In this document: positions 1 through 64,000 of the stretch, one piece after another
Numbering within the stretch: the stretch's first letter is position 1
Layout: every line of letters begins with the position of its first letter
Virus record (IMG/VR): IMGVR_UViG_3300025936_000020
Coordinates: 1-64,000 of that record
DNA from: a virus
Taxonomy: Duplodnaviria > Caudoviricetes
DNA: 64,000 nucleotides
Reading direction: 5' to 3' (one strand)
Notes under the pieces: model-generated
What the model was told of the DNA's origin: nothing
Database searches by the model: none
Seen by the model: only the letters and a program-made list of their open reading frames with translations
Position numbers and translations under genes: made by a program

Positions 1-67
1 TATCATTCAACTTGAGCAGGTCAACGGTCAGGCCATGCTTCTCCAAAATATTGATGTCCACAGCCAT
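1..67 (-). CDS. 5' end of a late gene running off the window (MAVDINILEKHGLTVDLLKLND...); could be the portal by gene order
   Basis: ATG at 67-65, 2 nt after the stop of the upstream ORF; open to the window edge. Identity is inferred from position only. Confidence 0.5.
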   Translation of the reverse strand, partial: MAVDINILEKHGLTVDLLKLND

Positions 68-69
68 GA

Positions 70-374
70 TCAGATTTTGCTCTGCTGATCCCAGTCAGGC
101 CGCCCTTTGAGAAGCATCTGATAGCGCCGCCGATCGCGCTGCAGTTCCAGCTCTTTTTGGGAAACTCGTGTGTACACTTTCAAAACAATCTTGAGCTGCT
201 TCTCCACCCCGTCGCAATCGACGACTGCCGGGATGGTTTGGTCCAGATCGCAGAGGCTGTACACCGACGCGTTGGCGATGCTCTTTAGCCTCAGACCTTT
301 TCCGGCGATGAACAGGTGAAAGCAGCCCCTCTGCTTATCCAGCTTGAAAAAAAAACTGGCCCGGGAGATCGCAT
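70..374 (-). CDS. hypothetical protein with apparent -1 frameshift in a 9-nt homopolymer (347-355)
   Basis: ATG at 374 abuts the TAA of the previous gene. One extra T in the T9 run joins MRSPGPVFF to FKLDKQRGCFHLFIAGKG...QQSKI. Confidence 0.55.
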
Positions 375-704
375 TTACGCGTAGGTCATCGCCGGGGTTT
401 TTGAGGATCTGGCTGGAGCCGGAGCCGCTTCCTCCGCTGGTGCTTCCTCATACTCGGACTCGACGTTGTCCAGGCTGAACGTGGTTGACTGCGGCGTGAC
501 GGCGGTGGCTGTGACCTCCAGGGTGTACTTGTCGCCGACCTTGCATTCGTGCCCGAGCATGTCCTTGAACGCGCGGTGCGCATCGCCGGTAAGTTCAAAG
601 CCTCCAGCTCCTCCGGCAGCTTGTTCATCCAATCCTTCGTCCAGCGCGGGAGCTGCCTCTTCAGAAAGTCTGAGCGCGGCGGGCGGTTTATTACCATTTG
701 GCAT
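375..704 (-). CDS. acidic hypothetical protein
   Basis: ORF 375..791; MPNGNKP start at 704 avoids overlap with the endonuclease gene; E/A-rich. Confidence 0.65.
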   Translation of the reverse strand: MPNGNKPPAALRLSEEAAPALDEGLDEQAAGGAGGFELTGDAHRAFKDMLGHECKVGDKYTLEVTATAVTPQSTTFSLDNVESEYEEAPAEEAAPAPARSSKTPAMTYA

Positions 705-736
705 ATTCGCGAACGTCCTCCGATTGTGGACGGGCG

Positions 737-1732
737 TCAAGCGTATTGATTTTTTCGCTTTGCCGCAGTGAACGCTTGATCTGGAGGCCAATTCCCCTTA
801 AGGCGCGATGCCACTGTTGATTTATTGACGTTGAATTTTTTGCAGAGGTCGTCAATGAAACCAGTGATTCCAAGCACGGTGTAAATCCGCTTCCTTTTCT
901 TCGCCTGTGCCGCACGCATATTTGCGAGAGATTCGGCAGAGTGCCGTTTCCCGCGATATCTGCCTTTGGTTGCCGCGCTTATTTTCATCCTGGTTTCCAT
1001 CGACGCTGTTCTTCCGAGCTGCGCCAATCCCATATTCCTTCGCGCTTCCTCAGACATCTTTTTGCCGAGCCAATATCGACTGGGGTTTTTAAGATGCGCT
1101 GCACTTATTTTCGCCCTTGCCTCCAGTGACAGACCGCTGAATGTTCCGCCGCCTCCAAGATAGCCGTTAATGCCCTTGGGAGCTGCAAAAGCCTGCTCAA
1201 CGGACCATCCAAGCTGGGTTATCCGTTGCTTGATCCGGTGCCTCTCCTGCTGGCTCTTTTTGAAATATTCGCACAGCTCGGTCAAAGATCCGACCGCTCC
1301 ATTGACGGTGAAGATCTGTGCTTCCAGTTTCCGCCTTCGCCGCTGCGAGGCCACCAGTTTTATGCGATGCTCAGGGCTCAATCGCTTGCCTCTCTCCACC
1401 CCGTCTCCTCCAGGAGTAGTATTTACCAGAGAACAGCCAATTTCTTTGTGGTACAGGATGTAGGCTGCTTCCGCGGCCTCCCATTCCAACACGGAAACCT
1501 CGTCGATGATTTCCATCTCCGGCTTCAGACCTTGTTTTAGAAGTGATCTAATCCAGTTTGCTTTGCGATTATTCTCCTTGTTGCATTTGCTGTCACAGAC
1601 GTGGTCCCTCAGCCTCTCACGCGGGTAATCGCTTTTCCCGATGTAGCGAATCTCTCTCGTTATCGGATCAAGCAGCGCGTAGATAAAAGTTGTCGCGTTC
1701 GGGCTGAGGGGAGTAGGTTTTGGCCTAGGCAT
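737..1732 (-). CDS. GIY-YIG homing endonuclease with NUMOD3-like repeats
   Basis: FIYALLDP...RYIGKSDYPRERLRDH motif; repeats GKRLSPEHRIKL, GKKMSEEARRNM, GKRHSAESLANM. Confidence 0.9.
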   Translation of the reverse strand: MPRPKPTPLSPNATTFIYALLDPITREIRYIGKSDYPRERLRDHVCDSKCNKENNRKANWIRSLLKQGLKPEMEIIDEVSVLEWEAAEAAYILYHKEIGCSLVNTTPGGDGVERGKRLSPEHRIKLVASQRRRRKLEAQIFTVNGAVGSLTELCEYFKKSQQERHRIKQRITQLGWSVEQAFAAPKGINGYLGGGGTFSGLSLEARAKISAAHLKNPSRYWLGKKMSEEARRNMGLAQLGRTASMETRMKISAATKGRYRGKRHSAESLANMRAAQAKKRKRIYTVLGITGFIDDLCKKFNVNKSTVASRLKGNWPPDQAFTAAKRKNQYA

Positions 1733-1829
1733 AGCACTGGTCGTTCATTGTTATGTTCAGCGGCGGCGTTCGGCGTAACGGTCGAGCGTCGCTGCGATTC
1801 TCTCAATTCACAAAACAGAGGCAAGAAAA

Positions 1830-3334
1830 ATGGCAATCGACGCTGATGGACGATGGGCGCCGGACCTCGCTCCGAAACAGTGCGAGGTCTTCAACACCTA
1901 CAAGAAATACGTGCTCGTTAACGGCCCCGTCCGGTCGGGAAAACAATAGCGTGTCTGCATCGCCTACTCAGACACGCGTTTGAAACTCCACAGGCGCGAA
2001 TCACCATTTTCGCCAAGACTGTGAAATCCGCCTTCGCTGGCGGCGTGTGGTCGGATCTGGTCGAGATTGTTCTCCCGATTTGGCTCAAAGCCAATATGGG
2101 AATGCGGATTGCCAGCGGGCCACGTGTGGACGGCAGCACGAGGCTGCATCTCGTGAAGGTCAGCAACATGTACGGGGGCGAGTCGGAAATTCAGCTTCGA
2201 TCGCTTGACTATGATTTCGACATTACCGCAATCATCAAGTCCGCCCGCATCTCGATGTGCTACTTCAGCGAACTTTCAAATTTTCAAAACCGAATTGTCT
2301 TCACTGACACAGCCGAGCGCCTCCGAATGCCTCATCTCTCTGAGAGCGCGCACCAATGGATTTCGGACTGCAACCCTGCGGACGACGGGACTTCTTCTTG
2401 GATTTATAAACTCTTTTACGAAGAGCGAGTTTCCGAGAACCACCCCTATCCCGATGTGCAGGCGAAATTTCAGACGATCGAGTTCACGCTGGATTCAAAC
2501 CCTTGGCTGACCGAATCCGAGCGCAACGAAATCTTCGCCCGATACGCCCACGACTCCGACAGGCGCGACCGGTACTGCTTCGGCAAATGGACGACGAGCA
2601 CCGAAGCCGGCCTATTCAGCGAGGTGTTCCTGGCCGACACGCACGTCCTGGGAAACACGGGCACCTACGACGAGGATGACTGGGAAGTCATCCTCCCGAG
2701 CGAGACCTGCTCGAAAATGGTTACCGGTTGGGACATCGGCACGTCGAAGAATCACTCGGCGCACATTCTGGAGCGCATCGGCACAGACGGATGGCAGGGC
2801 AGCATCTTTCACGTCCTCGATGAAATTGTATCGGTGGGGACCATGCTGACCGTCGAGGATTTCACAACTCTGGTGGACGAGCGGATTGAATTTTGGGCGA
2901 AGTACATCCGGGAACACTGCCACACGCAGCCGGTGGAATGGCGGCACTGGTCGGACACGTCGGCGTTCGACACGTTCCGGGCCTCGCTGGGATGCTACGA
3001 CCACATGATCGTGGCGGTGGCTTCCGAAGGCCGGATCATGTTGCAAGCGTGCCCTAAGGGGAAAGGCTCGATCTTCAAGCGCGTGGACCTGCTCAGAAAA
3101 CTCCTATTCCAGAACCGTATCTACGTCTCGGCGCGCTGCGTCCAGACCGTGAAGATGCTGGGAAGCTTGAAGAAAGGGAAGACGAAGATGGAACCGGTGC
3201 AGAGTAACGAGATGACCCACGTCTTCGACTCGCTCACCTATGCCCTGGCGCCCGAGCTGATCAACGAGCTGGCCGACTCATGGAACCCGAACGTGGGATC
3301 GGCGACAAGCCGGATGGTGTCGGTGAAGTTGTAG
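1830..3334 (+). CDS. terL: terminase large subunit, -1 frameshift within Walker A
   Basis: ATG 1830 reads LAPKQCEVF...VLVNGPVRSGK then TAG at 1947. The -1 frame continues TIACLHRLL... into the 437-aa ORF with Walker B-like CYFSE, DCNP coupling motif, and nuclease motifs GWDIG and HVFDSLTY. Confidence 0.88.
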
Positions 3335-3354
3335 GGATGTGGTAAGGTTGGTGG

Positions 3355-3573
3355 GTGAAGCTCCCATCCGGATATACGGCCAGACCCGACGGCACGTTCG
3401 CCAAGACGATCACCATTGAATGGGGCATCACGCGCAAGTGTCAGTCGACCGAAACCCTGGTTCGATCGGCGACCGGCAAACTGCTTTCCGTCGAGGGCCG
3501 AGCCAGGCGGAAGCGCACCGCTATGCCGAAGGAACGGCTCCCGTACAAGAAAAGGCCCGCCAAGACTTCCTGA
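3355..3573 (+). CDS. small basic hypothetical protein
   Basis: 72-aa ORF with GTG start directly after terL. Confidence 0.5.
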   Translation: MKLPSGYTARPDGTFAKTITIEWGITRKCQSTETLVRSATGKLLSVEGRARRKRTAMPKERLPYKKRPAKTS

Positions 3574-3602
3574 CGGGCTCTGTGGGGCTGAGGTGGTTGG
3601 GA

Positions 3603-3893
3603 TTAAGGAGTTGGCGCTTCCTCAGTCGCCGCGTCCAGCGAAGCCAATGCTTCTCGCACGCCGTTCATGCGGGCACCGAGCGCGTTGACCGCCGCTTCGG
3701 ATTTGTCCAACAGCGCCTGATCCTCGGGCGTCACCGTGCCCGCGCTGTCCTGTAGCTGTTTGATGAGCGCCTTCAACCTGTCCACGTCGCCGGCCACCCC
3801 GCCGACACTCGTGACGATTGAGTCCACTGTCTGACCGATGGCGGTAAAGGCTTCGTCAACCTTCGCCGCGTATGTTTCAATTGCTGTAGCCAT
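3603..3893 (-). CDS. coiled-coil hypothetical protein
   Basis: MATAIETYAAKVDEAF..., helical Ala-rich 96 aa. Confidence 0.7.
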   Translation of the reverse strand: MATAIETYAAKVDEAFTAIGQTVDSIVTSVGGVAGDVDRLKALIKQLQDSAGTVTPEDQALLDKSEAAVNALGARMNGVREALASLDAATEEAPTP

Positions 3894-3916
3894 GCACTTC
3901 ACTTTCGTTTTGCTGT

Positions 3917-4141
3917 TTATGTTGCGTCGTCCAGGGCCTTGAGCGCCTTCGCAATCTTGCACAGGCGCGACCCTAGCGCGTTGAGCTTGCCCAAGAAGTC
4001 GGGTTTCCCTTGTAGCGCCGCCATCAACTCGATGTGCCGCGCAGCGTTCTCACGCTCAGTATGCAACAGGGCATCCTGAACGCCCTCAACGAGACGCTCA
4101 AGCCGACTGCCGTGTTCTTCGTGTTCGTGATCCTTCGCCAT
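3917..4141 (-). CDS. hypothetical helical protein
   Basis: 74-aa ORF with an upstream sigma70-like promoter. Confidence 0.7.
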   Translation of the reverse strand: MAKDHEHEEHGSRLERLVEGVQDALLHTERENAARHIELMAALQGKPDFLGKLNALGSRLCKIAKALKALDDAT

Positions 4142-4176
4142 CCAAGAAGCCTACGCGATGGCGTGCGGTGCGACAA
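4142..4176 (-). promoter_or_regulatory. sigma70-like leaderless promoter
   Basis: TTGTCG-17-TAGGCT-6 nt-ATG(4141) on the minus strand. Confidence 0.6.
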
Positions 4177-4244
4177 GGTAGGTTAATCCCCCTGCGAACC
4201 CCTAGCCGGTTGGCACGTTGCGGACAGGCGGGTTACGCCGTCAA

Positions 4245-4640
4245 TCATCGCCAAGGACCAATCTGCTGCGACTCAACTTTGCCGCAGATAATGCAGTGAC
4301 GCATTGGCTCGTAATGGATCACGAGGCACCCCGACACGCCGCAGCCGACCTCCCATGCGTGCCCTCGTAAGTCGCACAACAAACGGCTCGCGACAAGTGC
4401 AACGACGAGGTTTGACTTCGCTTCGTCGGTGAACGGCACCTTGAGACCGTTGATATTGGCGAACAGCGTTGAACCTTCAATGGCGATGTTGGTAATGATG
4501 GGGCGGTCGAAGTAGTTCGTGATGAAAAATGCTCCGTTCGTCGCATTGATCGTTAATCTCGTGGAGTCTGCACGCGGTATGAACAGCGTCATCGCCCATG
4601 CAAACAGAACCAAGCAGACGATGGCGATGCTCTTGCTCAC
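4245..4640 (-). CDS. exported or membrane-anchored protein with Cys/His-rich C-terminus
   Basis: Hydrophobic N-terminus; C-terminal CDLRGH...C...C..IH...HCIIC. Confidence 0.65.
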   Translation of the reverse strand: MSKSIAIVCLVLFAWAMTLFIPRADSTRLTINATNGAFFITNYFDRPIITNIAIEGSTLFANINGLKVPFTDEAKSNLVVALVASRLLCDLRGHAWEVGCGVSGCLVIHYEPMRHCIICGKVESQQIGPWR

Positions 4641-4972
4641 TTGGCGCTCGCCGCCGCAATCGCCGCGATGAGTTGCAGAATCTGCACGAGGTTCGTCGAG
4701 GATGAGCTTTCTGATAGGCCGGCGAGACTCATACCTTGCGTCTTGTCCGTCGTCGTGGCCCGCAGCTTGGTTAGGTCGCTTTTCGCGTCAAACAGCGTGG
4801 ATACGTGAATGTGTGTCTCGCGCTTCGTGCCGTCCAACTGCGTCTCGGTCTGCTGCGATGAGAAGCTGGCGCAACCCGTATGTATCACCACAGGCACGAT
4901 GCAGAACAGCGCCACCAGCGCGAACATGGCCAGCGGCGGGACTTTGGCGAACGGGTCGGGGTAGCGGTTCAT
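4637..4972 (-). CDS. putative lipoprotein (possible spanin-like component)
   Basis: Hydrophobic segment then HTGC lipobox-like Cys; lies in the lysis neighbourhood. Confidence 0.6.
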   Translation of the reverse strand: MNRYPDPFAKVPPLAMFALVALFCIVPVVIHTGCASFSSQQTETQLDGTKRETHIHVSTLFDAKSDLTKLRATTTDKTQGMSLAGLSESSSSTNLVQILQLIAAIAAASAK

Positions 4973-5007
4973 GCGGCAGGTTTACGCGCCTCGCGCGGCG
5001 CTGTCAA
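4973..5007 (-). promoter_or_regulatory. sigma70-like leaderless promoter
   Basis: TTGACA-17-TAAACC-6 nt-ATG(4972). Confidence 0.55.
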
Positions 5008-5184
5008 CGCCCAACGCGGGCTTCACCAAGGCCAACCAATCCTTGTAGCGCAACGGCGGTTCCATCTCCTACAGGCGCATGATCGGCATGGCGTTGACGC
5101 AGCACCGCGGGAACGCCGGGTCCATTGTCGGGCGTGCGGCTAGGTGCGGAAACTTGGCGATCCACCGCGTGACGCTGGGCGAGG

Positions 5185-5709
5185 TCATGGCTTATTTCGC
5201 AGCAGCTCAATGAGCGCCACCAGAATCGCCGTGAGCACGCCGATGGTCGCGATGACTTGCCCGAGACCCCACTGCACTGTCTGCCGTGTCTCCTGCTGCT
5301 GGTCGCGCCGTCCGGTGCCTGCCGCGCTGCCCTCCTGCAATCGTCCGATGTCCGCTTTCACTGTCTCCAGCTTGGCGTCGAAGCGCTTTTCATATTCCTC
5401 CAAGCGTTCGCGGTCAACGAACCGCGCGGCCTGCGCCTCCATCTTGCGCGTCAAATCGTTGTGCTGCGCGTTGTAGGCTTTCTGGCCTTCTTCGGTCTTG
5501 AGCACCGATTCCTTGTTCGCGGCAAACGCGGCGTTGGTCTGCTTCTCTACGGCGACCAATGCCGTCGCCGTCGCCTCCTTCATCTCAGCCAGCCGCGCGT
5601 CGTAATGCTTCTCCAGGTTGAGCAGCCATCGCTCGAAGTGCGCGTGCAGGCTATCGACGTTCCAGCGTGTTTTACAGTCGTCCGGTCGGATGCTGTGCCC
5701 TTTTTCCAT
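5185..5709 (-). CDS. coiled-coil protein with C-terminal transmembrane helix (holin/spanin-associated type)
   Basis: Long heptad-rich helix followed by WGLGQVIATIGVLTAILVALIELL. Confidence 0.7.
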   Translation of the reverse strand: MEKGHSIRPDDCKTRWNVDSLHAHFERWLLNLEKHYDARLAEMKEATATALVAVEKQTNAAFAANKESVLKTEEGQKAYNAQHNDLTRKMEAQAARFVDRERLEEYEKRFDAKLETVKADIGRLQEGSAAGTGRRDQQQETRQTVQWGLGQVIATIGVLTAILVALIELLRNKP

Positions 5710-5743
5710 GCGGAAATTTCGCCCATGCCGCCCTGTTTGTCAG
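5710..5743 (-). promoter_or_regulatory. sigma70-like leaderless promoter
   Basis: CTGACA-17-GAAATT-5 nt-ATG(5709). Confidence 0.45.
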
Positions 5744-5750
5744 CCGAAAA

Positions 5751-6671
5751 TTACGGTGCCGCGTATTCGGCAACGTTGCTGTAGGGCCCAGTGCCCAAGC
5801 TGTTGCGCTGCCTTACGCGGTAGGCGTAATTCCGCCTTCTGCGGATGCTGTCGCTCACATTCTGTATCCCCGGCGCGACCGTGGCCACGCGCTTGAAGCT
5901 GGTGTTTTCCTCGTTGCGCTCCACCTCGGTCGAAGCCGTCATCGTGCCCACCCATCGCAGGTCGAGCCGTGTTTGAGTCGCGGGCGTGATCCGCAGATCA
6001 GTTGGCGCAGGCGGCACGCTCGGCGCAGGCGCAAGACTGACAGTGAAATAGCTGTAGGGTGATGCCGTCCACACGCCCGCGCTGCTCTTGACGACCATAT
6101 ACGCCGTGTAGATGCCCGTCGCCACGCCCGTCGAGGCCGTCCATGTCCCGGAGATGGCCGCGCTGCTCTTGGCCGCAACCACCAGCGGCGGCGTCACGAC
6201 GACGACGTGGATATACGGCCCGTCGTCGCGTGTCGCACCGGGCGGCAACAGCGTCAGCGCGCCATCGACAGCGATGAAGTCGCTGTCACCCGTGTTCTGT
6301 ATCAGCGCCGTGATGTTGACGCTCTGCCCAATCGCCACGTTCGTCGTCGAGAGGCCCGGCGCGACCATCGTTATCACCGGACCGCTCGGTGGCACCGGCC
6401 CCGGCTGGTTCGTCACCGTGTTCGATGGACCGCTCTCGCCAACGGTATTCACCGCCGTCACGTAGAAGCGCGTCACCAGCGTGGCATTCACCGGCACCGA
6501 CGCGGTGTTCCCGGTGAGGTTCAGGATGGGCGCAAACGGTGCCGTGCCCACCGACGAGTAAACGGTGTAACTGGCCGCGCCTGCGCTTGTATTCCAGACG
6601 AGGTTGGTGTTTGCCGCGCTCGCAGCCAGCGCCCACAGCGCCAGCGCCAATGTAAGAAGTGTTTTTTTCAT
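5751..6671 (-). CDS. secreted fibronectin type III / Ig-like domain protein
   Basis: Signal peptide MKKTLLTLALALWALAASA. FN3-like segments LVWNTSAGAASYTVY...YVTAVNTVGESGPSN and PPAPTDL...LDLRW...YAYRVRQRNSLGTGPYSN flank an Ig-like domain. Confidence 0.8.
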   Translation of the reverse strand: MKKTLLTLALALWALAASAANTNLVWNTSAGAASYTVYSSVGTAPFAPILNLTGNTASVPVNATLVTRFYVTAVNTVGESGPSNTVTNQPGPVPPSGPVITMVAPGLSTTNVAIGQSVNITALIQNTGDSDFIAVDGALTLLPPGATRDDGPYIHVVVVTPPLVVAAKSSAAISGTWTASTGVATGIYTAYMVVKSSAGVWTASPYSYFTVSLAPAPSVPPAPTDLRITPATQTRLDLRWVGTMTASTEVERNEENTSFKRVATVAPGIQNVSDSIRRRRNYAYRVRQRNSLGTGPYSNVAEYAAP

Positions 6672-7031
6672 GCCGTTTGCTTTCGTGTGCCCGTTGCCGT
6701 TCGCCTCATGGCTGCACCAGCAACCAAGCCCATTGTTGCCGTTCGGGTCAAAGTAAGGCTGCACCGTCTTGCGCCCGTTGATGAACGCGGGCGGTGCTTG
6801 GTCGCGCTCACCGCCTCGCTCCAAGTTAAACTTGCTGCACTGCGACCGCCTGTTGGTGACGCCAAGTTGCACAAAGCGCCCGTTGCGAAGCGCCTTCTCC
6901 AGCGGCACAGCCGTGCAGCATGCCTCCGTGCCCGCCTCGGTGAAGAACCGCACCTTGTTGTTCGGCGCGATGATGGCGATGTAGAGCACGAGTTCGTCAT
7001 TCGGGTAGTAGAAGTAAACCGCGTGACGCAC
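6672..7031 (-). CDS. Cys-containing hypothetical ORF, in frame with and unstopped before the FN3 gene
   Basis: GTG 7031 follows the holin stop; 120 protein-like codons run into the signal peptide at 6671. Confidence 0.45.
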
Positions 7032-7034
7032 GCT

Positions 7035-7217
7035 TTACGGCTTCGACATTGAAGTGTTCGCAGCGTGGTGCCAATAGCTCCACCCAATGCCCACCGCCGC
7101 CGCCACCCCAGCGATGACGATTTCCAGCGTCGAATTGTCGGTGTAACCCTTGGCGACTAGCGCGCCGCCGATGACCTTGAGGACGCTGCGAATGGCTGAA
7201 TTGACTTGTTCGCTCAT
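7035..7217 (-). CDS. putative small two-TM holin
   Basis: MSEQVNSAIRSVLKVIGGALVAKG...IVIAGVAAAVGIGWSYW; 60 aa, two hydrophobic helices. Confidence 0.7.
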   Translation of the reverse strand: MSEQVNSAIRSVLKVIGGALVAKGYTDNSTLEIVIAGVAAAVGIGWSYWHHAANTSMSKP

Positions 7218-7252
7218 CCCGCAAGTGTCCGCCCCGCCTGCGCTGCCGTCAA
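7218..7252 (-). promoter_or_regulatory. sigma70-like leaderless promoter
   Basis: TTGACG-17-GACACT-6 nt-ATG(7217). Confidence 0.55.
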
Positions 7253-7261
7253 CCGCTGGTT

Positions 7262-7384
7262 TTAGCGGACCAACAGGACATGGCGTCGGCAACGCACGCA
7301 AAAGCGCATCCCGTCCGGTCGCTCCACAAAGCGATGGCCGATGAACCAGCAGAGCATCGAGCGCAGGTAATCGAGGAAGGTCAT
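7262..7384 (-). CDS. small Zn-binding protein (C-x3-GH...CxRC)
   Basis: Manual translation MTFLDYLRSMLCWFIGHRFVERPDGMRFCVRCRRHVLLVR; ATGA overlap with the upstream stop. Confidence 0.6.
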   Translation of the reverse strand: MTFLDYLRSMLCWFIGHRFVERPDGMRFCVRCRRHVLLVR

Positions 7385-8070
7385 TGCGTCCGCCATTCAA
7401 GCAACGTGAACGTTGGCACCGCGACACCCGGTTGCAGCGTGACGTTGACGCCGTGCCCGAAGCAACACCCGCCGCCGAACGTAATGCCCACCCACTTCGG
7501 ATTGTTCATCGTCTGCACCCAGTAAGGGTAGTAAATCGGGTCGGTCGCTGGCTGGCCGTCTGTCTCGCTCCAATTCTCCGGCGTAAGCGGAACGTGCAGT
7601 TCTACCGCTCCGCCCGTGTTAACTAGCGTGAACTTCACCGGGTTGCTCCACCAACGCAACTGCGGCGGAACACAAATGCCGAATAACTCCTTGCAATTGT
7701 TCGCGTCGCTGGTCTGAACGTAAACGTGGAAGTTCGCCGGTGGCGGGTTGGTGTTCCATGAATCGCTTGCGTGATTCCAGATTACGCTTGGGTCCGCGGT
7801 GATGGCAAACGTGACGACGATCTCCGAGCCTGTGAGCGCGATGTTTTTGACCGGCGACACGAAGTAGCCGTCCCACGTCGGTCCAGCGTTCGGGTCAGGC
7901 TGCGCCGAAACTTCAAAGTTGAACCCGATGCCGCCACCAGCGACGGCGTGGATGGGCAGACGCCCCACTGCCCGATTCCAGAGTTGCCACTTGTTTGCCG
8001 TGATCGGGACGCTCACCTGAGCTTTCGCCGCAACCGTGAAGAGCACGAGAAGCAAGATTAGGTTTTTCAT
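7381..8070 (-). CDS. secreted beta-rich protein, possibly carbohydrate-binding
   Basis: Signal peptide MKNLILLLVLFTVAAKA; Trp/Tyr-rich with paired Cys. Confidence 0.75.
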   Translation of the reverse strand: MKNLILLLVLFTVAAKAQVSVPITANKWQLWNRAVGRLPIHAVAGGGIGFNFEVSAQPDPNAGPTWDGYFVSPVKNIALTGSEIVVTFAITADPSVIWNHASDSWNTNPPPANFHVYVQTSDANNCKELFGICVPPQLRWWSNPVKFTLVNTGGAVELHVPLTPENWSETDGQPATDPIYYPYWVQTMNNPKWVGITFGGGCCFGHGVNVTLQPGVAVPTFTLLEWRTQ

Positions 8071-8109
8071 GCTGACAGGGTGTGCTCCGACTCCGTGGTC
8101 GTCAAATGC

Positions 8110-8523
8110 TCAAAACGGACCAGCCGTTACGATGAACAGGATGGCGTTGGTGCGCTGCGCTTGCGTGAAGCCGCCCCATAGGTCACCGATCTTGGGCGGG
8201 ATCGCGAGATTAGTCTGCCCCTGAGTCAGTGCAAACGCCGCTGCTGCGTCCAGCCCGCCGCGCCGGTTCCATTCCGCGCTCTTGTCGCCAAGCTCCTGCG
8301 ACACGTAAGCGTTGAACGTCAGCGCCGACAACCCTGCGTTGGTCCTCGTCCGCGAGTTGTCGTTCCATTGTGCGAGCAAGCCCGACACGTAAATCGCGGG
8401 CACGTTGATCGTGTTTGTGGCTTGCAGCGACCCGTCGTTGGTCGTGACACGGACGCTGACACTCTGCGCTTGAACGGTCGCAGCCGCAAGCAACAGAGCC
8501 GATAGAAGAAGGATTCGTTTCAT
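8110..8523 (-). CDS. secreted hypothetical protein
   Basis: Signal peptide MKRILLLSALLLAAATVQA. Confidence 0.75.
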   Translation of the reverse strand: MKRILLLSALLLAAATVQAQSVSVRVTTNDGSLQATNTINVPAIYVSGLLAQWNDNSRTRTNAGLSALTFNAYVSQELGDKSAEWNRRGGLDAAAAFALTQGQTNLAIPPKIGDLWGGFTQAQRTNAILFIVTAGPF

Positions 8524-8528
8524 AAGGT

Positions 8529-8666
8529 TTATGTTGCCATGTTTCCCAAGCCCAACCACTCAGCAAATTTCATCGCGGCGGCAACCACAATCGTAATCAT
8601 TGCCACAACGATCACTATGCCGATGGCTGCGTCTGCCCAATTCCAGTCAGGTTGCTCGTCGTTCAC
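8529..8666 (-). CDS. small single-TM protein
   Basis: GTG overlaps the upstream TGA; ...WADAAIGIVIVVAMITIVVAAAMKFAEWLG... Confidence 0.55.
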   Translation of the reverse strand: MNDEQPDWNWADAAIGIVIVVAMITIVVAAAMKFAEWLGLGNMAT

Positions 8667-9415
8667 GGGATCGAATACTTCGGCTTAAGGTAATTGAGGT
8701 ACATACCGTCCATCTCCGCATCGGTCAACGCCCGGTTGTAGAACATAATCTCCGCGAGGTCGCCAAGGAAGAACGCGGCTGAGTTCTGTGAGCCGAATTG
8801 CGCGATGTCGATGTTCAATCCCAGCGCACCTTGATTGTTCCCGAGCGAGCTGGTCGCCTCACGGAACTGGCACGTCGAGCCGGTGTAAGCGAACGTGCCC
8901 ATGAGCGGGTTTGTGCCCGTGGCCCCTGGCAGGTTGCTGGACGGAAACAGCACGCCGTCGAAGATAAACCGTTGCGCTGCCGACACGTCGATGCGGATAC
9001 CGCCAGCGCCCACTGCCGGTCGCGCAATGAGGTAGCGCGTCCCAGCCCCGCCGTTGTAAGCCCAGCACGCAATCACGCTCCAGCCGGTGTTGGTCCGCAG
9101 CGTGATCGTCGTCGAGAGCAGCATCGTGTCCGAACTGCCGTCGAACCGCGCCACGGGCTTGTTGCCGAAGATGGCCGTCTTATACGTTGGCCGTGCCGTG
9201 GTCGATGCCGCTGCCTCGTTGCGATACAGGCAATCAACCCACACGTCGATGGACTGTGCGTCGATGGCGGGAACCGACTCAGCTTTCCAGAGCGCCACGA
9301 GGCCTGGCACGTTCGCCGGATAACCGCAGGTGAACCGGCGTCGATTGGCCTGCGTCGCCCATTGACCGTGGACCACGAGGGGCAGGAGCAATAGAATAAG
9401 AAGTCGCGTTACCAT
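8663..9415 (-). CDS. secreted LamG/concanavalin A-like lectin domain protein
   Basis: Signal peptide MVTRLLILLLLPLVVHG; GLVALWKAE...ARFDGSSD...FLGDLAEIMFYNRALTDAE pattern. Confidence 0.8.
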   Translation of the reverse strand: MVTRLLILLLLPLVVHGQWATQANRRRFTCGYPANVPGLVALWKAESVPAIDAQSIDVWVDCLYRNEAAASTTARPTYKTAIFGNKPVARFDGSSDTMLLSTTITLRTNTGWSVIACWAYNGGAGTRYLIARPAVGAGGIRIDVSAAQRFIFDGVLFPSSNLPGATGTNPLMGTFAYTGSTCQFREATSSLGNNQGALGLNIDIAQFGSQNSAAFFLGDLAEIMFYNRALTDAEMDGMYLNYLKPKYSIP

Positions 9416-12009
9416 GCGCTGGGTGCCGTCGATGACTCGGTGTATTGAAGCCTGGCCTTGAGCAGCAAAACGGTATTCGTCCACGTATCACTGCCGTTGC
9501 TGCCTTGGCGCGAGATATCGAACCATAGGGAGTCGCCCACCGCAGGACTGCCGCCAACTGTGATAGCCGGTGTCGTGAACACTTGCATCACATTGCCTAC
9601 GGTATCGAGACCGTTCGTCACGAAAACCTGCGTTCCGAAGACCGCATTCGTCAGCGCCTCCAGTGGCGCGAGCGATCCGGCTTTGACGCCCCACACGAGG
9701 TTGGTGGTCGTCGCCACGTTGGTACCGCTGCTGGTGACGTAGAGCTTGAGCTTTACGGTGCCGACATTCCACACATCCGGCAGCGTGATGGCAAAACGTG
9801 TCGCCTGCGTTGCTGCATCGGCGAACACCCACGCATCCGAGAGAGTTTCGTTCACGCTGTTCGTGTACTGCGTCAGCGTCGCCGCCGTTGGAGCCGGAAA
9901 CATTGCGCCCGGCTCAATCGAAAAGTCGCGCAGGATGCCGGTGAACGTGCCAGTCGCCGTGAGATTGGTTCCGCTCATGGCCAGTCCAGTGCCGATGCCG
10001 ACGCCCGCCAGCGTGTTGCTCGACGTAAACCCGGCCAAGCTCGTCGCCGTGCCAGTGATGTTTGAGACCGCCACCGCGCCGTTGGCATCCACGCTGAACC
10101 AGTTCGTGTAAGGATTGACCGTTGATGCCGTCGTGCGAGCCTTCGCCGTGGCGATGTAGACCGTGCCGCCTGCGCCCGTGCCAGTGCCTTGGCCGCCTTC
10201 AAGCGTGAAGTTCGCGCCTGCCTTGTCTGTGCCGGAACCGTCCGCCGCCTTGAGCGCCTGGTTGACGGGCGTTGCAGCGTCCACGCCCATTTGAATCACA
10301 GCAGCAGCATCGCGCACGAGCTGTGTATCGAATCCTGCTCCTGCTGTAATGGCTGAGTTTGCGGTGAAACCAATGGAGCCGTCAGAGGTTAAAGCAATAA
10401 ACGTAGTGTCCATGACGCCGTTGGCCCTTATGCGTATCCGTTCAGTCCCGCTGAGAGTTATCCCTATTGCGTCGAGAGATGGGCGGAAAAATCCAGTACC
10501 AGACCCATCGTCATCGACGAGCCACCCAATGCCCGGCTTGGTCGCCGTCCCCGCCTGCACGAGGAACTGTCCGTTCGAGTTGATCGTGGAATAGTTCGTG
10601 CCCGCGCTCGACCTCCATTGCATCAAATCGTTGGTCTGCCCCGAAGCGCCCACGGCGATGAATGGCACGTTATCAATCGTGCTTGCGGTGTTGGTTAACG
10701 GCCCAGTCATCGCATCACCCGCGAGCCGGACGTGATTGTTCCACGTAGCGCCAGCGTAATACTCGTTTCGCGCAGTCGTCGTGTTGAACCGAGCCATGCC
10801 ATTGGTCGGTGCCGCTGGACGTTGCGCGGTCGTGCCCTGCGGCAGGTTGAATGCGCCTGTGCCGCCGACATACATGTTCGTGCCATCGTCGGTGAGCAAC
10901 GAGTTGCCAAGGTTCGTCGTGCTCGTAAACTTCGCTACGGTATTCGCTGTGCCGCTGGCGGTCGCTGTGCCCGCTGGAATAATCGCCGTCGCCAGAATGT
11001 TGCTGCCGCTAACGGCCAGCGTGACCGTCGCCGTGTTTGTAAAGTTCGGCGTCGTGACGTTGGTGCCGTTGACCGATACGGTTGTGCCACTCGCATTGGT
11101 CAGCACAGGAACCCCGTTCACGGTCGGCGTTGCGGCAAATCTCGCCGATGCGCCGGGGAAGAAGTAGTTGTAGGCGCTGTCGCCGAAGACGTAATCATTG
11201 CTGTTGGTCGCCTGCGCACCACTGCCGAGCATGAAGATGTGGGACTTGCCGCTCAGGCTAAGCGATTGACCAGCACTGGTGCCGAAGGCGTAGATGTCCG
11301 ACACGTTCGTCAGCGTTGATGTTTCCAGCGTTCCATCACCATAAGCGTAAACTTCCGACGAACCGCTCACCTTTGCATGGTCCAAGGCTGAACGGCCATA
11401 CCCGTAAATTTGCGAACTGTTCGTGATCTTACCGGCAAACAGAGGTCCGCGTCCGAATCCGTAAATGTCCTGCGAGTTCGTGATGACCACACTTGAAAGG
11501 GCGAAATGGCCTATCCCGAACAGGTCGGTGCCGGTCTGTATCACCGCCGAGTTGAATACCGAATGGCCTACGCCTATCAGATCGGAACTGTTCGTCACGG
11601 TCGTACTGTCGAATAGCGAGTCGCCAAGCCAAACGATCTGACTGGAGTCTCGAAACAGGCTGTTCCCGCCTCCGCTGATGCCCAAGCCGTAGAATCCAAA
11701 AAGGTTGCTGGCCCCCACATCCGCAAGCGATCCCATGACGAAAATCTGCGAGCTGTTCGTGAAAGCGGAGGTTTGCAGCGCCGTCTCGCCAATCGCCACG
11801 ACATCGGAGCTGCCTGAAAGCGTCGTCCCTGCCAGCGAACCGTTGCCCAAGCCAATGGCGCTGGATGTGTTCGTGATCGTTGAGCTTCCGAGGGTGAATG
11901 ATCCAGTCCATTTGGGAACCAGGTTATTGGTGCCGGCTCCGGACGGATTGGCAGCGCGCGCGAAGACGAGCGAACAGAGAAGGAGCGCAACGGCGATAAA
12001 AAGTTTCAT
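9409..12009 (-). CDS. tail-fibre/adhesin-like protein (866 aa) with N-terminal signal peptide
   Basis: Signal peptide MKLFIAVALLLCSLVFARA; ~22-aa repeats (TNSSQIFVMG, TNSSDLIGVG, TNSQDIYGFG...); fibre-type LPQGTTAQRP...RFNTT motif; G/T/S/A-rich. Confidence 0.8.
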   Translation of the reverse strand: MKLFIAVALLLCSLVFARAANPSGAGTNNLVPKWTGSFTLGSSTITNTSSAIGLGNGSLAGTTLSGSSDVVAIGETALQTSAFTNSSQIFVMGSLADVGASNLFGFYGLGISGGGNSLFRDSSQIVWLGDSLFDSTTVTNSSDLIGVGHSVFNSAVIQTGTDLFGIGHFALSSVVITNSQDIYGFGRGPLFAGKITNSSQIYGYGRSALDHAKVSGSSEVYAYGDGTLETSTLTNVSDIYAFGTSAGQSLSLSGKSHIFMLGSGAQATNSNDYVFGDSAYNYFFPGASARFAATPTVNGVPVLTNASGTTVSVNGTNVTTPNFTNTATVTLAVSGSNILATAIIPAGTATASGTANTVAKFTSTTNLGNSLLTDDGTNMYVGGTGAFNLPQGTTAQRPAAPTNGMARFNTTTARNEYYAGATWNNHVRLAGDAMTGPLTNTASTIDNVPFIAVGASGQTNDLMQWRSSAGTNYSTINSNGQFLVQAGTATKPGIGWLVDDDGSGTGFFRPSLDAIGITLSGTERIRIRANGVMDTTFIALTSDGSIGFTANSAITAGAGFDTQLVRDAAAVIQMGVDAATPVNQALKAADGSGTDKAGANFTLEGGQGTGTGAGGTVYIATAKARTTASTVNPYTNWFSVDANGAVAVSNITGTATSLAGFTSSNTLAGVGIGTGLAMSGTNLTATGTFTGILRDFSIEPGAMFPAPTAATLTQYTNSVNETLSDAWVFADAATQATRFAITLPDVWNVGTVKLKLYVTSSGTNVATTTNLVWGVKAGSLAPLEALTNAVFGTQVFVTNGLDTVGNVMQVFTTPAITVGGSPAVGDSLWFDISRQGSNGSDTWTNTVLLLKARLQYTESSTAPSAW

Positions 12010-12014
12010 AATTT

Positions 12015-12245
12015 TCAGACCCAAGCCGCCGAGCCGGGATCCCACTGGGACAATGGCCCGCCGCCCGTAGGAAAGCTTAGAGCAGGCAGGCTTGGATCAT
12101 CCGGGACCGGATTGTTCAGGAACACCTGCTGAGTTCCTCCGGAGCCGCTGCCGCCTCCGGAGCCGGAACCGGCATCCGGATCGGTTTGGGCCGGGGGACC
12201 CTCCAGATAACAGAACGGTTGGGCTGTGCAAATCACTTCCTGCAT
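12015..12245 (-). CDS. small Gly/Pro-rich hypothetical protein
   Basis: 76-aa ORF overlapping the upstream gene's 3' end. Confidence 0.55.
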   Translation of the reverse strand: MQEVICTAQPFCYLEGPPAQTDPDAGSGSGGGSGSGGTQQVFLNNPVPDDPSLPALSFPTGGGPLSQWDPGSAAWV

Positions 12246-12736
12246 GGTTCCTCCTCTGCGTTCACGGATTTCTCCACGGTGCCGCCGTGGACGTTGATCT
12301 GAATGGGACTGATCTGCGCTCCCGGCAGAAACGGTTTTCCCTGCGGCATGTTCGGGTGGGCGCTCCGCGTCTCGGCTACCTTGTTCAGTTCGAGTTGCAG
12401 GGCGACGTTCTCGTCGATGGCCTTTATGAAGCGCAGTTGAAGCTCCAGGTATCCCTGCCGGACTTCGTCGCTGATGCCGTCCCGGTTAGCCTGGGCGGCG
12501 CACGCAATGGCGGCTTCATAAATCATCTGTGAGGACCCGAGCAGGCGGCCATTTCCGTAACGGAGCAAGCCGACCTGGTCCAAAAACTGCCCGATGGTGG
12601 CGACGTTGTGGAGGCCTCGGGACGAGATGTTGAGAAGATTCAGCTCGCGCGCGGCCCGGTCCAACCTTCCGTCTGAAATCCGTTTCACCTTTCCGCTGGG
12701 TTCTCGGACTTCGATCTCTGTGGTAGCCTCGGGCAT
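12233..12736 (-). CDS. hypothetical protein, candidate terminase small subunit
   Basis: Helical core and C-terminal beta-like PIQINVH segment; size fits TerS. Inference only. Confidence 0.45.
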   Translation of the reverse strand: MPEATTEIEVREPSGKVKRISDGRLDRAARELNLLNISSRGLHNVATIGQFLDQVGLLRYGNGRLLGSSQMIYEAAIACAAQANRDGISDEVRQGYLELQLRFIKAIDENVALQLELNKVAETRSAHPNMPQGKPFLPGAQISPIQINVHGGTVEKSVNAEEEPCRK

Positions 12737-13087
12737 ATGATATTCGGACTTCACCCTCCGCGATTCGCCCAGTGGAGGCAAGTTTTATTGCTGGAGCGAA
12801 AATTGCTGTGGAGCGCCGCGCCGCACATCCTCTGGACGTTGATTACCGGCGTTGTTCATTTCCGTGGGCGCAGGGAGCGTTGGCGCCGGCGGATGCGGAC
12901 CTGTTACCGGTGCCCGATCTTCAACCCGAAACTTCGTCAGTGCCGTCCGGAGCCGCCTCCTGGAGCTGATCCGGAACCGTTTCGGAAGGTTGGCTGTGGA
13001 TGCTACACGCCGGCAATTTCGTTTTTTTATCCTCCTGGAAAACCCTGTTGGGGGCGCGCCCGTTCCCCGGGGGTTGGCTGGGTTTGA
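12737..13087 (+). CDS. Cys-rich Zn-binding phage protein
   Basis: RMRTCYRCPIF...QC...GCGCY...CW pattern. Confidence 0.65.
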   Translation: MIFGLHPPRFAQWRQVLLLERKLLWSAAPHILWTLITGVVHFRGRRERWRRRMRTCYRCPIFNPKLRQCRPEPPPGADPEPFRKVGCGCYTPAISFFYPPGKPCWGRARSPGVGWV

Positions 13088-14198
13088 ACGCGATCATCGC
13101 GTTGTGCCGTATCTGGCGTAGCGGCGTCTGGTAGTACGGTTTTCTCCGGTCCACGTCCGGCGTCCATTCCTTGAACGCGTCGTCCGGCGTGAGCGCGACC
13201 GCGTCGCAGATGCCGCGGCCGGGACGGACCAGCCCCTTCAGCACGGCGGGAACGAGCATCTTCGAACCGGTGACGATACCGTCAACGACGGTGGCCGGCG
13301 GATGGAAGACCCGGACCGCGTACCATTTCATGATCTCCAGAACAGCCGGCAGATGGCTGGCCATCTCGTTAAGAATCCCGGAGGTGTAATTGCTCGCGCA
13401 TAATTTCTGTTTCCTGGCCAGCTCGTGTTCTTCCATCCGCTTCTCCAGCTCCGGCGATGGGATCGTCTCGAGCGTCCAATGAACGAATTGCTTGCGCCGG
13501 TCGAACGCCAGAAGTTTCGGACTGGCCAGCGCGCCGTAGAATCCTGACAGCGTGAAGGCCTCGTGCCGTTCCTCCGGGGCCTTTCCAAACATCGACATCA
13601 GACTGGAGAATCGGACGGCGATCGCTTCTTTCCAGTTTTGACGGTACGGCATCGGGATGATTTTGATGAAGCCCAGGTCCAGGATCTTTCGCTCGGCAAG
13701 CCTTCGCACGGCCGCCGCCCTGACCTGAAGCCAGAACACCTTCAGCGCGTCCCAGCTGATTTCCGGGACCGTGTAGTGCAGATCCTTCAGGAACGCGAGT
13801 TCGATGCTGGAAAATCCCGGCTCCGGCGGAGGGTCAATCTGGTTGATAGTTGAGGGTTGATGGTTGATGACGCCGGGCCAGACGATGTAGTACTCGGGCG
13901 TGATCCCGGGCGCTTTAACGGCGAACCGTCTCAGGTCGGAATCGCGGAACCACCAGCCGCGCTCGTCGGGGCTGTAGTTCCACGCGTCCAGGATCGGCGT
14001 GAGAACTTTGTGCTGCGCCGGTGCGATCGAAAGTTCAGACATTGCCCGGCGCACGAACCAGATTACCGCGCCGTCGGTTTCGCTCTTAAACGGCGCGCAT
14101 TTGATCGGGAGCGTGAAGGCGAAATCGTCCGGGAGCCGGCCGCTGACGGTCCAGAGTTCGAAATCGCCGCAGGGCTTAACGCTGATTGTATTCGACAT
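12921..14198 (-). CDS. hypothetical protein (425 aa)
   Basis: Long protein-like ORF; no family recognised; 3' end overlaps the antisense gene by 167 nt. Confidence 0.7.
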   Translation of the reverse strand: MSNTISVKPCGDFELWTVSGRLPDDFAFTLPIKCAPFKSETDGAVIWFVRRAMSELSIAPAQHKVLTPILDAWNYSPDERGWWFRDSDLRRFAVKAPGITPEYYIVWPGVINHQPSTINQIDPPPEPGFSSIELAFLKDLHYTVPEISWDALKVFWLQVRAAAVRRLAERKILDLGFIKIIPMPYRQNWKEAIAVRFSSLMSMFGKAPEERHEAFTLSGFYGALASPKLLAFDRRKQFVHWTLETIPSPELEKRMEEHELARKQKLCASNYTSGILNEMASHLPAVLEIMKWYAVRVFHPPATVVDGIVTGSKMLVPAVLKGLVRPGRGICDAVALTPDDAFKEWTPDVDRRKPYYQTPLRQIRHNAMIAFKPSQPPGNGRAPNRVFQEDKKTKLPACSIHSQPSETVPDQLQEAAPDGTDEVSG

Positions 14199-14229
14199 CT
14201 CGGAGGTGAAGATACACGATCGCGCGAAA

Positions 14230-15114
14230 ATGAGCCGAGTACTTATTTTGGGAGGAAGCGGATTCGTCGGAAGCGCGTTTGCGCGCGAGCTGGCTGCGCG
14301 AAGCGTGGACTTCAGTTCCTTGTCAAGGAACCAGTGCGACTACACAAACTTCGCCGCGATCTACAGCCTGATGAAGAAAGTCCGGCCGGAGCTGGTCGTC
14401 AACTGCTCCGGGGTGACTGGAACTCCGAACGTCGACTGGTGCGAGTTGCACCGCAAAGAAACCATCGCCGGTAATATCATCGCGGCGGCGGCAATCTCGG
14501 ACGCCTGCTACAACCTCGGGATCATTCTCGGGCACATTTCGACCGGCTGCATCTACAACGGCGAACGGCCGCTGGGCGCGCCGTGGACGGAGGAGGACCC
14601 GCCCAATTTCTGTTTCGGCGAGGAACCGTGCAGCTTTTATTCCGGCACCAAGGCGTTGGCCGAATGGAAGATCGCCGGAAACCCGCTGGCCTACATCTGG
14701 CGGTTGCGGATGCCGTTCTGCGAAGAGGCCGACCCGAAAAATCTGATCACAAAGCTGGTGACTTACCCCGCAATCTTCGATTCGCCGAAAAATTCCCTTT
14801 CCCACCTCGGCGAATGCGTCCGGGCCTGCCTGGACACCTGGGAGCTGGGCGTGAAGCGCGGGATTTACAACGTGGTCAACCCGGGGGCTCTGACAAACCG
14901 GGAGATCGTCGAGCTCATCTGCGAAATTCTGAAACCGAACCGCAGCTACGACGCTTGGGCTGATCAGATCCCGTTTTACAAGGAGCACGCGATGGCGCCG
15001 CGATCAAACTGCGTGCTTTCGTCCAAAAAACTCAGCGCGGCCGGGATAGAGCTGCGCCCGGTGTCGGAGGCGATGGCGGAAACGCTGAAGAACTACAAGC
15101 CGACCCCGCTATGA
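14230..15114 (+). CDS. NDP-4-keto-6-deoxyhexose 3,5-epimerase/4-reductase-like SDR (RmlD / NRS-ER type)
   Basis: GGSGFVG Rossmann motif, GVTGTPNVDWCE, STGCIY, YSGTK catalytic motif, WRLRMP...KNLITK. Confidence 0.85.
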   Translation: MSRVLILGGSGFVGSAFARELAARSVDFSSLSRNQCDYTNFAAIYSLMKKVRPELVVNCSGVTGTPNVDWCELHRKETIAGNIIAAAAISDACYNLGIILGHISTGCIYNGERPLGAPWTEEDPPNFCFGEEPCSFYSGTKALAEWKIAGNPLAYIWRLRMPFCEEADPKNLITKLVTYPAIFDSPKNSLSHLGECVRACLDTWELGVKRGIYNVVNPGALTNREIVELICEILKPNRSYDAWADQIPFYKEHAMAPRSNCVLSSKKLSAAGIELRPVSEAMAETLKNYKPTPL

Positions 15115-15878
15115 CCTTCGCCGCGACGATCGGAGCCTATGAACTCGCCAGTTTTGTGGAGCTGAACATCCGCGCGCTCCGCCGGGTGTTCGGAGATGAC
15201 CTGCCGATCCTTGTTTCAGACGATTTGAACCGGTATTCTGCTGAGATTCGGGACGTTGCCGCCCGTTTTGACGTGTTCCATTACTGTAGCGACACCCACA
15301 GAGGCCATTTTGCTGGCGACGTGAACCAGGCGTGCAACGCTTTGGCCTTCGCCAAGGCGCAAGGAGCTGACATCGCCCTAAAAATCAGCCAGCGCTTCAT
15401 CATGTGTGACCCAATTTGCAGGGAAATCCTCGAACGGTACTTCTCGGACCCTGAGGTATGGCTCGCCTTCCCTGGGAAGATTCACCCCAGCTCAATCAAG
15501 CGGGCCGAGTCTCGATTTTTCTCGAACTTCAGCACCGTGACCGACTTTTTTGCCGTCAGGCCGGACAAATTAAGCGCAGAGACAGTCAAAAACCTGTACG
15601 AGACGCGGGTGAAAGAGCAAAGGAACCGCTTTGACACCCTTGCCGAGCCATTGTGGGGATTCATCGGCGACGTCACCCTGGCCGGGCACACCATCCGGAT
15701 GCCCGAATTCAGCTCGCATTACCCCGGCAGACCGCCGATCTACCTGCGAAAATGCCAGCAGGAACCCGCCGATTACCAGGTATTCGCCCGGGAGAACGGG
15801 ATGGATGATTTCCTACCCCTTCTTGTAGAATGGCGGCAGATGAGCACCGCCTACCGTCCGAGCCCGATTTTCATATGA
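15111..15878 (+). CDS. putative GT-A fold glycosyltransferase
   Basis: LPILVSDD acidic motif, ALKISQRF; ATGA-coupled to the epimerase/reductase gene. Confidence 0.6.
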   Translation: MTFAATIGAYELASFVELNIRALRRVFGDDLPILVSDDLNRYSAEIRDVAARFDVFHYCSDTHRGHFAGDVNQACNALAFAKAQGADIALKISQRFIMCDPICREILERYFSDPEVWLAFPGKIHPSSIKRAESRFFSNFSTVTDFFAVRPDKLSAETVKNLYETRVKEQRNRFDTLAEPLWGFIGDVTLAGHTIRMPEFSSHYPGRPPIYLRKCQQEPADYQVFARENGMDDFLPLLVEWRQMSTAYRPSPIFI

Positions 15879-16066
15879 ACAACCAACTCACTGAAGCCGA
15901 GGTCCGCGCACTTCGCAATCGCGTGTTCGGACATCAAATCACCGACACCGAATGGAAAGTCGCCGGACCGCACTGGATGAGTCCGGAGGGGATCGCGTTC
16001 CTCCGGGCCCACGACTTCCCGATCGGGAAACCAGTCTATAATCCACAGGCTCAGAAAGCTTGCTGA
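15875..16066 (+). CDS. small hypothetical protein
   Basis: 63 aa, ATGA overlap with the upstream stop. Confidence 0.55.
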   Translation: MNNQLTEAEVRALRNRVFGHQITDTEWKVAGPHWMSPEGIAFLRAHDFPIGKPVYNPQAQKAC

Positions 16067-16221
16067 AAGCCAAGGAAGCTGCCGCCTCCGGTCGGAGGTT
16101 CGAAACCGAAATAATTTGTTGACGCCGCGGCCGGGGTTTTGGCAGGATTACAGGTGTTCTGAACGGGCGAGTCACCCTGGTCAGAGCTTGCACTTACGGT
16201 TGCCTTAGCGCATTATCACTT

Positions 16222-16373
16222 TGCGCCCGGTCTGTGGCGTGAGCCACGGCCCTGGCAGCATCCTTCCCGCTCGATGGGCGGACTAGGACCGGGCGCATTT
16301 CCCTTGCTCCAAGATGGTTTGGTCCGGATTCACCGCGTTTTCCGGAAACGGTCAGGTGAGCCACTTGGAGCAA
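16222..16373 (+). ncRNA. structured 5' leader of the replication initiator gene
   Basis: Perfect 11-bp stem 16222-32/16287-97 enclosing gtggc-GTGA-gccac; perfect 10-bp stem 16304-13/16364-73. Confidence 0.5.
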
Positions 16374-16383
16374 CCTCTTTTGC

Positions 16384-17052
16384 ATGAAGCGGGGCACTCC
16401 AGAGCACCCAAAGGTCGGCCATCTCGCTTCACTCTTAAACATCAATCATGCCTGGGCTATGGGAATACTGGAGGCTATGTGGCATTTCACCGCAAGATAC
16501 GCTCCGCAAGGGGACATCGGAAGGCATGCGGACTTGGTCATCGCGAAGGCAGTGTACTGGGAGCGACCGACAGGTGAGAGGGGAGTGAAGCCTGAGTGCA
16601 AGCTAAGTGGAGCCTTAGTGACCGCCAGGTGGCTCGATACGTCGACCATACATCGCCTAATAGTGCACGACTGGTCGGACCATGCAGATGAGGCAGTTAG
16701 GAAATTCTTGTCGAGACACAGTCTCGACTTTGTCCGGACTGAGTCTAGCCTGCCTTTGCCTTTGCCAGTACCAGTGCCTTTGCCAGTACCAGCGACGGAC
16801 GCAGACCCGACTTTCGAGCAGGCGATGGATAGAGTTCCGATCCAACTCCGTGAGCAAGTGAGAATGGATTTTGCCAGGCATGTATTCGATGCCTGGAGCA
16901 GCGTGGACGGCAAGAACGGGGCCGGGGTTTCCTGCCGGTTCGAAAAGTTGCTCCAGAAACGATGGAACGCCGAAGGAGAACAATGGCGGAACGGGTGCCA
17001 TTCAGCTCAGAAAAAACCGCAATCCACTCAGTCGCTAGAAAACCAGATCTGA
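16384..17052 (+). CDS. phage replication initiator / replisome organiser-like protein
   Basis: MKRGTPEHPK...GILEAMWHF...IVHDWSDH N-terminal domain and Pro-rich linker; lies upstream of the primase-helicase. Confidence 0.7.
   Translation: MKRGTPEHPKVGHLASLLNINHAWAMGILEAMWHFTARYAPQGDIGRHADLVIAKAVYWERPTGERGVKPECKLSGALVTARWLDTSTIHRLIVHDWSDHADEAVRKFLSRHSLDFVRTESSLPLPLPVPVPLPVPATDADPTFEQAMDRVPIQLREQVRMDFARHVFDAWSSVDGKNGAGVSCRFEKLLQKRWNAEGEQWRNGCHSAQKKPQSTQSLENQI
16748..16792 (+). repeat. tandem repeats within the initiator gene (LPLPLPVPVPLPVP); possible iteron-like ori
   Basis: tgcctttgccagtaccag twice in tandem (16757-16792), preceded by partial copies. Confidence 0.55.
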
Positions 17053-17057
17053 CTTAC

Positions 17058-17285
17058 ATGGGCCTCGCCAAACTCAGCGATTTGGTCACCAACATCGGGG
17101 AATGCGTTTACAAGCCAGCCGAACAGTGCTTCTACTGCGCCGATCCGCTGGGCGGCGATGTGTGGATTTTCTGGAACGGGACCGACTGTCAGATCTGGAT
17201 GCACCCGGCGTGCGCCAAGAGGCTGGCCGATAATCTGAACAAGGACTGGGAACGGTTCAAAGTAGCCTGCCCAGAGCTTCTATGA
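17058..17285 (+). CDS. small Zn-finger protein
   Basis: CFYC...HPAC. Confidence 0.65.
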   Translation: MGLAKLSDLVTNIGECVYKPAEQCFYCADPLGGDVWIFWNGTDCQIWMHPACAKRLADNLNKDWERFKVACPELL

Positions 17286-18955
17286 CCAAAACATCCGAGC
17301 TGGCCGCTGAAATTAAGCGCCGCCTTAAACTGACCGATCATCTGGCCGGCAAAGGATTCAGAGTCACGGAAAACAAACACCCACGAACCAACCTTTGCCC
17401 GGTCGCCATGCACCGCAAAGGCCACCTGTGCGTGTCAATTGACACCGAGAAGCAGCTTTGGCACTGCAACGATCACGAAATCGGCGGGAGCATTATTGAC
17501 TGGATCATGGCCGAGCGTGGCAAAACGATGGAGCAGGCCGTGATTGAGGTCGGCACTGAATTGGGACTGGTGGAGTCCGAGGAAGAAAAGAGGCCTGTGT
17601 CAGCAAGACCTTCCATCGTTGCCACCTACGATTACACCGATCCGAATGGCAACCTGCTGTTCCAGGTTGTGCGTTACGCCCCGAAGGAATTCCGTCAGAG
17701 ACGCCCTGACCGAGAAGGCGGCTGGATCTGGAACATGGAGGGGATCAACCGCGTGCCGTACCATCTCCCGGAAGTCCTAACCGCTGAAACCGTCGTTATC
17801 ACGGAGGGGGAGAAGGACGCTGACAACATCCGGTCCTGCGGATTCGGGTTCACTGCCACCTGCAACGTCGGCGGGGCCGGTAAATGGCTGGACGCCTACT
17901 CGGAGTTCGTCTCCGGAAAGAACATCGTCGTCATCCCGGACAACGACGATCCCGGCCGAAAACACGCCGAGGCCATCATCAAATCTCTGGATGAGAAGGT
18001 GAACTGGCTGAAGCTCGTCCAGGTGCCGGCGCCTTACAAAGACGCCTCCGACTGGCTGGATAGCATCGAACCTAGCGCCAGGGCATGTTCGCTCCGGGAT
18101 CTGATCGAACGGACCCCGCACACCCTGAAACCACTGCCCGTCTTCACAATGGCCGAGTTGGAGGCGCAATACGTCGAATTCGCGCGATCGGTCGAAACCC
18201 GGACATTTGACCTGGCCCGGTTCATCCCGTCGCTCGGCCGCTCCGTCCGCCGCCTGATGCCCGGTGAACTGGTAGTCGTCATGTCCGATACCGGTGTAGG
18301 CAAAACCGCAATTCAACAATGCCTGGCCCGGTCCGCTGCCCCGCTACCGACCCTGTTCTTCGAACTGGAACTCCCGCAGGAACTCATGTTCGAACGGTTC
18401 GTCCAGATGGAAACCGCCTGGACGTCGGAGCACGTCGAAGCGCATTATCTGACTCAATGCGGTTTGTGGAGAACTTTCGAACACCTGAACCACATCCTCG
18501 TCTGCGCCGAGAGCGGCTTATCGACCGTGCAGATCGAATCTTTCATCGGTCGCAGCGAGCTCAAAACCGGCACCAAACCGGCCGTCGTCATCATCGATTA
18601 CATCGGCCTTATCCGCGGCGAAGCGTCCCGCAGCCGCTACGAAAAGCTCAGTGCTACCGCCGAAGAACTCAAGGTAATCGCCAAACGTACGCGAACGATC
18701 GTCGTTCTCGGAACCCAGGTCGCGCGCCCGGAGAAAACCAAGGATTCACTCGCGCCCAGGCTCCACGACGCCAAAGACTCCGGATCCATCGAAAACTCAG
18801 CCGGCCTGGTTCTGGGCGCCTGGCGGCCCGATCATCAAACCCTAATGATCAAAGTCCTGAAGAACACCAAGGGAAGATCCGGCATCGTCGTCGAGTGCAA
18901 TTTCGACGGCGAAACAATGCAGCTCACCGAACGCGATCAGAGGAGATTCTCGTGA
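17282..18955 (+). CDS. primase-helicase (Zn-binding, TOPRIM and DnaB/RecA-like domains)
   Basis: CPVAMH...WHCND Zn region; VITEGEKD and VIPDNDDPG TOPRIM motifs; SDTGVGKT Walker A, VVIIDYIG Walker B, KNTKG. Confidence 0.9.
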   Translation: MTKTSELAAEIKRRLKLTDHLAGKGFRVTENKHPRTNLCPVAMHRKGHLCVSIDTEKQLWHCNDHEIGGSIIDWIMAERGKTMEQAVIEVGTELGLVESEEEKRPVSARPSIVATYDYTDPNGNLLFQVVRYAPKEFRQRRPDREGGWIWNMEGINRVPYHLPEVLTAETVVITEGEKDADNIRSCGFGFTATCNVGGAGKWLDAYSEFVSGKNIVVIPDNDDPGRKHAEAIIKSLDEKVNWLKLVQVPAPYKDASDWLDSIEPSARACSLRDLIERTPHTLKPLPVFTMAELEAQYVEFARSVETRTFDLARFIPSLGRSVRRLMPGELVVVMSDTGVGKTAIQQCLARSAAPLPTLFFELELPQELMFERFVQMETAWTSEHVEAHYLTQCGLWRTFEHLNHILVCAESGLSTVQIESFIGRSELKTGTKPAVVIIDYIGLIRGEASRSRYEKLSATAEELKVIAKRTRTIVVLGTQVARPEKTKDSLAPRLHDAKDSGSIENSAGLVLGAWRPDHQTLMIKVLKNTKGRSGIVVECNFDGETMQLTERDQRRFS

Positions 18956-19152
18956 CTCATCCATTCCTCAGCCAGAAGGACCAGGAGTTCGTCGACAGGA
19001 CCATCTACGATTGGACCGTCGGCGGAAGCCGTAGCAACAGCGCTATTCGCTTCAATCGCAATTACAGCGCCATCGCCGCCAGATGGTTCCTCGAGGGAAA
19101 CGACGTTCTCCAGATGATCGCCAATGAAGATTACGAGAAAGGGAAAGTATGA
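18952..19152 (+). CDS. hypothetical protein
   Basis: GTGA overlap, 66 aa. Confidence 0.6.
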   Translation: MTHPFLSQKDQEFVDRTIYDWTVGGSRSNSAIRFNRNYSAIAARWFLEGNDVLQMIANEDYEKGKV

Positions 19153-19484
19153 AATACCGCAAGAAACCAGTCATTATCGAAGCCACGCAATGGTTCAAGA
19201 ACGGCGATCACCCGAAGGACGACGTGATGCGCCCGTTCGAGGACACAGGCAAAACCCCAACCGAACCGCGTGAAGGCGCTGTCGTCCGCTATTTCCGGCG
19301 CCCGGATGTCAACGGCCGTCGCCTGTGCGTGCATTGCACTCGAACAATGCATGATCACGGCTGGATCGATACGCTGGAAGGCGGCCACATTGTATGCCCT
19401 GGTGACTGGATCATCACCGGCGTAAAAGCTGAACATTACCCCTGCAAACCGGACATCTTTGCCGCCACCTACGAACCGGTATGA
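19149..19484 (+). CDS. conserved phage protein (PGDYG-like)
   Basis: MKYRKKPVIIEATQW...PGDWIITGVKAEHYPCKPDIFAATYE. Confidence 0.8.
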   Translation: MKYRKKPVIIEATQWFKNGDHPKDDVMRPFEDTGKTPTEPREGAVVRYFRRPDVNGRRLCVHCTRTMHDHGWIDTLEGGHIVCPGDWIITGVKAEHYPCKPDIFAATYEPV

Positions 19485-19771
19485 ATCTCGACCACCAAAC
19501 CCTGCCCGAAGGCCATAAAACCGCCCGACGCCGCGGCTGGCGAATAACGCTCCTCCGGCGCCTCGCCAAATCCAGCCGATCGTTCACCGCTCGAGATCTG
19601 CTGAAGCTTGTTCCGCGTGGAACAATGTCCCTCCACCAGGCCCGCGCCCTCTGCCAAAGCTACCTCCGAAAAGGCGAGCTCAGGAGGCTCAGAAAGGGCA
19701 TCGGTGGGTGCGATTCAGTTGAGGCGGTTTACACCGCTCACCATCCGCTTGACAAATCTCCCCGCCTGTAG
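19481..19771 (+). CDS. basic winged-HTH-like protein
   Basis: FTARDLLKLV...ARALCQSYLRKGELRRL pattern. Confidence 0.5.
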   Translation: MNLDHQTLPEGHKTARRRGWRITLLRRLAKSSRSFTARDLLKLVPRGTMSLHQARALCQSYLRKGELRRLRKGIGGCDSVEAVYTAHHPLDKSPRL

Positions 19772-19871
19772 GATTTGTTACGCGTGAAGACTTTGCCAGC
19801 AGCTTCACGGTCGCCCGCTCCGAAAGGGGCACTACCCGGCAAAGGTTTTCACAGGGCGACCGCCATTTTCC

Positions 19872-20420
19872 ATGCCTGGAACTCGTTCATATAAACGGCT
19901 CTGGCCAAAGCGCAATCGAGGCTTCTGGCACGGCGCTAAACCACTGGACATTCCGTCCGGCGGCCGGTTCCTGCCAAACCAAACACGGCTCCTCCGAGCG
20001 TCGAACGAGTTCTTCACAGCAGGTGCCGTCTGGCAGCGCAAGGACGGCCAATGGTCTTGCATCCAAGCCGCCCCAATTCTTGCGTGGATGTTCAAATTAA
20101 CCCCAACAGCAGCCAAACTCGAACTCGCCAGAAAAGGCTGCTCATGGGAATGGATTTCAGTCGGTCCAACCGGGATTCTTGGCGCCCCTACGGCTCCCGG
20201 CGTGTTAGAGCGGAATAGCCCAGCGAGCAGTACGCCCCACGTTAATCAACCCAACGTCCCACTCAAGGCCCTCAAGGTTCGGCTCCCAGGAGAGCCTACT
20301 GAAAGCGCACGTTTACTCTGCGCTACCCCAGGGGTACAGGTGAAACCCCACGGCGGCAGCTTTACCGGTAATACCCGAGATCTGCCCACCAGAGCGCCCT
20401 CAGACTCAATGCCATCGTAG
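19872..20420 (+). CDS. hypothetical protein
   Basis: Core FFTAGAVWQRKDGQWSCIQAAPILAWM is protein-like; the C-terminus is low complexity. Confidence 0.55.
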   Translation: MPGTRSYKRLWPKRNRGFWHGAKPLDIPSGGRFLPNQTRLLRASNEFFTAGAVWQRKDGQWSCIQAAPILAWMFKLTPTAAKLELARKGCSWEWISVGPTGILGAPTAPGVLERNSPASSTPHVNQPNVPLKALKVRLPGEPTESARLLCATPGVQVKPHGGSFTGNTRDLPTRAPSDSMPS

Positions 20421-20714
20421 TCACGGCCAAACGCCATCTGGCCATCGCGCTTTTTCTGGTGCTGCTATATTTGCAGGGGGGAGAATTGTCTCTCCATCGT
20501 ACGGGCTTCATTGGAACATTGTCCAGAAGATTATGCCACAGAGAGGCTGAGTCGCGCATAGACTCCCCTATCGCGAGGCCACATGATACGGGCACACCCC
20601 GCCCCCCCCGGCCTGGATTGCGCTCATCTAACAGCAACCGTTTAAGCCAAGCCATAACTGCTTGACTTACAACGTTTTACGCAAGGAACTTGGGTCTATT
20701 CCATTCAGATTCAG

Positions 20715-21660
20715 CACCTTGCAAGGGTGTCGAAATGACCGCTCTGTTAGCAAGTTCTATTCCATTCGATGCCGACGAGTTTCCCCGATGTTGGAAGCGA
20801 GTGTTTCCCGCGTGATTGCGATTCCCCATACCATACTCTACTTCGAGTTGAGGTCGTCTAAACTGGGCAAAGCCGACGCGAGACGAAGCCGGATCAAAGT
20901 TGAACGTGTGTGCGGCCAGTCGGCCCCACCATCGTTGCGACTCACCGTCTGAAACCCGATGCTTGACGAGCTAACGCGGCTCAAGCGTAACACGGGATTA
21001 AGCGGTGACAGGGACTGTCAATCTGTCACCGTCAAAGACAGGGAACAATCGCGCAACGCTTCCTCGCAAGGGGAATTAGCAGACAGGGACACACGAACGA
21101 CCGCGAGAGTAGTTCCCGTGAAAACCGATAGTCCACAAAATCGTTATGCGTTTCCGCTTGGGCGGCGATGGAATAACCGACTTCACGGGAAGCAAGCCCC
21201 ATCTCGACTTGGAGGTGGGGAAAGCCGGATTGCCAGTAAGCCTACGGTATTCCCGTAGCAGGAGCACAATCACGGCAAGGTCGAGTCCTTCTTGCTTGAA
21301 GCCTACAAACGGAGAGAACAAGCCCAGCAAATGCCCGTGTTGAGACGGGCAGGGCCGTTAGCGACGGCAGGGCTTGGGATGCTGTCTCAAGTGCTCAATC
21401 AACTTCTTCGGCGGTGACAATAAGGCGGTACGTCCATGCCTTGCGCGTGGCGCGAATCGGCGGAAGGTACTTCTCACCAACTAACGCTCGAACCTACCGG
21501 ACACGAAGTAAAACAAACAGAGTCAATGGTGGCCAGTACGGTGGCCATTACTCAATTCATTCGCTTCTGACTTGGAAGCAATTTCACGCCAGTTGGCGTG
21601 TCTCGCTGGTTTAGTAGCCTCAGGGAGTTTCCAGCGAACAGGGAGCATGTCTCCCAATAA
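20715..21660 (+). ncRNA. candidate large structured non-coding RNA
   Basis: At least 12 hairpins, long-range stems, GNRA loops and G-U pairs favouring the + strand; no convincing ORF. Confidence 0.65.
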
Positions 21661-21679
21661 CGTCCCAAGGTTCCAAGTT

Positions 21680-22363
21680 ATGAAGAAGAACGAACAAAGC
21701 GGTACGTCCACGCCCAAAGCACCTGAACCTGCAAAGGAATCAGCGGTGGTGTACGACTTCCCGAGGGTCCAGGATGTCACGCCGGAATCTCCGGTGGTAT
21801 TCGGGGACAGAAAGGAATCGTTGCAGGTGTCCGATACTGAACGGGTTGAAATTGATGCGTATTTCTTCGCGTCGAAAACCAACCTGAAGTTGAAGAACAT
21901 CAAAACCGCGCTGAACGGTCTCAAAAAGCAGGGGGTGAAACTTCCTGACGGCAAGGAGATCGGGCAGAAGTGGTTCAACGATAATGTCAGGGACCCGTTT
22001 CACAAGGTCCTGAGGTACGCGGCGCGATTCTCCATTAATCACGGCGCGCCAGTGTCGTTGGCATTCACCAAGCGGCTGAACAAGGATACCGGGGTGATTA
22101 CCACCACGGCGAAACACGGGTTCGAGTTCAAGTCGGAACCAACGAAACCGGCGGAAGTCGAGGACAAAGCGGACAAAGCGGCGGACAAAACCGCGAAGAA
22201 GGAAACGTCCAAGTCTAAGACACGGGCGAAACGGCAACAGGGGAAGAAAAACCTGCAACCGTTGGTCAGTCCTGAAGCGGCAAATCGTATCGACGCGCTG
22301 ATCGAAAAGACGGCGGCGGACAAAGCGGCGAACGGTGCACCTGCACCTGAACCCGCGAAGTAG
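21680..22363 (+). CDS. first early gene, Lys/Ala-rich hypothetical protein
   Basis: 227 aa from ATG 21680; followed by a terminator. Confidence 0.75.
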   Translation: MKKNEQSGTSTPKAPEPAKESAVVYDFPRVQDVTPESPVVFGDRKESLQVSDTERVEIDAYFFASKTNLKLKNIKTALNGLKKQGVKLPDGKEIGQKWFNDNVRDPFHKVLRYAARFSINHGAPVSLAFTKRLNKDTGVITTTAKHGFEFKSEPTKPAEVEDKADKAADKTAKKETSKSKTRAKRQQGKKNLQPLVSPEAANRIDALIEKTAADKAANGAPAPEPAK

Positions 22364-22392
22364 TCGGAAGCGAAATTGGTTCGAGGTTCACG

Positions 22393-22429
22393 GCCTCTGC
22401 CCCTGGAAACGGGGGCAGGGGCTTTTTTT
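22393..22429 (+). terminator. rho-independent terminator
   Basis: gcctctgcccct-ggaaac-gggggcaggggc followed by T7. Confidence 0.85.
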
Positions 22430-22514
22430 GTTTGTTCCCTCGGCGGCCTGGCGGATAAACGGGCTGCCGATGGGGCGAAACCTTTGGCGGAAAGGAAAAG
22501 GAGAAAGGAAATCT

Positions 22515-22727
22515 ATGCACCTATTGGAAATCGTGCGCGACAAGGCGCTTATGCAGCCCACGCCACGGCGAACGGAGAACAGCTTTACGCCTGAGGAGGT
22601 GGACCGGGCGGCCAGACTGGAAATCTACGGCTCGGACTTCAGCGAGCCTGGCACGGATTACTGCCTGTTCATCCTGAAGGATGCGGCTGGCAGGGAGATT
22701 GCCCAGCGGAGGATTGCTGGGTATTGA
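22515..22727 (+). CDS. hypothetical protein
   Basis: AGAAAGGA RBS; 70 aa. Confidence 0.7.
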   Translation: MHLLEIVRDKALMQPTPRRTENSFTPEEVDRAARLEIYGSDFSEPGTDYCLFILKDAAGREIAQRRIAGY

Positions 22728-22867
22728 ATCGGCACGTGGAACTTTGCCCCGTCGTGAGTCTGATCGAGCGTGAACCACGGCCCAAGGCTCGTTCTATGGG
22801 CTAACGCCGCTGCGGACGGGGCTGATCTGAACTCGGTCAAACTCGGTTAAACCAAGAAAGGAAAACT

Positions 22868-23080
22868 ATGCTGGAACTCTACACAAGTGGGCTTTGCTAT
22901 TGCTCAGTCTGCACCGATCTGGTCGACCGGTCGGAAGTTGAGGCCGAGACCAATCGGGTGAATCCAACCGGGCTGGATCGTCCGTGGCGGATTGCTGATG
23001 AGCCGTTCGCCACCGGTGAAAACAATCCGTGTCCGTGCAACCATCACAAAGGCAGGCAGCATTTCCTGCTGAGCTGCTGA
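22868..23080 (+). CDS. small Cys-rich protein
   Basis: AGAAAGGA RBS; CYCSVC...CPCNHH...C. Confidence 0.75.
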   Translation: MLELYTSGLCYCSVCTDLVDRSEVEAETNRVNPTGLDRPWRIADEPFATGENNPCPCNHHKGRQHFLLSC

Positions 23081-23090
23081 AAGGAGTCCG

Positions 23091-23306
23091 ATGTTACCTA
23101 AACCCATGAGCCCAAAGGAATGGGCTGCGTACAAGCGGCGCCAGCGTGAGCGGGAGCAGCAGGCCGGGCGCTTGGCTGCCGGGCAGCTCACCCCTGAGGA
23201 GCGCGCGGCCAGGTTGGAAGAGGCGGAAAGGAACAGTCGGCACGGGTTTGCTGTGTCTTACCCGGCTGTCGGAATTGTTTACAACAGAAAGAGCAGGATG
23301 CGATGA
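23091..23306 (+). CDS. hypothetical protein
   Basis: GAAAGGAG RBS; 71 aa. Confidence 0.65.
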   Translation: MLPKPMSPKEWAAYKRRQREREQQAGRLAAGQLTPEERAARLEEAERNSRHGFAVSYPAVGIVYNRKSRMR

Positions 23307-23694
23307 AATACTGGGACGAAATGCAGAGCAAGTGGGGCTTCGAGGACGGCGGCTGCGTGCCTGCCGGAGCCGAAGTCTATCGGGAGGTGTACATCAGGGC
23401 GGTGAATCTCATGGCTAAGAAGCTGGGCAGCGCAATGGAATGCTACCATACGACCGTCCTGGATTCCACAACTGGTGCATCATCGGGTTCAGAAAGATTG
23501 GTGACTTGGAAGCCGATGTCGATGCGAACCCGGACAAATTGTTGGAGCAGGCAATCTCCATCTGCAGGAGTGAACTTGAGGAGGATCTCGACGGGCTTGT
23601 TGACTGCATTGTGCAGCCGCTCCAAGGCTGGGAGGATGAGGTCGAACGGCTGGTCGGCGGATACCCCGGAAAGGAACCCGATGACAAAGCTTGA
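23303..23694 (+). CDS. hypothetical protein with apparent -1 frameshift near 23446
   Basis: MKYWDEMQSKWGFEDG... continues in the -1 frame as PYDRPGFHNWCIIGF... Confidence 0.55.
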
Positions 23695-23875
23695 GGAGGC
23701 GTACGAGCAGGCCAAGGCAGCGCACCGTGCCGCCCAGCGCGCGTTGTTCGTTGCCGATGGTCAGAAACTACCGGCCGCGGATCTGATGCGCCTGCAAAGG
23801 GCCCTGGGAGAGGCGCAGGAGGCAAGGCGCCGGGCATTCGCTGCGTTCATGGATGAGATTCAGGAGGTCAAATGA
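23681..23875 (+). CDS. helical hypothetical protein
   Basis: MTKLEEAYEQAKAAH..., 64 aa. Confidence 0.65.
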   Translation: MTKLEEAYEQAKAAHRAAQRALFVADGQKLPAADLMRLQRALGEAQEARRRAFAAFMDEIQEVK

Positions 23876-23997
23876 AGAAACCAAACAGAGAAGATTTCGA
23901 AGCGATCGCGCTCTTTATCATCGCGTTTTTCGCCCTGCTCGCTGTGGCCTTGTGCTGTTTGAAGATCATCACCGTTCTCCAGCGAATGCTTTGGTGA
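23872..23997 (+). CDS. small single-TM protein
   Basis: GGAGG RBS; MKKPNREDFEAIALFIIAFFALLAVALCCLKII... Confidence 0.65.
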   Translation: MKKPNREDFEAIALFIIAFFALLAVALCCLKIITVLQRMLW

Positions 23998-24011
23998 GAG
24001 GAGACTGACTT

Positions 24012-24146
24012 ATGGACGACGAAGAACTACGCGGCCGACTGAAGGACATCCATCGCAAGCTTGAGAAACAGGACGACAATCACGGCTGTTGCCTCTTATT
24101 CATCGCCGTCCTGTGCTTCATCATCTTCCTGCGAGGATGCCATTGA
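24012..24146 (+). CDS. small single-TM protein
   Basis: GGAG RBS; MDDEELRGRLKDIHRKLE...CCLLFIAVLCFIIFL. Confidence 0.6.
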   Translation: MDDEELRGRLKDIHRKLEKQDDNHGCCLLFIAVLCFIIFLRGCH

Positions 24147-24553
24147 AAACCATTGCCGTCGATCCTGCCCGGATCGAGCATGCCCATTGGGACCAGAAGC
24201 TTCAGCGCCGGGAAGGAGGCGACATCGGCCTGGCCTACAGCGCGGACAAGATACCGGACGGCCAGATCCGAAAGCCGTTTCTCTGGCAGGGCCAGCTCAT
24301 GACCACGGTCGGAGGCGGGCCAGGCGATTCATGGGAAGCCTACCGTCTGGTGGAACTCAGGTTATTTGACGGCACGCCAACGACCTACAACGAGACGGAT
24401 TTCGAAGCCGCGCGCAATAATCCGCTGGGCTTTTATCACGGGATGACGGTCAAGCACGGCGGGGAAACATACGTCATCGTCGGGCCTGAGATCCGGTTCG
24501 TCGGTGATCCGAAGCTTTCGGTTCAGAAAGTGGAGCAACTCAGCCTGCTTTAG
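24137..24553 (+). CDS. hypothetical protein
   Basis: GAGG RBS; 138 aa ending QLSLL, which resembles a QLxLF-type clamp-binding motif. Confidence 0.7.
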   Translation: MPLKTIAVDPARIEHAHWDQKLQRREGGDIGLAYSADKIPDGQIRKPFLWQGQLMTTVGGGPGDSWEAYRLVELRLFDGTPTTYNETDFEAARNNPLGFYHGMTVKHGGETYVIVGPEIRFVGDPKLSVQKVEQLSLL

Positions 24554-24720
24554 GCCTTGACAAACGCCGGCCGATTTGTTTTTGTCACGGCGTTATTGCT
24601 TGATGCCCCTTGGGAGCCGTATCATGGGTTGCGGCCACCCGGTTGGACAGGAACCCTGAGCAGTCTCCCCGACTGCAACAGCCTGCCCCACGACAGCAAT
24701 ACAGGGGCACCCTTAACGCC

Positions 24721-24951
24721 GTGACTCCTTTACAGAAAGCACTACAAGCTTTGCTCGCCTCACCGGTGAGCTGGGAACAATTCCGTTCCGGTCGCGTTCG
24801 CGTCTATCCGGCAAGACCCGTCCAGAAGAAGCGGCTCAAGACACGGCGCACTGGCGGTGATTGTTCTCAGGCAAGCCGGAGTGACGAAGGCCTGACCGGA
24901 GGTTGCGAAAGGCTAGAACCGGAGTCTGGTGGGAAGTCATCTCCCTGGTAG
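24721..24951 (+). CDS. basic hypothetical protein (uncertain)
   Basis: GTG start 11 nt after a structured leader. Confidence 0.4.
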   Translation: MTPLQKALQALLASPVSWEQFRSGRVRVYPARPVQKKRLKTRRTGGDCSQASRSDEGLTGGCERLEPESGGKSSPW

Positions 24952-25167
24952 GCTGGCCAAACCGGGAGCGATGACTGCGCCCCGGTGCGAAAGCGAAGCG
25001 AACGACCGACGGGGCTTCATCTTTCTCTTTCAGCAGCGCGAGTGCCCTGGGGGGTGCTCTGCTCTGCTCGCTCACTCCCTCTGAAGCTTCACCTTTCAGT
25101 TTGTATGCGCGCACCCACTTGAATCACCACTTACCGGAGGAGATTTGTCCTTTAGAACGAAAGGAGA

Positions 25168-25404
25168 ATGAGTATGGCACTGAAACCGAACTATAGGGTG
25201 ATGATGCAGAATGATAAGGCCGTTCTGATCGTTGACCTTGGTCCGTGGGATAAGCACCTCACCATCACAAACGGAGCGGAAGAGGTGGTTGCCGAACTTC
25301 TGCCCATGCTGAACGGCCGGCGCCTGGAGTACATCGACAGCGACGGGTATCTGGCCGAGATCAAGATAAAGGACGGGAAGTTCGACGGATTTTTACCGCT
25401 ATGA
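25168..25404 (+). CDS. hypothetical protein
   Basis: GAAAGGAG RBS; ...LTITNGAEEVV...LEYIDSDG. Confidence 0.75.
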   Translation: MSMALKPNYRVMMQNDKAVLIVDLGPWDKHLTITNGAEEVVAELLPMLNGRRLEYIDSDGYLAEIKIKDGKFDGFLPL

Positions 25405-25595
25405 AAGCCAATGGGAAAACGCAGTGTTGCAGCGCGCCGTGTGTGACCTACGCCGTGGAGTCAAATGGGAGAACTACCTGCGTTTATCTCCGTGACGGAA
25501 CAAAGATAACGGTCGAGCGCGACGGAACTACAAGAGGACCAGCGTGGCTCAAGCTCTCCAAGCAGGCTCGGATAACAACAGCGCAACCATCATGA
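25401..25595 (+). CDS. small Cys-containing protein
   Basis: ATGA overlaps at both ends. Confidence 0.6.
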   Translation: MKANGKTQCCSAPCVTYAVESNGRTTCVYLRDGTKITVERDGTTRGPAWLKLSKQARITTAQPS

Positions 25596-25837
25596 AAGCC
25601 ACGTTCGTTCGCTACTCAATGTGCATCTGCGGGTATCCGGTTCTCAGCGATTCGGTGCCGATTGGCACCGTGTTCACAGTGGATCCGGACAACACGGCGC
25701 CGATGACTGTAATCTGCGGAGGGTGCGGCAAGCACAATCCGGTGACGGGAGTATGGGTCCACGAAAGGAACGGAAGGCACGCCGGTTATCTGCCGCTGGA
25801 AATCTTTGAGTTGGAGAAGGAGAAAGGAACCGAATGA
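25592..25837 (+). CDS. Zn-ribbon protein
   Basis: CICG...CGGC. Confidence 0.7.
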   Translation: MKATFVRYSMCICGYPVLSDSVPIGTVFTVDPDNTAPMTVICGGCGKHNPVTGVWVHERNGRHAGYLPLEIFELEKEKGTE

Positions 25838-26139
25838 TCCGCCGAACCGAATGCCTCAAATGTTTCAAAGTCCCGCGGTTCACCGAGCCTGACGTGTCGG
25901 CCGGCTGGACCTACCGGGTCACGACGGCCAAGGTGAAGAAGCCGGAGAAACACGAGACGAAGATCACTACCACGGACGACGACGGCAAGACCAGCACCGA
26001 GACGATCGTGCACGCGTCCATCCTGTGCGACCAGTGCGGCGAGCCGATCAAGGACGGCAGCCAAGCGAAGCTGGTCACGATGTGGAACAGGAACAGGGAA
26101 GGCGAACCGGGAAGGTGGGAGGAGGAGTTTACGATATGA
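25834..26139 (+). CDS. Zn-ribbon protein
   Basis: CLKC...CDQC. Confidence 0.7.
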   Translation: MIRRTECLKCFKVPRFTEPDVSAGWTYRVTTAKVKKPEKHETKITTTDDDGKTSTETIVHASILCDQCGEPIKDGSQAKLVTMWNRNREGEPGRWEEEFTI

Positions 26140-26411
26140 GCACCACTGATGAGGCGGAGCTGTTGGTCTCTGCGCGTCTAGCGATGGCCCAAGTGATCAA
26201 CACCGATCCAAAGGAGCGACCGGACTTGGAGAAGGAACACGGCCAGGTATGGGATACCGATGAGCTGGGCCGGGACTTCAAGGTGGAAGGATTCGCCATG
26301 CCGCTGGTCGTTGTCAGGCGCAAGTCCGACAACGCGCTGGGCTCCCTCTTCTTTCAGAGTCAACCTCGCTATTACTTCTGGTGGGAAGCGCATGAACCTG
26401 AGAAGAATTAG
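26136..26411 (+). CDS. hypothetical protein
   Basis: GGAGGAG RBS; 91 aa. Confidence 0.7.
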   Translation: MSTTDEAELLVSARLAMAQVINTDPKERPDLEKEHGQVWDTDELGRDFKVEGFAMPLVVVRRKSDNALGSLFFQSQPRYYFWWEAHEPEKN

Positions 26412-26447
26412 TATCCATCAGTTAAACACCAAAGAGAAAGGAACGGT

Positions 26448-26621
26448 ATGCCAGCAGAAACAAAGACGGTGCGGTTCACGAAGAAGAAGGAGACACCGGG
26501 ATGCAAGGTGTTTCAGGAGCAGGAGGTGGACGGCCAGCCGATCGTCATCGGCACGCTCTACGTGAAGAATTGGTTCGCGGGCGCGGCCACCTCGGTCACG
26601 GTCACGATCAGCAAGGAGTAG
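26448..26621 (+). CDS. small beta-rich protein
   Basis: AGAAAGGA RBS; MPAETKTVRFTKKKETPGCKVFQE...GTLYVKNW. Confidence 0.65.
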   Translation: MPAETKTVRFTKKKETPGCKVFQEQEVDGQPIVIGTLYVKNWFAGAATSVTVTISKE

Positions 26622-26623
26622 GT

Positions 26624-26911
26624 ATGGGCAAACACACACCTGGAGATTGGCATTTCGATACCGTCTATTCCCTGATCCTCGGACCAAAAGGCGGCGAACA
26701 ACAAATCGCTGCGATTCACGGCAGCGACCTCGTTCCAAAGCGGGAGGCACAAGCCAACGGTTATCTTATCGCTGCTGCGCCCGTCCTGCTGGCGGCGGCG
26801 AAGGAACAGTTGGCCAGCTATGACGGCATCAACTTGGCCCGCCTGTCCAAGGCAGAGAGGGGTAATTACGAACACTTGCTGGCAGCGATTGAGAAAGCGG
26901 AGAACCGATGA
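26624..26911 (+). CDS. conserved phage protein (HTPGPW / LIAAAP type)
   Basis: MGKHTPGDW...EAQANGYLIAAAPVLL. Confidence 0.75.
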   Translation: MGKHTPGDWHFDTVYSLILGPKGGEQQIAAIHGSDLVPKREAQANGYLIAAAPVLLAAAKEQLASYDGINLARLSKAERGNYEHLLAAIEKAENR

Positions 26912-26950
26912 TTTGCCGGATGACCCGGCAGAAAAGAAAGGAAGAAAGCA

Positions 26951-27853
26951 ATGAGTGATAACATCCAAACAGGCGCAGGCACGCAGGCTCTATTGGTGAG
27001 CCTCAGCTTCGGCCTCTGCCGGCAATCACGCCAGCTTCCACGCGAAGCGGCGAAGGTGGAAGAAAGTAATAACGCGCAGCACGGCGTCGTGCGTGTGTCG
27101 TCTTTCTATTTCCAGCAGGTCAACGGGAAGGAAACGATCGACGCGCTGGCAAACTTGAAGAGCCACATGGGAGAGTGGAGAAAGGAGCACATGCGCCTGA
27201 CTCGTCCGTGGGACCAAGGCAACACCAGGCTGTTGCCGGCCGCTCTCATCCAGCAATACCTCGACATGAAGTCCACCTTCGAACAGGCCATGCCGCCGAA
27301 GGTCGACGAGTTCCTCTCTGTATATCCAGATTGGGCCGTCACTGCACCTATCCGCATGGGCAGCCTCTACCGCGCTGAGGATTTCCCAACCCTCGAGCAG
27401 GTCAGAGAAGACATCAGTTGGAACACGGCCATGATTCCGCTGCCCACGGGAGAGCAGTGGCAAAGGATCTCGCTCATCTCTGCGGACCTTGCGGCAGACA
27501 TGCAGCGGTCCACGAACGAACAGATCGCGCGCGCCGTGGAAGAGGCAAGGCGGCAGACATGGACCGACGTGCTCGCCCCGATCCAGCACATCGTTGACAC
27601 GCTCTCCAAAGACAAGCCGCGGATATTCTCCAGCCTCATCGGCAACCTCACTTCGGTCTTGGACCTTGTTCCCGCATTCAACCTGTCCGGCGATGCCGAA
27701 CTGAACCAGCTCGCAGCTGAAGCGCGGACGACTCTGGCCGGGATCGATCCGGAAGATTTGCGGGAAGACCCGGATGTCCGCAGACAGACGCTACAGAATG
27801 CGCAGGAAATTTTGCATCGCTTTGGCGCGCTCGGATCGCGCAGAATTGCTTGA
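26951..27853 (+). CDS. DUF3150-like helical phage protein
   Basis: LLVSLSF...TRPWDQGNTRLLP...YRAEDFPT pattern; 300 aa. Confidence 0.6.
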   Translation: MSDNIQTGAGTQALLVSLSFGLCRQSRQLPREAAKVEESNNAQHGVVRVSSFYFQQVNGKETIDALANLKSHMGEWRKEHMRLTRPWDQGNTRLLPAALIQQYLDMKSTFEQAMPPKVDEFLSVYPDWAVTAPIRMGSLYRAEDFPTLEQVREDISWNTAMIPLPTGEQWQRISLISADLAADMQRSTNEQIARAVEEARRQTWTDVLAPIQHIVDTLSKDKPRIFSSLIGNLTSVLDLVPAFNLSGDAELNQLAAEARTTLAGIDPEDLREDPDVRRQTLQNAQEILHRFGALGSRRIA

Positions 27854-27977
27854 CTCCGGTAACAGGTTTCGTATCGTTCATCCGCTGACCTGAGAACTCA
27901 GTGCGATTTCGCTTGCGATGGGCTTCGGCCTGGCTCGTGCGTTCCCCAATGCACCGGTTCTCAGTCGCAAGCGAACT

Positions 27978-28574
27978 ATGACTTGGTCATTCTATCTCGA
28001 AGGAGTGGAGTTCAAACCGATACCGCAGGCACCGGGGTATCTTGCATCGCAGGACGGAAGGATTCTGTCAGTCCGCAGCCGCAACTATCAAAACGAGCCG
28101 CCGCACTTGCTGGCGCTGATGCCCAATCTCGGATACAGGCTCGTTACCCCAATGGTAAACGGTGTTGTCACGCGGCTACACGTCCACGTAGCGGTGCTCT
28201 CAGCCTGGCGCAGATTGCCAAGGCCCGGCGAACAAGGGCGGCATTTGAATGGAGTCAGGCACGATAACCGGCTTATCAACTTGGCTTGGGGGACTCCGTT
28301 GGACAACGGGAGCGACACACGCAGGCACGGATCATTAAAAGGCAGGAGGAATCCAGCAGTTAAGCTGACTGAGGATGATGTCATTCGTTTGCGGACTGAG
28401 CGCCGATACAAGAGCCTCAAGCAACTCAGGATGGAGAATCCACAATGGAGCAAGGCCACAATCTGGGCGGCTGTCACTGGTTTTACATGGCCCCACTTGC
28501 CCGGCGCAGTGCCAGGTGGACGGCGCTGCGTGAAGGAGTGGTACAAACAACCGAAGACACAACTCACGATATGA
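27978..28574 (+). CDS. NUMOD4-HNH homing endonuclease
   Basis: FKPIPQAPGYLASQDGRI...HVHVAVLSAW...RHLNGVRHDNRLINLAWGT...KLTEDDV. Confidence 0.85.
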   Translation: MTWSFYLEGVEFKPIPQAPGYLASQDGRILSVRSRNYQNEPPHLLALMPNLGYRLVTPMVNGVVTRLHVHVAVLSAWRRLPRPGEQGRHLNGVRHDNRLINLAWGTPLDNGSDTRRHGSLKGRRNPAVKLTEDDVIRLRTERRYKSLKQLRMENPQWSKATIWAAVTGFTWPHLPGAVPGGRRCVKEWYKQPKTQLTI

Positions 28575-28810
28575 GCACCAAAAACGGCAGTAAAGAATTC
28601 CTCTTTGTCGTACGCCACATGCGCTGGATGCGAGTCGGCGATCCGCTCACCCGCCGGATCAAAGGGGAATACATCGTCCGCTCGGATCACGAGCCTACTC
28701 CAAGTGAACTGGCCGATCTTCTCGGGTTGAACTACGACCCGAACAAGGACGACCTGGACATGCAGCGGTATGATCCGGACGCGCTGCCGGTTTTGCCGAA
28801 GAAAAAGTAA
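28571..28810 (+). CDS. hypothetical protein
   Basis: 79 aa, ATGA overlap. Confidence 0.65.
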   Translation: MSTKNGSKEFLFVVRHMRWMRVGDPLTRRIKGEYIVRSDHEPTPSELADLLGLNYDPNKDDLDMQRYDPDALPVLPKKK

Positions 28811-28836
28811 ACCAACAAAAACAGAAAGGAATAGCA

Positions 28837-29244
28837 ATGTCCCACTTATTAACCGCACCGCTCCGGATCAAGAGCATCCCCGATCTCAGGCGCGCCGCTC
28901 AAGCACTGGGCGGAGAGCTGGAGGAGTCGGCGGTGTTCACGTCTTACGAAGGGGAATACAACAAGTGCAACTATAGGATTAAGCTGCCGGGCGTCCGATA
29001 CCAAATCGGAATCCAGTTGCAGAAGCATGGCACGTATGCGATGGCGCATGACCCGTTCGGTTATCAGAATTCCATTCACGACGGGCATAAACTCGTCGAG
29101 AAATTCGGAGAGGGACTGCGCAAACTCTCCGAGGAATACACCGCCCAGGTCGTGACCACGCAGGCCAGAAAGAAGATCGGGTGGACCGTGGTTCGGAAGC
29201 GGTTGAAGAACGGCCGGCTGCAGCTTCGCATGGTCCACGCTTAG
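28837..29244 (+). CDS. DUF1257 / Ycf35-like protein
   Basis: MSHLLTAPLRIKSIPDLRRAAQALG...YQIG...YAMAHDP...YTAQVV...GWTV...NGRLQL. Confidence 0.7.
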   Translation: MSHLLTAPLRIKSIPDLRRAAQALGGELEESAVFTSYEGEYNKCNYRIKLPGVRYQIGIQLQKHGTYAMAHDPFGYQNSIHDGHKLVEKFGEGLRKLSEEYTAQVVTTQARKKIGWTVVRKRLKNGRLQLRMVHA

Positions 29245-29275
29245 GGAAAAACAAAGGCAAAAGAAAGGCATAGTT

Positions 29276-29467
29276 ATGGCAAAAGAAATCATCATCGAGA
29301 TCGGGGAGAACGGTGAGATCGAGCTGCGCGCCGAGGGTTACAAGGGGAAACAGTGCAAGGCGGATAGCAAGGATATCGAAGAAGCGCTCGGGATCAGCGA
29401 CGGCAAGCGGAAGACATTACCCGAGTACCACCTGACCGAGGTCGTCAAACAGAAACAGAAAGCCTAG
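29276..29467 (+). CDS. DUF2997-like protein
   Basis: KEIIIEIGENGEIELRAEGYKGKQC...IEEALG...LPEY. Confidence 0.75.
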   Translation: MAKEIIIEIGENGEIELRAEGYKGKQCKADSKDIEEALGISDGKRKTLPEYHLTEVVKQKQKA

Positions 29468-29469
29468 CC

Positions 29470-29799
29470 GTGAAACCCAAAACCGAAGTCATCACCATCA
29501 GCGAGGATGGAAAGTCCGTCGAGTTCATCGAGGGGTCCTCCCTTGATCTTCCGCTCGGCAACGGTAAGCGGATCAGGCTCTCGCACATCAGGCCGGATAA
29601 GTTCTGGAAGAAGGCGGCGTTCATCATTCTCCGGAAAATGTTCGGGGACACGGGCAATATCGCCTTCTGGACTCGGAAGTGGCGTGGGCCTTGGAGGGCA
29701 ACCATCATCTCCACCGGACAGACCGCAGTGTTCGAGACCAGGGAAGAAGCCATCCAATTTGAGTTGGAGATTCTTAACGGAGCGTTGTTCGATCTATGA
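29470..29799 (+). CDS. hypothetical protein of the AAA module
   Basis: VITISEDGKSVEFI...RLSHIRP...FETREEAIQFE. Confidence 0.7.
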   Translation: MKPKTEVITISEDGKSVEFIEGSSLDLPLGNGKRIRLSHIRPDKFWKKAAFIILRKMFGDTGNIAFWTRKWRGPWRATIISTGQTAVFETREEAIQFELEILNGALFDL

Positions 29800-30041
29800 A
29801 CGTCATCACTCCAACCCCGACCGGGATCACGGTGGCGAACCTCAAGCAGTGGCTTGAGAGATTGCCTCCTGAATTCCAGAACGCGCCGGTCGAGGCTTTG
29901 GTTCACGGCTGTCCGTGCAACCTTAAGCGGATCGTGGCCTACAGCACCGAGGACGGTAGACGTGCGGTCGTTGCAAATCCGATGGGCACGCATCTGCCGT
30001 TCGATGATTCCTTGAAGTGGTACTTCTCACTGCAAGGATAG
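29796..30041 (+). CDS. hypothetical protein
   Basis: ITVANLKQWLERLPPE; 81 aa. Confidence 0.65.
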   Translation: MNVITPTPTGITVANLKQWLERLPPEFQNAPVEALVHGCPCNLKRIVAYSTEDGRRAVVANPMGTHLPFDDSLKWYFSLQG

Positions 30042-30054
30042 AAAGGATTTTGCA

Positions 30055-30378
30055 ATGCCAAGATCACTAACCAAAGTTTGGGTGTTCGCTTCGAACAGTG
30101 ATCCAAACCGGCGCTATCAGACGCTGCAATTCTCTGACGGAGCAATTTCTTGTGAGTGCCCGGGGTGGACGAGACGGGCAGTACGCTCCTGCCGCCACAC
30201 TCGCTCCGTTGAATTGGGCACGGCGGATTCCGAGTGCGTCACGTTCAGGGAATATCCTGAAGCAAAAGCTTTCCCAGCAGTACCGCAACACCAACCAAGA
30301 AAGGACGACAGCAATGCCAAAACAAAAGACGGAACGACCGACACCAACGTCGGAAAGTTCAAACGGCGAATCGTGTAA
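30055..30378 (+). CDS. SWIM-type zinc-finger protein
   Basis: SCECPGW...CRH. Confidence 0.75.
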   Translation: MPRSLTKVWVFASNSDPNRRYQTLQFSDGAISCECPGWTRRAVRSCRHTRSVELGTADSECVTFREYPEAKAFPAVPQHQPRKDDSNAKTKDGTTDTNVGKFKRRIV

Positions 30379-31924
30379 CGAGCAGCTCACCGCCTACATC
30401 CGGAGCGGGAAATCGGGCATATATCTCACCACGTTCGAGGAGGTCCGGGCCGAAGCGGAGATGCTCAAGATCATCCCGTTCCTCAACTCGGTGAAGAAGA
30501 ATCCCAAGGACAAGGACTGGGATTTCTATATCTGGTCGGCGTGCAAAGGGATAACCAAGCTGACCATGCCCGGAGGCGGCAAGCCCGGCAAGATCGAGGA
30601 GACGGAGAACCCGATGGAGATGCTGGAGAACTGGATGACCAAGTGCCCGGAGAGATCGCTGATGTTGGCTCAGGACTTCCACGGATTCCTGGCCGGCGAT
30701 CCTGATCCAATCCTCGTGCGAAATCTCAAGGAAGCGCTGATGGCTGGCAAGCAGCTCAACAAGGTGTTCATCATCTGCGGTGCCAAGTTCAATCTGCCGA
30801 TCGAGCTGCACAAGGAGATGGCCCAGGTGGACTTCAAGTTGCCAGGCAAGGAGCAGCTCGGAGTTGTGCTGGATGCAATCGCCAGCGGATCGGGCATTCA
30901 CCTGGACGAAGAGGAAAGAGACGCGGTGTTGGATGCAGCTTCCGGACTGACAACATCGGAAGCCGAGGACGCATTCGCCATGAGCATCGTGAAGCGGGAG
31001 AACATCCTGCCTGCGATCATCGCCAAGGAGAAGGCGAACACGGTGAAGAAGAACGGGATCTTGGAGATCGTCGAGAGTCCTCTGAAACGGGACGACATCG
31101 CAGGTTCGGAGAACTTCATCGAATGGCTGGGCAAGAGGGCCAGCGCATTCACCAGGGAAGCGAAGGAATACGGACTGCCGACGCCGAAGGGAGTCTTGGT
31201 TTGCGGGGTTCCAGGGACCGGCAAAACTTTAGCCGGGTTCATCGCGGCCAACATCCTTGGCGTCCCGATGCTAAAGCTGGATGTCGGCAGGGTGTTCGCC
31301 GGTCACGTCGGCGAGTCGGAAGCCAACATGCGGATCGTCATTGACACGGCTGAAGCGGTTGCGCCCTGCGTCCTCTTCCTTGACGAAATTGAGAAAGCGT
31401 TCTCCGGCACAAAGTCCAGCGGACAGACGGACGGCGGAACAACGAGCAGGGTGTTCGGCACGTTCCTGTCGTGGTTGCAGGACAAGACGGCCCCGGTCTT
31501 CGTCTTCGCCACAGCGAACAGTATCACATCGCTGCCGCCTGAGTTCCTGAGGAAGGGAAGGTTTGATGATTTGTGGTACGTCGACTTGCCCAATGCGGAG
31601 GAGAGGGAAGCGATCTGGCGGTTGCACATAGCCAAGCGAGGACGCAAGCCCGACAAGTTCGACCTGGCAGCGCTGGCCGCGCAGACCGAGGGTTACACTG
31701 GTGCCGAGATCGAGGCGATGGTGGCCGAGTCGTTGTATGCCAGCTTCGATGACGGCAAGAGGGAGTTGAAGGAGAGCGACCTGATCGCTTCGATCCACAA
31801 CACCGTTCCGCTATCCCGGACGATGGCGGGTGAGATCGATGCGCTGCGGGCATGGGCGAACGGAAGGGCGCGGCGTGCGTCGGCAGTCAAGGAAACCACG
31901 GCAAGAGGGAGGAAGTTAGCATGA
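30314..31924 (+). CDS. Ycf46-like AAA+ ATPase
   Basis: AAGGA RBS; GVPGTGKT, LFLDEIEK, TANS, LPPEFLRKGRFD; degenerate N-terminal AAA domain; C-terminal VPLSRTM...LRAWA. Confidence 0.88.
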   Translation: MPKQKTERPTPTSESSNGESCNEQLTAYIRSGKSGIYLTTFEEVRAEAEMLKIIPFLNSVKKNPKDKDWDFYIWSACKGITKLTMPGGGKPGKIEETENPMEMLENWMTKCPERSLMLAQDFHGFLAGDPDPILVRNLKEALMAGKQLNKVFIICGAKFNLPIELHKEMAQVDFKLPGKEQLGVVLDAIASGSGIHLDEEERDAVLDAASGLTTSEAEDAFAMSIVKRENILPAIIAKEKANTVKKNGILEIVESPLKRDDIAGSENFIEWLGKRASAFTREAKEYGLPTPKGVLVCGVPGTGKTLAGFIAANILGVPMLKLDVGRVFAGHVGESEANMRIVIDTAEAVAPCVLFLDEIEKAFSGTKSSGQTDGGTTSRVFGTFLSWLQDKTAPVFVFATANSITSLPPEFLRKGRFDDLWYVDLPNAEEREAIWRLHIAKRGRKPDKFDLAALAAQTEGYTGAEIEAMVAESLYASFDDGKRELKESDLIASIHNTVPLSRTMAGEIDALRAWANGRARRASAVKETTARGRKLA

Positions 31925-32106
31925 AGAAGGTGAAGCGTTCCGAGCTGGCAACGATAAGGATGGTCGGCCACAACGAGAAGAAGTTCAGCGTCGTGCTCAT
32001 GCCTGAAACCAAACTCTACCGGAAACGATGGGTCGGTTTCGGCTGGGTGGATGAGGGTGAAGCCTCTGCCGATGACATCAAGAAGTATCCAGTCGTCGTC
32101 GATTAA
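31921..32106 (+). CDS. small hypothetical protein
   Basis: ...RWVGFGWVDEG; 61 aa. Confidence 0.7.
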   Translation: MKKVKRSELATIRMVGHNEKKFSVVLMPETKLYRKRWVGFGWVDEGEASADDIKKYPVVVD

Positions 32107-32182
32107 ACAATTTCGGCAGTGCGGAATAGCGAAAGAGGATGCGCGTCGGGCTCGGTTGATTCGACTGGAGGAAGGAGATTTC

Positions 32183-32440
32183 ATGAGTGATTCCCGCGAA
32201 TTGGTATTTCAATACGTTGGACGCTGTCCACAGTGCAATGCCAGGCATGTCGCATTATTAGTCAACCGCAGCAGTTTCATCCCCTATCCTTCTTTAGAGG
32301 CTGCATGCCAGTGCCAGCTTCCAGCCATTGCGCTAAAAATGGTTTTTGATGGGCCGGCAGAGGAGAAGGTTTTGCAGTCCATCACCTACGTCGCCGCCGA
32401 CACCTACGTCCACGCGACGTTCATCAGGAGGATAGTATGA
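32183..32440 (+). CDS. Zn-ribbon hypothetical protein
   Basis: AAGGAG RBS; CPQC...CQC. Confidence 0.6.
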   Translation: MSDSRELVFQYVGRCPQCNARHVALLVNRSSFIPYPSLEAACQCQLPAIALKMVFDGPAEEKVLQSITYVAADTYVHATFIRRIV

Positions 32441-32835
32441 AGAGAGAGATCATTGAAGACGACGAGCGTGCCAAGGCCATCGCGGATAGTCACGGAGCGA
32501 GCGAAGGGATGATTGCTGCGGCAGAGAAGCAACTACCAGAATCAACGGCCGCCGGTATTGGCATCGTGATCGTAGCCAAGCGAGCCATGCCCATCGAAGC
32601 GACAGGCCTGGGCGGTCCATTCGAGTTCGTGTCCATCTTCTACTTCGCCGGGTTCATCGAAGGCGAGAACGGGTGGTCGGTGATCCGCTGGTACGACGTG
32701 GGCTGGGAGGACATGCCGCAGCTCGTCGAAGAGATGACCCGCGCCGAGAAAGAGCTGTTGCCGCAGGCCGTTGGAACGGAGTCGGCAACGAAGAAGATCG
32801 AGGAATACAGGAAGTTTGGAGGGAACCCATCATGA
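32437..32835 (+). CDS. hypothetical protein
   Basis: 132 aa, coupled overlaps. Confidence 0.65.
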   Translation: MKREIIEDDERAKAIADSHGASEGMIAAAEKQLPESTAAGIGIVIVAKRAMPIEATGLGGPFEFVSIFYFAGFIEGENGWSVIRWYDVGWEDMPQLVEEMTRAEKELLPQAVGTESATKKIEEYRKFGGNPS

Positions 32836-33263
32836 AATTCGAGAGAACAACCTGCGCCTGCGCCGAGTGCGTGGCTTGTTGCAAGAGACAGGCCGGGCCG
32901 CTGGTCCCAGGCGACTTCGAAAGGATCTCCGCGTTCCTTGGCGAACCAGTGGAGCCTTACCTGGTGGCTTCACGCGGATCATTAACCCTGGACACGCGGA
33001 CCGGTGAGCTGCGATGGATCGGATCGATCACGCCGAAGATGGAGCATGGGCGCTGTGTATTCCTCGATGAGAACGACCGGTGCAAAATCCATCCTGTGTC
33101 TCCTGCCGGCTGCGCTTTGCTCGACACTCACATGGGCATGGTGGACGGTCAGAAGCGCGCCGTGTGGGTGACGATGCAGATGGAGAGCGAGGACTACCAG
33201 AGGCTCAGGTCAACCCTTCCGTCCAACCAAAACCCAGGATACCACCCAAAGGACCGCGCATGA
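32832..33263 (+). CDS. YkgJ-like CxxCxxCC cysteine-cluster protein
   Basis: CACAECVACCK...CVFLDENDRCKIHPVSPAGC. Confidence 0.8.
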   Translation: MKFERTTCACAECVACCKRQAGPLVPGDFERISAFLGEPVEPYLVASRGSLTLDTRTGELRWIGSITPKMEHGRCVFLDENDRCKIHPVSPAGCALLDTHMGMVDGQKRAVWVTMQMESEDYQRLRSTLPSNQNPGYHPKDRA

Positions 33264-33727
33264 GCGAGATCGCCACCATAAAGCAGTTCCTCGAAACCCA
33301 CATCGAACGCCTGAGATCCCACGGGGTCAACCATTGCGGGATCAACGGCTACTTCTGCATCATGGATTTCATCCTGCAGCACGGACGGGTATGGAATCCG
33401 GGCACCATTTGCTGGGGCAAAGGCAAGATGAACTGCTTCCGGCATGCGAGCAAGGCAGCGCTCAGGAACCGCGATTACACATACGTGGAAGGCTATGCCT
33501 CCCTGCTTATCCCGGTGCACCACGCCTGGCTCCTGGACAGGAACGGTGCCGTTATCGAAACGACTTGGCCGCACATGGGCAGCGCGTATTACGGGATACC
33601 GTTCCGGGCAGATTGGGTCAGGATGCAGCAGCGCGAGTCCGATCATCTCTCCATCATCGACCAGTGGACCACTGACTGGAAGACGATGCGAACACCGAAA
33701 GAACAGTGGCTGCGGTCCAAGTTATGA
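33260..33727 (+). CDS. papain/transglutaminase-like fold protein
   Basis: NCFRHA...YVEGYA...HHAW...IETTW, a candidate Cys-His-acid triad. Confidence 0.6.
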   Translation: MSEIATIKQFLETHIERLRSHGVNHCGINGYFCIMDFILQHGRVWNPGTICWGKGKMNCFRHASKAALRNRDYTYVEGYASLLIPVHHAWLLDRNGAVIETTWPHMGSAYYGIPFRADWVRMQQRESDHLSIIDQWTTDWKTMRTPKEQWLRSKL

Positions 33728-34017
33728 AAAACAAAAAAGAACCACAACAACCCACGCGCTTCACCAAGGCGCTCAACCAGATCTTCTATGATCGCGGCTG
33801 GAATTTGCCCGCGCCTTACGTTATCGAAGTGTATGAATCCCACATCCGACGGCTCGAGGCCAGGATCGACGAGTTGAACGGATCAACCGCAACGCGCCGC
33901 ATCGATCCGATAAAACAGGAAGGGAAATCAAATGCCAGATCAACCAAACTTCGAAGCAATGGAAAAACAACTCCTGCTCGAAGACGAGAAGTTCAAGGAG
34001 TTCGTCCGGGGCCATAA
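33724..34017 (+). CDS. hypothetical protein
   Basis: ATGA overlap; 3' end overlaps the next gene. Confidence 0.5.
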   Translation: MKNKKEPQQPTRFTKALNQIFYDRGWNLPAPYVIEVYESHIRRLEARIDELNGSTATRRIDPIKQEGKSNARSTKLRSNGKTTPARRREVQGVRPGP

Positions 34018-34513
34018 CAAGTTCACGATCGACCGGCTGAAGGAAGAATCCACTGAAGGACTGCACCCAGAGCTGGTCGTAATGACCAAGGACATGGATC
34101 TCAAGGAGGAGATCACCCTGCTGCTCATCGCCAGCGGCTTCAACGAGTCCGAAGAGAAGCACAAGATCCTGTTCGGCGTCGGCCGTAAGTTCTATGAAGA
34201 TCAGAAGATTCCGGTGGCCATCATCTTGGCGTCTGAAGCGTGGTGCTCGAAGCGCGCGGAGAACGAGGACTGGAAGGACTGCCAACCGCGGCACGACCCG
34301 ATGAGGACTGAGGGGATCATCGTTGCCGGGCAAAGCATGGACCAGAAGCAGTGCATGACGATCATGACTCCTGTAAAGCGGGATGAGAAGAACCGCATCG
34401 TCATCGACGGGGACTCAGATGAATCCGACGGGGCGGCGTTCTTTCTGATCTCGCACTTCTGGAGGGGCTACTTCTCGGTGGTGGCGGAAAAGGAGGCGAA
34501 GAAAAAGAAATGA
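33932..34513 (+). CDS. hypothetical protein
   Basis: 193 aa; IILASEAW...RTEGIIVAG. Confidence 0.75.
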   Translation: MPDQPNFEAMEKQLLLEDEKFKEFVRGHNKFTIDRLKEESTEGLHPELVVMTKDMDLKEEITLLLIASGFNESEEKHKILFGVGRKFYEDQKIPVAIILASEAWCSKRAENEDWKDCQPRHDPMRTEGIIVAGQSMDQKQCMTIMTPVKRDEKNRIVIDGDSDESDGAAFFLISHFWRGYFSVVAEKEAKKKK

Positions 34514-35136
34514 ACATCGGACCTGCCGACTACCGGCCGCGCTCGTTCAAGGATCTCATCGGCGTCTCGCGGAGAATCGGGGAGATGCTTCACAAGAAAT
34601 GCGAGAGGGCATCGGGCCCGTTAAAGATCCTGCTATACGGCTGTCCCGGCACCGGCAAGACGGAGTTGATCAAGATGTCGGCGGTCCAGCTCACCGGCCT
34701 GCCGCTGGATAAGTCTGGCAATTCCTTTGCCACCGAGAGCGTCAATGGCAAGAACGTCAACTCGGAGATGATCCGCCGGTGGATGGAAGGGCTGAGCTAC
34801 CGGCCGATGCACAGGTTCGAAGTAAAGTGCGTCAATGAAATTGACCGGATGCATCCCGATTCGCAGGTGCTCATCCTGGATTATCTCGACGCGATGGGCG
34901 AAGGCAGGGCGTTCTTCGCCACGTCAAACCTGGAACTCAACCAGCTCACCGAACGGTTCGAGACGCGGCTCCAGCAATTCAAGGTAGCCTCGCCAACCAC
35001 GGCGGAGATCGCCGCGTTCCTCGTCAGCCATTGGCGGATCAGAAAGGCGCGCGCGATGGAGATTGCGGTTGGTGCTCGCGGGAACGTGAGGTGTGCATTG
35101 ATGGATCTTCAGTCGGTGCTCGATGCGGAGAGATAA
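34510..35136 (+). CDS. clamp-loader/RarA-type AAA+ ATPase (short, 208 aa)
   Basis: YRPRSFKDLIG, GCPGTGKT, NEIDRM, ATSN, GNVRCAL. Confidence 0.75.
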   Translation: MNIGPADYRPRSFKDLIGVSRRIGEMLHKKCERASGPLKILLYGCPGTGKTELIKMSAVQLTGLPLDKSGNSFATESVNGKNVNSEMIRRWMEGLSYRPMHRFEVKCVNEIDRMHPDSQVLILDYLDAMGEGRAFFATSNLELNQLTERFETRLQQFKVASPTTAEIAAFLVSHWRIRKARAMEIAVGARGNVRCALMDLQSVLDAER

Positions 35137-35164
35137 AAAATCCCCCGGCAGCGGAGCCGGGGGA
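35133..35164 (-). terminator. rho-independent terminator (U-tail on the minus strand)
   Basis: tcccccggc-agcgga-gccggggga stem preceded by ataaaaaa on the + strand. Confidence 0.65.
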
Positions 35165-35236
35165 ATCTGTCCAGTTATTAACCACTAACCAATACTCGTT
35201 GCCTTTCGGCGGCACCAAGATACCGTAAGCGGCATC

Positions 35237-36229
35237 TTGAGCAAGAGTATTCTCATTTCCGGCGGCTGCGGTTTCATCTCTTCCCACCTCGTTGACCATC
35301 TTCTTGAGAACACGGACTGGACGATCACCGTACTGGACGGGCTAACCTACGCGGGCGATCCAGCCAGGCTATACGAGTCGGCAAAGTTCGACCGGGCCAG
35401 GGTCCGCATCCTGTGGCACGACCTTAACGCGCCCATCATGGACACGCTCATCCGGCGCATCGGTGGCGTGGATGCCGTGGTCAACATGGCCAGCAATTCA
35501 CACATCGACAAGAGCATCGCCGACCCGGTGCCGTTCGTGAAAAACAATGTCAACATCGCGCTGCACATGCTCGAGTACGCTCGCGCCGTGAGCCCGGACG
35601 TCTTCGTTCAAGTGGGAACTGATGAGGAGTACGGATCCATCGAACCGGACGGCGTGCCATATAAGGAGTGGGCGCCGATCAATCCGAGCAATCCATACAG
35701 CGCGTCGAAAGCCGCGATGGTCGCCGTCGCCATCGCCTACTGGCGCACCTACGGCGTCCCCGCCATCATCGTCGAACCGATGAATAACTTCGGGGAAAGG
35801 CAGGACCGAGAAAAATTTATTCCCAAGTGCGTCCGCACAGTCTTGGCCGGTGAAGAAATGGTTCTGCACGGCACGCCTGATAACATCGGCAGCCGCTATT
35901 ACCTGCACGCACGCAACACAGCCGACGCCATCCTGTTCCTGCTGCGCCGGCCTGTGTCGGCTTATCCGAAGACCGACCGCCCCGACCGCTACAACATCGT
36001 TGGCGACCGGCGCGTTGATAATCTTGAAATGGCGCAGCGCATCGCCAAGATTCTGGATCGCCCGCTGCGCTACCGATTTGATCATAGCCCACGCAGCCGG
36101 CCGGGCCACGATCTGCATTACGGATTGGACGGCGCAAAGCTCGCCGCGCTCGGCTGGCAGCCGCCCGTGGACTTCGATACCAGCTTGGAAAGGACCGTGA
36201 AATGGATGCAAAGCAATCAACATTGGTGA
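35237..36229 (+). CDS. rmlB: NDP-glucose 4,6-dehydratase (RmlB-like)
   Basis: GGCGFISS, DGLTYAG, MASNSHID, GTDEEYG, NPYSASKA, NNFGERQ..EKFIP, RPGHDLHY. Confidence 0.9.
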   Translation: MSKSILISGGCGFISSHLVDHLLENTDWTITVLDGLTYAGDPARLYESAKFDRARVRILWHDLNAPIMDTLIRRIGGVDAVVNMASNSHIDKSIADPVPFVKNNVNIALHMLEYARAVSPDVFVQVGTDEEYGSIEPDGVPYKEWAPINPSNPYSASKAAMVAVAIAYWRTYGVPAIIVEPMNNFGERQDREKFIPKCVRTVLAGEEMVLHGTPDNIGSRYYLHARNTADAILFLLRRPVSAYPKTDRPDRYNIVGDRRVDNLEMAQRIAKILDRPLRYRFDHSPRSRPGHDLHYGLDGAKLAALGWQPPVDFDTSLERTVKWMQSNQHW

Positions 36230-37464
36230 CCGCGATCACCGCCTGCCGCGCCTGCGGGGAGGAGAACCTTGAGTCCTTGATGAACTTCGGCCATCTGCCG
36301 CTGGCCAACCGGTATCTGGTCAGCCCGGATGAGAAGGATTTCTACGCCCCGCTTGAACTCGTTCTCTGCAAGAATTGCTGCTGCGTGCAGCTCCGGCACA
36401 CCGTCGATCCAAAGATCTTATTTGGCGAATATCTCTACGCCTCATCCACGTCCGGATCGCTGGCTGAACACTTCAAGGATTACGCCCAGGAAACCACGGA
36501 TAAGCTCGGGTTCAAGCCGGGCGATGAACCGTTCATTATCGGCATCGGTGGCAACGACGGCTGCCTGGAGCGGGAGTATCAGCGGCTCGGGTTCAAAGTT
36601 CTCGACGTTCTGAACGTGGAACCTGCCAGCAATCTAGCGGCGCTGGCGCGTGCTAACGGTGTGCCAACCCTCAACGAATGGTTCAACGAAAACACCGCTC
36701 AGCGCATCGTCGCGCAGCATGGCCGCCAAGCCGATCTCGTCACCTGCAACCATTGCTTCGCCCACATGCCGGATGTCAACGGCGTGGTGCGCGGGGTAAA
36801 GGCTCTGCTCAAACCGGGCGGCACATTCATCTTCGAAGAGGCGTACTGGCCAGACACGGTGGCCGGTTCCCACTTCGACCAGATCTACCACGAGCACGTA
36901 TTCTATTGGACGGTCGAAGCGCTGGATGAATTGTTCGCCAAGCATGACATGAAGATCGAGGACATGCAGTTCAGACCGGAGCAGGGAGGATCGATCAGGG
37001 TCTTTGTGCGGAATGAGTCGTACAAGCAGAAGCTGGAGCTGCGCAATGTCCTGATGAAGGAGTTCAGGAACGGGCTGTACGATCCCAGCACCTACATGAA
37101 ATGGTGGGAGAAGATTATGGCATGGAGGACAAAGTGCCGTGATTTCCTGCGGCCGCTGGACTCCATCTCCTGCTACGGTGCGCCGGCCAAGTTCACGATG
37201 ATCTCCGAACAGCTTGGATTCTCGCACAGATGGATCGCCTATGCCGTGGAAGACTCGCCGATCAAGGTGGGAAGGTTCACGCCAGGCTCGCACATCCAGA
37301 TCGTTGCCAGGTCGCACTTCATCGATCATCCGACCGAGCACTGTATCATCACCGCGGCGAACTACGCCGATCTCATCGCCAAGTCCAACCCGCAGTACAA
37401 GGGGAAGTGGATCATCCTGAATCCGGAACCGAAGTTTTATGAGCGGTCTTCAGAAACACACTGA
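36202..37464 (+). CDS. NDP-hexose C-methyltransferase (3-C-methyltransferase family)
   Basis: CRACG...CKNC Zn site, PLANRY, YLYASSTS, IGGNDG, HCFAH, FDQIYHEH, YGAPAK. Confidence 0.88.
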   Translation: MDAKQSTLVTAITACRACGEENLESLMNFGHLPLANRYLVSPDEKDFYAPLELVLCKNCCCVQLRHTVDPKILFGEYLYASSTSGSLAEHFKDYAQETTDKLGFKPGDEPFIIGIGGNDGCLEREYQRLGFKVLDVLNVEPASNLAALARANGVPTLNEWFNENTAQRIVAQHGRQADLVTCNHCFAHMPDVNGVVRGVKALLKPGGTFIFEEAYWPDTVAGSHFDQIYHEHVFYWTVEALDELFAKHDMKIEDMQFRPEQGGSIRVFVRNESYKQKLELRNVLMKEFRNGLYDPSTYMKWWEKIMAWRTKCRDFLRPLDSISCYGAPAKFTMISEQLGFSHRWIAYAVEDSPIKVGRFTPGSHIQIVARSHFIDHPTEHCIITAANYADLIAKSNPQYKGKWIILNPEPKFYERSSETH

Positions 37465-37846
37465 CATAGTTCTCCAATGTGAGTTGTGCCCGAGAGAGAC
37501 GGGCGTCGTTCTCAAGCTGGGGGACCTTGCCAAGAAGATACCCGGCCTGAAGCTGGAGGGGAAGGGGAACCGCTTTCAGCACGGCGTCTGCGAAGTATGC
37601 AAGAAGGAGCTGGAGGGGGGTTGCACGTTCTTCATCGACGACATCGGCCGGTGTATGAAGGTGGGGCTGGAGGCGACGAAGGAACATATCTTACCGGAGT
37701 ACTGGGGCAAGGTCGTCAAGATCCCCCGGGCGGCCATGAGCGAGCTCGTTCGAAGCTGGGCAAAAGAGAACCTGAAGCTCGCGCCTATGGAGGAGGATCC
37801 AACTCAATCTCCACCAGCACTCCCGGGGCCTGAACAGGGCCGCTGA
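37439..37846 (+). CDS. Cys-containing hypothetical protein
   Basis: CELC...CEVC. Confidence 0.65.
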   Translation: MSGLQKHTDIVLQCELCPRETGVVLKLGDLAKKIPGLKLEGKGNRFQHGVCEVCKKELEGGCTFFIDDIGRCMKVGLEATKEHILPEYWGKVVKIPRAAMSELVRSWAKENLKLAPMEEDPTQSPPALPGPEQGR

Positions 37847-38234
37847 CGTATCGCTTCCTCAAAACCTCCGTCACGATCTGCGAGTCATCTGCATACACCA
37901 AGCCGCTCAAGGCATCTTCGACAGCTCTGGCGAGCTTGAGCAAGTCAGGCCTTGCGGTCGGATAGGCAGGCGCCAAGATCGAAAGTCCGCTCTTTCTGAA
38001 ATGCCCTTTCGGTCTGGCGAGGTAGAACGTAAACGTAGCTTTGAGCGGACCATCGAGCAACGGGCCTTTGTATTCCTCGTCAGCGAATCGTTTCACGTCG
38101 CCCTTCCAATCCTTCGAGCCCTTCGAAGCATCAACCACGGCGACTCGTCCTGTCAGGACTCCGGCCTTGCGTAAGGCAAATGCACGCTTACTGCCAGAGG
38201 GCTTAGGGGTTCCAGGTACGAAAAACGAGATCAT
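37785..38234 (-). CDS. rusA: RusA-like Holliday junction resolvase
   Basis: FFVPGTPKPSGSKR...RPDLLKLARAVEDALSG..YADDSQIV. Confidence 0.85.
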   Translation of the reverse strand: MISFFVPGTPKPSGSKRAFALRKAGVLTGRVAVVDASKGSKDWKGDVKRFADEEYKGPLLDGPLKATFTFYLARPKGHFRKSGLSILAPAYPTARPDLLKLARAVEDALSGLVYADDSQIVTEVLRKRYVSGPVQAPGVLVEIELDPPP

Positions 38235-38440
38235 TGCGGTGGCGGCGGAAGTTCCATCCAGTATTTGATACTCCATTCTGCCGGGTTATCCCATCCAAGC
38301 GGGAGCCAATTTCCTTTGATCATCCGCGCGATTATCCAAACGCAACGCGCCCCGCGACCTCTTGTTTTACCCCTTCTCGCCCAAACGAGGACAGTGCGGT
38401 AGGTGCTCGGCAGGGCATCCTTTACGCTGATTGCGTTCAC
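38231..38440 (-). CDS. DUF551-like phage protein
   Basis: ISVKDALP...IKYWMELPPPP; GTGA overlap. Confidence 0.7.
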   Translation of the reverse strand: MNAISVKDALPSTYRTVLVWARRGKTRGRGARCVWIIARMIKGNWLPLGWDNPAEWSIKYWMELPPPPQ

Positions 38441-38898
38441 GTCTTCTCCGGCAGTAGCGCCTTGTAGCCGCCGTCCTTCACGTGTTGGTAGAACGTGCGT
38501 TTCCCATCCCAAACGTAAGGCATGAAGACCTCCAGAGTATCAGCCTGCTTCATCTGAATCAGCGACATCTGGACGCCGACCCAGTCCTGCATGAGTTTCC
38601 AAGCGGTGCGTTCGGCTTGTTGCGCGAAGTCTTTGCGACTCTTTCTGCGCTTCCAATCATGCGGATGCCTCTCGCAATAATCCGCCCAAAACGCGTTGAG
38701 TGCGTCATCACGGTTGGCCGGCAATCGAACGGCAATCTTCGATTCGCCCTGATCGATATGGAACGTCAACGCAACCGTTTCACCCTGCGGCCCATACTCC
38801 TTGGTGATTCCCCGGACACCGCACTGGATCAGGATTGATTCAATTCGGCCGATGGTGACAGCCACCGGAACTGTGCTTGTGTAATTGCGCAGGAACAT
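38437..38898 (-). CDS. conserved phage hypothetical protein
   Basis: MFLRNYTSTVPVAVTIGRIESIL...AERTAWKLMQDWV...FMPYVWDG. Confidence 0.75.
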   Translation of the reverse strand: MFLRNYTSTVPVAVTIGRIESILIQCGVRGITKEYGPQGETVALTFHIDQGESKIAVRLPANRDDALNAFWADYCERHPHDWKRRKSRKDFAQQAERTAWKLMQDWVGVQMSLIQMKQADTLEVFMPYVWDGKRTFYQHVKDGGYKALLPEKT

Positions 38899-38992
38899 GC
38901 AACCGGACTCTGACAGGATTCGGGCTGGCGGCAAGGAAATTAAATGAAAATATGTATTGCCTGTAAACTGAAGCTCTGTATTCTGCTCGGGC
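38899..38992. promoter_or_regulatory. divergent pair of near-leaderless sigma70-like promoters
   Basis: Plus strand: TTGCCT-16-TATTCT-8-ATG(38993). Minus strand: TTGCCG-16-CAGAGT-8-ATG(38898). Confidence 0.6.
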
Positions 38993-39163
38993 ATGAGCAA
39001 ACAAGTTGAGCGAACCACCGTGGTAAGAATGTCGAAGTCACTCCACGAGCGCATCAAAGCCCTGGCCGCAAGTCGCGGGATGAAGCTCCATGCGCTCGCC
39101 GATACAATGGCCAGAGTCTGGCTGTCGCTTCCCGAACATAAAGCGTTTCCGAAGAACAAGTGA
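38993..39163 (+). CDS. ribbon-helix-helix DNA-binding protein
   Basis: Manual translation MSKQVERTTVVRMSKSLHERIKALAASRGMKLHALADTMARVWL... Confidence 0.7.
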   Translation: MSKQVERTTVVRMSKSLHERIKALAASRGMKLHALADTMARVWLSLPEHKAFPKNK

Positions 39164-39708
39164 GACAGCCTGGATTGTTTCAATGCGAGATCTGGAGGCC
39201 CGTTCCAGGGTTCGAAGGATATTATGAAATTTCCTGTCACGGCAGGATACGGTCGTTTGTTCCGCCAAATGGCAAAGGGCAGTGCCGACAGCCTAAGATT
39301 CTTGGTCCCGGCAAGCCGCGCTGTTACAGGAACTTTGTGTTTCGACGGCCAGGTGCCAGATGGAGGATTGGAGTGCATATCCTCGTTGCCAGATTGTTCA
39401 TCGGTGTTCCGATGGGGTGCGGCCAGGATGCGGAGCCAAACCACCTTGACGGAGATAAGTCCAATAATCATGCGGACAACTTGGAGTGGACAAACAGATC
39501 CGGAAATATTCAGCACGCCTACGACATGGGCCTTTCGAAAAGCGGCGAACAACATCCCTACGCCAAATTAACTGAGGAGGAGGTCAGGCAAATCCGGTCG
39601 CTAAGAATGCAGGGCATCAGTCAGTCTCAACTGGCGTCCAGGTTCGGCGTCTCTCAGAGTCGAATCAGTTTCATCGAGCACAGAAAATCATGGAGAAAAG
39701 TATTATGA
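39160..39708 (+). CDS. NUMOD4-HNH endonuclease with C-terminal HTH
   Basis: EIWRPVPGFEGYYEISCHGRIRS...VHILVA...NHLDGDKSNNHADNLEW...KLTEEEV. Confidence 0.88.
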   Translation: MRQPGLFQCEIWRPVPGFEGYYEISCHGRIRSFVPPNGKGQCRQPKILGPGKPRCYRNFVFRRPGARWRIGVHILVARLFIGVPMGCGQDAEPNHLDGDKSNNHADNLEWTNRSGNIQHAYDMGLSKSGEQHPYAKLTEEEVRQIRSLRMQGISQSQLASRFGVSQSRISFIEHRKSWRKVL

Positions 39709-40934
39709 ACGACTCAAACAACCCATTCGCCATTGCCGCCCTTCAGAGCGGCAGCGTATCAATCGCCCAAAGCCGCGCTGCTCAGGAAGTGCAGGCAGCA
39801 ATGGTCATCGCCAAGAAGTTCCCCCGAAACGAAGAAGAGTGCATCGAGCGCATCCGCCGTTCGTGCAGTCGGCATTCTTTGGCAGAGGTCGCCACGTATG
39901 CTTACCCGCGCGGCGGGGCAACCGTCACCGGAGCCAGCATCCGACTGGCTGAATGCCTCGCGCAGAACTGGCAGAATATCGACTTCGGAATTGTCGAACT
40001 TGAGCAGCGCGATGGAGAGTCCACCGTGATGGCTTTCGCCCACGACTTGGAAACAAATTCAAGGCAGACCAAGATCTTTCAGGTCCGACACGAACGCCGA
40101 GTTGGGCGCGGCGATGACTTCCGAATCGACAAGCTGACGGACCCTCGGGACATTTACGAATTGGTAGCGAATCAAGGTGCTCGCCGCCTGCGGGCCTGCA
40201 TCCTCGGAATCATCCCTGGCGACGTGACAGACATAGCTTTGGATCAATGCGAGAAGGCACTGGCCAGCGGCAACAAAGAACCTTTGATTGATCGCGTCAG
40301 AAAGATGGCTGCTGCCTTCGGCGAGTTCGGTGTGGTGGTGGCAATGTTGGAACAGCGGCTCGGTCATAAACTGGAAGCAACCATCGAGCAGGAACTTGTC
40401 GGACTCCGCAAAATCTTCGTCAGCCTAAAGGATGGAATGAGCAAGCGCGAAGACTGGTTCGACGTTAACGCCGTCCCGATCACTCGCCCCAAGTTCGACC
40501 GCGACGAGAAAGAGGAATCCGCCGCCGGACTGGCACCAGCGCAACCCCAATCTCCGCCAGCCGAACAACCGAGGCGCGGGCGAAAGAAAGCGGCAGAGGC
40601 CCAAAGCAACGAGTCCCAGGCCGCAGCGCCCGCGCCTGTTCAGCAGGCGGCTGCTCCAGTAACACCAACGCCCGCCCAAGCGCCGGTTCCTGCACCTACT
40701 CCAGCTCCAGCCGCATCCCTGTTCCAAAGCCCGGCCTACACCCAGCTAAGGACCTGCATGACATCGAGCGGCGTCACGGATGCCGAACTGATCCAGCTCT
40801 GCCGGCATCGCGGCGTGATGACACCGCAGCAGGAGGAACTGATGCAGCTCTCCGATGCCACACTGACTGATCTCACGAACAACTGGACTATTATCGCCGG
40901 GCAAGTTCGGCAGGATCGGAGAAGGACGCAATGA
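39705..40934 (+). CDS. putative single-strand annealing/recombination protein
   Basis: AKKFPRNE...YAYPRGG...GASIRLAE conserved-looking domain and Pro/Ala linker; adjacent to the exonuclease. Confidence 0.6.
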   Translation: MNDSNNPFAIAALQSGSVSIAQSRAAQEVQAAMVIAKKFPRNEEECIERIRRSCSRHSLAEVATYAYPRGGATVTGASIRLAECLAQNWQNIDFGIVELEQRDGESTVMAFAHDLETNSRQTKIFQVRHERRVGRGDDFRIDKLTDPRDIYELVANQGARRLRACILGIIPGDVTDIALDQCEKALASGNKEPLIDRVRKMAAAFGEFGVVVAMLEQRLGHKLEATIEQELVGLRKIFVSLKDGMSKREDWFDVNAVPITRPKFDRDEKEESAAGLAPAQPQSPPAEQPRRGRKKAAEAQSNESQAAAPAPVQQAAAPVTPTPAQAPVPAPTPAPAASLFQSPAYTQLRTCMTSSGVTDAELIQLCRHRGVMTPQQEELMQLSDATLTDLTNNWTIIAGQVRQDRRRTQ

Positions 40935-41104
40935 GACAAAAGCATAAAGCAAAGCAGCCAAGAGTGAAGCGACGATGCTTCCGATGCGACGGCACTGGTC
41001 AAGTCTGCAACGTGTGCGGCGAAACCGAATCGCAATGCAGGTGCGAGGGAGCGGATGCGGGAAACTTGGGCGATTGCCCTGACTGCAAAGGAACAGGAAA
41101 ATGA
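40931..41104 (+). CDS. DnaJ-type CxxCxGxG zinc-finger protein
   Basis: CFRCDGTG...CNVCG...CPDCKGTG. Confidence 0.7.
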   Translation: MRQKHKAKQPRVKRRCFRCDGTGQVCNVCGETESQCRCEGADAGNLGDCPDCKGTGK

Positions 41105-41286
41105 ACGAAACACCACCCGAAGTACAGAACGCGGTCCTGATAGCTGGGGAATTAGCGGGACTGAGTTTCAAGTTAAACGCCGATGCACTCGAAAAGTGGC
41201 TCGACACGAAGCCCGAAGGATTCAATTACGAATCGTGGTGCCGTGCGGCCATTGCCTTCAAGCGGGCAGTCCATACCATCCTATGA
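41101..41286 (+). CDS. hypothetical protein
   Basis: 61 aa, ATGA overlaps. Confidence 0.6.
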   Translation: MNETPPEVQNAVLIAGELAGLSFKLNADALEKWLDTKPEGFNYESWCRAAIAFKRAVHTIL

Positions 41287-41531
41287 ACCCCGCCCTGTTC
41301 CGCCCATCGTCCATGCTCCGAAGATCGAAGTGTCCGGGGTCGATGGCTCTTGAATCAACGATCACGCAGATCGACGACGAAGACGAGTACCAAGCGGAAG
41401 GGAACTTATTGCATGCCCTGACAGCGGACCCGTTACAATCCAGGGCCGGGCTGGAACCCGCCCAGCTTGATCTTGTCGAGACCGTGGAGAAGGCGGAAGC
41501 TGAGTTTATCGAGAAGATCCTGAAACTTTGA
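41283..41531 (+). CDS. N-terminal part of a Cas4-like/DUF2800 PD-(D/E)XK exonuclease
   Basis: RPSSMLRRSKCPGS...AEGNLLH; ends CTT TGA C. Confidence 0.75.
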   Translation: MNPALFRPSSMLRRSKCPGSMALESTITQIDDEDEYQAEGNLLHALTADPLQSRAGLEPAQLDLVETVEKAEAEFIEKILKL

Positions 41532-41644
41532 CGCGAGGCGTCTGCTGGGCAGAAAGGGTTGGCGGTGGAGAAGTAGCCCTTCTCTCGCGCACCTGTCCAC
41601 CAGCCTGAAAGGTGAAAGGCGCACGAGAAACCGTCATAAAATCT

Positions 41645-41914
41645 ATGCACAAAGAACAACTGCTGGCCGCAGTGAATCTCGAACAAGAGGAACTGCCAAA
41701 AGACTGGGAGCTTCCAGTACACTGGGATATGACCTGCCTGATAGCAGTCATCGGAACGCTTCAACTCGCCATGCGCCATCCCCAGTTCAAGAAGCGGCCC
41801 ACGCATGCGATGATCCGGCAGGTCATCGATCAACTCATCGGCGGTATTCCGGAAAACATGCCAGCCACGCGCGAGCTGGCCCGGCTGGGAGACAATCCGA
41901 AGTACGATCTCTGA
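41645..41914 (+). CDS. hypothetical protein inside the exonuclease interruption
   Basis: MHKEQLL...IAVIGTLQLAMRHPQF; protein-like composition. Confidence 0.7.
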   Translation: MHKEQLLAAVNLEQEELPKDWELPVHWDMTCLIAVIGTLQLAMRHPQFKKRPTHAMIRQVIDQLIGGIPENMPATRELARLGDNPKYDL

Positions 41915-41916
41915 CC

Positions 41917-42768
41917 GTGCTGGACTACTTGGAAATCACCGAGCAGGAGTTCTCGCTGAAGCGTGGCGACAAGACCATTCTCAAGGGAACCCCGGACTCG
42001 GTGCGGGTGTATCACAGCCGGAACCGGGTGGCCGTCTTCGAGCGGAAGTTTGGATTCAAGGAGGTCCAGCCCGCCGATGCAAACTTGCAGCTGCGCACAT
42101 ACTTGGTGATGGTAGCCAGAACTTATCCAGCCGCCAATTACTATGGGTGCCTTACCCAGCCTAGAATCTCCTCCAAACCGCAGATCGTTCAGTACACCGA
42201 GGCTGAAATCTTCCAAGCCGAGGATGAGATCTTCCGGATTCACGACGCCTGCTACGGTGAAGATCCGCCGCGCCATGCGTCCAACGAAGCGTGCGAACAC
42301 TGTAGCGCCAAGGCCCTGTGCCCTGAGTTCGCCCAGTGGACATCGGCGGTGGTGAAGGCTCAGCATCTTCCGGTAGGACAATGGACCGACGCTCAGATGG
42401 AGACTTTCCTTTTGCGCCAAGGCATCCTGGTAAAGTTCATCAAGGATACTCTCGATCAGATCAAGCTCATCAAGCAGGCTAATCCAGAACGACTCCCCGG
42501 CTGGTCGTTCAAACCTGGGAACGAAGTCCGCACGGTGACGGACCTTGTTAAAGCCTGGAGCGCCCTCCAATCTCACATGAGCGCCCTGGAGTTCAGCGGT
42601 GAGTGCGACGTGAGCATCGGCGGTCTAGAGAAGGTGATCTGGCAGAAGCGCCAGGACGACCCATCGCTGGGCAAGCTGACGCAGAAGGGCGTGAAGGCGC
42701 TGGTGAACGATTTGTTGAAGGATGTGTTGGTCAAAAAAAAGAATCGGCCAAGTCTGGAGAAGGAATGA
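41917..42768 (+). CDS. C-terminal part of the Cas4-like PD-(D/E)XK exonuclease
   Basis: TEQEF, GTPD, ERKFG, QLRTY, CEHC..KALC. Confidence 0.8.
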   Translation: MLDYLEITEQEFSLKRGDKTILKGTPDSVRVYHSRNRVAVFERKFGFKEVQPADANLQLRTYLVMVARTYPAANYYGCLTQPRISSKPQIVQYTEAEIFQAEDEIFRIHDACYGEDPPRHASNEACEHCSAKALCPEFAQWTSAVVKAQHLPVGQWTDAQMETFLLRQGILVKFIKDTLDQIKLIKQANPERLPGWSFKPGNEVRTVTDLVKAWSALQSHMSALEFSGECDVSIGGLEKVIWQKRQDDPSLGKLTQKGVKALVNDLLKDVLVKKKNRPSLEKE

Positions 42769-42959
42769 AAAGCGAACTCAATCCGGCCAAGCATAATATT
42801 TTGACCGGATCAACTGTAGTCGAAATCTGGTACGACGGACAATATATTGGCGCAGTCTATGGAGCTGACGGACCTGGCATCCGCGTAATCAGCAAGCACG
42901 AGATCCATGTCGAGACTCTTGTGGATGGGCTCAACGTGGCCGAAATCCGTCTGAAGTAA
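42765..42959 (+). CDS. hypothetical protein
   Basis: 64 aa, ATGA overlap. Confidence 0.65.
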   Translation: MKSELNPAKHNILTGSTVVEIWYDGQYIGAVYGADGPGIRVISKHEIHVETLVDGLNVAEIRLK

Positions 42960-42964
42960 TCGTT

Positions 42965-43348
42965 ATGCTTGACGAAGAACGTATCCCGCCGGCCGCACCT
43001 CCAGGCCTGGTCGAAACCTTGGACCGCCTCCCGCCCTGCATCGTGCGGCTGGTCGCGCGCAAGCCCGGCCACCACGGCCAGCGCATGTCCCTGCACGAGA
43101 TCGCCAGGGCTTCTGGCCTGTCCTATGGAACGGTGCTCCGGTTGTCCATGAAAAAGACCTGGGCCAACGTGCCGCCGAACCGGATCGATCCGTTCTGCAA
43201 GGCCTGCGGTGTGAACCTGCTGCACCCGAGCAAGACGCGTCGGTATTTGAAGCGCGTGCTCAACCTGCCGAATGGGTATAAACTGCTGTCTGCGAAACGC
43301 GGGCTTGGATGCCCTGCGAATGTAATGAAACTGCTTATATCTCTATGA
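42965..43348 (+). CDS. Cro/XRE-like HTH protein
   Basis: MSLHEIARASGLSYGTVLRL...FCKACG. Confidence 0.7.
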   Translation: MLDEERIPPAAPPGLVETLDRLPPCIVRLVARKPGHHGQRMSLHEIARASGLSYGTVLRLSMKKTWANVPPNRIDPFCKACGVNLLHPSKTRRYLKRVLNLPNGYKLLSAKRGLGCPANVMKLLISL

Positions 43349-43545
43349 GCACTAAATCTGTGAGGTTTGAATTGGAAGGGCAACACGTTCACGGCTCACA
43401 GTGGTCGGTTATCGAGATTCACACGACAGAAGGCGCAGCTCGAAAAGGTGAACGAGAGTATAGGAAGTTCAACTCCGCGCAAAAAGTCAAAGGGTGGCGT
43501 GGCTTTCGAGTGATGCAGGTAACAACAGTTCGGAAAGTATTATGA
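43345..43545 (+). CDS. hypothetical protein
   Basis: 66 aa, ATGA overlaps. Confidence 0.55.
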   Translation: MSTKSVRFELEGQHVHGSQWSVIEIHTTEGAARKGEREYRKFNSAQKVKGWRGFRVMQVTTVRKVL

Positions 43546-44519
43546 GCGAAGAACAACCCATCTCCCCACTGGGACCGAACAAGGCCCCGACCGTCGCCAA
43601 CTGGGTGGAGCAATACAAGGAACTGAACAAACATCGCTGGTCGTGGGGCCATCTTCAGATCGTCGATCTGGAGATGCGACGACTGGCGCTGTTCTTCGGC
43701 CCCAGGGAGTTCACGCCGCAGGTGCTCGCCGAGTTTTGGGCGGAGACCCATGCCAGGAAAGCGAAGCCGTGGACGATCCATAAGACGCTCAGGGAGGTCA
43801 GGACTTTCGTTCTGTGGCTCGACGCAATGGAGTTCGTGGATTACAAGAGATTCGCGAGCATCATCCGCGTGCCGCCCCCGCCTAAAGTAGCTGCGAAGAT
43901 CTTCACTGAGACCCAGTACGAGAGACTGAAGGCGGCGGCCAAGGGGACGTATTGGTACTACGCGGTGATCATGGCCTACAGGACCGGAGCGAGGTACTCG
44001 GACGTCGCGCTGCTGAAGTGGGAGAACGTGCATCTGGACGAATGCTACGTGCGCTATCTCCCGTTCAAAACCCGGAAGACGGGAAAGGAAGCCGTGTGCC
44101 CGTTCGATGTGGGCGGGGATCTGCACCAGGTCCTTCAGGAGATGAGCCTGTGCAAAGGCGCGAACCTGAATGGATGGGGGGCCTACGTCTGCCCGGACAT
44201 GGCCATGACCTATCCGGTCAACGGCGGAGCCTGCGGTGCCGGACCGCAGAAACGGCTTGCGTTCAAAACGCTTTGCGAGAAGAACGGATGCGCCGGCCTT
44301 TCATTCCACAAACTCAGAAACTCCTTCATGTCCCGGCTGGTCGGCAGCGGTGCGTCATATCCGCAAGCCACTCAGATCACCGGGTTGGCCACTACAGCGG
44401 TGTTCAACGCGTACGCCAAGCCGGACGTCGAAGCGCTCAGGAAGGTGGTGGAGAAGGCGGACAAAAAGGATGATCCGCCCACCGAGGGAACGATCATCAA
44501 ACTACCGGGGGCTGCATGA
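43542..44519 (+). CDS. tyrosine recombinase/integrase
   Basis: TGARYSD (R), KTRKT (K), FHKLR (HxxR), TGL, NAY (Y). Confidence 0.85.
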   Translation: MSEEQPISPLGPNKAPTVANWVEQYKELNKHRWSWGHLQIVDLEMRRLALFFGPREFTPQVLAEFWAETHARKAKPWTIHKTLREVRTFVLWLDAMEFVDYKRFASIIRVPPPPKVAAKIFTETQYERLKAAAKGTYWYYAVIMAYRTGARYSDVALLKWENVHLDECYVRYLPFKTRKTGKEAVCPFDVGGDLHQVLQEMSLCKGANLNGWGAYVCPDMAMTYPVNGGACGAGPQKRLAFKTLCEKNGCAGLSFHKLRNSFMSRLVGSGASYPQATQITGLATTAVFNAYAKPDVEALRKVVEKADKKDDPPTEGTIIKLPGAA

Positions 44520-44520
44520 C

Positions 44521-45177
44521 TCATCTCCAACGCCTAATAATCAACGGCGCGAAGAATGCAGTTTCGGTTTCCCATCCTCTTCGGATTCGAGCACGGACAC
44601 GATTATAACTAACTCCGAAATGCGAGCAGACATCCTTAAGGCAGCCGCTAACGCCGCGCACCGTAACTGTTATGATCTTGCGACCATTCCTGCGCTGCTC
44701 CGGTGTTGTCTCCCAGCGGCAATTCGCTGGCGAATATGGGCCATCGTTGTCTCGGCGATCCAGCGTGAGTCCGGCGGGTGCTTCTCCCATATCGTAAAGA
44801 AAGTTAACGAACGACGACCGCCAGCGTTCGCAGACTTGGATTCCACGACCGCCGTAATCACAGTAGCTATGGTTATTCGGGTTCTCGCACCTTTGAATCA
44901 TGTTGGCCCAGGCATGGTAGGTTTTGGTCATTCCGGTCCTGCTAGAGTGCCCGTGAGTTGTGCATCTCTGAGTTGTGACTTGAGGCAGAAGGCATCCGCA
45001 AGACCGAGTACTGCCCATTCTCAAACAGTAGTTCCGAACAATAACCTCTCTTCCGCAATCACATCGGCAAAGGCTCGCGCTTTGACATTTCCCGTTTCCG
45101 CCGCGAATAGAGGCGGCGATTGCAATCACGGTAAGTCTTCCAAACTGCGAACCGACAGGCAATCTTATGGCAGGCAT
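44521..45177 (-). CDS. HNH homing endonuclease (CDCG/SCGC type)
   Basis: FGRLTV...CRCDCG...SCGC...YGGRGIQVC...LDRRDNDGPYSPANCRW. Confidence 0.9.
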   Translation of the reverse strand: MPAIRLPVGSQFGRLTVIAIAASIRGGNGKCQSASLCRCDCGREVIVRNYCLRMGSTRSCGCLLPQVTTQRCTTHGHSSRTGMTKTYHAWANMIQRCENPNNHSYCDYGGRGIQVCERWRSSFVNFLYDMGEAPAGLTLDRRDNDGPYSPANCRWETTPEQRRNGRKIITVTVRGVSGCLKDVCSHFGVSYNRVRARIRRGWETETAFFAPLIIRRWR

Positions 45178-45262
45178 AACAGCGACCCTTTCGTTGTTGT
45201 GTTTAGTTGCGGAGGTCAGCATCAACTGGCCTCCGCAACGATCATGTGCGGTTCTTAATTCT

Positions 45263-45850
45263 ATGCAAGTCCAATTCAGAGACATACTGCAAGCCGTCTC
45301 GGGGAAGCACAAAGGAGTATTGTGCCAAGTATTATCAGTCTCCGACGACGGGGCCGATGTGTTGAGCCTGTCATTCGATGGCTCACAGTATTTAATCAAG
45401 ATCCCATCATCGGAGTTTGATTCGTGGCGGAAGACCGGAGGCCTCGCGGTGCTTGGTCCGAAACCAGATTCCATCGTGGGCACGGCAGCGCTTGGGCCTG
45501 GAACCGGGGCTTCGCCTGCTCCGGTTTTACAGCCTGCCGTGCCCCCTCCGCTTAATCCAGAGGAACTGCTTGCACCGTTGCCTCCAGAGGTAAAAGCGCA
45601 ACCGATGAATCAGCCGGCGAATGAACCTAAGAAACCGAAAGAGAAGAAGCCGAAACCCGAGCCGTTCTCCGGAGCCTTGGTGCCCTACATCTTCACGGTG
45701 ACCAATGGCGCAGGGGACACGGCCGAAGTCCCTCTAAAGGTGCGCGCGGACAAGAAGACTTCTCGGTACAAAGGAGCCGCCATCATCCAGGCGCTAAAGG
45801 TGCTCGCACCGACAAAGCCCTACAAGGTGGAGTGCAGGAGGATCGATTGA
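45263..45850 (+). CDS. Pro-rich two-domain hypothetical protein
   Basis: 195 aa from ATG 45263. Confidence 0.65.
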   Translation: MQVQFRDILQAVSGKHKGVLCQVLSVSDDGADVLSLSFDGSQYLIKIPSSEFDSWRKTGGLAVLGPKPDSIVGTAALGPGTGASPAPVLQPAVPPPLNPEELLAPLPPEVKAQPMNQPANEPKKPKEKKPKPEPFSGALVPYIFTVTNGAGDTAEVPLKVRADKKTSRYKGAAIIQALKVLAPTKPYKVECRRID

Positions 45851-46620
45851 ACTTGGGCGTTGTTGCGTACTGCCCCCCGAAGGGCGTTCTGAACAGCGAT
45901 GCCTTCTACGACAACATTACGAAAACGAAGGCGCACCATCCCCTGTTCCTGTTCAGCGACGATTCCAGGTGGAACCCGTCACAGTTAATCAAGTGGCCGG
46001 AGTTCTCAGGGAAGCGGCCGGGGTGGACGATCAATAATTTCGTGTTCTTCAAGGCGCTGGAGATCGCCAGGGCGGCAAAGCTCGATTACTACCTGTACGT
46101 CGAGTCGGACTCCAGGGTATGTGGGGACGGCTTCGACCAGTGGATCTTCGACGATTTCTTCGCTCGCTATCCGAATGGGATCTGTGCGGCCGGATCGCCC
46201 GTATGTTGGGACGTGTGCGCCGGCGGCCGCGAGTTCGCCAAGCGCGTGATCTCGGAGGCGTGGAAGTTCCAAGAGGCGACTGGTATCCCAATGTCGTTCT
46301 ACTCCGGAAAGAACCCCATGGATTGTTCCGGGTCGGCCTATTATCCCAACGGATCGTTGGCAGTGTATCAGACCGAGGCCCTGCTCAAGATTTTCGCTGG
46401 ATTCGATCTGGACATCGTGAGTTATTCGCGGCGTATCACGGCATTCGACCTTGCCCTGGGCAGGGCTCTTTGGAACTACCACGGGCCAAAAGCCGTCGAG
46501 CATGTGGGCTGGCTTTCGGCCTGCTACTCGGCCTACGGCAATTGCGTTACCACGGAGAAGGAGAGGCTTGAGTTTCTTGCTGCTGGAAAGTTCGCGGCAG
46601 TGCACCAGGTGAAAGGATAA
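45847..46620 (+). CDS. putative GT-A glycosyltransferase
   Basis: LFLFSDD and DYYLYVESDSRV (DxD-like) motifs, YPNGSLAVY, FDLALG. Confidence 0.6.
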   Translation: MNLGVVAYCPPKGVLNSDAFYDNITKTKAHHPLFLFSDDSRWNPSQLIKWPEFSGKRPGWTINNFVFFKALEIARAAKLDYYLYVESDSRVCGDGFDQWIFDDFFARYPNGICAAGSPVCWDVCAGGREFAKRVISEAWKFQEATGIPMSFYSGKNPMDCSGSAYYPNGSLAVYQTEALLKIFAGFDLDIVSYSRRITAFDLALGRALWNYHGPKAVEHVGWLSACYSAYGNCVTTEKERLEFLAAGKFAAVHQVKG

Positions 46621-46971
46621 ATGAACTTCGATTTCACTGACCCCGACAAGATCGCGATTGAATGCGGCATGTTCATTCTTGACGGGCGTCAAGTCATCCC
46701 GACGGAGAGTATATTGGAGTGGGGGAAGTGTTTCCAGGATTCCGAAAAGCGGATAGTCGCCCGCACCGAGATCGGGAATATCACAGTGTCCACTGTGTTC
46801 CTGGGTGTTGATCACGGATGGGGACCTCGCAGCGAAGGCCTGGTATTCGAGACGATGGTGTTCGGGTACGATGGCAACGAGCATATGACGACGCGCTACC
46901 GGACCTGGGAGGAAGCGGAGAACGGGCACAACAAGATAGTAGGGGAGATCGAACGAACGGAGCAGCCATGA
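46621..46971 (+). CDS. conserved phage hypothetical protein
   Basis: VSTVFLGVDH...FETMVF...RYRTWEEAENGH. Confidence 0.75.
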   Translation: MNFDFTDPDKIAIECGMFILDGRQVIPTESILEWGKCFQDSEKRIVARTEIGNITVSTVFLGVDHGWGPRSEGLVFETMVFGYDGNEHMTTRYRTWEEAENGHNKIVGEIERTEQP

Positions 46972-47699
46972 CCAACGACCTCTTCATCAAAAGCTGCGCC
47001 AAGGACGTGGAGTGGCTGAAGTACAGCCTCCGGTCCATCCAGAAATTCTGCACCGGATTCAGGGATGTTGTTCTCCTGTTCCCCGAGGAGGAGAAGGATG
47101 CGCTGGTTCCGTTGAACCTGAAGGCCGAGAAGGTCCACTTCACCCGGGAAAGCGGGGACCGCTACCTCTGGCAACAGGTGGAGAAACTGCGGGCCTACTG
47201 CTACTCAGACGCGCAATTCTTTACCTACGTGGATTCCGACGTGGTGTTCACCAGGCCGGTGCGCCCGGAGGATCTATTCTTTGAAGGGAAGCCGACCATT
47301 CTGTATACGCCCTACTCGGTGCTGGTGAAGAAGGATGGAACTCCCGATACGCCGTGGCAGCGGATTACCGAGGCCGCGCTGAAGCATCCGGTGGAGCATG
47401 AGTTCATGAGGCGCCATCCGATGACGGCCTCGCGTTGGCTGCTCCAGGAATTTAAGGTGTTCATGATGGGCGCACACGGGAAGCCCTTGGAGGATTACAT
47501 CATGGCGCAGAAGGACCGGGCATTCAGCGAATTCAATGCCCTCTTCGCATTCGATTATTACGACGCGTCGGAAGGAAGGAACAGTCACTTCGTCAACACT
47601 GAGCCTGCGCCGATCCCTGCGCCTGTGGCCCGCCAATTTTGGAGCTGGTCCGGAGTCGGAGATGACGAGCGCAGGCAGATGGAGGAGATATTGAAATGA
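46968..47699 (+). CDS. putative glycosyltransferase (DUF6492-like)
   Basis: WLKYSLRSIQKF...QQVEKL...YVDSDVVF (DxD)...FSEFNALFAF. Confidence 0.7.
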   Translation: MTNDLFIKSCAKDVEWLKYSLRSIQKFCTGFRDVVLLFPEEEKDALVPLNLKAEKVHFTRESGDRYLWQQVEKLRAYCYSDAQFFTYVDSDVVFTRPVRPEDLFFEGKPTILYTPYSVLVKKDGTPDTPWQRITEAALKHPVEHEFMRRHPMTASRWLLQEFKVFMMGAHGKPLEDYIMAQKDRAFSEFNALFAFDYYDASEGRNSHFVNTEPAPIPAPVARQFWSWSGVGDDERRQMEEILK

Positions 47700-47899
47700 C
47701 GCAGAAGCACGCCATAGTCGAAGTGTCCGGCTACGAGATCCCGCTCATCGGCATCCCGGTGGGCGAAACACTTGAGACATGCGATCTGTGCGGGGACGTG
47801 TTCTCGATTTGGCAGGTGGAACTGACTCGAAACGGCAAGCAGTTCCTGTGCAAGCGTTGTCGATCAACCGAGAAGGAGATACTCAATCGACGTGGTTAA
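47696..47899 (+). CDS. Zn-finger protein
   Basis: CDLC...CKRC. Confidence 0.7.
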   Translation: MTQKHAIVEVSGYEIPLIGIPVGETLETCDLCGDVFSIWQVELTRNGKQFLCKRCRSTEKEILNRRG

Positions 47900-48302
47900 A
47901 GACCCTGAAAAACTTCGGCGCAGAAAAGAGATGACCCGAATCAGGGTCGCTATTTGGAGATCAAAAAACCGTGACCGCGCTTTGCAGATGGCTCGCGAGT
48001 GGCGCGATCGCAACCCGGAACGTCAGCGGAAAAACCATCAGCTTTGGCTGGCTCGAAACCGAGAGCATTGGCTTCAACAGCAGCGCGAATATCGGCAGCG
48101 CAATCCGGATGCCAGGCGCGAGTACGCGCGATCATGGCGCCGCAGGTTGCCCGACAAATATCTGATCAGCCTGATTTTCCATCCGCGCCAGCGCAACTAC
48201 AAGCCGGTCCCGAGACGGCGATTCAGCTGTGCTCCGGCTCTATTGACTTTGAAGCGGGCCCAAGTTCAGCTAAAGCGGGCCATCCGAAACGCTCATGGAT
48301 AA
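47892..48302 (+). CDS. Arg-rich helical-repeat protein
   Basis: Repeated WRxxNPE / YRxxNP units. Confidence 0.65.
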   Translation: MVKDPEKLRRRKEMTRIRVAIWRSKNRDRALQMAREWRDRNPERQRKNHQLWLARNREHWLQQQREYRQRNPDARREYARSWRRRLPDKYLISLIFHPRQRNYKPVPRRRFSCAPALLTLKRAQVQLKRAIRNAHG

Positions 48303-48543
48303 AAGAATAAAAGCTATGGACGAGGTGCTGGCAATTCTCAGCGAGCATCTTGAGAAGTTGCGCCCGGTGAACAAGCCTCAATACAACGACATCTCAGCCG
48401 CTTGCACCGCCGCTAAGGTAGTGGACGCTTACCTGAACACCGTGATGACCTGCATGGAATACTACAAGATGAGCGACCAAGAATTGGACTTTGACTTCAT
48501 GCAGCTCGGTATCGAAGACAAAACCAAACCGCCTAAGAAATGA
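48295..48543 (+). CDS. hypothetical protein
   Basis: 82 aa. Confidence 0.65.
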   Translation: MDKRIKAMDEVLAILSEHLEKLRPVNKPQYNDISAACTAAKVVDAYLNTVMTCMEYYKMSDQELDFDFMQLGIEDKTKPPKK

Positions 48544-48842
48544 ACACCTCAGAAAAAACCGCAGTCACACTTATCGCATTCGGGGCAGCAATGGTGGTTG
48601 CCGGGTTCCATGACTTAATGCTTCAAAAGAAGATCGCCGTCATCGAACGACGCGTTGAAAACCTAGACATCGGCATGGCAGACCTGGCCACGCGACAGAC
48701 GATGACAGAATTGAAAGCTACCGAAGCGCTGGCGGACCTTGCAGCATTGCGCCAAGCGATTTTGGCGGCGGGTCGGAATCTGCCGCGCTGGACGACGACC
48801 AACACAATCGACACCAACCTAAACGCCCCAACCAAACCATGA
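48540..48842 (+). CDS. membrane-anchored coiled-coil protein
   Basis: N-terminal TM then heptads; tail TTTNTIDTN. Confidence 0.65.
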   Translation: MNTSEKTAVTLIAFGAAMVVAGFHDLMLQKKIAVIERRVENLDIGMADLATRQTMTELKATEALADLAALRQAILAAGRNLPRWTTTNTIDTNLNAPTKP

Positions 48843-49051
48843 ACACTTGGAAACAATACCGACGAAAAGGACTGAGCGAACTGCGACCGTACTTGCCCGG
48901 CGAGGACATGACTGGCATTAGCATCAGCGAGCCGGACAAACAAGCAGGATCTCCAAAGGAAGGCGACATGATCGCCAGAAATCCCAAGAACCATGCCGAC
49001 CAATGGCTCGTGGCCAAGAGATACTTCGAGGACAATCTGGAGGCGGTGTAG
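48839..49051 (+). CDS. conserved phage hypothetical protein
   Basis: WKQYRRKGLSELRPY...GDMIARNPKNHADQWLV. Confidence 0.75.
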   Translation: MNTWKQYRRKGLSELRPYLPGEDMTGISISEPDKQAGSPKEGDMIARNPKNHADQWLVAKRYFEDNLEAV

Positions 49052-49052
49052 T

Positions 49053-49664
49053 TCACGCCTTCTTCCGAACCACGCACAGCCCCTTCCGGAACGTGATCGT
49101 GTCGATGTCCGACCACAGATCGGACGGTTCCGGCTTTCCAATCGCCTTGGCTCCCCTCCCCTGCATCTCCGTGGCGATCCGAGTCATGGAGTCCATGATG
49201 TTCTCGGCGGCATCGCACAGTTCCGGAGCGGCGTGGCTATGCAGATCCTCGATGCAGTAGAATCCTCCGGGAACAATCCTAGGCCAGAGAGCGTTGAAGG
49301 ATTTGATCTGAGCCGAGGCGAAGTGACCCCCGTCATCGACACAGATATTGAACACGGTCAATCCAAGCAGTGTATTCAGCTTCTCCGTATCCTCCTGGCG
49401 GCAGTTCAACAGGTGGACCCTTGCGTCCTCGATCGGCTGGCAGAATTCTGGATGCGGGTCCAGCCCATAGATTCTGGCCGACGGATGGGCGAAGTATCTC
49501 GCCCAGGTGCGTATCCCAGCCCCGCCGAGCACGCCTATTTCCAAGAGCGCAACCGGATCGTACCGGATCTGATGGAACAGATCTCCGTAGGTCCGCATGT
49601 AATCATGCAGCCCGTTCGATGCCCGGTCGGTTCCCTCCTGGCAGGCGATAAAGTCCAGGGTCAT
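49053..49664 (-). CDS. sugar O-methyltransferase (MycE/OleY/ElmM-like)
   Basis: GTDR...HDYMRTY, LLEIGVLGG, YGLD, VDDGGH, PGGFYCIEDL. Confidence 0.8.
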   Translation of the reverse strand: MTLDFIACQEGTDRASNGLHDYMRTYGDLFHQIRYDPVALLEIGVLGGAGIRTWARYFAHPSARIYGLDPHPEFCQPIEDARVHLLNCRQEDTEKLNTLLGLTVFNICVDDGGHFASAQIKSFNALWPRIVPGGFYCIEDLHSHAAPELCDAAENIMDSMTRIATEMQGRGAKAIGKPEPSDLWSDIDTITFRKGLCVVRKKA

Positions 49665-50491
49665 ACCTTCAACGGCTCAATCGGATCCGACCAGCTCAAG
49701 CCGTATCCGTCAACGTCCAACTGGGTGACCGCGGTGCACGGCCTTGCGAAGATGTCGAGCGAATCAATCGACTGCCAGTAAGCGTCATCAAACGGGAGCA
49801 GCAGGTACTTCTCGTTCAGCCGGCGGAACAGGTAAAGGGTGAAGTGCCTGGACACATGGTTGCCGGTCCAGAAGAACCGCTTCTTCGTCCACCATTCCTT
49901 GAAGTGATCGGCCATCTCCGGAAAGCTGGACAGGGTGCAGATATTGTAGAACTTCTCCAGGGCAGCAAGGCCGCGGTCAACCATCTGCTTCGAAATCTCC
50001 GGCGTCATGCCCGATGCGTGGATGATGTCGCGCAGTGCCTGATCGAACTGAACCTGGTCGTTGAACAGCAGAAATCTGTCATGCCAGTTCGGAAGGCAAA
50101 CATCGATCTTCGGGTTCAGGCCGAACTGATAAATATTTTTCGCCCATTCCTTCGACGAGTTGAACATCCCGTACCAGGCGTAGTATTCGTGGACGTAAAT
50201 CTCGGCCGACTGCAACACTCCCAGGATCCTCGGGTCCTTCTCGCAGGCTTTGATCCGCGCTTCGAAATCAACCGTTTTTCCGCTCTCGTCCCAGTGCCAG
50301 TCGGTTGGATCGATCCGGTAAATGGTCAGTTGATTGCCAGACCTGAGGTTCCAGATGACCAAATAGTTCAACAACTGTAGGGTTCTGCAGCTCCCTAAAA
50401 TCAGAATCTTTTTAGGCCCTGAACCAGACCGGTAGTATCCATTCTGGAGCTGCTCCTTCTGTGTTTGGACTGTGCTGATAAATGAATTCAT
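49661..50491 (-). CDS. WcbI-like polysaccharide-modification protein
   Basis: ILILGSCR and FFWTGNHVS resemble WcbI motifs. Confidence 0.5.
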   Translation of the reverse strand: MNSFISTVQTQKEQLQNGYYRSGSGPKKILILGSCRTLQLLNYLVIWNLRSGNQLTIYRIDPTDWHWDESGKTVDFEARIKACEKDPRILGVLQSAEIYVHEYYAWYGMFNSSKEWAKNIYQFGLNPKIDVCLPNWHDRFLLFNDQVQFDQALRDIIHASGMTPEISKQMVDRGLAALEKFYNICTLSSFPEMADHFKEWWTKKRFFWTGNHVSRHFTLYLFRRLNEKYLLLPFDDAYWQSIDSLDIFARPCTAVTQLDVDGYGLSWSDPIEPLKV

Positions 50492-50964
50492 ACCGGATTC
50501 AGCCCCGCCCATTCACCGCGTCTTTCGAGAGCCGCCCTATTATAGGCGCGAGCCGCATCTTCTTCCACGGGGAATGTCCCGAGGTGTGTGCTTATGCCGT
50601 CCTGTTTGATAGCAGCCGCGTATCCCCACCGAGTTCTGTAAACCCCAAGAAACCTGGATGACGACCCTCTGGCAGAACTTTTGTTCCACTGGTTCTGCGT
50701 ATGCGTGCAGGCGACGATGTTTGCCCGCCAGTTGTGCAGGCCGTTATGATCTCGGTGGTGAACCTGTATTCGAGGGTCAGTCACGTTCAGCAAAAACCGA
50801 TGCATCCCTTGAATCTTCTGGTTGCCTTTGCCGTGACCGGTCTGCCGCGCTGCGTAAAAAGTCCACGGGTTTCTCATTGCGAACCAATTGTACTGTGCCA
50901 GCACCTCGAAGTCCTCGTCATCGACGATGGCGACTTGTCCTTGCGAAAGTTGTATTTCTCTCAT
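50488..50964 (-). CDS. HNH-AP2 homing endonuclease
   Basis: AIVDDEDF...HHRDHNGLHNWRANI...RFLGV...HLGTF..EEDAARAYN. Confidence 0.88.
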   Translation of the reverse strand: MREIQLSQGQVAIVDDEDFEVLAQYNWFAMRNPWTFYAARQTGHGKGNQKIQGMHRFLLNVTDPRIQVHHRDHNGLHNWRANIVACTHTQNQWNKSSARGSSSRFLGVYRTRWGYAAAIKQDGISTHLGTFPVEEDAARAYNRAALERRGEWAGLNPV

Positions 50965-51683
50965 GGCGGTAGGTGCTGTTTTAACAAACGCATCACCAGC
51001 GCGTCAACGCTTCTGTCCGGATCGTGTTTACACCGGAAGAAATATTGGTCGTCGGCTTTGGCGACGTCACCCCAGTCCACGAAGTCGAATCCCGGTTTTC
51101 CGCCGTAGGACAGGACGTTCCATCCGGTGTCCGTCTTGTTGATCGAACACATCTTTCCGTTGGACAGGACGTGGCCGCAGTCCTGGGCCAGCTCCGACAT
51201 CGCGACGTCCTCCATCAGGGTGTGGCGCCATTTGGCCTGCTGGCCGACGAGGTCTTCAACTACGTCGTGCGACATGATGTATTGCCCGCCGCCCCACATG
51301 AATGGGCGAAGCACCTGGCAATGGTAGGTCGGCAGGGCGACGATACCCTGCATGACACCGCGCTCTGGAAGGGACTGGCAATGATCCAGCAGGAGTCTCT
51401 TCCGGACATAGCAGCTTATGTTCGGGCGGGCCAGGTAATCGAACTGCCAGGTCTTTAACGCGTGGGCGAATGCAGCCAGGGTGATGCGCCCGACGAAGTT
51501 CAACTCGTCCGGAACCGAGAAGGAAAGGATCCGATCGGTGTCCCCGCCGGTTGGTCTGCCGGTGTAATACACGGTCCGGGTCCCTTCCAACGGTTCGGCG
51601 TCCCATGTTTCCATCGCCGTATCGATCATCTTCCGGTATGGTTCCTTCTTGGACGACAGGACGTAGATGAGGACAGTTTTCAT
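50961..51683 (-). CDS. putative glycosyltransferase
   Basis: TWDA...FDYLARPNISCYV...MWGGGQYIMS...MEDVAMS, similar to GT31/fringe-like patterns. Confidence 0.65.
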   Translation of the reverse strand: MKTVLIYVLSSKKEPYRKMIDTAMETWDAEPLEGTRTVYYTGRPTGGDTDRILSFSVPDELNFVGRITLAAFAHALKTWQFDYLARPNISCYVRKRLLLDHCQSLPERGVMQGIVALPTYHCQVLRPFMWGGGQYIMSHDVVEDLVGQQAKWRHTLMEDVAMSELAQDCGHVLSNGKMCSINKTDTGWNVLSYGGKPGFDFVDWGDVAKADDQYFFRCKHDPDRSVDALVMRLLKQHLPP

Positions 51684-51686
51684 TTT

Positions 51687-51944
51687 ATGAATCGAAAGCA
51701 AATCGCCGAGACACTCAAGAAGCACAACATCAAAGTCCTCTCAGTCGAGGAGTGCGCCAAGTGCGACTGGCATCTCTGCGTCGATCATCGGATGGCCGAG
51801 ACCGATGCGGAAGGCAAATGCTTCGTGTGCGGCAAGCCGGTCTTCTTCAAAGACAAGTTTCCCGAAGGCGGTCCTCAGCCCAAGAAGATCTGCATTCAAT
51901 GCGCTGTGGATTATTCGAGAGGCGAGAAGGCGTTCGGGGCATGA
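51687..51944 (+). CDS. Zn-finger protein (antisense island)
   Basis: CFVC...CIQC; promoter-like TTGGAC-17-GACAGT lies within the neighbouring gene. Confidence 0.7.
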   Translation: MNRKQIAETLKKHNIKVLSVEECAKCDWHLCVDHRMAETDAEGKCFVCGKPVFFKDKFPEGGPQPKKICIQCAVDYSRGEKAFGA

Positions 51945-51954
51945 TGGTCTATTT

Positions 51955-52170
51955 ATGAAAAACTACACCCTTCGAGAAACGCTTATTGTGATCTCACAGC
52001 TGATCGGATTCGTTTGGTTGCTGCACATCGACATGCGGCTGTGTTTGATCATGTATTTGATCAATCCGGAAGTAATTCTAAAGCGCCAGCCTCCGGAGCC
52101 TCCGACCCACCCGCGGCCTTGCCAGAACAGGCCTGAGCAGGTTCCTGGTTCGCCGCCCTCTGGCCAATGA
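51955..52170 (+). CDS. small membrane protein (uncertain)
   Basis: Hydrophobic segment; overlaps the end of the giant gene. Confidence 0.4.
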   Translation: MKNYTLRETLIVISQLIGFVWLLHIDMRLCLIMYLINPEVILKRQPPEPPTHPRPCQNRPEQVPGSPPSGQ

Positions 52171-55100
52171 CCGGCTCCTGAACGATGACCGAACCGGCCT
52201 CGGTGCCAGCGACAGCGTTCCTTGGCCGCCCAGTCCAACCACGCCAGGTCCCGCTATAAACCCTCCCAGCGCTGCCGACCGTGGCAGACCCGCACGTAAC
52301 CCTCCAGCACCGGCAATCGCCGCTCTGGCACCCCCTGCCGCCCCGCCTCCACCCCCACCGTAACGACTCGCAAGTTCTTCGAAAGCCGAATTGGCCTTGT
52401 CCACTGCTTCCCTGCCGGCCGGTTTCAGCCGGGAATACACCAGATCCCGTTCTTCATCGGTCAGCCTGCGCGAAAACACTGCAGATTCCGGAGCTCGGGT
52501 CCGGATGGCGGATACGATCGCTTGTTCCGGATTCGGGATTCCGAGCGCCGTTGCCTGGGCCACAGCCCTTTGAAAGACTTCGTCAGCCGTGCCCCAATCA
52601 CCGGCCATCGCCGCATTCAGGATGGCGTTGTAAAGCGGGGTCATCGGCGTGGCCCTGATATCGCTTCCGGACGCTGGCTGCCTGCGCCGCGCTTCCAGGC
52701 TATCCGGCGTGGCTGCCCTGAGCGCATTGCTGGCGTTCCTAAGATCAACCAGACCTTCGCGGCCCGGCAACCGGTTGATGACGGCGCGCAGAGCCGGGTT
52801 GTAGCGCGCGAGCAGATCCAGCGTCGGGCCCGTGTAATCCCCGCTCTGCCACATCTTCGCAGCCGCTCCGGCCAGGTCGGTCGCAAGATTGTAGAGGAAG
52901 ACCGGGTTCCGGTATCCGAGCTTCCCGGGCGTATCGGTAAACATCTTGATCGCGCTGCCGATCATTCCCCAATAATTCGCAGATATGGAGGTCAGGATCT
53001 TCAGCCGTTCTTCGTCCGTTTCCGCATCCCAAAACCCGGGCGTGTTGGCCAGCGTATTGTAGAGCGCCTGGTTCACCTTCTGGCCTGCCGTCGTTCCAAA
53101 GAGGGAGGCTACTGCGGTAGCCGTCAGGAACCCGAACACGGCGGGCAGGTAACGGGCGGCGTAGGTCTTCTGGCCGCGAACCTTGGAATACAAATCCCGC
53201 ATCCTATCCGTGTTCCAGAGCCACCATTGGCTCAAGACTCCAAGCATCTGCCGCTCCCTGCTGCCCATGAAAAACGTTGGCCGGGTGTTCGGCGTGGCCA
53301 TGTTCGCGTCTTCGGCCAATGTGAACTGGAGCGCCCACCGTTGGCCGGGTGTCATGAAAGCCGCGTTGCGGTCCCCGTTCGCGTTCCTCTGGTTCCACCA
53401 ATACTTCAGCATCACCAGATCCACCGGATCATTGTTTCGCGTGAACATCCGCCGGATCATCACCGCGGCCTTCCGCACGTTGAGCGGGTTGTACCGGCCA
53501 GTCAGCTCGGCCGGGGTAAGCATGATCCCGAGATGATGCTCGCCCAGCAGGTGCAGGGAGAACTGTTTGAAGTTGTTCCCGTATTGTTCGTAGAGTTGCC
53601 GAAACTTTGGATCGGATTCCAGGCGCGCGTCGAAGGATCGGATGGCCCTCTTGCGCAGCATGTCGGCGATGGAGTTGCTGATGGCGATTGCCTGGACGTT
53701 GATCGAATTATCCACCTGCCGCATTCCAACCTTGCGCCACAGCGCGGCCCATCCCCTTGGCAGCATTCCCAGCCGGCCAAAGATTTCGGAGCGCAGGCTC
53801 AGGTTCGGCTCGGCGCGGATGTCCCGCAGCGCATCCAGCGATCCGCGAAGGTTCTGGAGCAACGGCCGTTCCCTGTCCCAACCAAGCGCGTCCTTGTAAT
53901 CGTAGGCGTCGATGACCCCTGATCTTCGCATCTGTTCCCAGTCCTGAATGTCCGCAAGCAGACCGGTGAACTGTTCGGCCACAGGCTCCATCGCGTCGGT
54001 CATCAGGCTTTTCATGATCCGTTCGCGGTCGGTCTTCGGAACAAACTGCCGCTGCACGGCGCGCATGAACGTCTTAACGTGATTCTTCAGGAGCGTGGGG
54101 CCTGCCCTCAGCCAGCCTCCGCGCATGACTTCGGCCAGCTTCATCGCCCAGGTCACTTCGCCGGATGCCCGGTTAACAATCCATGTCGTTGGCGAAAGCA
54201 GCACCGTTCCGACTGAGGCGTCGAACATGGGCTTGGCCAACTGGCTGATAAGATCGTCTCCGTAGAATTCCTCGCGCCTGCGGATGATGTCGTTGAAATT
54301 ACCGAGAAGTTTTCCAACCCGATCAATGTTGGCATTGAGTTCCTCGAGCGTCATTTGGTGGCGTTGGAGCAACGACGGGCCTTCTTCACCGATTCCTTCT
54401 GTGACCACCTTCGCGGCTTTCATCCGCGTTCCCACCGATTCGTTTCCGTAGACTTCGTTCAGCGTTCCCAGCAGCTTCCTTTTCTCCTCCAGCAAAGCGT
54501 TCTCCACCAGCTTCAGGTAATCACGAACCCGCACCACATACGGTTCCAGCGCGTTGTTCCCCTTTCGGATCACATCGATCGGGTCGGTTATCCCGTAGCG
54601 ATACAGGGATCCAGGCGCCACCTTGCCTCCGCGCGCCTGGGTGTATTCGTTCTCGTAGGAGACGATCCCGACCCTGGCCGAGGTCTCCTTCTTTTCGTTA
54701 TCCTCCTGCATCTTTCGCATGTAGCCTGAGACTTCCTCGATCAGGGCCCTCCGGACATCCCCGGCGGTGGCCGGCATCTCCATTTCCCCCAGGTGCATGT
54801 TGTGGAGATCGGCGACGAACTGCGACAGGTCCTGGATGTTGGTCGGCATTTGGTTGTTTGCCATCAACTCCTGCTCATCCTGCCGGATCCGTTTGTAATC
54901 GCTGGCGAACCGTCCCTTGCCGAGCATCACGTAGTCGCGATCGTCTTCAAGGACATGGCCCAGGACCAACTTGATGAAGTTGTCGTTCTGGTTCAGGAAC
55001 GTGTCCACGTTGTTCCGCTCGACAGCCAGCTTCCACTGGGCCGGCAGCGCCCTGGATTCGTCGGTGAGGTAGCGGGTTGTTGTTCCCGGGCCCCTGGACA

Positions 55101-58100
55101 GCGCGAGCCTCAGGACATCCATGCTGCGCTCCTTGCGCCCGGGCACGGCAGGCTCCTTGACCATCGTCTGGAACTCGCGCACAGCCGGGATCTTCTCAGC
55201 CCCGCCGCTCAGTTTGATCAGGCGCTGGTCGTAGCCGTACTGGCTCTTTACGGCCTTCATGTCCTCGGCCGTGATGACGTGGCCCCATCCGCCGATTCGG
55301 TCGCCTTCCCGATAAACGATCTGCCCGAAGTGCTGCATCGAATCGATGATCGGCCCGGCCACTTCATCGCGCCATTGCCGCAGCGTCTTGACGTCGTCCT
55401 TCAATCCGTTAGTGTGCGAGCGCAGGGCGATCAGGTTGTCGTTGAGCATCCGGTTCCTGAACACGCGCGCGATCTCGTATTCGGTTTTGACCGCGGAGGC
55501 AAAAGCCCCAAGGGCGCGGGTGGTTTGCGCCGGAAGGATTCCCGGGATCTTGGACAGGTTGCTTTCCACCAGCAGGAAGTATTTCAGCTTGGTGATTTCC
55601 TTGATCGGATCGAAAATCGGGTCCTTCAGGATGTCGAAGTTCGGGTTCAACGCCATCAGCGGGTGATACAAGTTCTCCTCAAAATGCCGCCACCATGCCG
55701 CCTTGAGCGGATCTGCGTCTGGACGATTACCGTACTCCAGACCTGCCTCGGCCAACTGTGCCATCATCTTCAGCGTTTCCTGGCTTTCACCCTTTTCAAA
55801 TCCGAGATTCAACCTGACTTCGTTCCCGGTCAGCGGATGCTTCAGCTTCACGATCCATCCGTCATCGGTTCGCTCCATGCCAGATATCGCGCCAGTCGTC
55901 TCCTGCATGGCCTTCTCGAAATCCTTGAGGGTTGGGTCGGTGGCATGCTGGTTGATGAACTCCACGCCTTGTTGCAGGTTATTTCGGCGCTCCTCGAGAT
56001 TGATTATCTTTCGGTTCAGACGATTGGAGGCGGAACGTAGCGCGTCGGCCTCGACCTGTGCCGTGGCATATTGCCTCAGGATGGAGTCAAAACCCCTCGG
56101 AACCCGGGCCCGAAGGTCGTTCAGGTATTCCGCGTTGAACCGGCGCAGCGTACCGTCGTCGGCCATGCGCGCTTCCAGGAGTTCTTGTTTCCAATCGCCG
56201 CACTGCCGAAGCATCCAGAGCGTTGCTTCGATGACGTCCTCGCTCGCCGCTATGACGTTGTCCCCGTCGGGATCGCGCATGCGGTCCAAGTGCCGAGCGA
56301 GCGCCCTCACCCATTCGGCCGGCGTCGCGAACACGCCGCCCTCGAATCCGCTGCGCGCGGATATGAGTTCTAGGACTTCTTCGCCGGGCCGTTCCTCGGT
56401 CAGGGCCCTTCTGCCGACAAGATCACTGATGTCGCGCAATGCGTGCGACATGCCCACGGGCGATCTCAGTAGATCATTGAGCGCATCCAGATGGTCAATC
56501 CCTTCACGTATGCGCTCATTGACCTGAGCGCCTTCTGCTGTCTTCTCACGCTCTTCCTTGATTTTATCCAAGACCTGTCCGAGGGAATTCGTAGCGCGCA
56601 CCTCCGCCTCGTTCGTTTCCGGGATGGCTTCGATGGCGTCCAGAGTTAACTGCTCCAGCTTCCTGTTCGCCGTTGCCAGCCGGTTCTTTATCTTCTCCTC
56701 GTCGGCCTTGAAGCCCTGCCACTCCATGAGGGCATAGCGGGAATAATCGGATTTCTCCTCCGGTGTAAGGTCCGGGTTCCGCATGACTTCGCGGAACGAT
56801 GGCCCGGCCTCTTCCTGGTGCGTGGCGATGCGGCCGCCGTAGAGATCCTTCAGTTCTTCGCGGACGCCCTCAGGCAAAGCTGCGAACCGACCAGCCGCCT
56901 CCGGGTTGATCAGGCCCTTGTTGAGCACGGACGCAATCTCATGGAACTTCTCCGGCGTCTCGGTTTCCTCAAGCGGCTCCAGGAACTTTTCGATCTTCTC
57001 CGGCGACTCAAGCATCGCCTGTGGATCCCGGAGTTTTCCGTCGGGCGGCAGCACGTCGTAATTGCCCGACAAGATCTGCTTTCGCAAAGCGTCAGCCTGG
57101 GTGCGAAGACCCGGAACACTGCGCTTGATCGCTTCAATGATGACGCGGATCAGCTCCTTCACCTTCGCAACGAAACCGTCCTGAGCTGCCATCGCATCCT
57201 TGGCCTGGCCCCAAACCCCGATGCGTTCCTGGTTCCAGCGCTCGGTCAGCATGTGCGCGAAATACTCTTCCACGCTGGAGTACCGATACAGCTCGCGGTT
57301 GATGCCTGCGTCAATGAACTGGCGAACGCTATATTCGGATGCGGCCAGTTTCTTCAGATCCTCAAGATCCTTTCCGGTGGCCGTCTTCATCTCGCTGGCA
57401 ATGGCCTCGTCGCGCCAACGCTTCAGGTTGTTCAGATCCTCCTGCTTCAGCATTTCGAATAACGGATGGAAGAACTCATGCGCGCCGCTCAAGGGATCGC
57501 CGGTGCGGGTCATCTCGATGAGCTGCCGGGCCGTATCGTAGCGCGCGTCAAGGTTTCGCAGATAATCCACCAGCCTGAACCGGATCGGGCGCGCTGTGAA
57601 ATACTGCATGACCGGCGAGTCCAGCATGGCCCTGAGCACGGCCTTGGATTCATCGGGAAGGCCGTTTCTTGGATCATCGACCAACCTTCTGGCATCTTGG
57701 AGGTTCGCCTCTTGCGGTCCGCGAGTCACAGAATCTTCAAAAAATTCACGCTGTAATGCGAGGTCTCCGAGCGCTTTTATTACCTCCTGTTCGTTCAGAC
57801 CTTTGGCCTTTAACCAGGCCATGTAACGTTCCGGATTATCGACACGATCAAATCCTGCGATTGGCACGTTGCCGCGCCCTTGAATTTTCACGGTCGGAAT
57901 TAATGCGCCGCGCTCGCTCACTCCCCGCTGCAACTCATCCATCACTGCCCTCGCGCCTGCAATGTTGTCTCTGGCATAGTCCTTAAGCGGATGGCGCGTC
58001 AAAAACCACGCTATGTCCTCGGGCTTATAACCGAGGATCGCGCCGTGCAGATATCCCCACGCTGGCATCAATTCCCGCGTGTATCTGGCGACGTTCAACA

Positions 58101-61100
58101 GGGCCATTCTACGCTTCGCTTCAGCGGCGTTCTCCGGCTTATAGAAATAGACGTTGCCTTTACCGAATCTGTCCGTTCCTTTTTCAAGGACCAATCCCAA
58201 CTCCTGCGCGAGTCTCAGCCCTTCTCGGGCGCCTACCTCTGTTCCCAATTCCACGTACCCGAAAATGCGTTCTCCATTGGCCACAGATTCAACGGCGGCT
58301 TCTGCGTGCGAAAGACCTTCAGGCGGTTCCGGGCCAAATGTTCCTTTCTTACCCAAAGCCTTTAGCTCGGCATCGGATAACTTCAGCAGATCGAAGAACG
58401 GAAGAAGTTCTCGCGCCAATTCTGGAGTCACGCCTCTGCCGATCATTCCCTGCTCCCCAAACCCTCCCGGCGTCTCCTTCCTTACCCGAAGTTCATTGAG
58501 CATGAGATCGATCGCCTGGGCCTGTTTTTCAGGCGTTGTGATGTTGCTTTTGGGATCGATCTGGAATTCTTTCTGGGCGGCGATCGCTGCTCGGACTCTG
58601 CCCCAAAATTCTTCGCTCAACTGTTCCGCCGGTTTGTCCAGAAGATCGTTGAACAGCTCCGGATGATCCTTCAGGAGGTTGTCAAAGGTCCGTTTGACGA
58701 TGCCGGACATCCGGCTGATATAGCGCGGTTCGGCGGTTACGATGTTGCCGACCGTTCCTTCTTCTCCAGCCGGCTGATCAAGGCTTACATTTCCGGTTAC
58801 AGTCGTGCGCGGTCTCCCTGGCTGAGGCACGGTCCCGGCCGGTGTCTTGGTAGTAACGCCCCTGATCGTGTCGATGTCCCGGCTGGTGAAGTATTCGTTT
58901 TCACCGGAAGCGTTCCGGTTAGCAAACCTGCGCTCGTTGTTGGAGAGAAAGGCGAGGATTGCCCGCTTGTCGAACCACGCGCCCCCAGGAAGTTTGCCCC
59001 ACGATCCAGTTGGAAGTTCTGATAACGGAATCCGGTACGAGTAATGTTTCCCGCGCAGGAAATTCAGGAACCCGGCGGACGCACCAGACGGATTGTAGAG
59101 CATCCGCGCGGGCTTGATGTCGCCACTGTGCGGTTGAGGAGCCGGATGACGCCGCATCCGTTCCAGAGGAAACTCAGGAAGATCGATGGCCTGGTTGTTT
59201 TTGACTTCCATCCTGGCCGCCTTGTTCTCGGCGAGTTCCCTGGCGAGACCGGTGTTGAAGATGAACTCGTCAACCGGCGTGTCCACGTTCTCGATCTCTC
59301 CCGGCAGAGCAGCATCGGCCGTTGTTTCCTTCTCGGTGAGTCGAGGAACTTTAGACGGCTTGGCCAGAGGCTTTGGCGGATACAGCGCGTTCAGCCGGGT
59401 GACGATGTAATCTGACGACGGGCCAATGAAGTATGTCACCCCTCCGGATCCATCCACCCTCCGGATCTTCAGCCTCCCGGTGGCCTGGTTGTAGGCGTTG
59501 CGCCACGGTTTGCCTCCGCCAACAGCGGGTTCGTAAACGTTTCCTTTCCAGATGATCTTCCCGTCCTGCGTCACGGTCAGGCGCAACTTGACGGGTTCGT
59601 TGGCCTCAACGATCCGGCCGTCACTCAGTTGAATGATCGGACGCCCATTCTCGTCCTTGGTGTATTGCCCGACGTAACCGTAGAGCTCTACGATGTCGCC
59701 TTCCTTCGCTTCCGGGAGCGGGACCTGGACGACTTCTTCACGGGCAACCCCGCCGCCTCGTGCGCCAGCTTCCGCGCCACCGACATCGGCGGGCACTTTC
59801 CCCGCGCCTTCCGTCGTCCCTCCGGGCTGCTGCACAGTCCGAACAGGCCTTTCTGTTTCGATGTGTACGGCACTTGGAACCTCCGTTGTTGTTGGTGTCG
59901 GTTGCGTAATTCCAACCGGCGTTCGAACTTCCTCTTGAGCGAATTGGGCGGCAAGTCGGCGCAGTGGTGAAGCCGCTGGAATATCCCGCCTCAGCGCGCG
60001 CCTGAAGTCCCGTTCCAGAACTTCTCTTTGCGGTTCAGGAATGGCGGGCGGGCCTGCTGGCCGAATCGGGATTACTCCAGCCCGCATAGCAGCCGCAGTG
60101 CGCTCCTCGGGAACCTCCAATGTCTGCAATGTTTCCCGAAGGTTCCTGAAATTGACCTTCTGCAGCTCCCGCTTCAGCCGATCTGTCTCGATCAGGATGT
60201 CGCGCTCGTACTCGGCCGGGTGCCCGCGCGCATAGCCGATCACCCTGGGCACAGCGAACAGGAGGATGTTGCCGACGTTCTCCGCTATGGCATCGGCGAT
60301 CTGGTCGTCCTTTCCCTGCCTGACCATCTCTGCGTACTCGGGCAGGCTAATGACTTGGGTGGCGGCCTGCATGAGCGCCTGGTCGACGACCGTCTCGATG
60401 GCTTTCTGCGCGACTGGGCTTCCGGAAGCGCCAAGCTTATTGATCAAAGTCGCGGCCGTCGGCTTCACCCAGGTCCCGACCAGCGGGTACAGCGCGCCGA
60501 TGGTCGCCGCCTTGAGAGCTTCATATTCGGACCCGGTGCGTTCGTAGGCTTCCGCTCCGAACAGGCCGGAATAAACGGCGGCAGGCGGCAGCTTCGTGAC
60601 GCCGGAGATCACAGCTCCGGCTGCGAGCGTTGGGGCGGTTTTGACGGCCGAGATGCCTCCCCTGGTCAGGGCCGCGGAAACACCGGGAACCTGTTGAAGA
60701 TCCCGCTCCAGAGGTGTCGGTTCGTATGTCGTGAGAGCGCTCCGGACGTTCTCGAGAGTCGGGGGCTGACCTGTTTCCGGATAGGCTGCTCCAAGGCCGA
60801 TGTCCTCCACTGCGCCAGCGGCTACGTTGCCAAGACCGCGAAGCCCCCGGAAGAACGTGCCCAATGGATCAAACCGCATAACCAGGTCAGGAACGGCGGT
60901 TTGGGTGGCTAGGAGATTTTTCTGCTGCCAAAGATCCTGCCTGCGCTGATCCCTGGCTAAGGCCTCGTCGAAGTTGGCGCTGCGCCCGATCGCGTCAAGA
61001 TCGATTGGGGCGGGAGGAGGCGGAGGTTCAGGAACACCGGTGAGCGAGGGTTCCTGGTCAGATCCAATCGCGGTCCCCTCGACGGTTCCAGCTAATCGCC

Positions 61101-61131
61101 CGATCCTCTCCAGGTCCAGGGTGTCTGGCAT
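52078..61131 (-). CDS. giant (3017 aa) ejection/internal virion polyvalent protein with zincin-like metallopeptidase motif
   Basis: HEFFH (57466-57480) and downstream EEYFA; mostly helical; third of three abutting internal-protein-like genes. Confidence 0.8.
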   Translation of the reverse strand: MPDTLDLERIGRLAGTVEGTAIGSDQEPSLTGVPEPPPPPAPIDLDAIGRSANFDEALARDQRRQDLWQQKNLLATQTAVPDLVMRFDPLGTFFRGLRGLGNVAAGAVEDIGLGAAYPETGQPPTLENVRSALTTYEPTPLERDLQQVPGVSAALTRGGISAVKTAPTLAAGAVISGVTKLPPAAVYSGLFGAEAYERTGSEYEALKAATIGALYPLVGTWVKPTAATLINKLGASGSPVAQKAIETVVDQALMQAATQVISLPEYAEMVRQGKDDQIADAIAENVGNILLFAVPRVIGYARGHPAEYERDILIETDRLKRELQKVNFRNLRETLQTLEVPEERTAAAMRAGVIPIRPAGPPAIPEPQREVLERDFRRALRRDIPAASPLRRLAAQFAQEEVRTPVGITQPTPTTTEVPSAVHIETERPVRTVQQPGGTTEGAGKVPADVGGAEAGARGGGVAREEVVQVPLPEAKEGDIVELYGYVGQYTKDENGRPIIQLSDGRIVEANEPVKLRLTVTQDGKIIWKGNVYEPAVGGGKPWRNAYNQATGRLKIRRVDGSGGVTYFIGPSSDYIVTRLNALYPPKPLAKPSKVPRLTEKETTADAALPGEIENVDTPVDEFIFNTGLARELAENKAARMEVKNNQAIDLPEFPLERMRRHPAPQPHSGDIKPARMLYNPSGASAGFLNFLRGKHYSYRIPLSELPTGSWGKLPGGAWFDKRAILAFLSNNERRFANRNASGENEYFTSRDIDTIRGVTTKTPAGTVPQPGRPRTTVTGNVSLDQPAGEEGTVGNIVTAEPRYISRMSGIVKRTFDNLLKDHPELFNDLLDKPAEQLSEEFWGRVRAAIAAQKEFQIDPKSNITTPEKQAQAIDLMLNELRVRKETPGGFGEQGMIGRGVTPELARELLPFFDLLKLSDAELKALGKKGTFGPEPPEGLSHAEAAVESVANGERIFGYVELGTEVGAREGLRLAQELGLVLEKGTDRFGKGNVYFYKPENAAEAKRRMALLNVARYTRELMPAWGYLHGAILGYKPEDIAWFLTRHPLKDYARDNIAGARAVMDELQRGVSERGALIPTVKIQGRGNVPIAGFDRVDNPERYMAWLKAKGLNEQEVIKALGDLALQREFFEDSVTRGPQEANLQDARRLVDDPRNGLPDESKAVLRAMLDSPVMQYFTARPIRFRLVDYLRNLDARYDTARQLIEMTRTGDPLSGAHEFFHPLFEMLKQEDLNNLKRWRDEAIASEMKTATGKDLEDLKKLAASEYSVRQFIDAGINRELYRYSSVEEYFAHMLTERWNQERIGVWGQAKDAMAAQDGFVAKVKELIRVIIEAIKRSVPGLRTQADALRKQILSGNYDVLPPDGKLRDPQAMLESPEKIEKFLEPLEETETPEKFHEIASVLNKGLINPEAAGRFAALPEGVREELKDLYGGRIATHQEEAGPSFREVMRNPDLTPEEKSDYSRYALMEWQGFKADEEKIKNRLATANRKLEQLTLDAIEAIPETNEAEVRATNSLGQVLDKIKEEREKTAEGAQVNERIREGIDHLDALNDLLRSPVGMSHALRDISDLVGRRALTEERPGEEVLELISARSGFEGGVFATPAEWVRALARHLDRMRDPDGDNVIAASEDVIEATLWMLRQCGDWKQELLEARMADDGTLRRFNAEYLNDLRARVPRGFDSILRQYATAQVEADALRSASNRLNRKIINLEERRNNLQQGVEFINQHATDPTLKDFEKAMQETTGAISGMERTDDGWIVKLKHPLTGNEVRLNLGFEKGESQETLKMMAQLAEAGLEYGNRPDADPLKAAWWRHFEENLYHPLMALNPNFDILKDPIFDPIKEITKLKYFLLVESNLSKIPGILPAQTTRALGAFASAVKTEYEIARVFRNRMLNDNLIALRSHTNGLKDDVKTLRQWRDEVAGPIIDSMQHFGQIVYREGDRIGGWGHVITAEDMKAVKSQYGYDQRLIKLSGGAEKIPAVREFQTMVKEPAVPGRKERSMDVLRLALSRGPGTTTRYLTDESRALPAQWKLAVERNNVDTFLNQNDNFIKLVLGHVLEDDRDYVMLGKGRFASDYKRIRQDEQELMANNQMPTNIQDLSQFVADLHNMHLGEMEMPATAGDVRRALIEEVSGYMRKMQEDNEKKETSARVGIVSYENEYTQARGGKVAPGSLYRYGITDPIDVIRKGNNALEPYVVRVRDYLKLVENALLEEKRKLLGTLNEVYGNESVGTRMKAAKVVTEGIGEEGPSLLQRHQMTLEELNANIDRVGKLLGNFNDIIRRREEFYGDDLISQLAKPMFDASVGTVLLSPTTWIVNRASGEVTWAMKLAEVMRGGWLRAGPTLLKNHVKTFMRAVQRQFVPKTDRERIMKSLMTDAMEPVAEQFTGLLADIQDWEQMRRSGVIDAYDYKDALGWDRERPLLQNLRGSLDALRDIRAEPNLSLRSEIFGRLGMLPRGWAALWRKVGMRQVDNSINVQAIAISNSIADMLRKRAIRSFDARLESDPKFRQLYEQYGNNFKQFSLHLLGEHHLGIMLTPAELTGRYNPLNVRKAAVMIRRMFTRNNDPVDLVMLKYWWNQRNANGDRNAAFMTPGQRWALQFTLAEDANMATPNTRPTFFMGSRERQMLGVLSQWWLWNTDRMRDLYSKVRGQKTYAARYLPAVFGFLTATAVASLFGTTAGQKVNQALYNTLANTPGFWDAETDEERLKILTSISANYWGMIGSAIKMFTDTPGKLGYRNPVFLYNLATDLAGAAAKMWQSGDYTGPTLDLLARYNPALRAVINRLPGREGLVDLRNASNALRAATPDSLEARRRQPASGSDIRATPMTPLYNAILNAAMAGDWGTADEVFQRAVAQATALGIPNPEQAIVSAIRTRAPESAVFSRRLTDEERDLVYSRLKPAGREAVDKANSAFEELASRYGGGGGGAAGGARAAIAGAGGLRAGLPRSAALGGFIAGPGVVGLGGQGTLSLAPRPVRSSFRSRSLARGRRTRNLLRPVLARPRVGRRLRRLAL

Positions 61132-61135
61132 TCAA

Positions 61136-62260
61136 TCAGGGAATTGTTAATGGGCTGGTTGCAGCGCCGACCCTTGGAACATATCTTCCCCTGCCGGCTT
61201 TGACGAATTGATCGACCATCACCTGGTACGCGATTGCCTTCTGCCTGTCACCTCCCTGGACCATCGGAAGCTCGCGGACGATGATCGCTGAATCTTCTGG
61301 AAGGAGGAGCACGTCGCGGTTTGGACCGGCTGCATGACGGACAGCGCGAACTCCGGGACTCAGATATTCGACCGAAGGCGTGGCAGGTGCGGCAGGTGCA
61401 CCGGTCGTTGTTGTCGTCGGCGTGGCGGTTGCGCCGAACACCGTCGGCATCGCACCGACCATAACGGCTTTGAACATATCTCCAACGCCGCTGCTTGAAG
61501 TCGTTGGAGCCGGAAGATCCCGGACAGTGATCGATTGGTCCTCCGGAAGAACACCAACCGGAGTGGGCACAGCATTTGTGGTCACGCCAAGAGCAGCCGG
61601 GTTGTTGGTCGGTATGACGAGATTACCAGATGCGTCCAGTTGGGCCGGTCTGAACGTCTTGGTCTTTGGGTCGGGAATGACGAGCTGAAGATCTTTGTCT
61701 TTGTCAGTAATCAACTTTCTGAGCACGCTGTTGTAGGTGTCCGTCTCTACCTTGAGCCGCTTCGGATTGTTCGGATCAGCCCATGTATCCTCGAGTTCCT
61801 TCATCGAGCCGGGCCAGAGGCCGTTGAACCACATTGATTTTCTGTCGGCCTCCTTTTGTGCGGCAAGATTAGTCTCCAAGGCAGAGTCGTACGCGGCCTT
61901 GTACCTGGCTGCGGCGGCTTGTGCCGCGGCGTTGACTGAGGAAATCCTGATTTTCTCCGGATCAGCTTCGTAAAGCTTGAGCTGCCGGTCGATCTGGCTC
62001 TGCCGGACTTTCTCGGCATCCTGTCTGGCCTCAAACTCCCGTTCCCTGAACAACCGGTTGTAGTCCTGATTCGCCCTGGCTTCTTCCAACTGCTCCTGGG
62101 CAAGCTGCGACTGAGCGCCGATCTGCGCCCGTGCTATGGAGCCTGCAGCAGCCCTGGCCGCCGCTTCACGATCCGCCTGGCGCTGCGCGAATTCGCGCGT
62201 GAACAGGGCGTCGATCGCCGGATGCGTGCTGGCGAAGGGTTGAATGTCGTAGGCTGCCAT
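61136..62260 (-). CDS. putative ejection/internal virion protein
   Basis: Ala/Gln-rich coiled N-terminus and Thr/Pro-rich C-terminus; upstream of the giant gene. Confidence 0.65.
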   Translation of the reverse strand: MAAYDIQPFASTHPAIDALFTREFAQRQADREAAARAAAGSIARAQIGAQSQLAQEQLEEARANQDYNRLFREREFEARQDAEKVRQSQIDRQLKLYEADPEKIRISSVNAAAQAAAARYKAAYDSALETNLAAQKEADRKSMWFNGLWPGSMKELEDTWADPNNPKRLKVETDTYNSVLRKLITDKDKDLQLVIPDPKTKTFRPAQLDASGNLVIPTNNPAALGVTTNAVPTPVGVLPEDQSITVRDLPAPTTSSSGVGDMFKAVMVGAMPTVFGATATPTTTTTGAPAAPATPSVEYLSPGVRAVRHAAGPNRDVLLLPEDSAIIVRELPMVQGGDRQKAIAYQVMVDQFVKAGRGRYVPRVGAATSPLTIP

Positions 62261-62263
62261 AGA

Positions 62264-63334
62264 TCAATTCCGCGCTGTTGGCGTCGGCGATGTCCACGGA
62301 TTTTGGATTGTGTATGGGCTTCGGGTGCCGTACATCCTCGCAAAATAAGCGAGCATGTCTCCGTATCCCCCACCCCCACCTCCACCACCGACGTACGGCC
62401 TGCTGTCGTACTCGTAGCCTGGAATGCTCAAATCTTCAGCGTTGGCCCTGTCTGCCGCAGCAGACGACATCCACTTGCCGGCGCCCTTTGTTCCGGCAGG
62501 ACCGCCTCCGGCAACGCCCATACCGCCCAGCATGCCGCTGCCGTACGCGCGCTCGTAGAGATCCAGGACGTCAGAGACTTCGTTGTAGATGCCGGACTGG
62601 ACTTCGTTGAACCCGCGCGCGATGCGTTCCGCGCGGCCCGGCTGCCGGTAATACGCACGGTTGAGGTCCTCCTGGCCGGCCACGTCCTTGAGCAGGCCGA
62701 GATTCGCCGCGACATCCGATCGGGCCAGGCGGGTAGGTTCGAGATAACGCAAGGCCGGAATGTCCAACTGCCGGTACTGTTCGCCGCTGCCGATGATTCC
62801 GAGCCGGTTCAGGAGGTTCTGTTGTTCCAGATTCCCGGCCGTTCCGTAGGCGGCTGTCGAATATCCGAGAAGGTTCGGGACGGCCTGGGATGCCAATGCT
62901 TGGAGAGTACGGTCCTGGAGGAGTTGATCGTAAGTTCCGGTCCCCTGGTTGCCGTATCCGGCGCGCGCCTGAGCCGCCTTGCGTTGCCGAACCAATTCGT
63001 TCAGGGCAGGATTGATCAGAAAGTTTCCCAGCGCGTCCTGGTTCAGATGCAGAATGTCGGCGTAGGACTTGGTTGGGTCGTAAGCGCCGGTCGCGTACTG
63101 GTTCAGAAAGTTCAGGTTGCCGGAAGCGATCCGCCGGGCTTCAGGAGTATTCGCTGCGTAGGCGGCCAGGTAATCCGATTTGCCGGCAGGTGAAGCGCCG
63201 ACATCGTACTCGTTCCAGATGTTGTTGAGCCTGGCCTGTCGCGACGGATCGACGGTCGTGTAGCGAATGTCCGGACGATCCGATCTGAAGGCGCCAGCGA
63301 TTGCACCAGGGATGCTATTACCAGGCATGATCAA
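62264..63334 (-). CDS. putative ejection/internal virion (pilot-type) protein
   Basis: GAIAGAF N-terminus, RQRKAAQARAGYG segment, Gly-rich C-terminus. Confidence 0.65.
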   Translation of the reverse strand: MIMPGNSIPGAIAGAFRSDRPDIRYTTVDPSRQARLNNIWNEYDVGASPAGKSDYLAAYAANTPEARRIASGNLNFLNQYATGAYDPTKSYADILHLNQDALGNFLINPALNELVRQRKAAQARAGYGNQGTGTYDQLLQDRTLQALASQAVPNLLGYSTAAYGTAGNLEQQNLLNRLGIIGSGEQYRQLDIPALRYLEPTRLARSDVAANLGLLKDVAGQEDLNRAYYRQPGRAERIARGFNEVQSGIYNEVSDVLDLYERAYGSGMLGGMGVAGGGPAGTKGAGKWMSSAAADRANAEDLSIPGYEYDSRPYVGGGGGGGGYGDMLAYFARMYGTRSPYTIQNPWTSPTPTARN

Positions 63335-63337
63335 TCC

Positions 63338-63907
63338 TTACGCTTTAAGTTGCGGTGCCGCAATGGGTTTTTTCACGAACCAAGACAGGCACTCGCAGAG
63401 GACCGGCTTCAAACTCTCCTTCTCGCAGAACTTCGTCACCGCAGTTTGGACCCCGCATTTGAAGTGCGGATCATCCCTGTCGTAATAATCGTGCCCTCCA
63501 AAGATCGCGCCTGGCTTCACTTTCGGCCACCAAAGGCGGATGTCCCGGGTGATGTTTTCAAGGTTGTGATTGGCGTCCAGATACACGAAATCCAGCGATT
63601 CGGCGGCGAACATCCTGGAGGCCTGCTCGGAGGTTTCGCTTATGAAGAACTTGTTCTGGTAGGGCTGGAGTCTTGCCACAGCCAGACGCCTGGCCTCCTC
63701 GTAATCGACCATGTTGGTGCAGTCGGTATAGACATCATCGGGCCACCGGACGTATGGATCGACCAGGAACAATCGGGCGCACTGCCATCGCTGAAGGATC
63801 TTTTCAGCGTTCTCCCCATAGAGCACCCCAATCTCTGCTCCGTCGCCATGCAGTTCCATTGAATTGAGCAGGTCACCGATCTGGTCCCGGTGCGTTATGT
63901 CCATCAT
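63338..63907 (-). CDS. class I SAM methyltransferase (Methyltransf_24-like)
   Basis: GAEIGVLYG, FLVDPY, LDFVYLDANH, GGHDY. Confidence 0.85.
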   Translation of the reverse strand: MMDITHRDQIGDLLNSMELHGDGAEIGVLYGENAEKILQRWQCARLFLVDPYVRWPDDVYTDCTNMVDYEEARRLAVARLQPYQNKFFISETSEQASRMFAAESLDFVYLDANHNLENITRDIRLWWPKVKPGAIFGGHDYYDRDDPHFKCGVQTAVTKFCEKESLKPVLCECLSWFVKKPIAAPQLKA

Positions 63908-64000
63908 GGCGGAACGTCTCTGGCGGCCAGCAAAGCCTCGGCCAGAAGATTCTTCAGCCGGTCGTAGGACAGCTTCTGCCGCTCGTTGAAATCCAGCACG
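63904..64000 (-). CDS. 3' end of an upstream gene
   Basis: ...VLDFNERQKLSYDRLKNLLAEALLAARDVPP, with an ATGA overlap. Confidence 0.55.
   Translation of the reverse strand, partial: VLDFNERQKLSYDRLKNLLAEALLAARDVPP

Follow-up and report, generated by a model that had tools for sequence, protein, structure and literature searches.

Phage 'genes in pieces' include nrdA of phage Aeh1, interrupted by mobE, the T4 topoisomerase genes 39 and 60, associated with mobA, and the 43A/43B genes of Aeromonas phages, which are separated by a seg gene in phage 25 and by an intercistronic untranslated sequence in phage 44RR; reassembly of the polypeptides was shown for NrdA and gp43 and is thought to take place for the other genes in pieces (PMC2988022). 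T4-type phages also possess hyperplastic regions, and PeSL-mediated modular shuffling has been described for them (PMC2839356, PMC4122927). Cas4-family nucleases carry an Fe-S 'staple' composed of one N-terminal and three C-terminal cysteines, and any single mutation among the four cysteines of Sso0001 made the protein insoluble (PMC3466216).

The locus described here lies in a stretch of 64,000 nucleotides of a Caudoviricetes virus, a soil phage (IMG/VR record IMGVR_UViG_3300025936_000020, positions 1 to 64,000), referred to below as the window. Its DUF2800/Cas4-like exonuclease is, judging from the comparisons made in the present study, most probably a two-polypeptide enzyme encoded by a gene in pieces, the junction of which acts as a cargo slot. 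The features of the locus are as follows:

39690..40934, + strand, gene of 414 aa, two small ORFs upstream of the nuclease (PHROG 3657)
41283..41531, + strand, N-piece gene of the split nuclease, 82 aa (Pfam DUF2800, PHROG 69)
41529..41647, + strand, R1, predicted structured non-coding element of ~120 nt (homologous copies, covariance model)
41645..41914, + strand, cassette A, cargo gene of 89 aa in the third frame (9 homolog clusters)
41917..42768, + strand, C-piece gene of the split nuclease, 283 aa (Pfam DUF2800, Cas_Cas4, PDDEXK_1)

The N-piece begins with an ATG at 41283, which overlaps the stop codon of a 61-aa ORF upstream (ATGA), and ends, as the initial annotation described, with AAA CTT TGA followed by C, the stop codon occupying 41529-41531. 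The frame of the C-piece was correctly reported as open from 41524, and it has no stop until 42766-42768; the GTG start of the C-piece is situated 2 nt 3' of the cargo gene stop. The two pieces are 385 nt apart, and excision of 41529-41913 (385 nt) does rejoin the sequence in frame, fusing K-L to T-V-L-D-Y-L-E, with T preceding the removed stretch and G terminating it. These two border nucleotides amount to a 1-in-16 coincidence. The ORF of 89-100 aa noted in the third frame measures 100 aa from GTG 41612 and 89 aa from ATG 41645, and the latter is taken as the start of the cargo gene because its homologs measure 89-92 aa. No SD-like sequence is present in the 30 nt 5' of CTT-TGA-C, in agreement with the earlier observation that the upstream stimulator is absent. 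Mis-assembly is improbable, since the independent contigs L013, L016/L023 and L034, obtained from other samples, have the identical layout.

HMM searches bear out the proposed Cas4-like exonuclease identity for both pieces. The N-piece matches positions 2-52 of the DUF2800 profile (21.3 bits, cut-off 21) and the C-piece positions 106-340 of the same profile (43.4 bits); the C-piece also matches Cas_Cas4 (32.2 bits, cut-off 22.7) and PDDEXK_1 (28.2 bits, cut-off 22), and each piece matches the PHROG 69 exonuclease. Sequence comparison thus indicates that both pieces are parts of one DUF2800/Cas4-like PD-(D/E)XK (RecB-family) exonuclease, and that jointly they make up one protein. The N-piece bears the Fe-S ligand Cys17 and a helix with the conserved residues E35/G40/H44; Cys17 is invariant across the N-piece alignment A5, which contains 30 invariant columns and also takes in the N-terminal segments of two fused homologs. 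The C-piece contains motif II (D27), motif III (E-x-K44), Q58xxxY62 and C126-x2-C129-x5-C135, of which G24-x-P26-D27, E/D-x-K44 and Q58-L-R-x-Y62 are shared without variation by 33-42 homologs; C126, C129 and C135 likewise do not vary in the alignment of C-pieces. The predicted four-cysteine staple pattern is complete across the pieces, with one N-terminal cysteine and the C-terminal CX2CX5C. The dN/dS values of the N-piece (0.07-0.19) and of the C-piece (0.11-0.16) indicate that both are under purifying selection.

AF2 modelling of P0032, a fused relative (51% identical) used for the fold test instead of the two chains of the window, predicted a RecB-like fold (pLDDT 77), and the model matches RecE, AdnA/B, Cas4 SSO0001, MGME1 and lambda exonuclease (Foldseek probability 0.99-1.0). 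The split site falls in the loop 80-85 of this model, between the helix 59-79 and the strand 86-89; the first 33 residues, including the N-terminal cysteine, have a pLDDT below 50. The nuclease resembles Cas4/AddB-type nucleases (Sso0001, PMC3466216) and DUF2800 phage exonucleases in its PD-(D/E)XK motifs, cysteine pattern, HMM matches and predicted fold. It differs from both in that the N-terminal cysteine and the motif-I helix belong to a separate polypeptide of 82 aa. To our knowledge, the known Cas4/AddB-type and DUF2800 members are single chains.

The two pieces were found again in about 30 related metagenomic phage contigs (50-93% identity), and the recurrence of the split in so many independent contigs places it beyond chance. 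Among the 45 C-piece homologs found, 42 were aligned, and 33 of the 42 are 282-292 aa long with the identical start residue, down to 50% identity; 26 stand-alone N-piece homologs have a length of 72-107 aa. The N-piece has its own stop and the C-piece its own start in about 25 split loci, and the N-piece is intact in every split locus reaching far enough upstream, in a clade where identity falls to ~57% and 30 residues are still invariant. Fused forms of 351-376 aa are also present (P0022, P0031, P0032, P0034, P0035, P0037 and P0039), and when the pieces are aligned with the fused homologs their lengths agree within 1-2 residues. In the uninterrupted homologs the two parts are joined by a linker of 2-5 residues; the homologs do not contain the ~130-aa segment as ordinary coding sequence. 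Distant family members in a library of 1.8 billion proteins are nearly all fused, with lengths of 345-400 aa. Split and fused forms are intermingled on the tree, where the state changes five times or more, and two lineages have the split without any insert: L009, with a TGATG overlap, and L020-22, with TGA-ACA-ATG in frame. A circularly permuted form was also observed among the relatives. Nucleotide homology ends exactly at the stop of the N-piece and the start of the C-piece, and in all 15 distinct split layouts examined the C-piece start overlaps the upstream stop or lies at most 4 nt away. The search of isolated phages (INPHARED) gave a sole match, a 27% identical protein of an Akkermansia phage, so no cultured relative was found; neither were prophage relatives in GTDB genomes.

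Among relatives the pieces overlap by 1 nt at one extreme and are 1,214 nt apart at the other (-1, 3, 156, 175, 193, 358, 385, 462, 488, 526, 701, 878, 898 and 1,214 nt). The number of genes in the slot is 0-4, drawn from 11 or more unrelated ORF families, and tRNA-like genes and the R1 element occur there too; the single match of an Rfam search of the relatives was a tRNA in L037. In L002, L004 and L024 ORFs take up the whole insert and overlap the stop of the N-piece through ATGA. L016 and L005 share cassettes G and B at 85-87% identity, against just 51-65% for their nuclease pieces, and this comparison indicates that cargo was transferred laterally between phages. Homologs of the cassette A protein form nine clusters (89-92 aa, 58-88% identity), three of which are found in other gene contexts, outside the slot; the alignment has 29 invariant columns and the dN/dS in the gene's own frame is 0.06-0.18. 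The protein is predicted to be all-helical, in an AF2 model of low confidence (pLDDT 66). It had no match in Pfam or the ESM Atlas and a single weak match in PHROG (E 0.017); none of the ten other cargo proteins exceeded the Pfam cut-off, and no homing endonuclease (HNH, GIY-YIG or LAGLIDADG) was found as cargo at that cut-off in the window or in relatives. L004 has a GIY-YIG/NUMOD gene elsewhere than in the slot.

R1 spans the untranslated stretch that separates the N-piece stop from the ATG of the cargo gene, and copies of it, 79-84% identical, are present in L016/L023, L019, L034, L037 and L042. Invariant strands alternate in R1 with two hairpins of variable length, compensatory changes affect 7 of the 34 predicted pairs, and the covariance model recovers exactly six distinct copies, one per genome; the single-sequence minimum free energy is unexceptional (z = -0.4). 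No Rfam family matches R1, and no further copy was found in its own genome. In L019 and L037 the element lies 100-250 nt 3' of the N-piece stop, and in L042 2.4 kb upstream of the nuclease. In viral contigs the 5' pattern of R1 located one real extra copy, that of L042, plus partial matches of 20 nt in L040 and L041, and the 3' pattern located none; in genome contigs the R1 pattern hit coding DNA twice, in L043 and L044, both times by chance. Neither promoter-like nor terminator-like sites were found on the + strand between 41500 and 41950. The comparison of the copies indicates that R1 is a new, conserved, structured non-coding element resembling an RNA.

The sequence CUU UGA C is the programmed +1 frameshift site of prfB, the RF2 gene, and the window contains exactly this heptamer as CTT TGA C. 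The initial annotation had offered three options, +1 frameshifting, RNA-level removal of the insert and a two-polypeptide enzyme; the comparative data favour the last and contradict the other two. Frameshifting at this site would give one continuous nuclease of 495 aa, of which 130 aa would be a dual-coded insertion, and the +1 frame is indeed stop-free from 41524 to 42768, which is expected by chance for an off-frame of such length in just ~3-5% of cases (~3% of 390-nt off-frame segments within long ORFs of this phage, 4.7% of synonymous resamplings of the cargo gene); an open frame of this kind is no more than mildly unusual. Unlike prfB, however, the window has no SD stimulator, and neither the site nor the open +1 frame nor purifying selection on it is found among the relatives. 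Their sequences at this point are CTA TGA G/T, AAA TGA A, GTC TGA T, CGG TGA A, CTT TAA C and CTT TGA T/G, and the frame of the C-piece relative to the N-piece is 0, +1 or -1. In L013, the closest of the relatives that carry this cargo gene in the same slot (87-89% identity), a +1 shift reaches TAA after five codons; the +1 frame is closed in L016 and L034 too, and a stop occurs in it in six out of six homologous copies of the cargo gene. The +1 translation of the insert is Arg/Ser-rich junk with a dN/dS of 2.7-5.4, against the low values in the cargo gene's own frame, and the fused homologs have their short linker at the split point instead of a 130-aa segment. By these comparisons the +1 frame of the insert evolves like non-coding sequence, and it is very improbable that the nuclease is made by programmed frameshifting; low-level +1 frameshifting may occur in this one phage. 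A translational bypass similar to that of T4 gene 60 was also rejected, since the sole matching landing codon, CTC 41909, directly precedes TGA, and matched take-off and landing codons are missing in relatives.

Loss of the 385 nt from the RNA, by a self-splicing intron or by cleavage and ligation, would restore one nuclease mRNA, and the regained frame, the T and G at the borders of the stretch and the conserved RNA-like element at the 5' end of the insert agree with it, but it is highly doubtful for several reasons. Searches for Rfam group I introns, group II introns and ribozymes gave no match, with E up to 10 in 40800-43200 and up to 5 in relatives, and the non-coding part of the insert comprises just ~113 nt, too short for any self-splicing core known to us. 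The shifted positions of R1 in L019, L037 and L042 show that it is not bound to the junction, the inserts of L002, L004 and L024 consist entirely of coding sequence, the length of the insert does not always follow 3n+1, the pieces stand in different relative frames, and L009 and L020-22 are split with nothing to remove. Protein-level rejoining through a split intein has a counterpart in the fractured genes known from metagenomes, where a free-standing ORF is flanked by split-intein halves (PMC2677866), but here nuclease sequence accounts for both pieces entirely, their ends lie within a few residues of continuity with the fused homologs, and there is neither an extra segment of 100 aa (N-intein) or 35 aa (C-intein) nor a Pfam intein match, which leaves this reading a negligible probability. 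The gene might instead be broken, with a decaying N-piece and either a C-piece that works alone or a nuclease dispensable to the phage, as the interruption by a foreign gene and the GTG start without an SD would allow; this is improbable given the purifying selection on the N-piece and its invariant residues, its preservation as an intact ORF in all split loci extending far enough upstream, and the invariant Cys17, required for a complete four-cysteine staple (compare the Sso0001 mutants, PMC3466216). Deletion between the direct repeats TGAC...TGAC, tried as an origin of or exit from the split state, removes 383 nt, retains the stop and does not restore the gene.

The interruption is best read as a split of the gene, and not as frameshifting or splicing, because the gap swaps unrelated cargo among relatives. 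An ancestral single gene for a DUF2800/Cas4-like PD-(D/E)XK exonuclease would have been severed within a loop at the protein surface, where the N-terminal helical module gives way to the first strand of the catalytic core, and would now yield two polypeptides, of 82 and 283 aa, which reassemble. Both chains would take part in the active site and the metal staple, the N-piece contributing Cys17 and the E35/G40/H44 helix and the C-piece D27, E-x-K44, QxxxY and CX2CX5C. The 385 nt would be cargo, namely R1 and an ordinary accessory gene of 89 aa, and neither an intron nor a recoding spacer. Termination-reinitiation is the most likely way in which the C-piece is made, because its GTG lies 2 nt past the cargo stop and has no SD; for the same features of the start, C-piece expression could be low. 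Slot contents were presumably exchanged by recombination, plausibly homologous, between the conserved coding flanks. A further suggestion, that the junction is a selected cargo-docking site and not a tolerated scar, is rather unlikely: the slot is bracketed on both sides by strongly conserved coding sequence of a gene that the phage needs, so accessory genes, tRNA-like genes and R1 RNA could be exchanged there between phages, and cargo would be hard to lose, would be automatically co-expressed and, being translated just upstream, would set the amount of C-piece and hence the assembly of the nuclease. In a stronger form of this suggestion, R1 or the tRNA-like elements would be active in cargo mobility or mRNA processing at the slot.

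The split nuclease resembles the described genes in pieces in that inserted DNA divides into two ORFs a DNA-metabolism gene which relatives possess uninterrupted, and the overlap of the inserted ORF with the upstream stop suggests translational coupling; the presence of either an ORF or untranslated sequence between the pieces recalls the pair of 44RR and phage 25. Unlike in those genes, none of the 11 cargo families is a homing endonuclease or reaches the Pfam cut-off, the slot is hypervariable within one clade (0-4 genes plus RNA genes), the split and fused states alternate on the tree, and the product is a Cas4-like nuclease with its predicted Fe-S ligands on different chains. The set of small ORFans, which varies from one close relative to another and is exchanged in modular fashion, with cargo common to otherwise divergent phages, is reminiscent of the hyperplastic regions of T4-type phages; however, the slot lies within the coding span of a gene and not between genes, and its modules have no flanking repeated promoter-terminator cassette of the PeSL type, R1, the only conserved non-coding element, being single-copy per genome. 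The finding of a cargo slot of such variability within a conserved gene extends the notion of genes in pieces past homing-endonuclease insertions and offers a place to seek accessory, possibly anti-defence, genes in uncultured soil phages. A natural two-chain Cas4/AddB-type nuclease, in which the Fe-S staple and active site would span the subunit interface, would be a ready system for probing the roles of the cluster and the N-terminal module. The comparison also removes a tempting recoding annotation, the RF2 heptamer and the 130-codon open frame being here apparently a coincidence, and illustrates how comparative data allow such coincidental recoding signals to be recognised; genes of this kind will be mis-clustered by gene callers and pangenome pipelines (PMC8351571).

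The 414-aa gene upstream belongs to PHROG 3657 (E 8e-100), a family of unknown function, and its product has a weak Gp2.5-like match at the C-terminus. A gene of 409-458 aa occupies the equivalent position in L002, L004, L005 and L042, and this synteny suggests that the product might be a single-strand-annealing or ssDNA-binding partner of the nuclease.

The N-piece and the C-piece of the nuclease are parts of a single DUF2800/Cas4-like PD-(D/E)XK enzyme: the former matches Pfam DUF2800 at profile positions 2-52, the latter matches it at positions 106-340, along with Cas_Cas4 and PDDEXK_1, and each matches PHROG 69 'exonuclease'. The IMG/VR virus record behind the window is 74 kb long (estimated 95% complete), and the window covers 64 kb of it. 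The nuclease pieces and their neighbours are as follows:

39690-40934, 414-aa conserved protein flanking the nuclease, PHROG 3657 (function unknown), with a Gp2.5-like acidic tail
41283-41531, N-piece ORF, 82 codons, 3' end AAA CTT TGA, next base C
41917-42768, C-piece ORF, 283 codons, GTG start, +1 frame relative to the N-piece
43494-44519, 341-aa tyrosine-recombinase-like gene, ~700 nt downstream of the nuclease

The synteny of the two neighbouring genes is kept in related contigs L004, L005 and L007. The C-piece frame is free of stops from 41524 on, a third-frame ORF in the insert ends at 41914, and in silico deletion of 41529-41913 joins K-L to T-V-L-D-Y-L-E; re-reading confirmed the initial annotation on the ORFs, frames, CTT-TGA-C end and deletion junction.

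Searches with the C-piece revealed 45 homologs; 33 of the 42 aligned are 282-292 aa long and share the same first residue (identity 100% to 50%), and only seven are fused forms (351-376 aa). The N-piece search yielded 26 stand-alone proteins of 72-107 aa. About 35 related contigs were compared, with both pieces placed by tblastn: L009 has a gap of -1 nt (the pieces overlap in TGATG), L020-22 have one of 3 nt (in-frame TGA-ACA-ATG), and the remaining gaps measure 156, 175, 193, 358, 385 (window), 462, 488, 526, 701, 878, 898 or 1,214 nt. The slot holds 0-4 genes of at least 11 unrelated families: cassette A, the 89-aa cargo gene of the window, recurs in L013, L016 and L034; cassette B (85-86 aa) is found in L005, L016, L019 and L037, C in L016 and L034, and G in L005 and L016; L002, L004, L017, L024, L029 and L037 carry cargo ORFs found once each. 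Among relatives, nucleotide homology ends precisely at the stop codon of the N-piece and returns precisely at the start codon of the C-piece; the split is conserved and the gap content is not. The minimal split (L020 2492-2503, likewise L021 and L022) has both pieces in one frame, where one stop-codon change, or TGA readthrough, would yield a fused protein.

Both pieces appear to be functional genes, with dN/dS of 0.07-0.19 (N-piece) and 0.11-0.16 (C-piece). The N-piece has 30 invariant residues, among them Cys17 and E35/G40/H44, and the C-piece retains D27, K44, Q58...Y62 and C126-x2-C129-x5-C135. In Cas4/AddB, one N-terminal and three C-terminal cysteines bind an Fe-S 'staple', and every single Cys-to-Ala mutant of Sso0001 is insoluble (PMC3466216); the split nuclease has the same 1 + 3 arrangement, spread over two pieces. 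Since the cysteine and motif residues are divided in this way, the Fe-S cluster and active site would be built from two chains. The split point was located on an AlphaFold 2 model (pLDDT 77) of P0032, a fused homolog: it lies within loop 80-85, which links helix 59-79 to the first strand of the core. This model matches RecE, AdnAB, Cas4 SSO0001, MGME1 and lambda exonuclease.

Among the options of the initial annotation, that of two polypeptides is strongly supported by the conservation of both pieces, their purifying-level dN/dS and the retained catalytic and Cys residues. The +1 frameshift at CTT-TGA-C through a dual-coded insert fails: the C-piece frame relative to the N-piece is 0, +1 or -1 depending on the relative, and the site is replaced by CTA TGA G/T, AAA TGA A, GTC TGA T, CGG TGA A, CTT TAA C or CTT TGA T/G. 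In the closest relative, L013, with cassette A in the same slot, a TAA follows five codons after the shift, and the +1 frame contains a stop in all six other cassette A copies; an off-frame as long as that of the window is open by chance in about 3-5% of cases. The +1 translation of the window's insert is Arg/Ser-rich, and dN/dS for this frame between cassette A copies is 2.7-5.4, versus 0.06-0.18 in the cassette's own frame. Removal of the 385-nt insert at the RNA level fails as well: Rfam revealed no intron or ribozyme in the nuclease region of the window or relatives, only about 113 nt of the insert is non-coding, several relatives have wholly coding inserts with ATGA overlaps, and two lineages (L009; L020-22) are split without any insert. 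Joining by inteins is excluded because neither piece carries extra sequence.

In each of the 15 distinct split layouts compared, an upstream stop codon either overlaps the start of the C-piece or is no more than 4 nt away from it; in the window, the GTG lies 2 nt past the cassette A stop and has no SD. This arrangement is the signature of termination-reinitiation, by which the C-piece would be translated, as proposed for mobE behind nrdA (PMC2988022).

A scan of 1.8 billion representatives found 5,201 family members at E up to 0.001. Among the best 150 of these, nearly all members outside the clade are 345-400 aa long, with the core from residue 85-120, so the fused form is the norm. In the C-piece tree, fused and split forms are interleaved within the clade, with at least five changes, which fits re-fusion, repeated splitting, or a fused/split state carried along by recombination. 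L016 and L005 share cassettes G and B at 85-87% identity, and their nuclease pieces are only 51-65% identical; therefore, the cargo moves laterally, and the simplest mechanism would be exchange through recombination of the conserved coding sequences on either side. Neither a cultured relative of the phage in INPHARED (isolated phages) nor a related prophage in GTDB genomes was found. A permuted single-chain form of the nuclease (proteins P0045, P0046) has the first ~66-85 C-piece residues (D, ExK), the whole N-piece module and the remaining C-piece in one frame:

L035 747-1856, permuted nuclease
L036 899-2005, permuted nuclease
L038 593-1297, permuted nuclease
L042 5578-6723, permuted nuclease

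Four independent contigs carry this form, so the N-module acts as a unit that can change position.

Of known cases, the 'genes in pieces' of T4-family phages come nearest: Aeh1 nrdA/mobE, T4 genes 39/60 (mobA), and gene 43A/43B, whose pieces have either an untranslated spacer or a seg gene between them (PMC2988022). Unlike these, the slot described here is hypervariable, its cargo is not a homing endonuclease and includes RNA genes, the clade toggles repeatedly between fused and split states, and the enzyme that is split is a Cas4-like nuclease, its Fe-S ligands divided between the pieces. The slot is similar to T4 hyperplastic regions (PMC2839356), but without repeated PeSL-type cassettes. 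No homing-endonuclease-type gene was found within the nuclease slot of the phage group; a 255-aa GIY-YIG/I-HmuI-NUMOD-like gene (weak Pfam matches) lies at L004 1494-2261, just upstream of a conserved 409-aa neighbour gene, and such genes therefore circulate in these phages.

Cassette A (ATG 41645, 89 aa) has nine homolog clusters (58-88% identity), three of them in other neighbourhoods, by DUF7694 and integrase genes or by an NTP-transferase gene; this marks it as an ordinary accessory gene that stands on its own. It is preceded by R1, a structured element of ~120 nt:

41529-41647 (window), R1, between the N-piece stop and cassette A
L016 1284-1435, R1 copy
L019 2118-2249, R1 copy
L034 306-432, R1 copy
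L037 816-957, R1 copy
L042 3152-3276, R1 copy

The copies (L016/L023, L019, L034, L037, L042) are 79-84% identical, with invariant strands, two hairpins of varying length and a long-range closing helix. Compensatory changes occur in 7 of 34 predicted pairs. A search with a covariance model detects just these six distinct copies, one per genome; no Rfam family matched R1. The genes 3' of R1 differ from phage to phage. An ATG follows within 3-15 nt in five of six copies, and in four of these it starts an identified gene, differing among copies; in L042, R1 comes after a 458-aa neighbour gene and 2.4 kb before the nuclease. Possible roles for R1 are those of a stable small RNA, a translational or processing leader, or a DNA site. 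A second conserved slot-entry segment, with no relation to R1, is the 140 nt from the N-piece stop onward in L005 (3103-3242) and L029 (1975-2120), 86% identical and followed by different cargo (F+G+B versus the 141-aa J). Several relatives have tRNA-like genes just 3' of the N-piece stop, which encode CCA, have a T-arm and are oversized in the anticodon arm or loop:

L037 658-739, tRNA-like gene, 39 bits against Rfam tRNA
L017 1464-1550, tRNA-like gene, called by ARAGORN
L013 1373-1457, tRNA-like gene
L019 2017-2117, tRNA-like gene

In L019, R1 lies directly 3' of the tRNA-like gene, which suggests that the two are co-processed.
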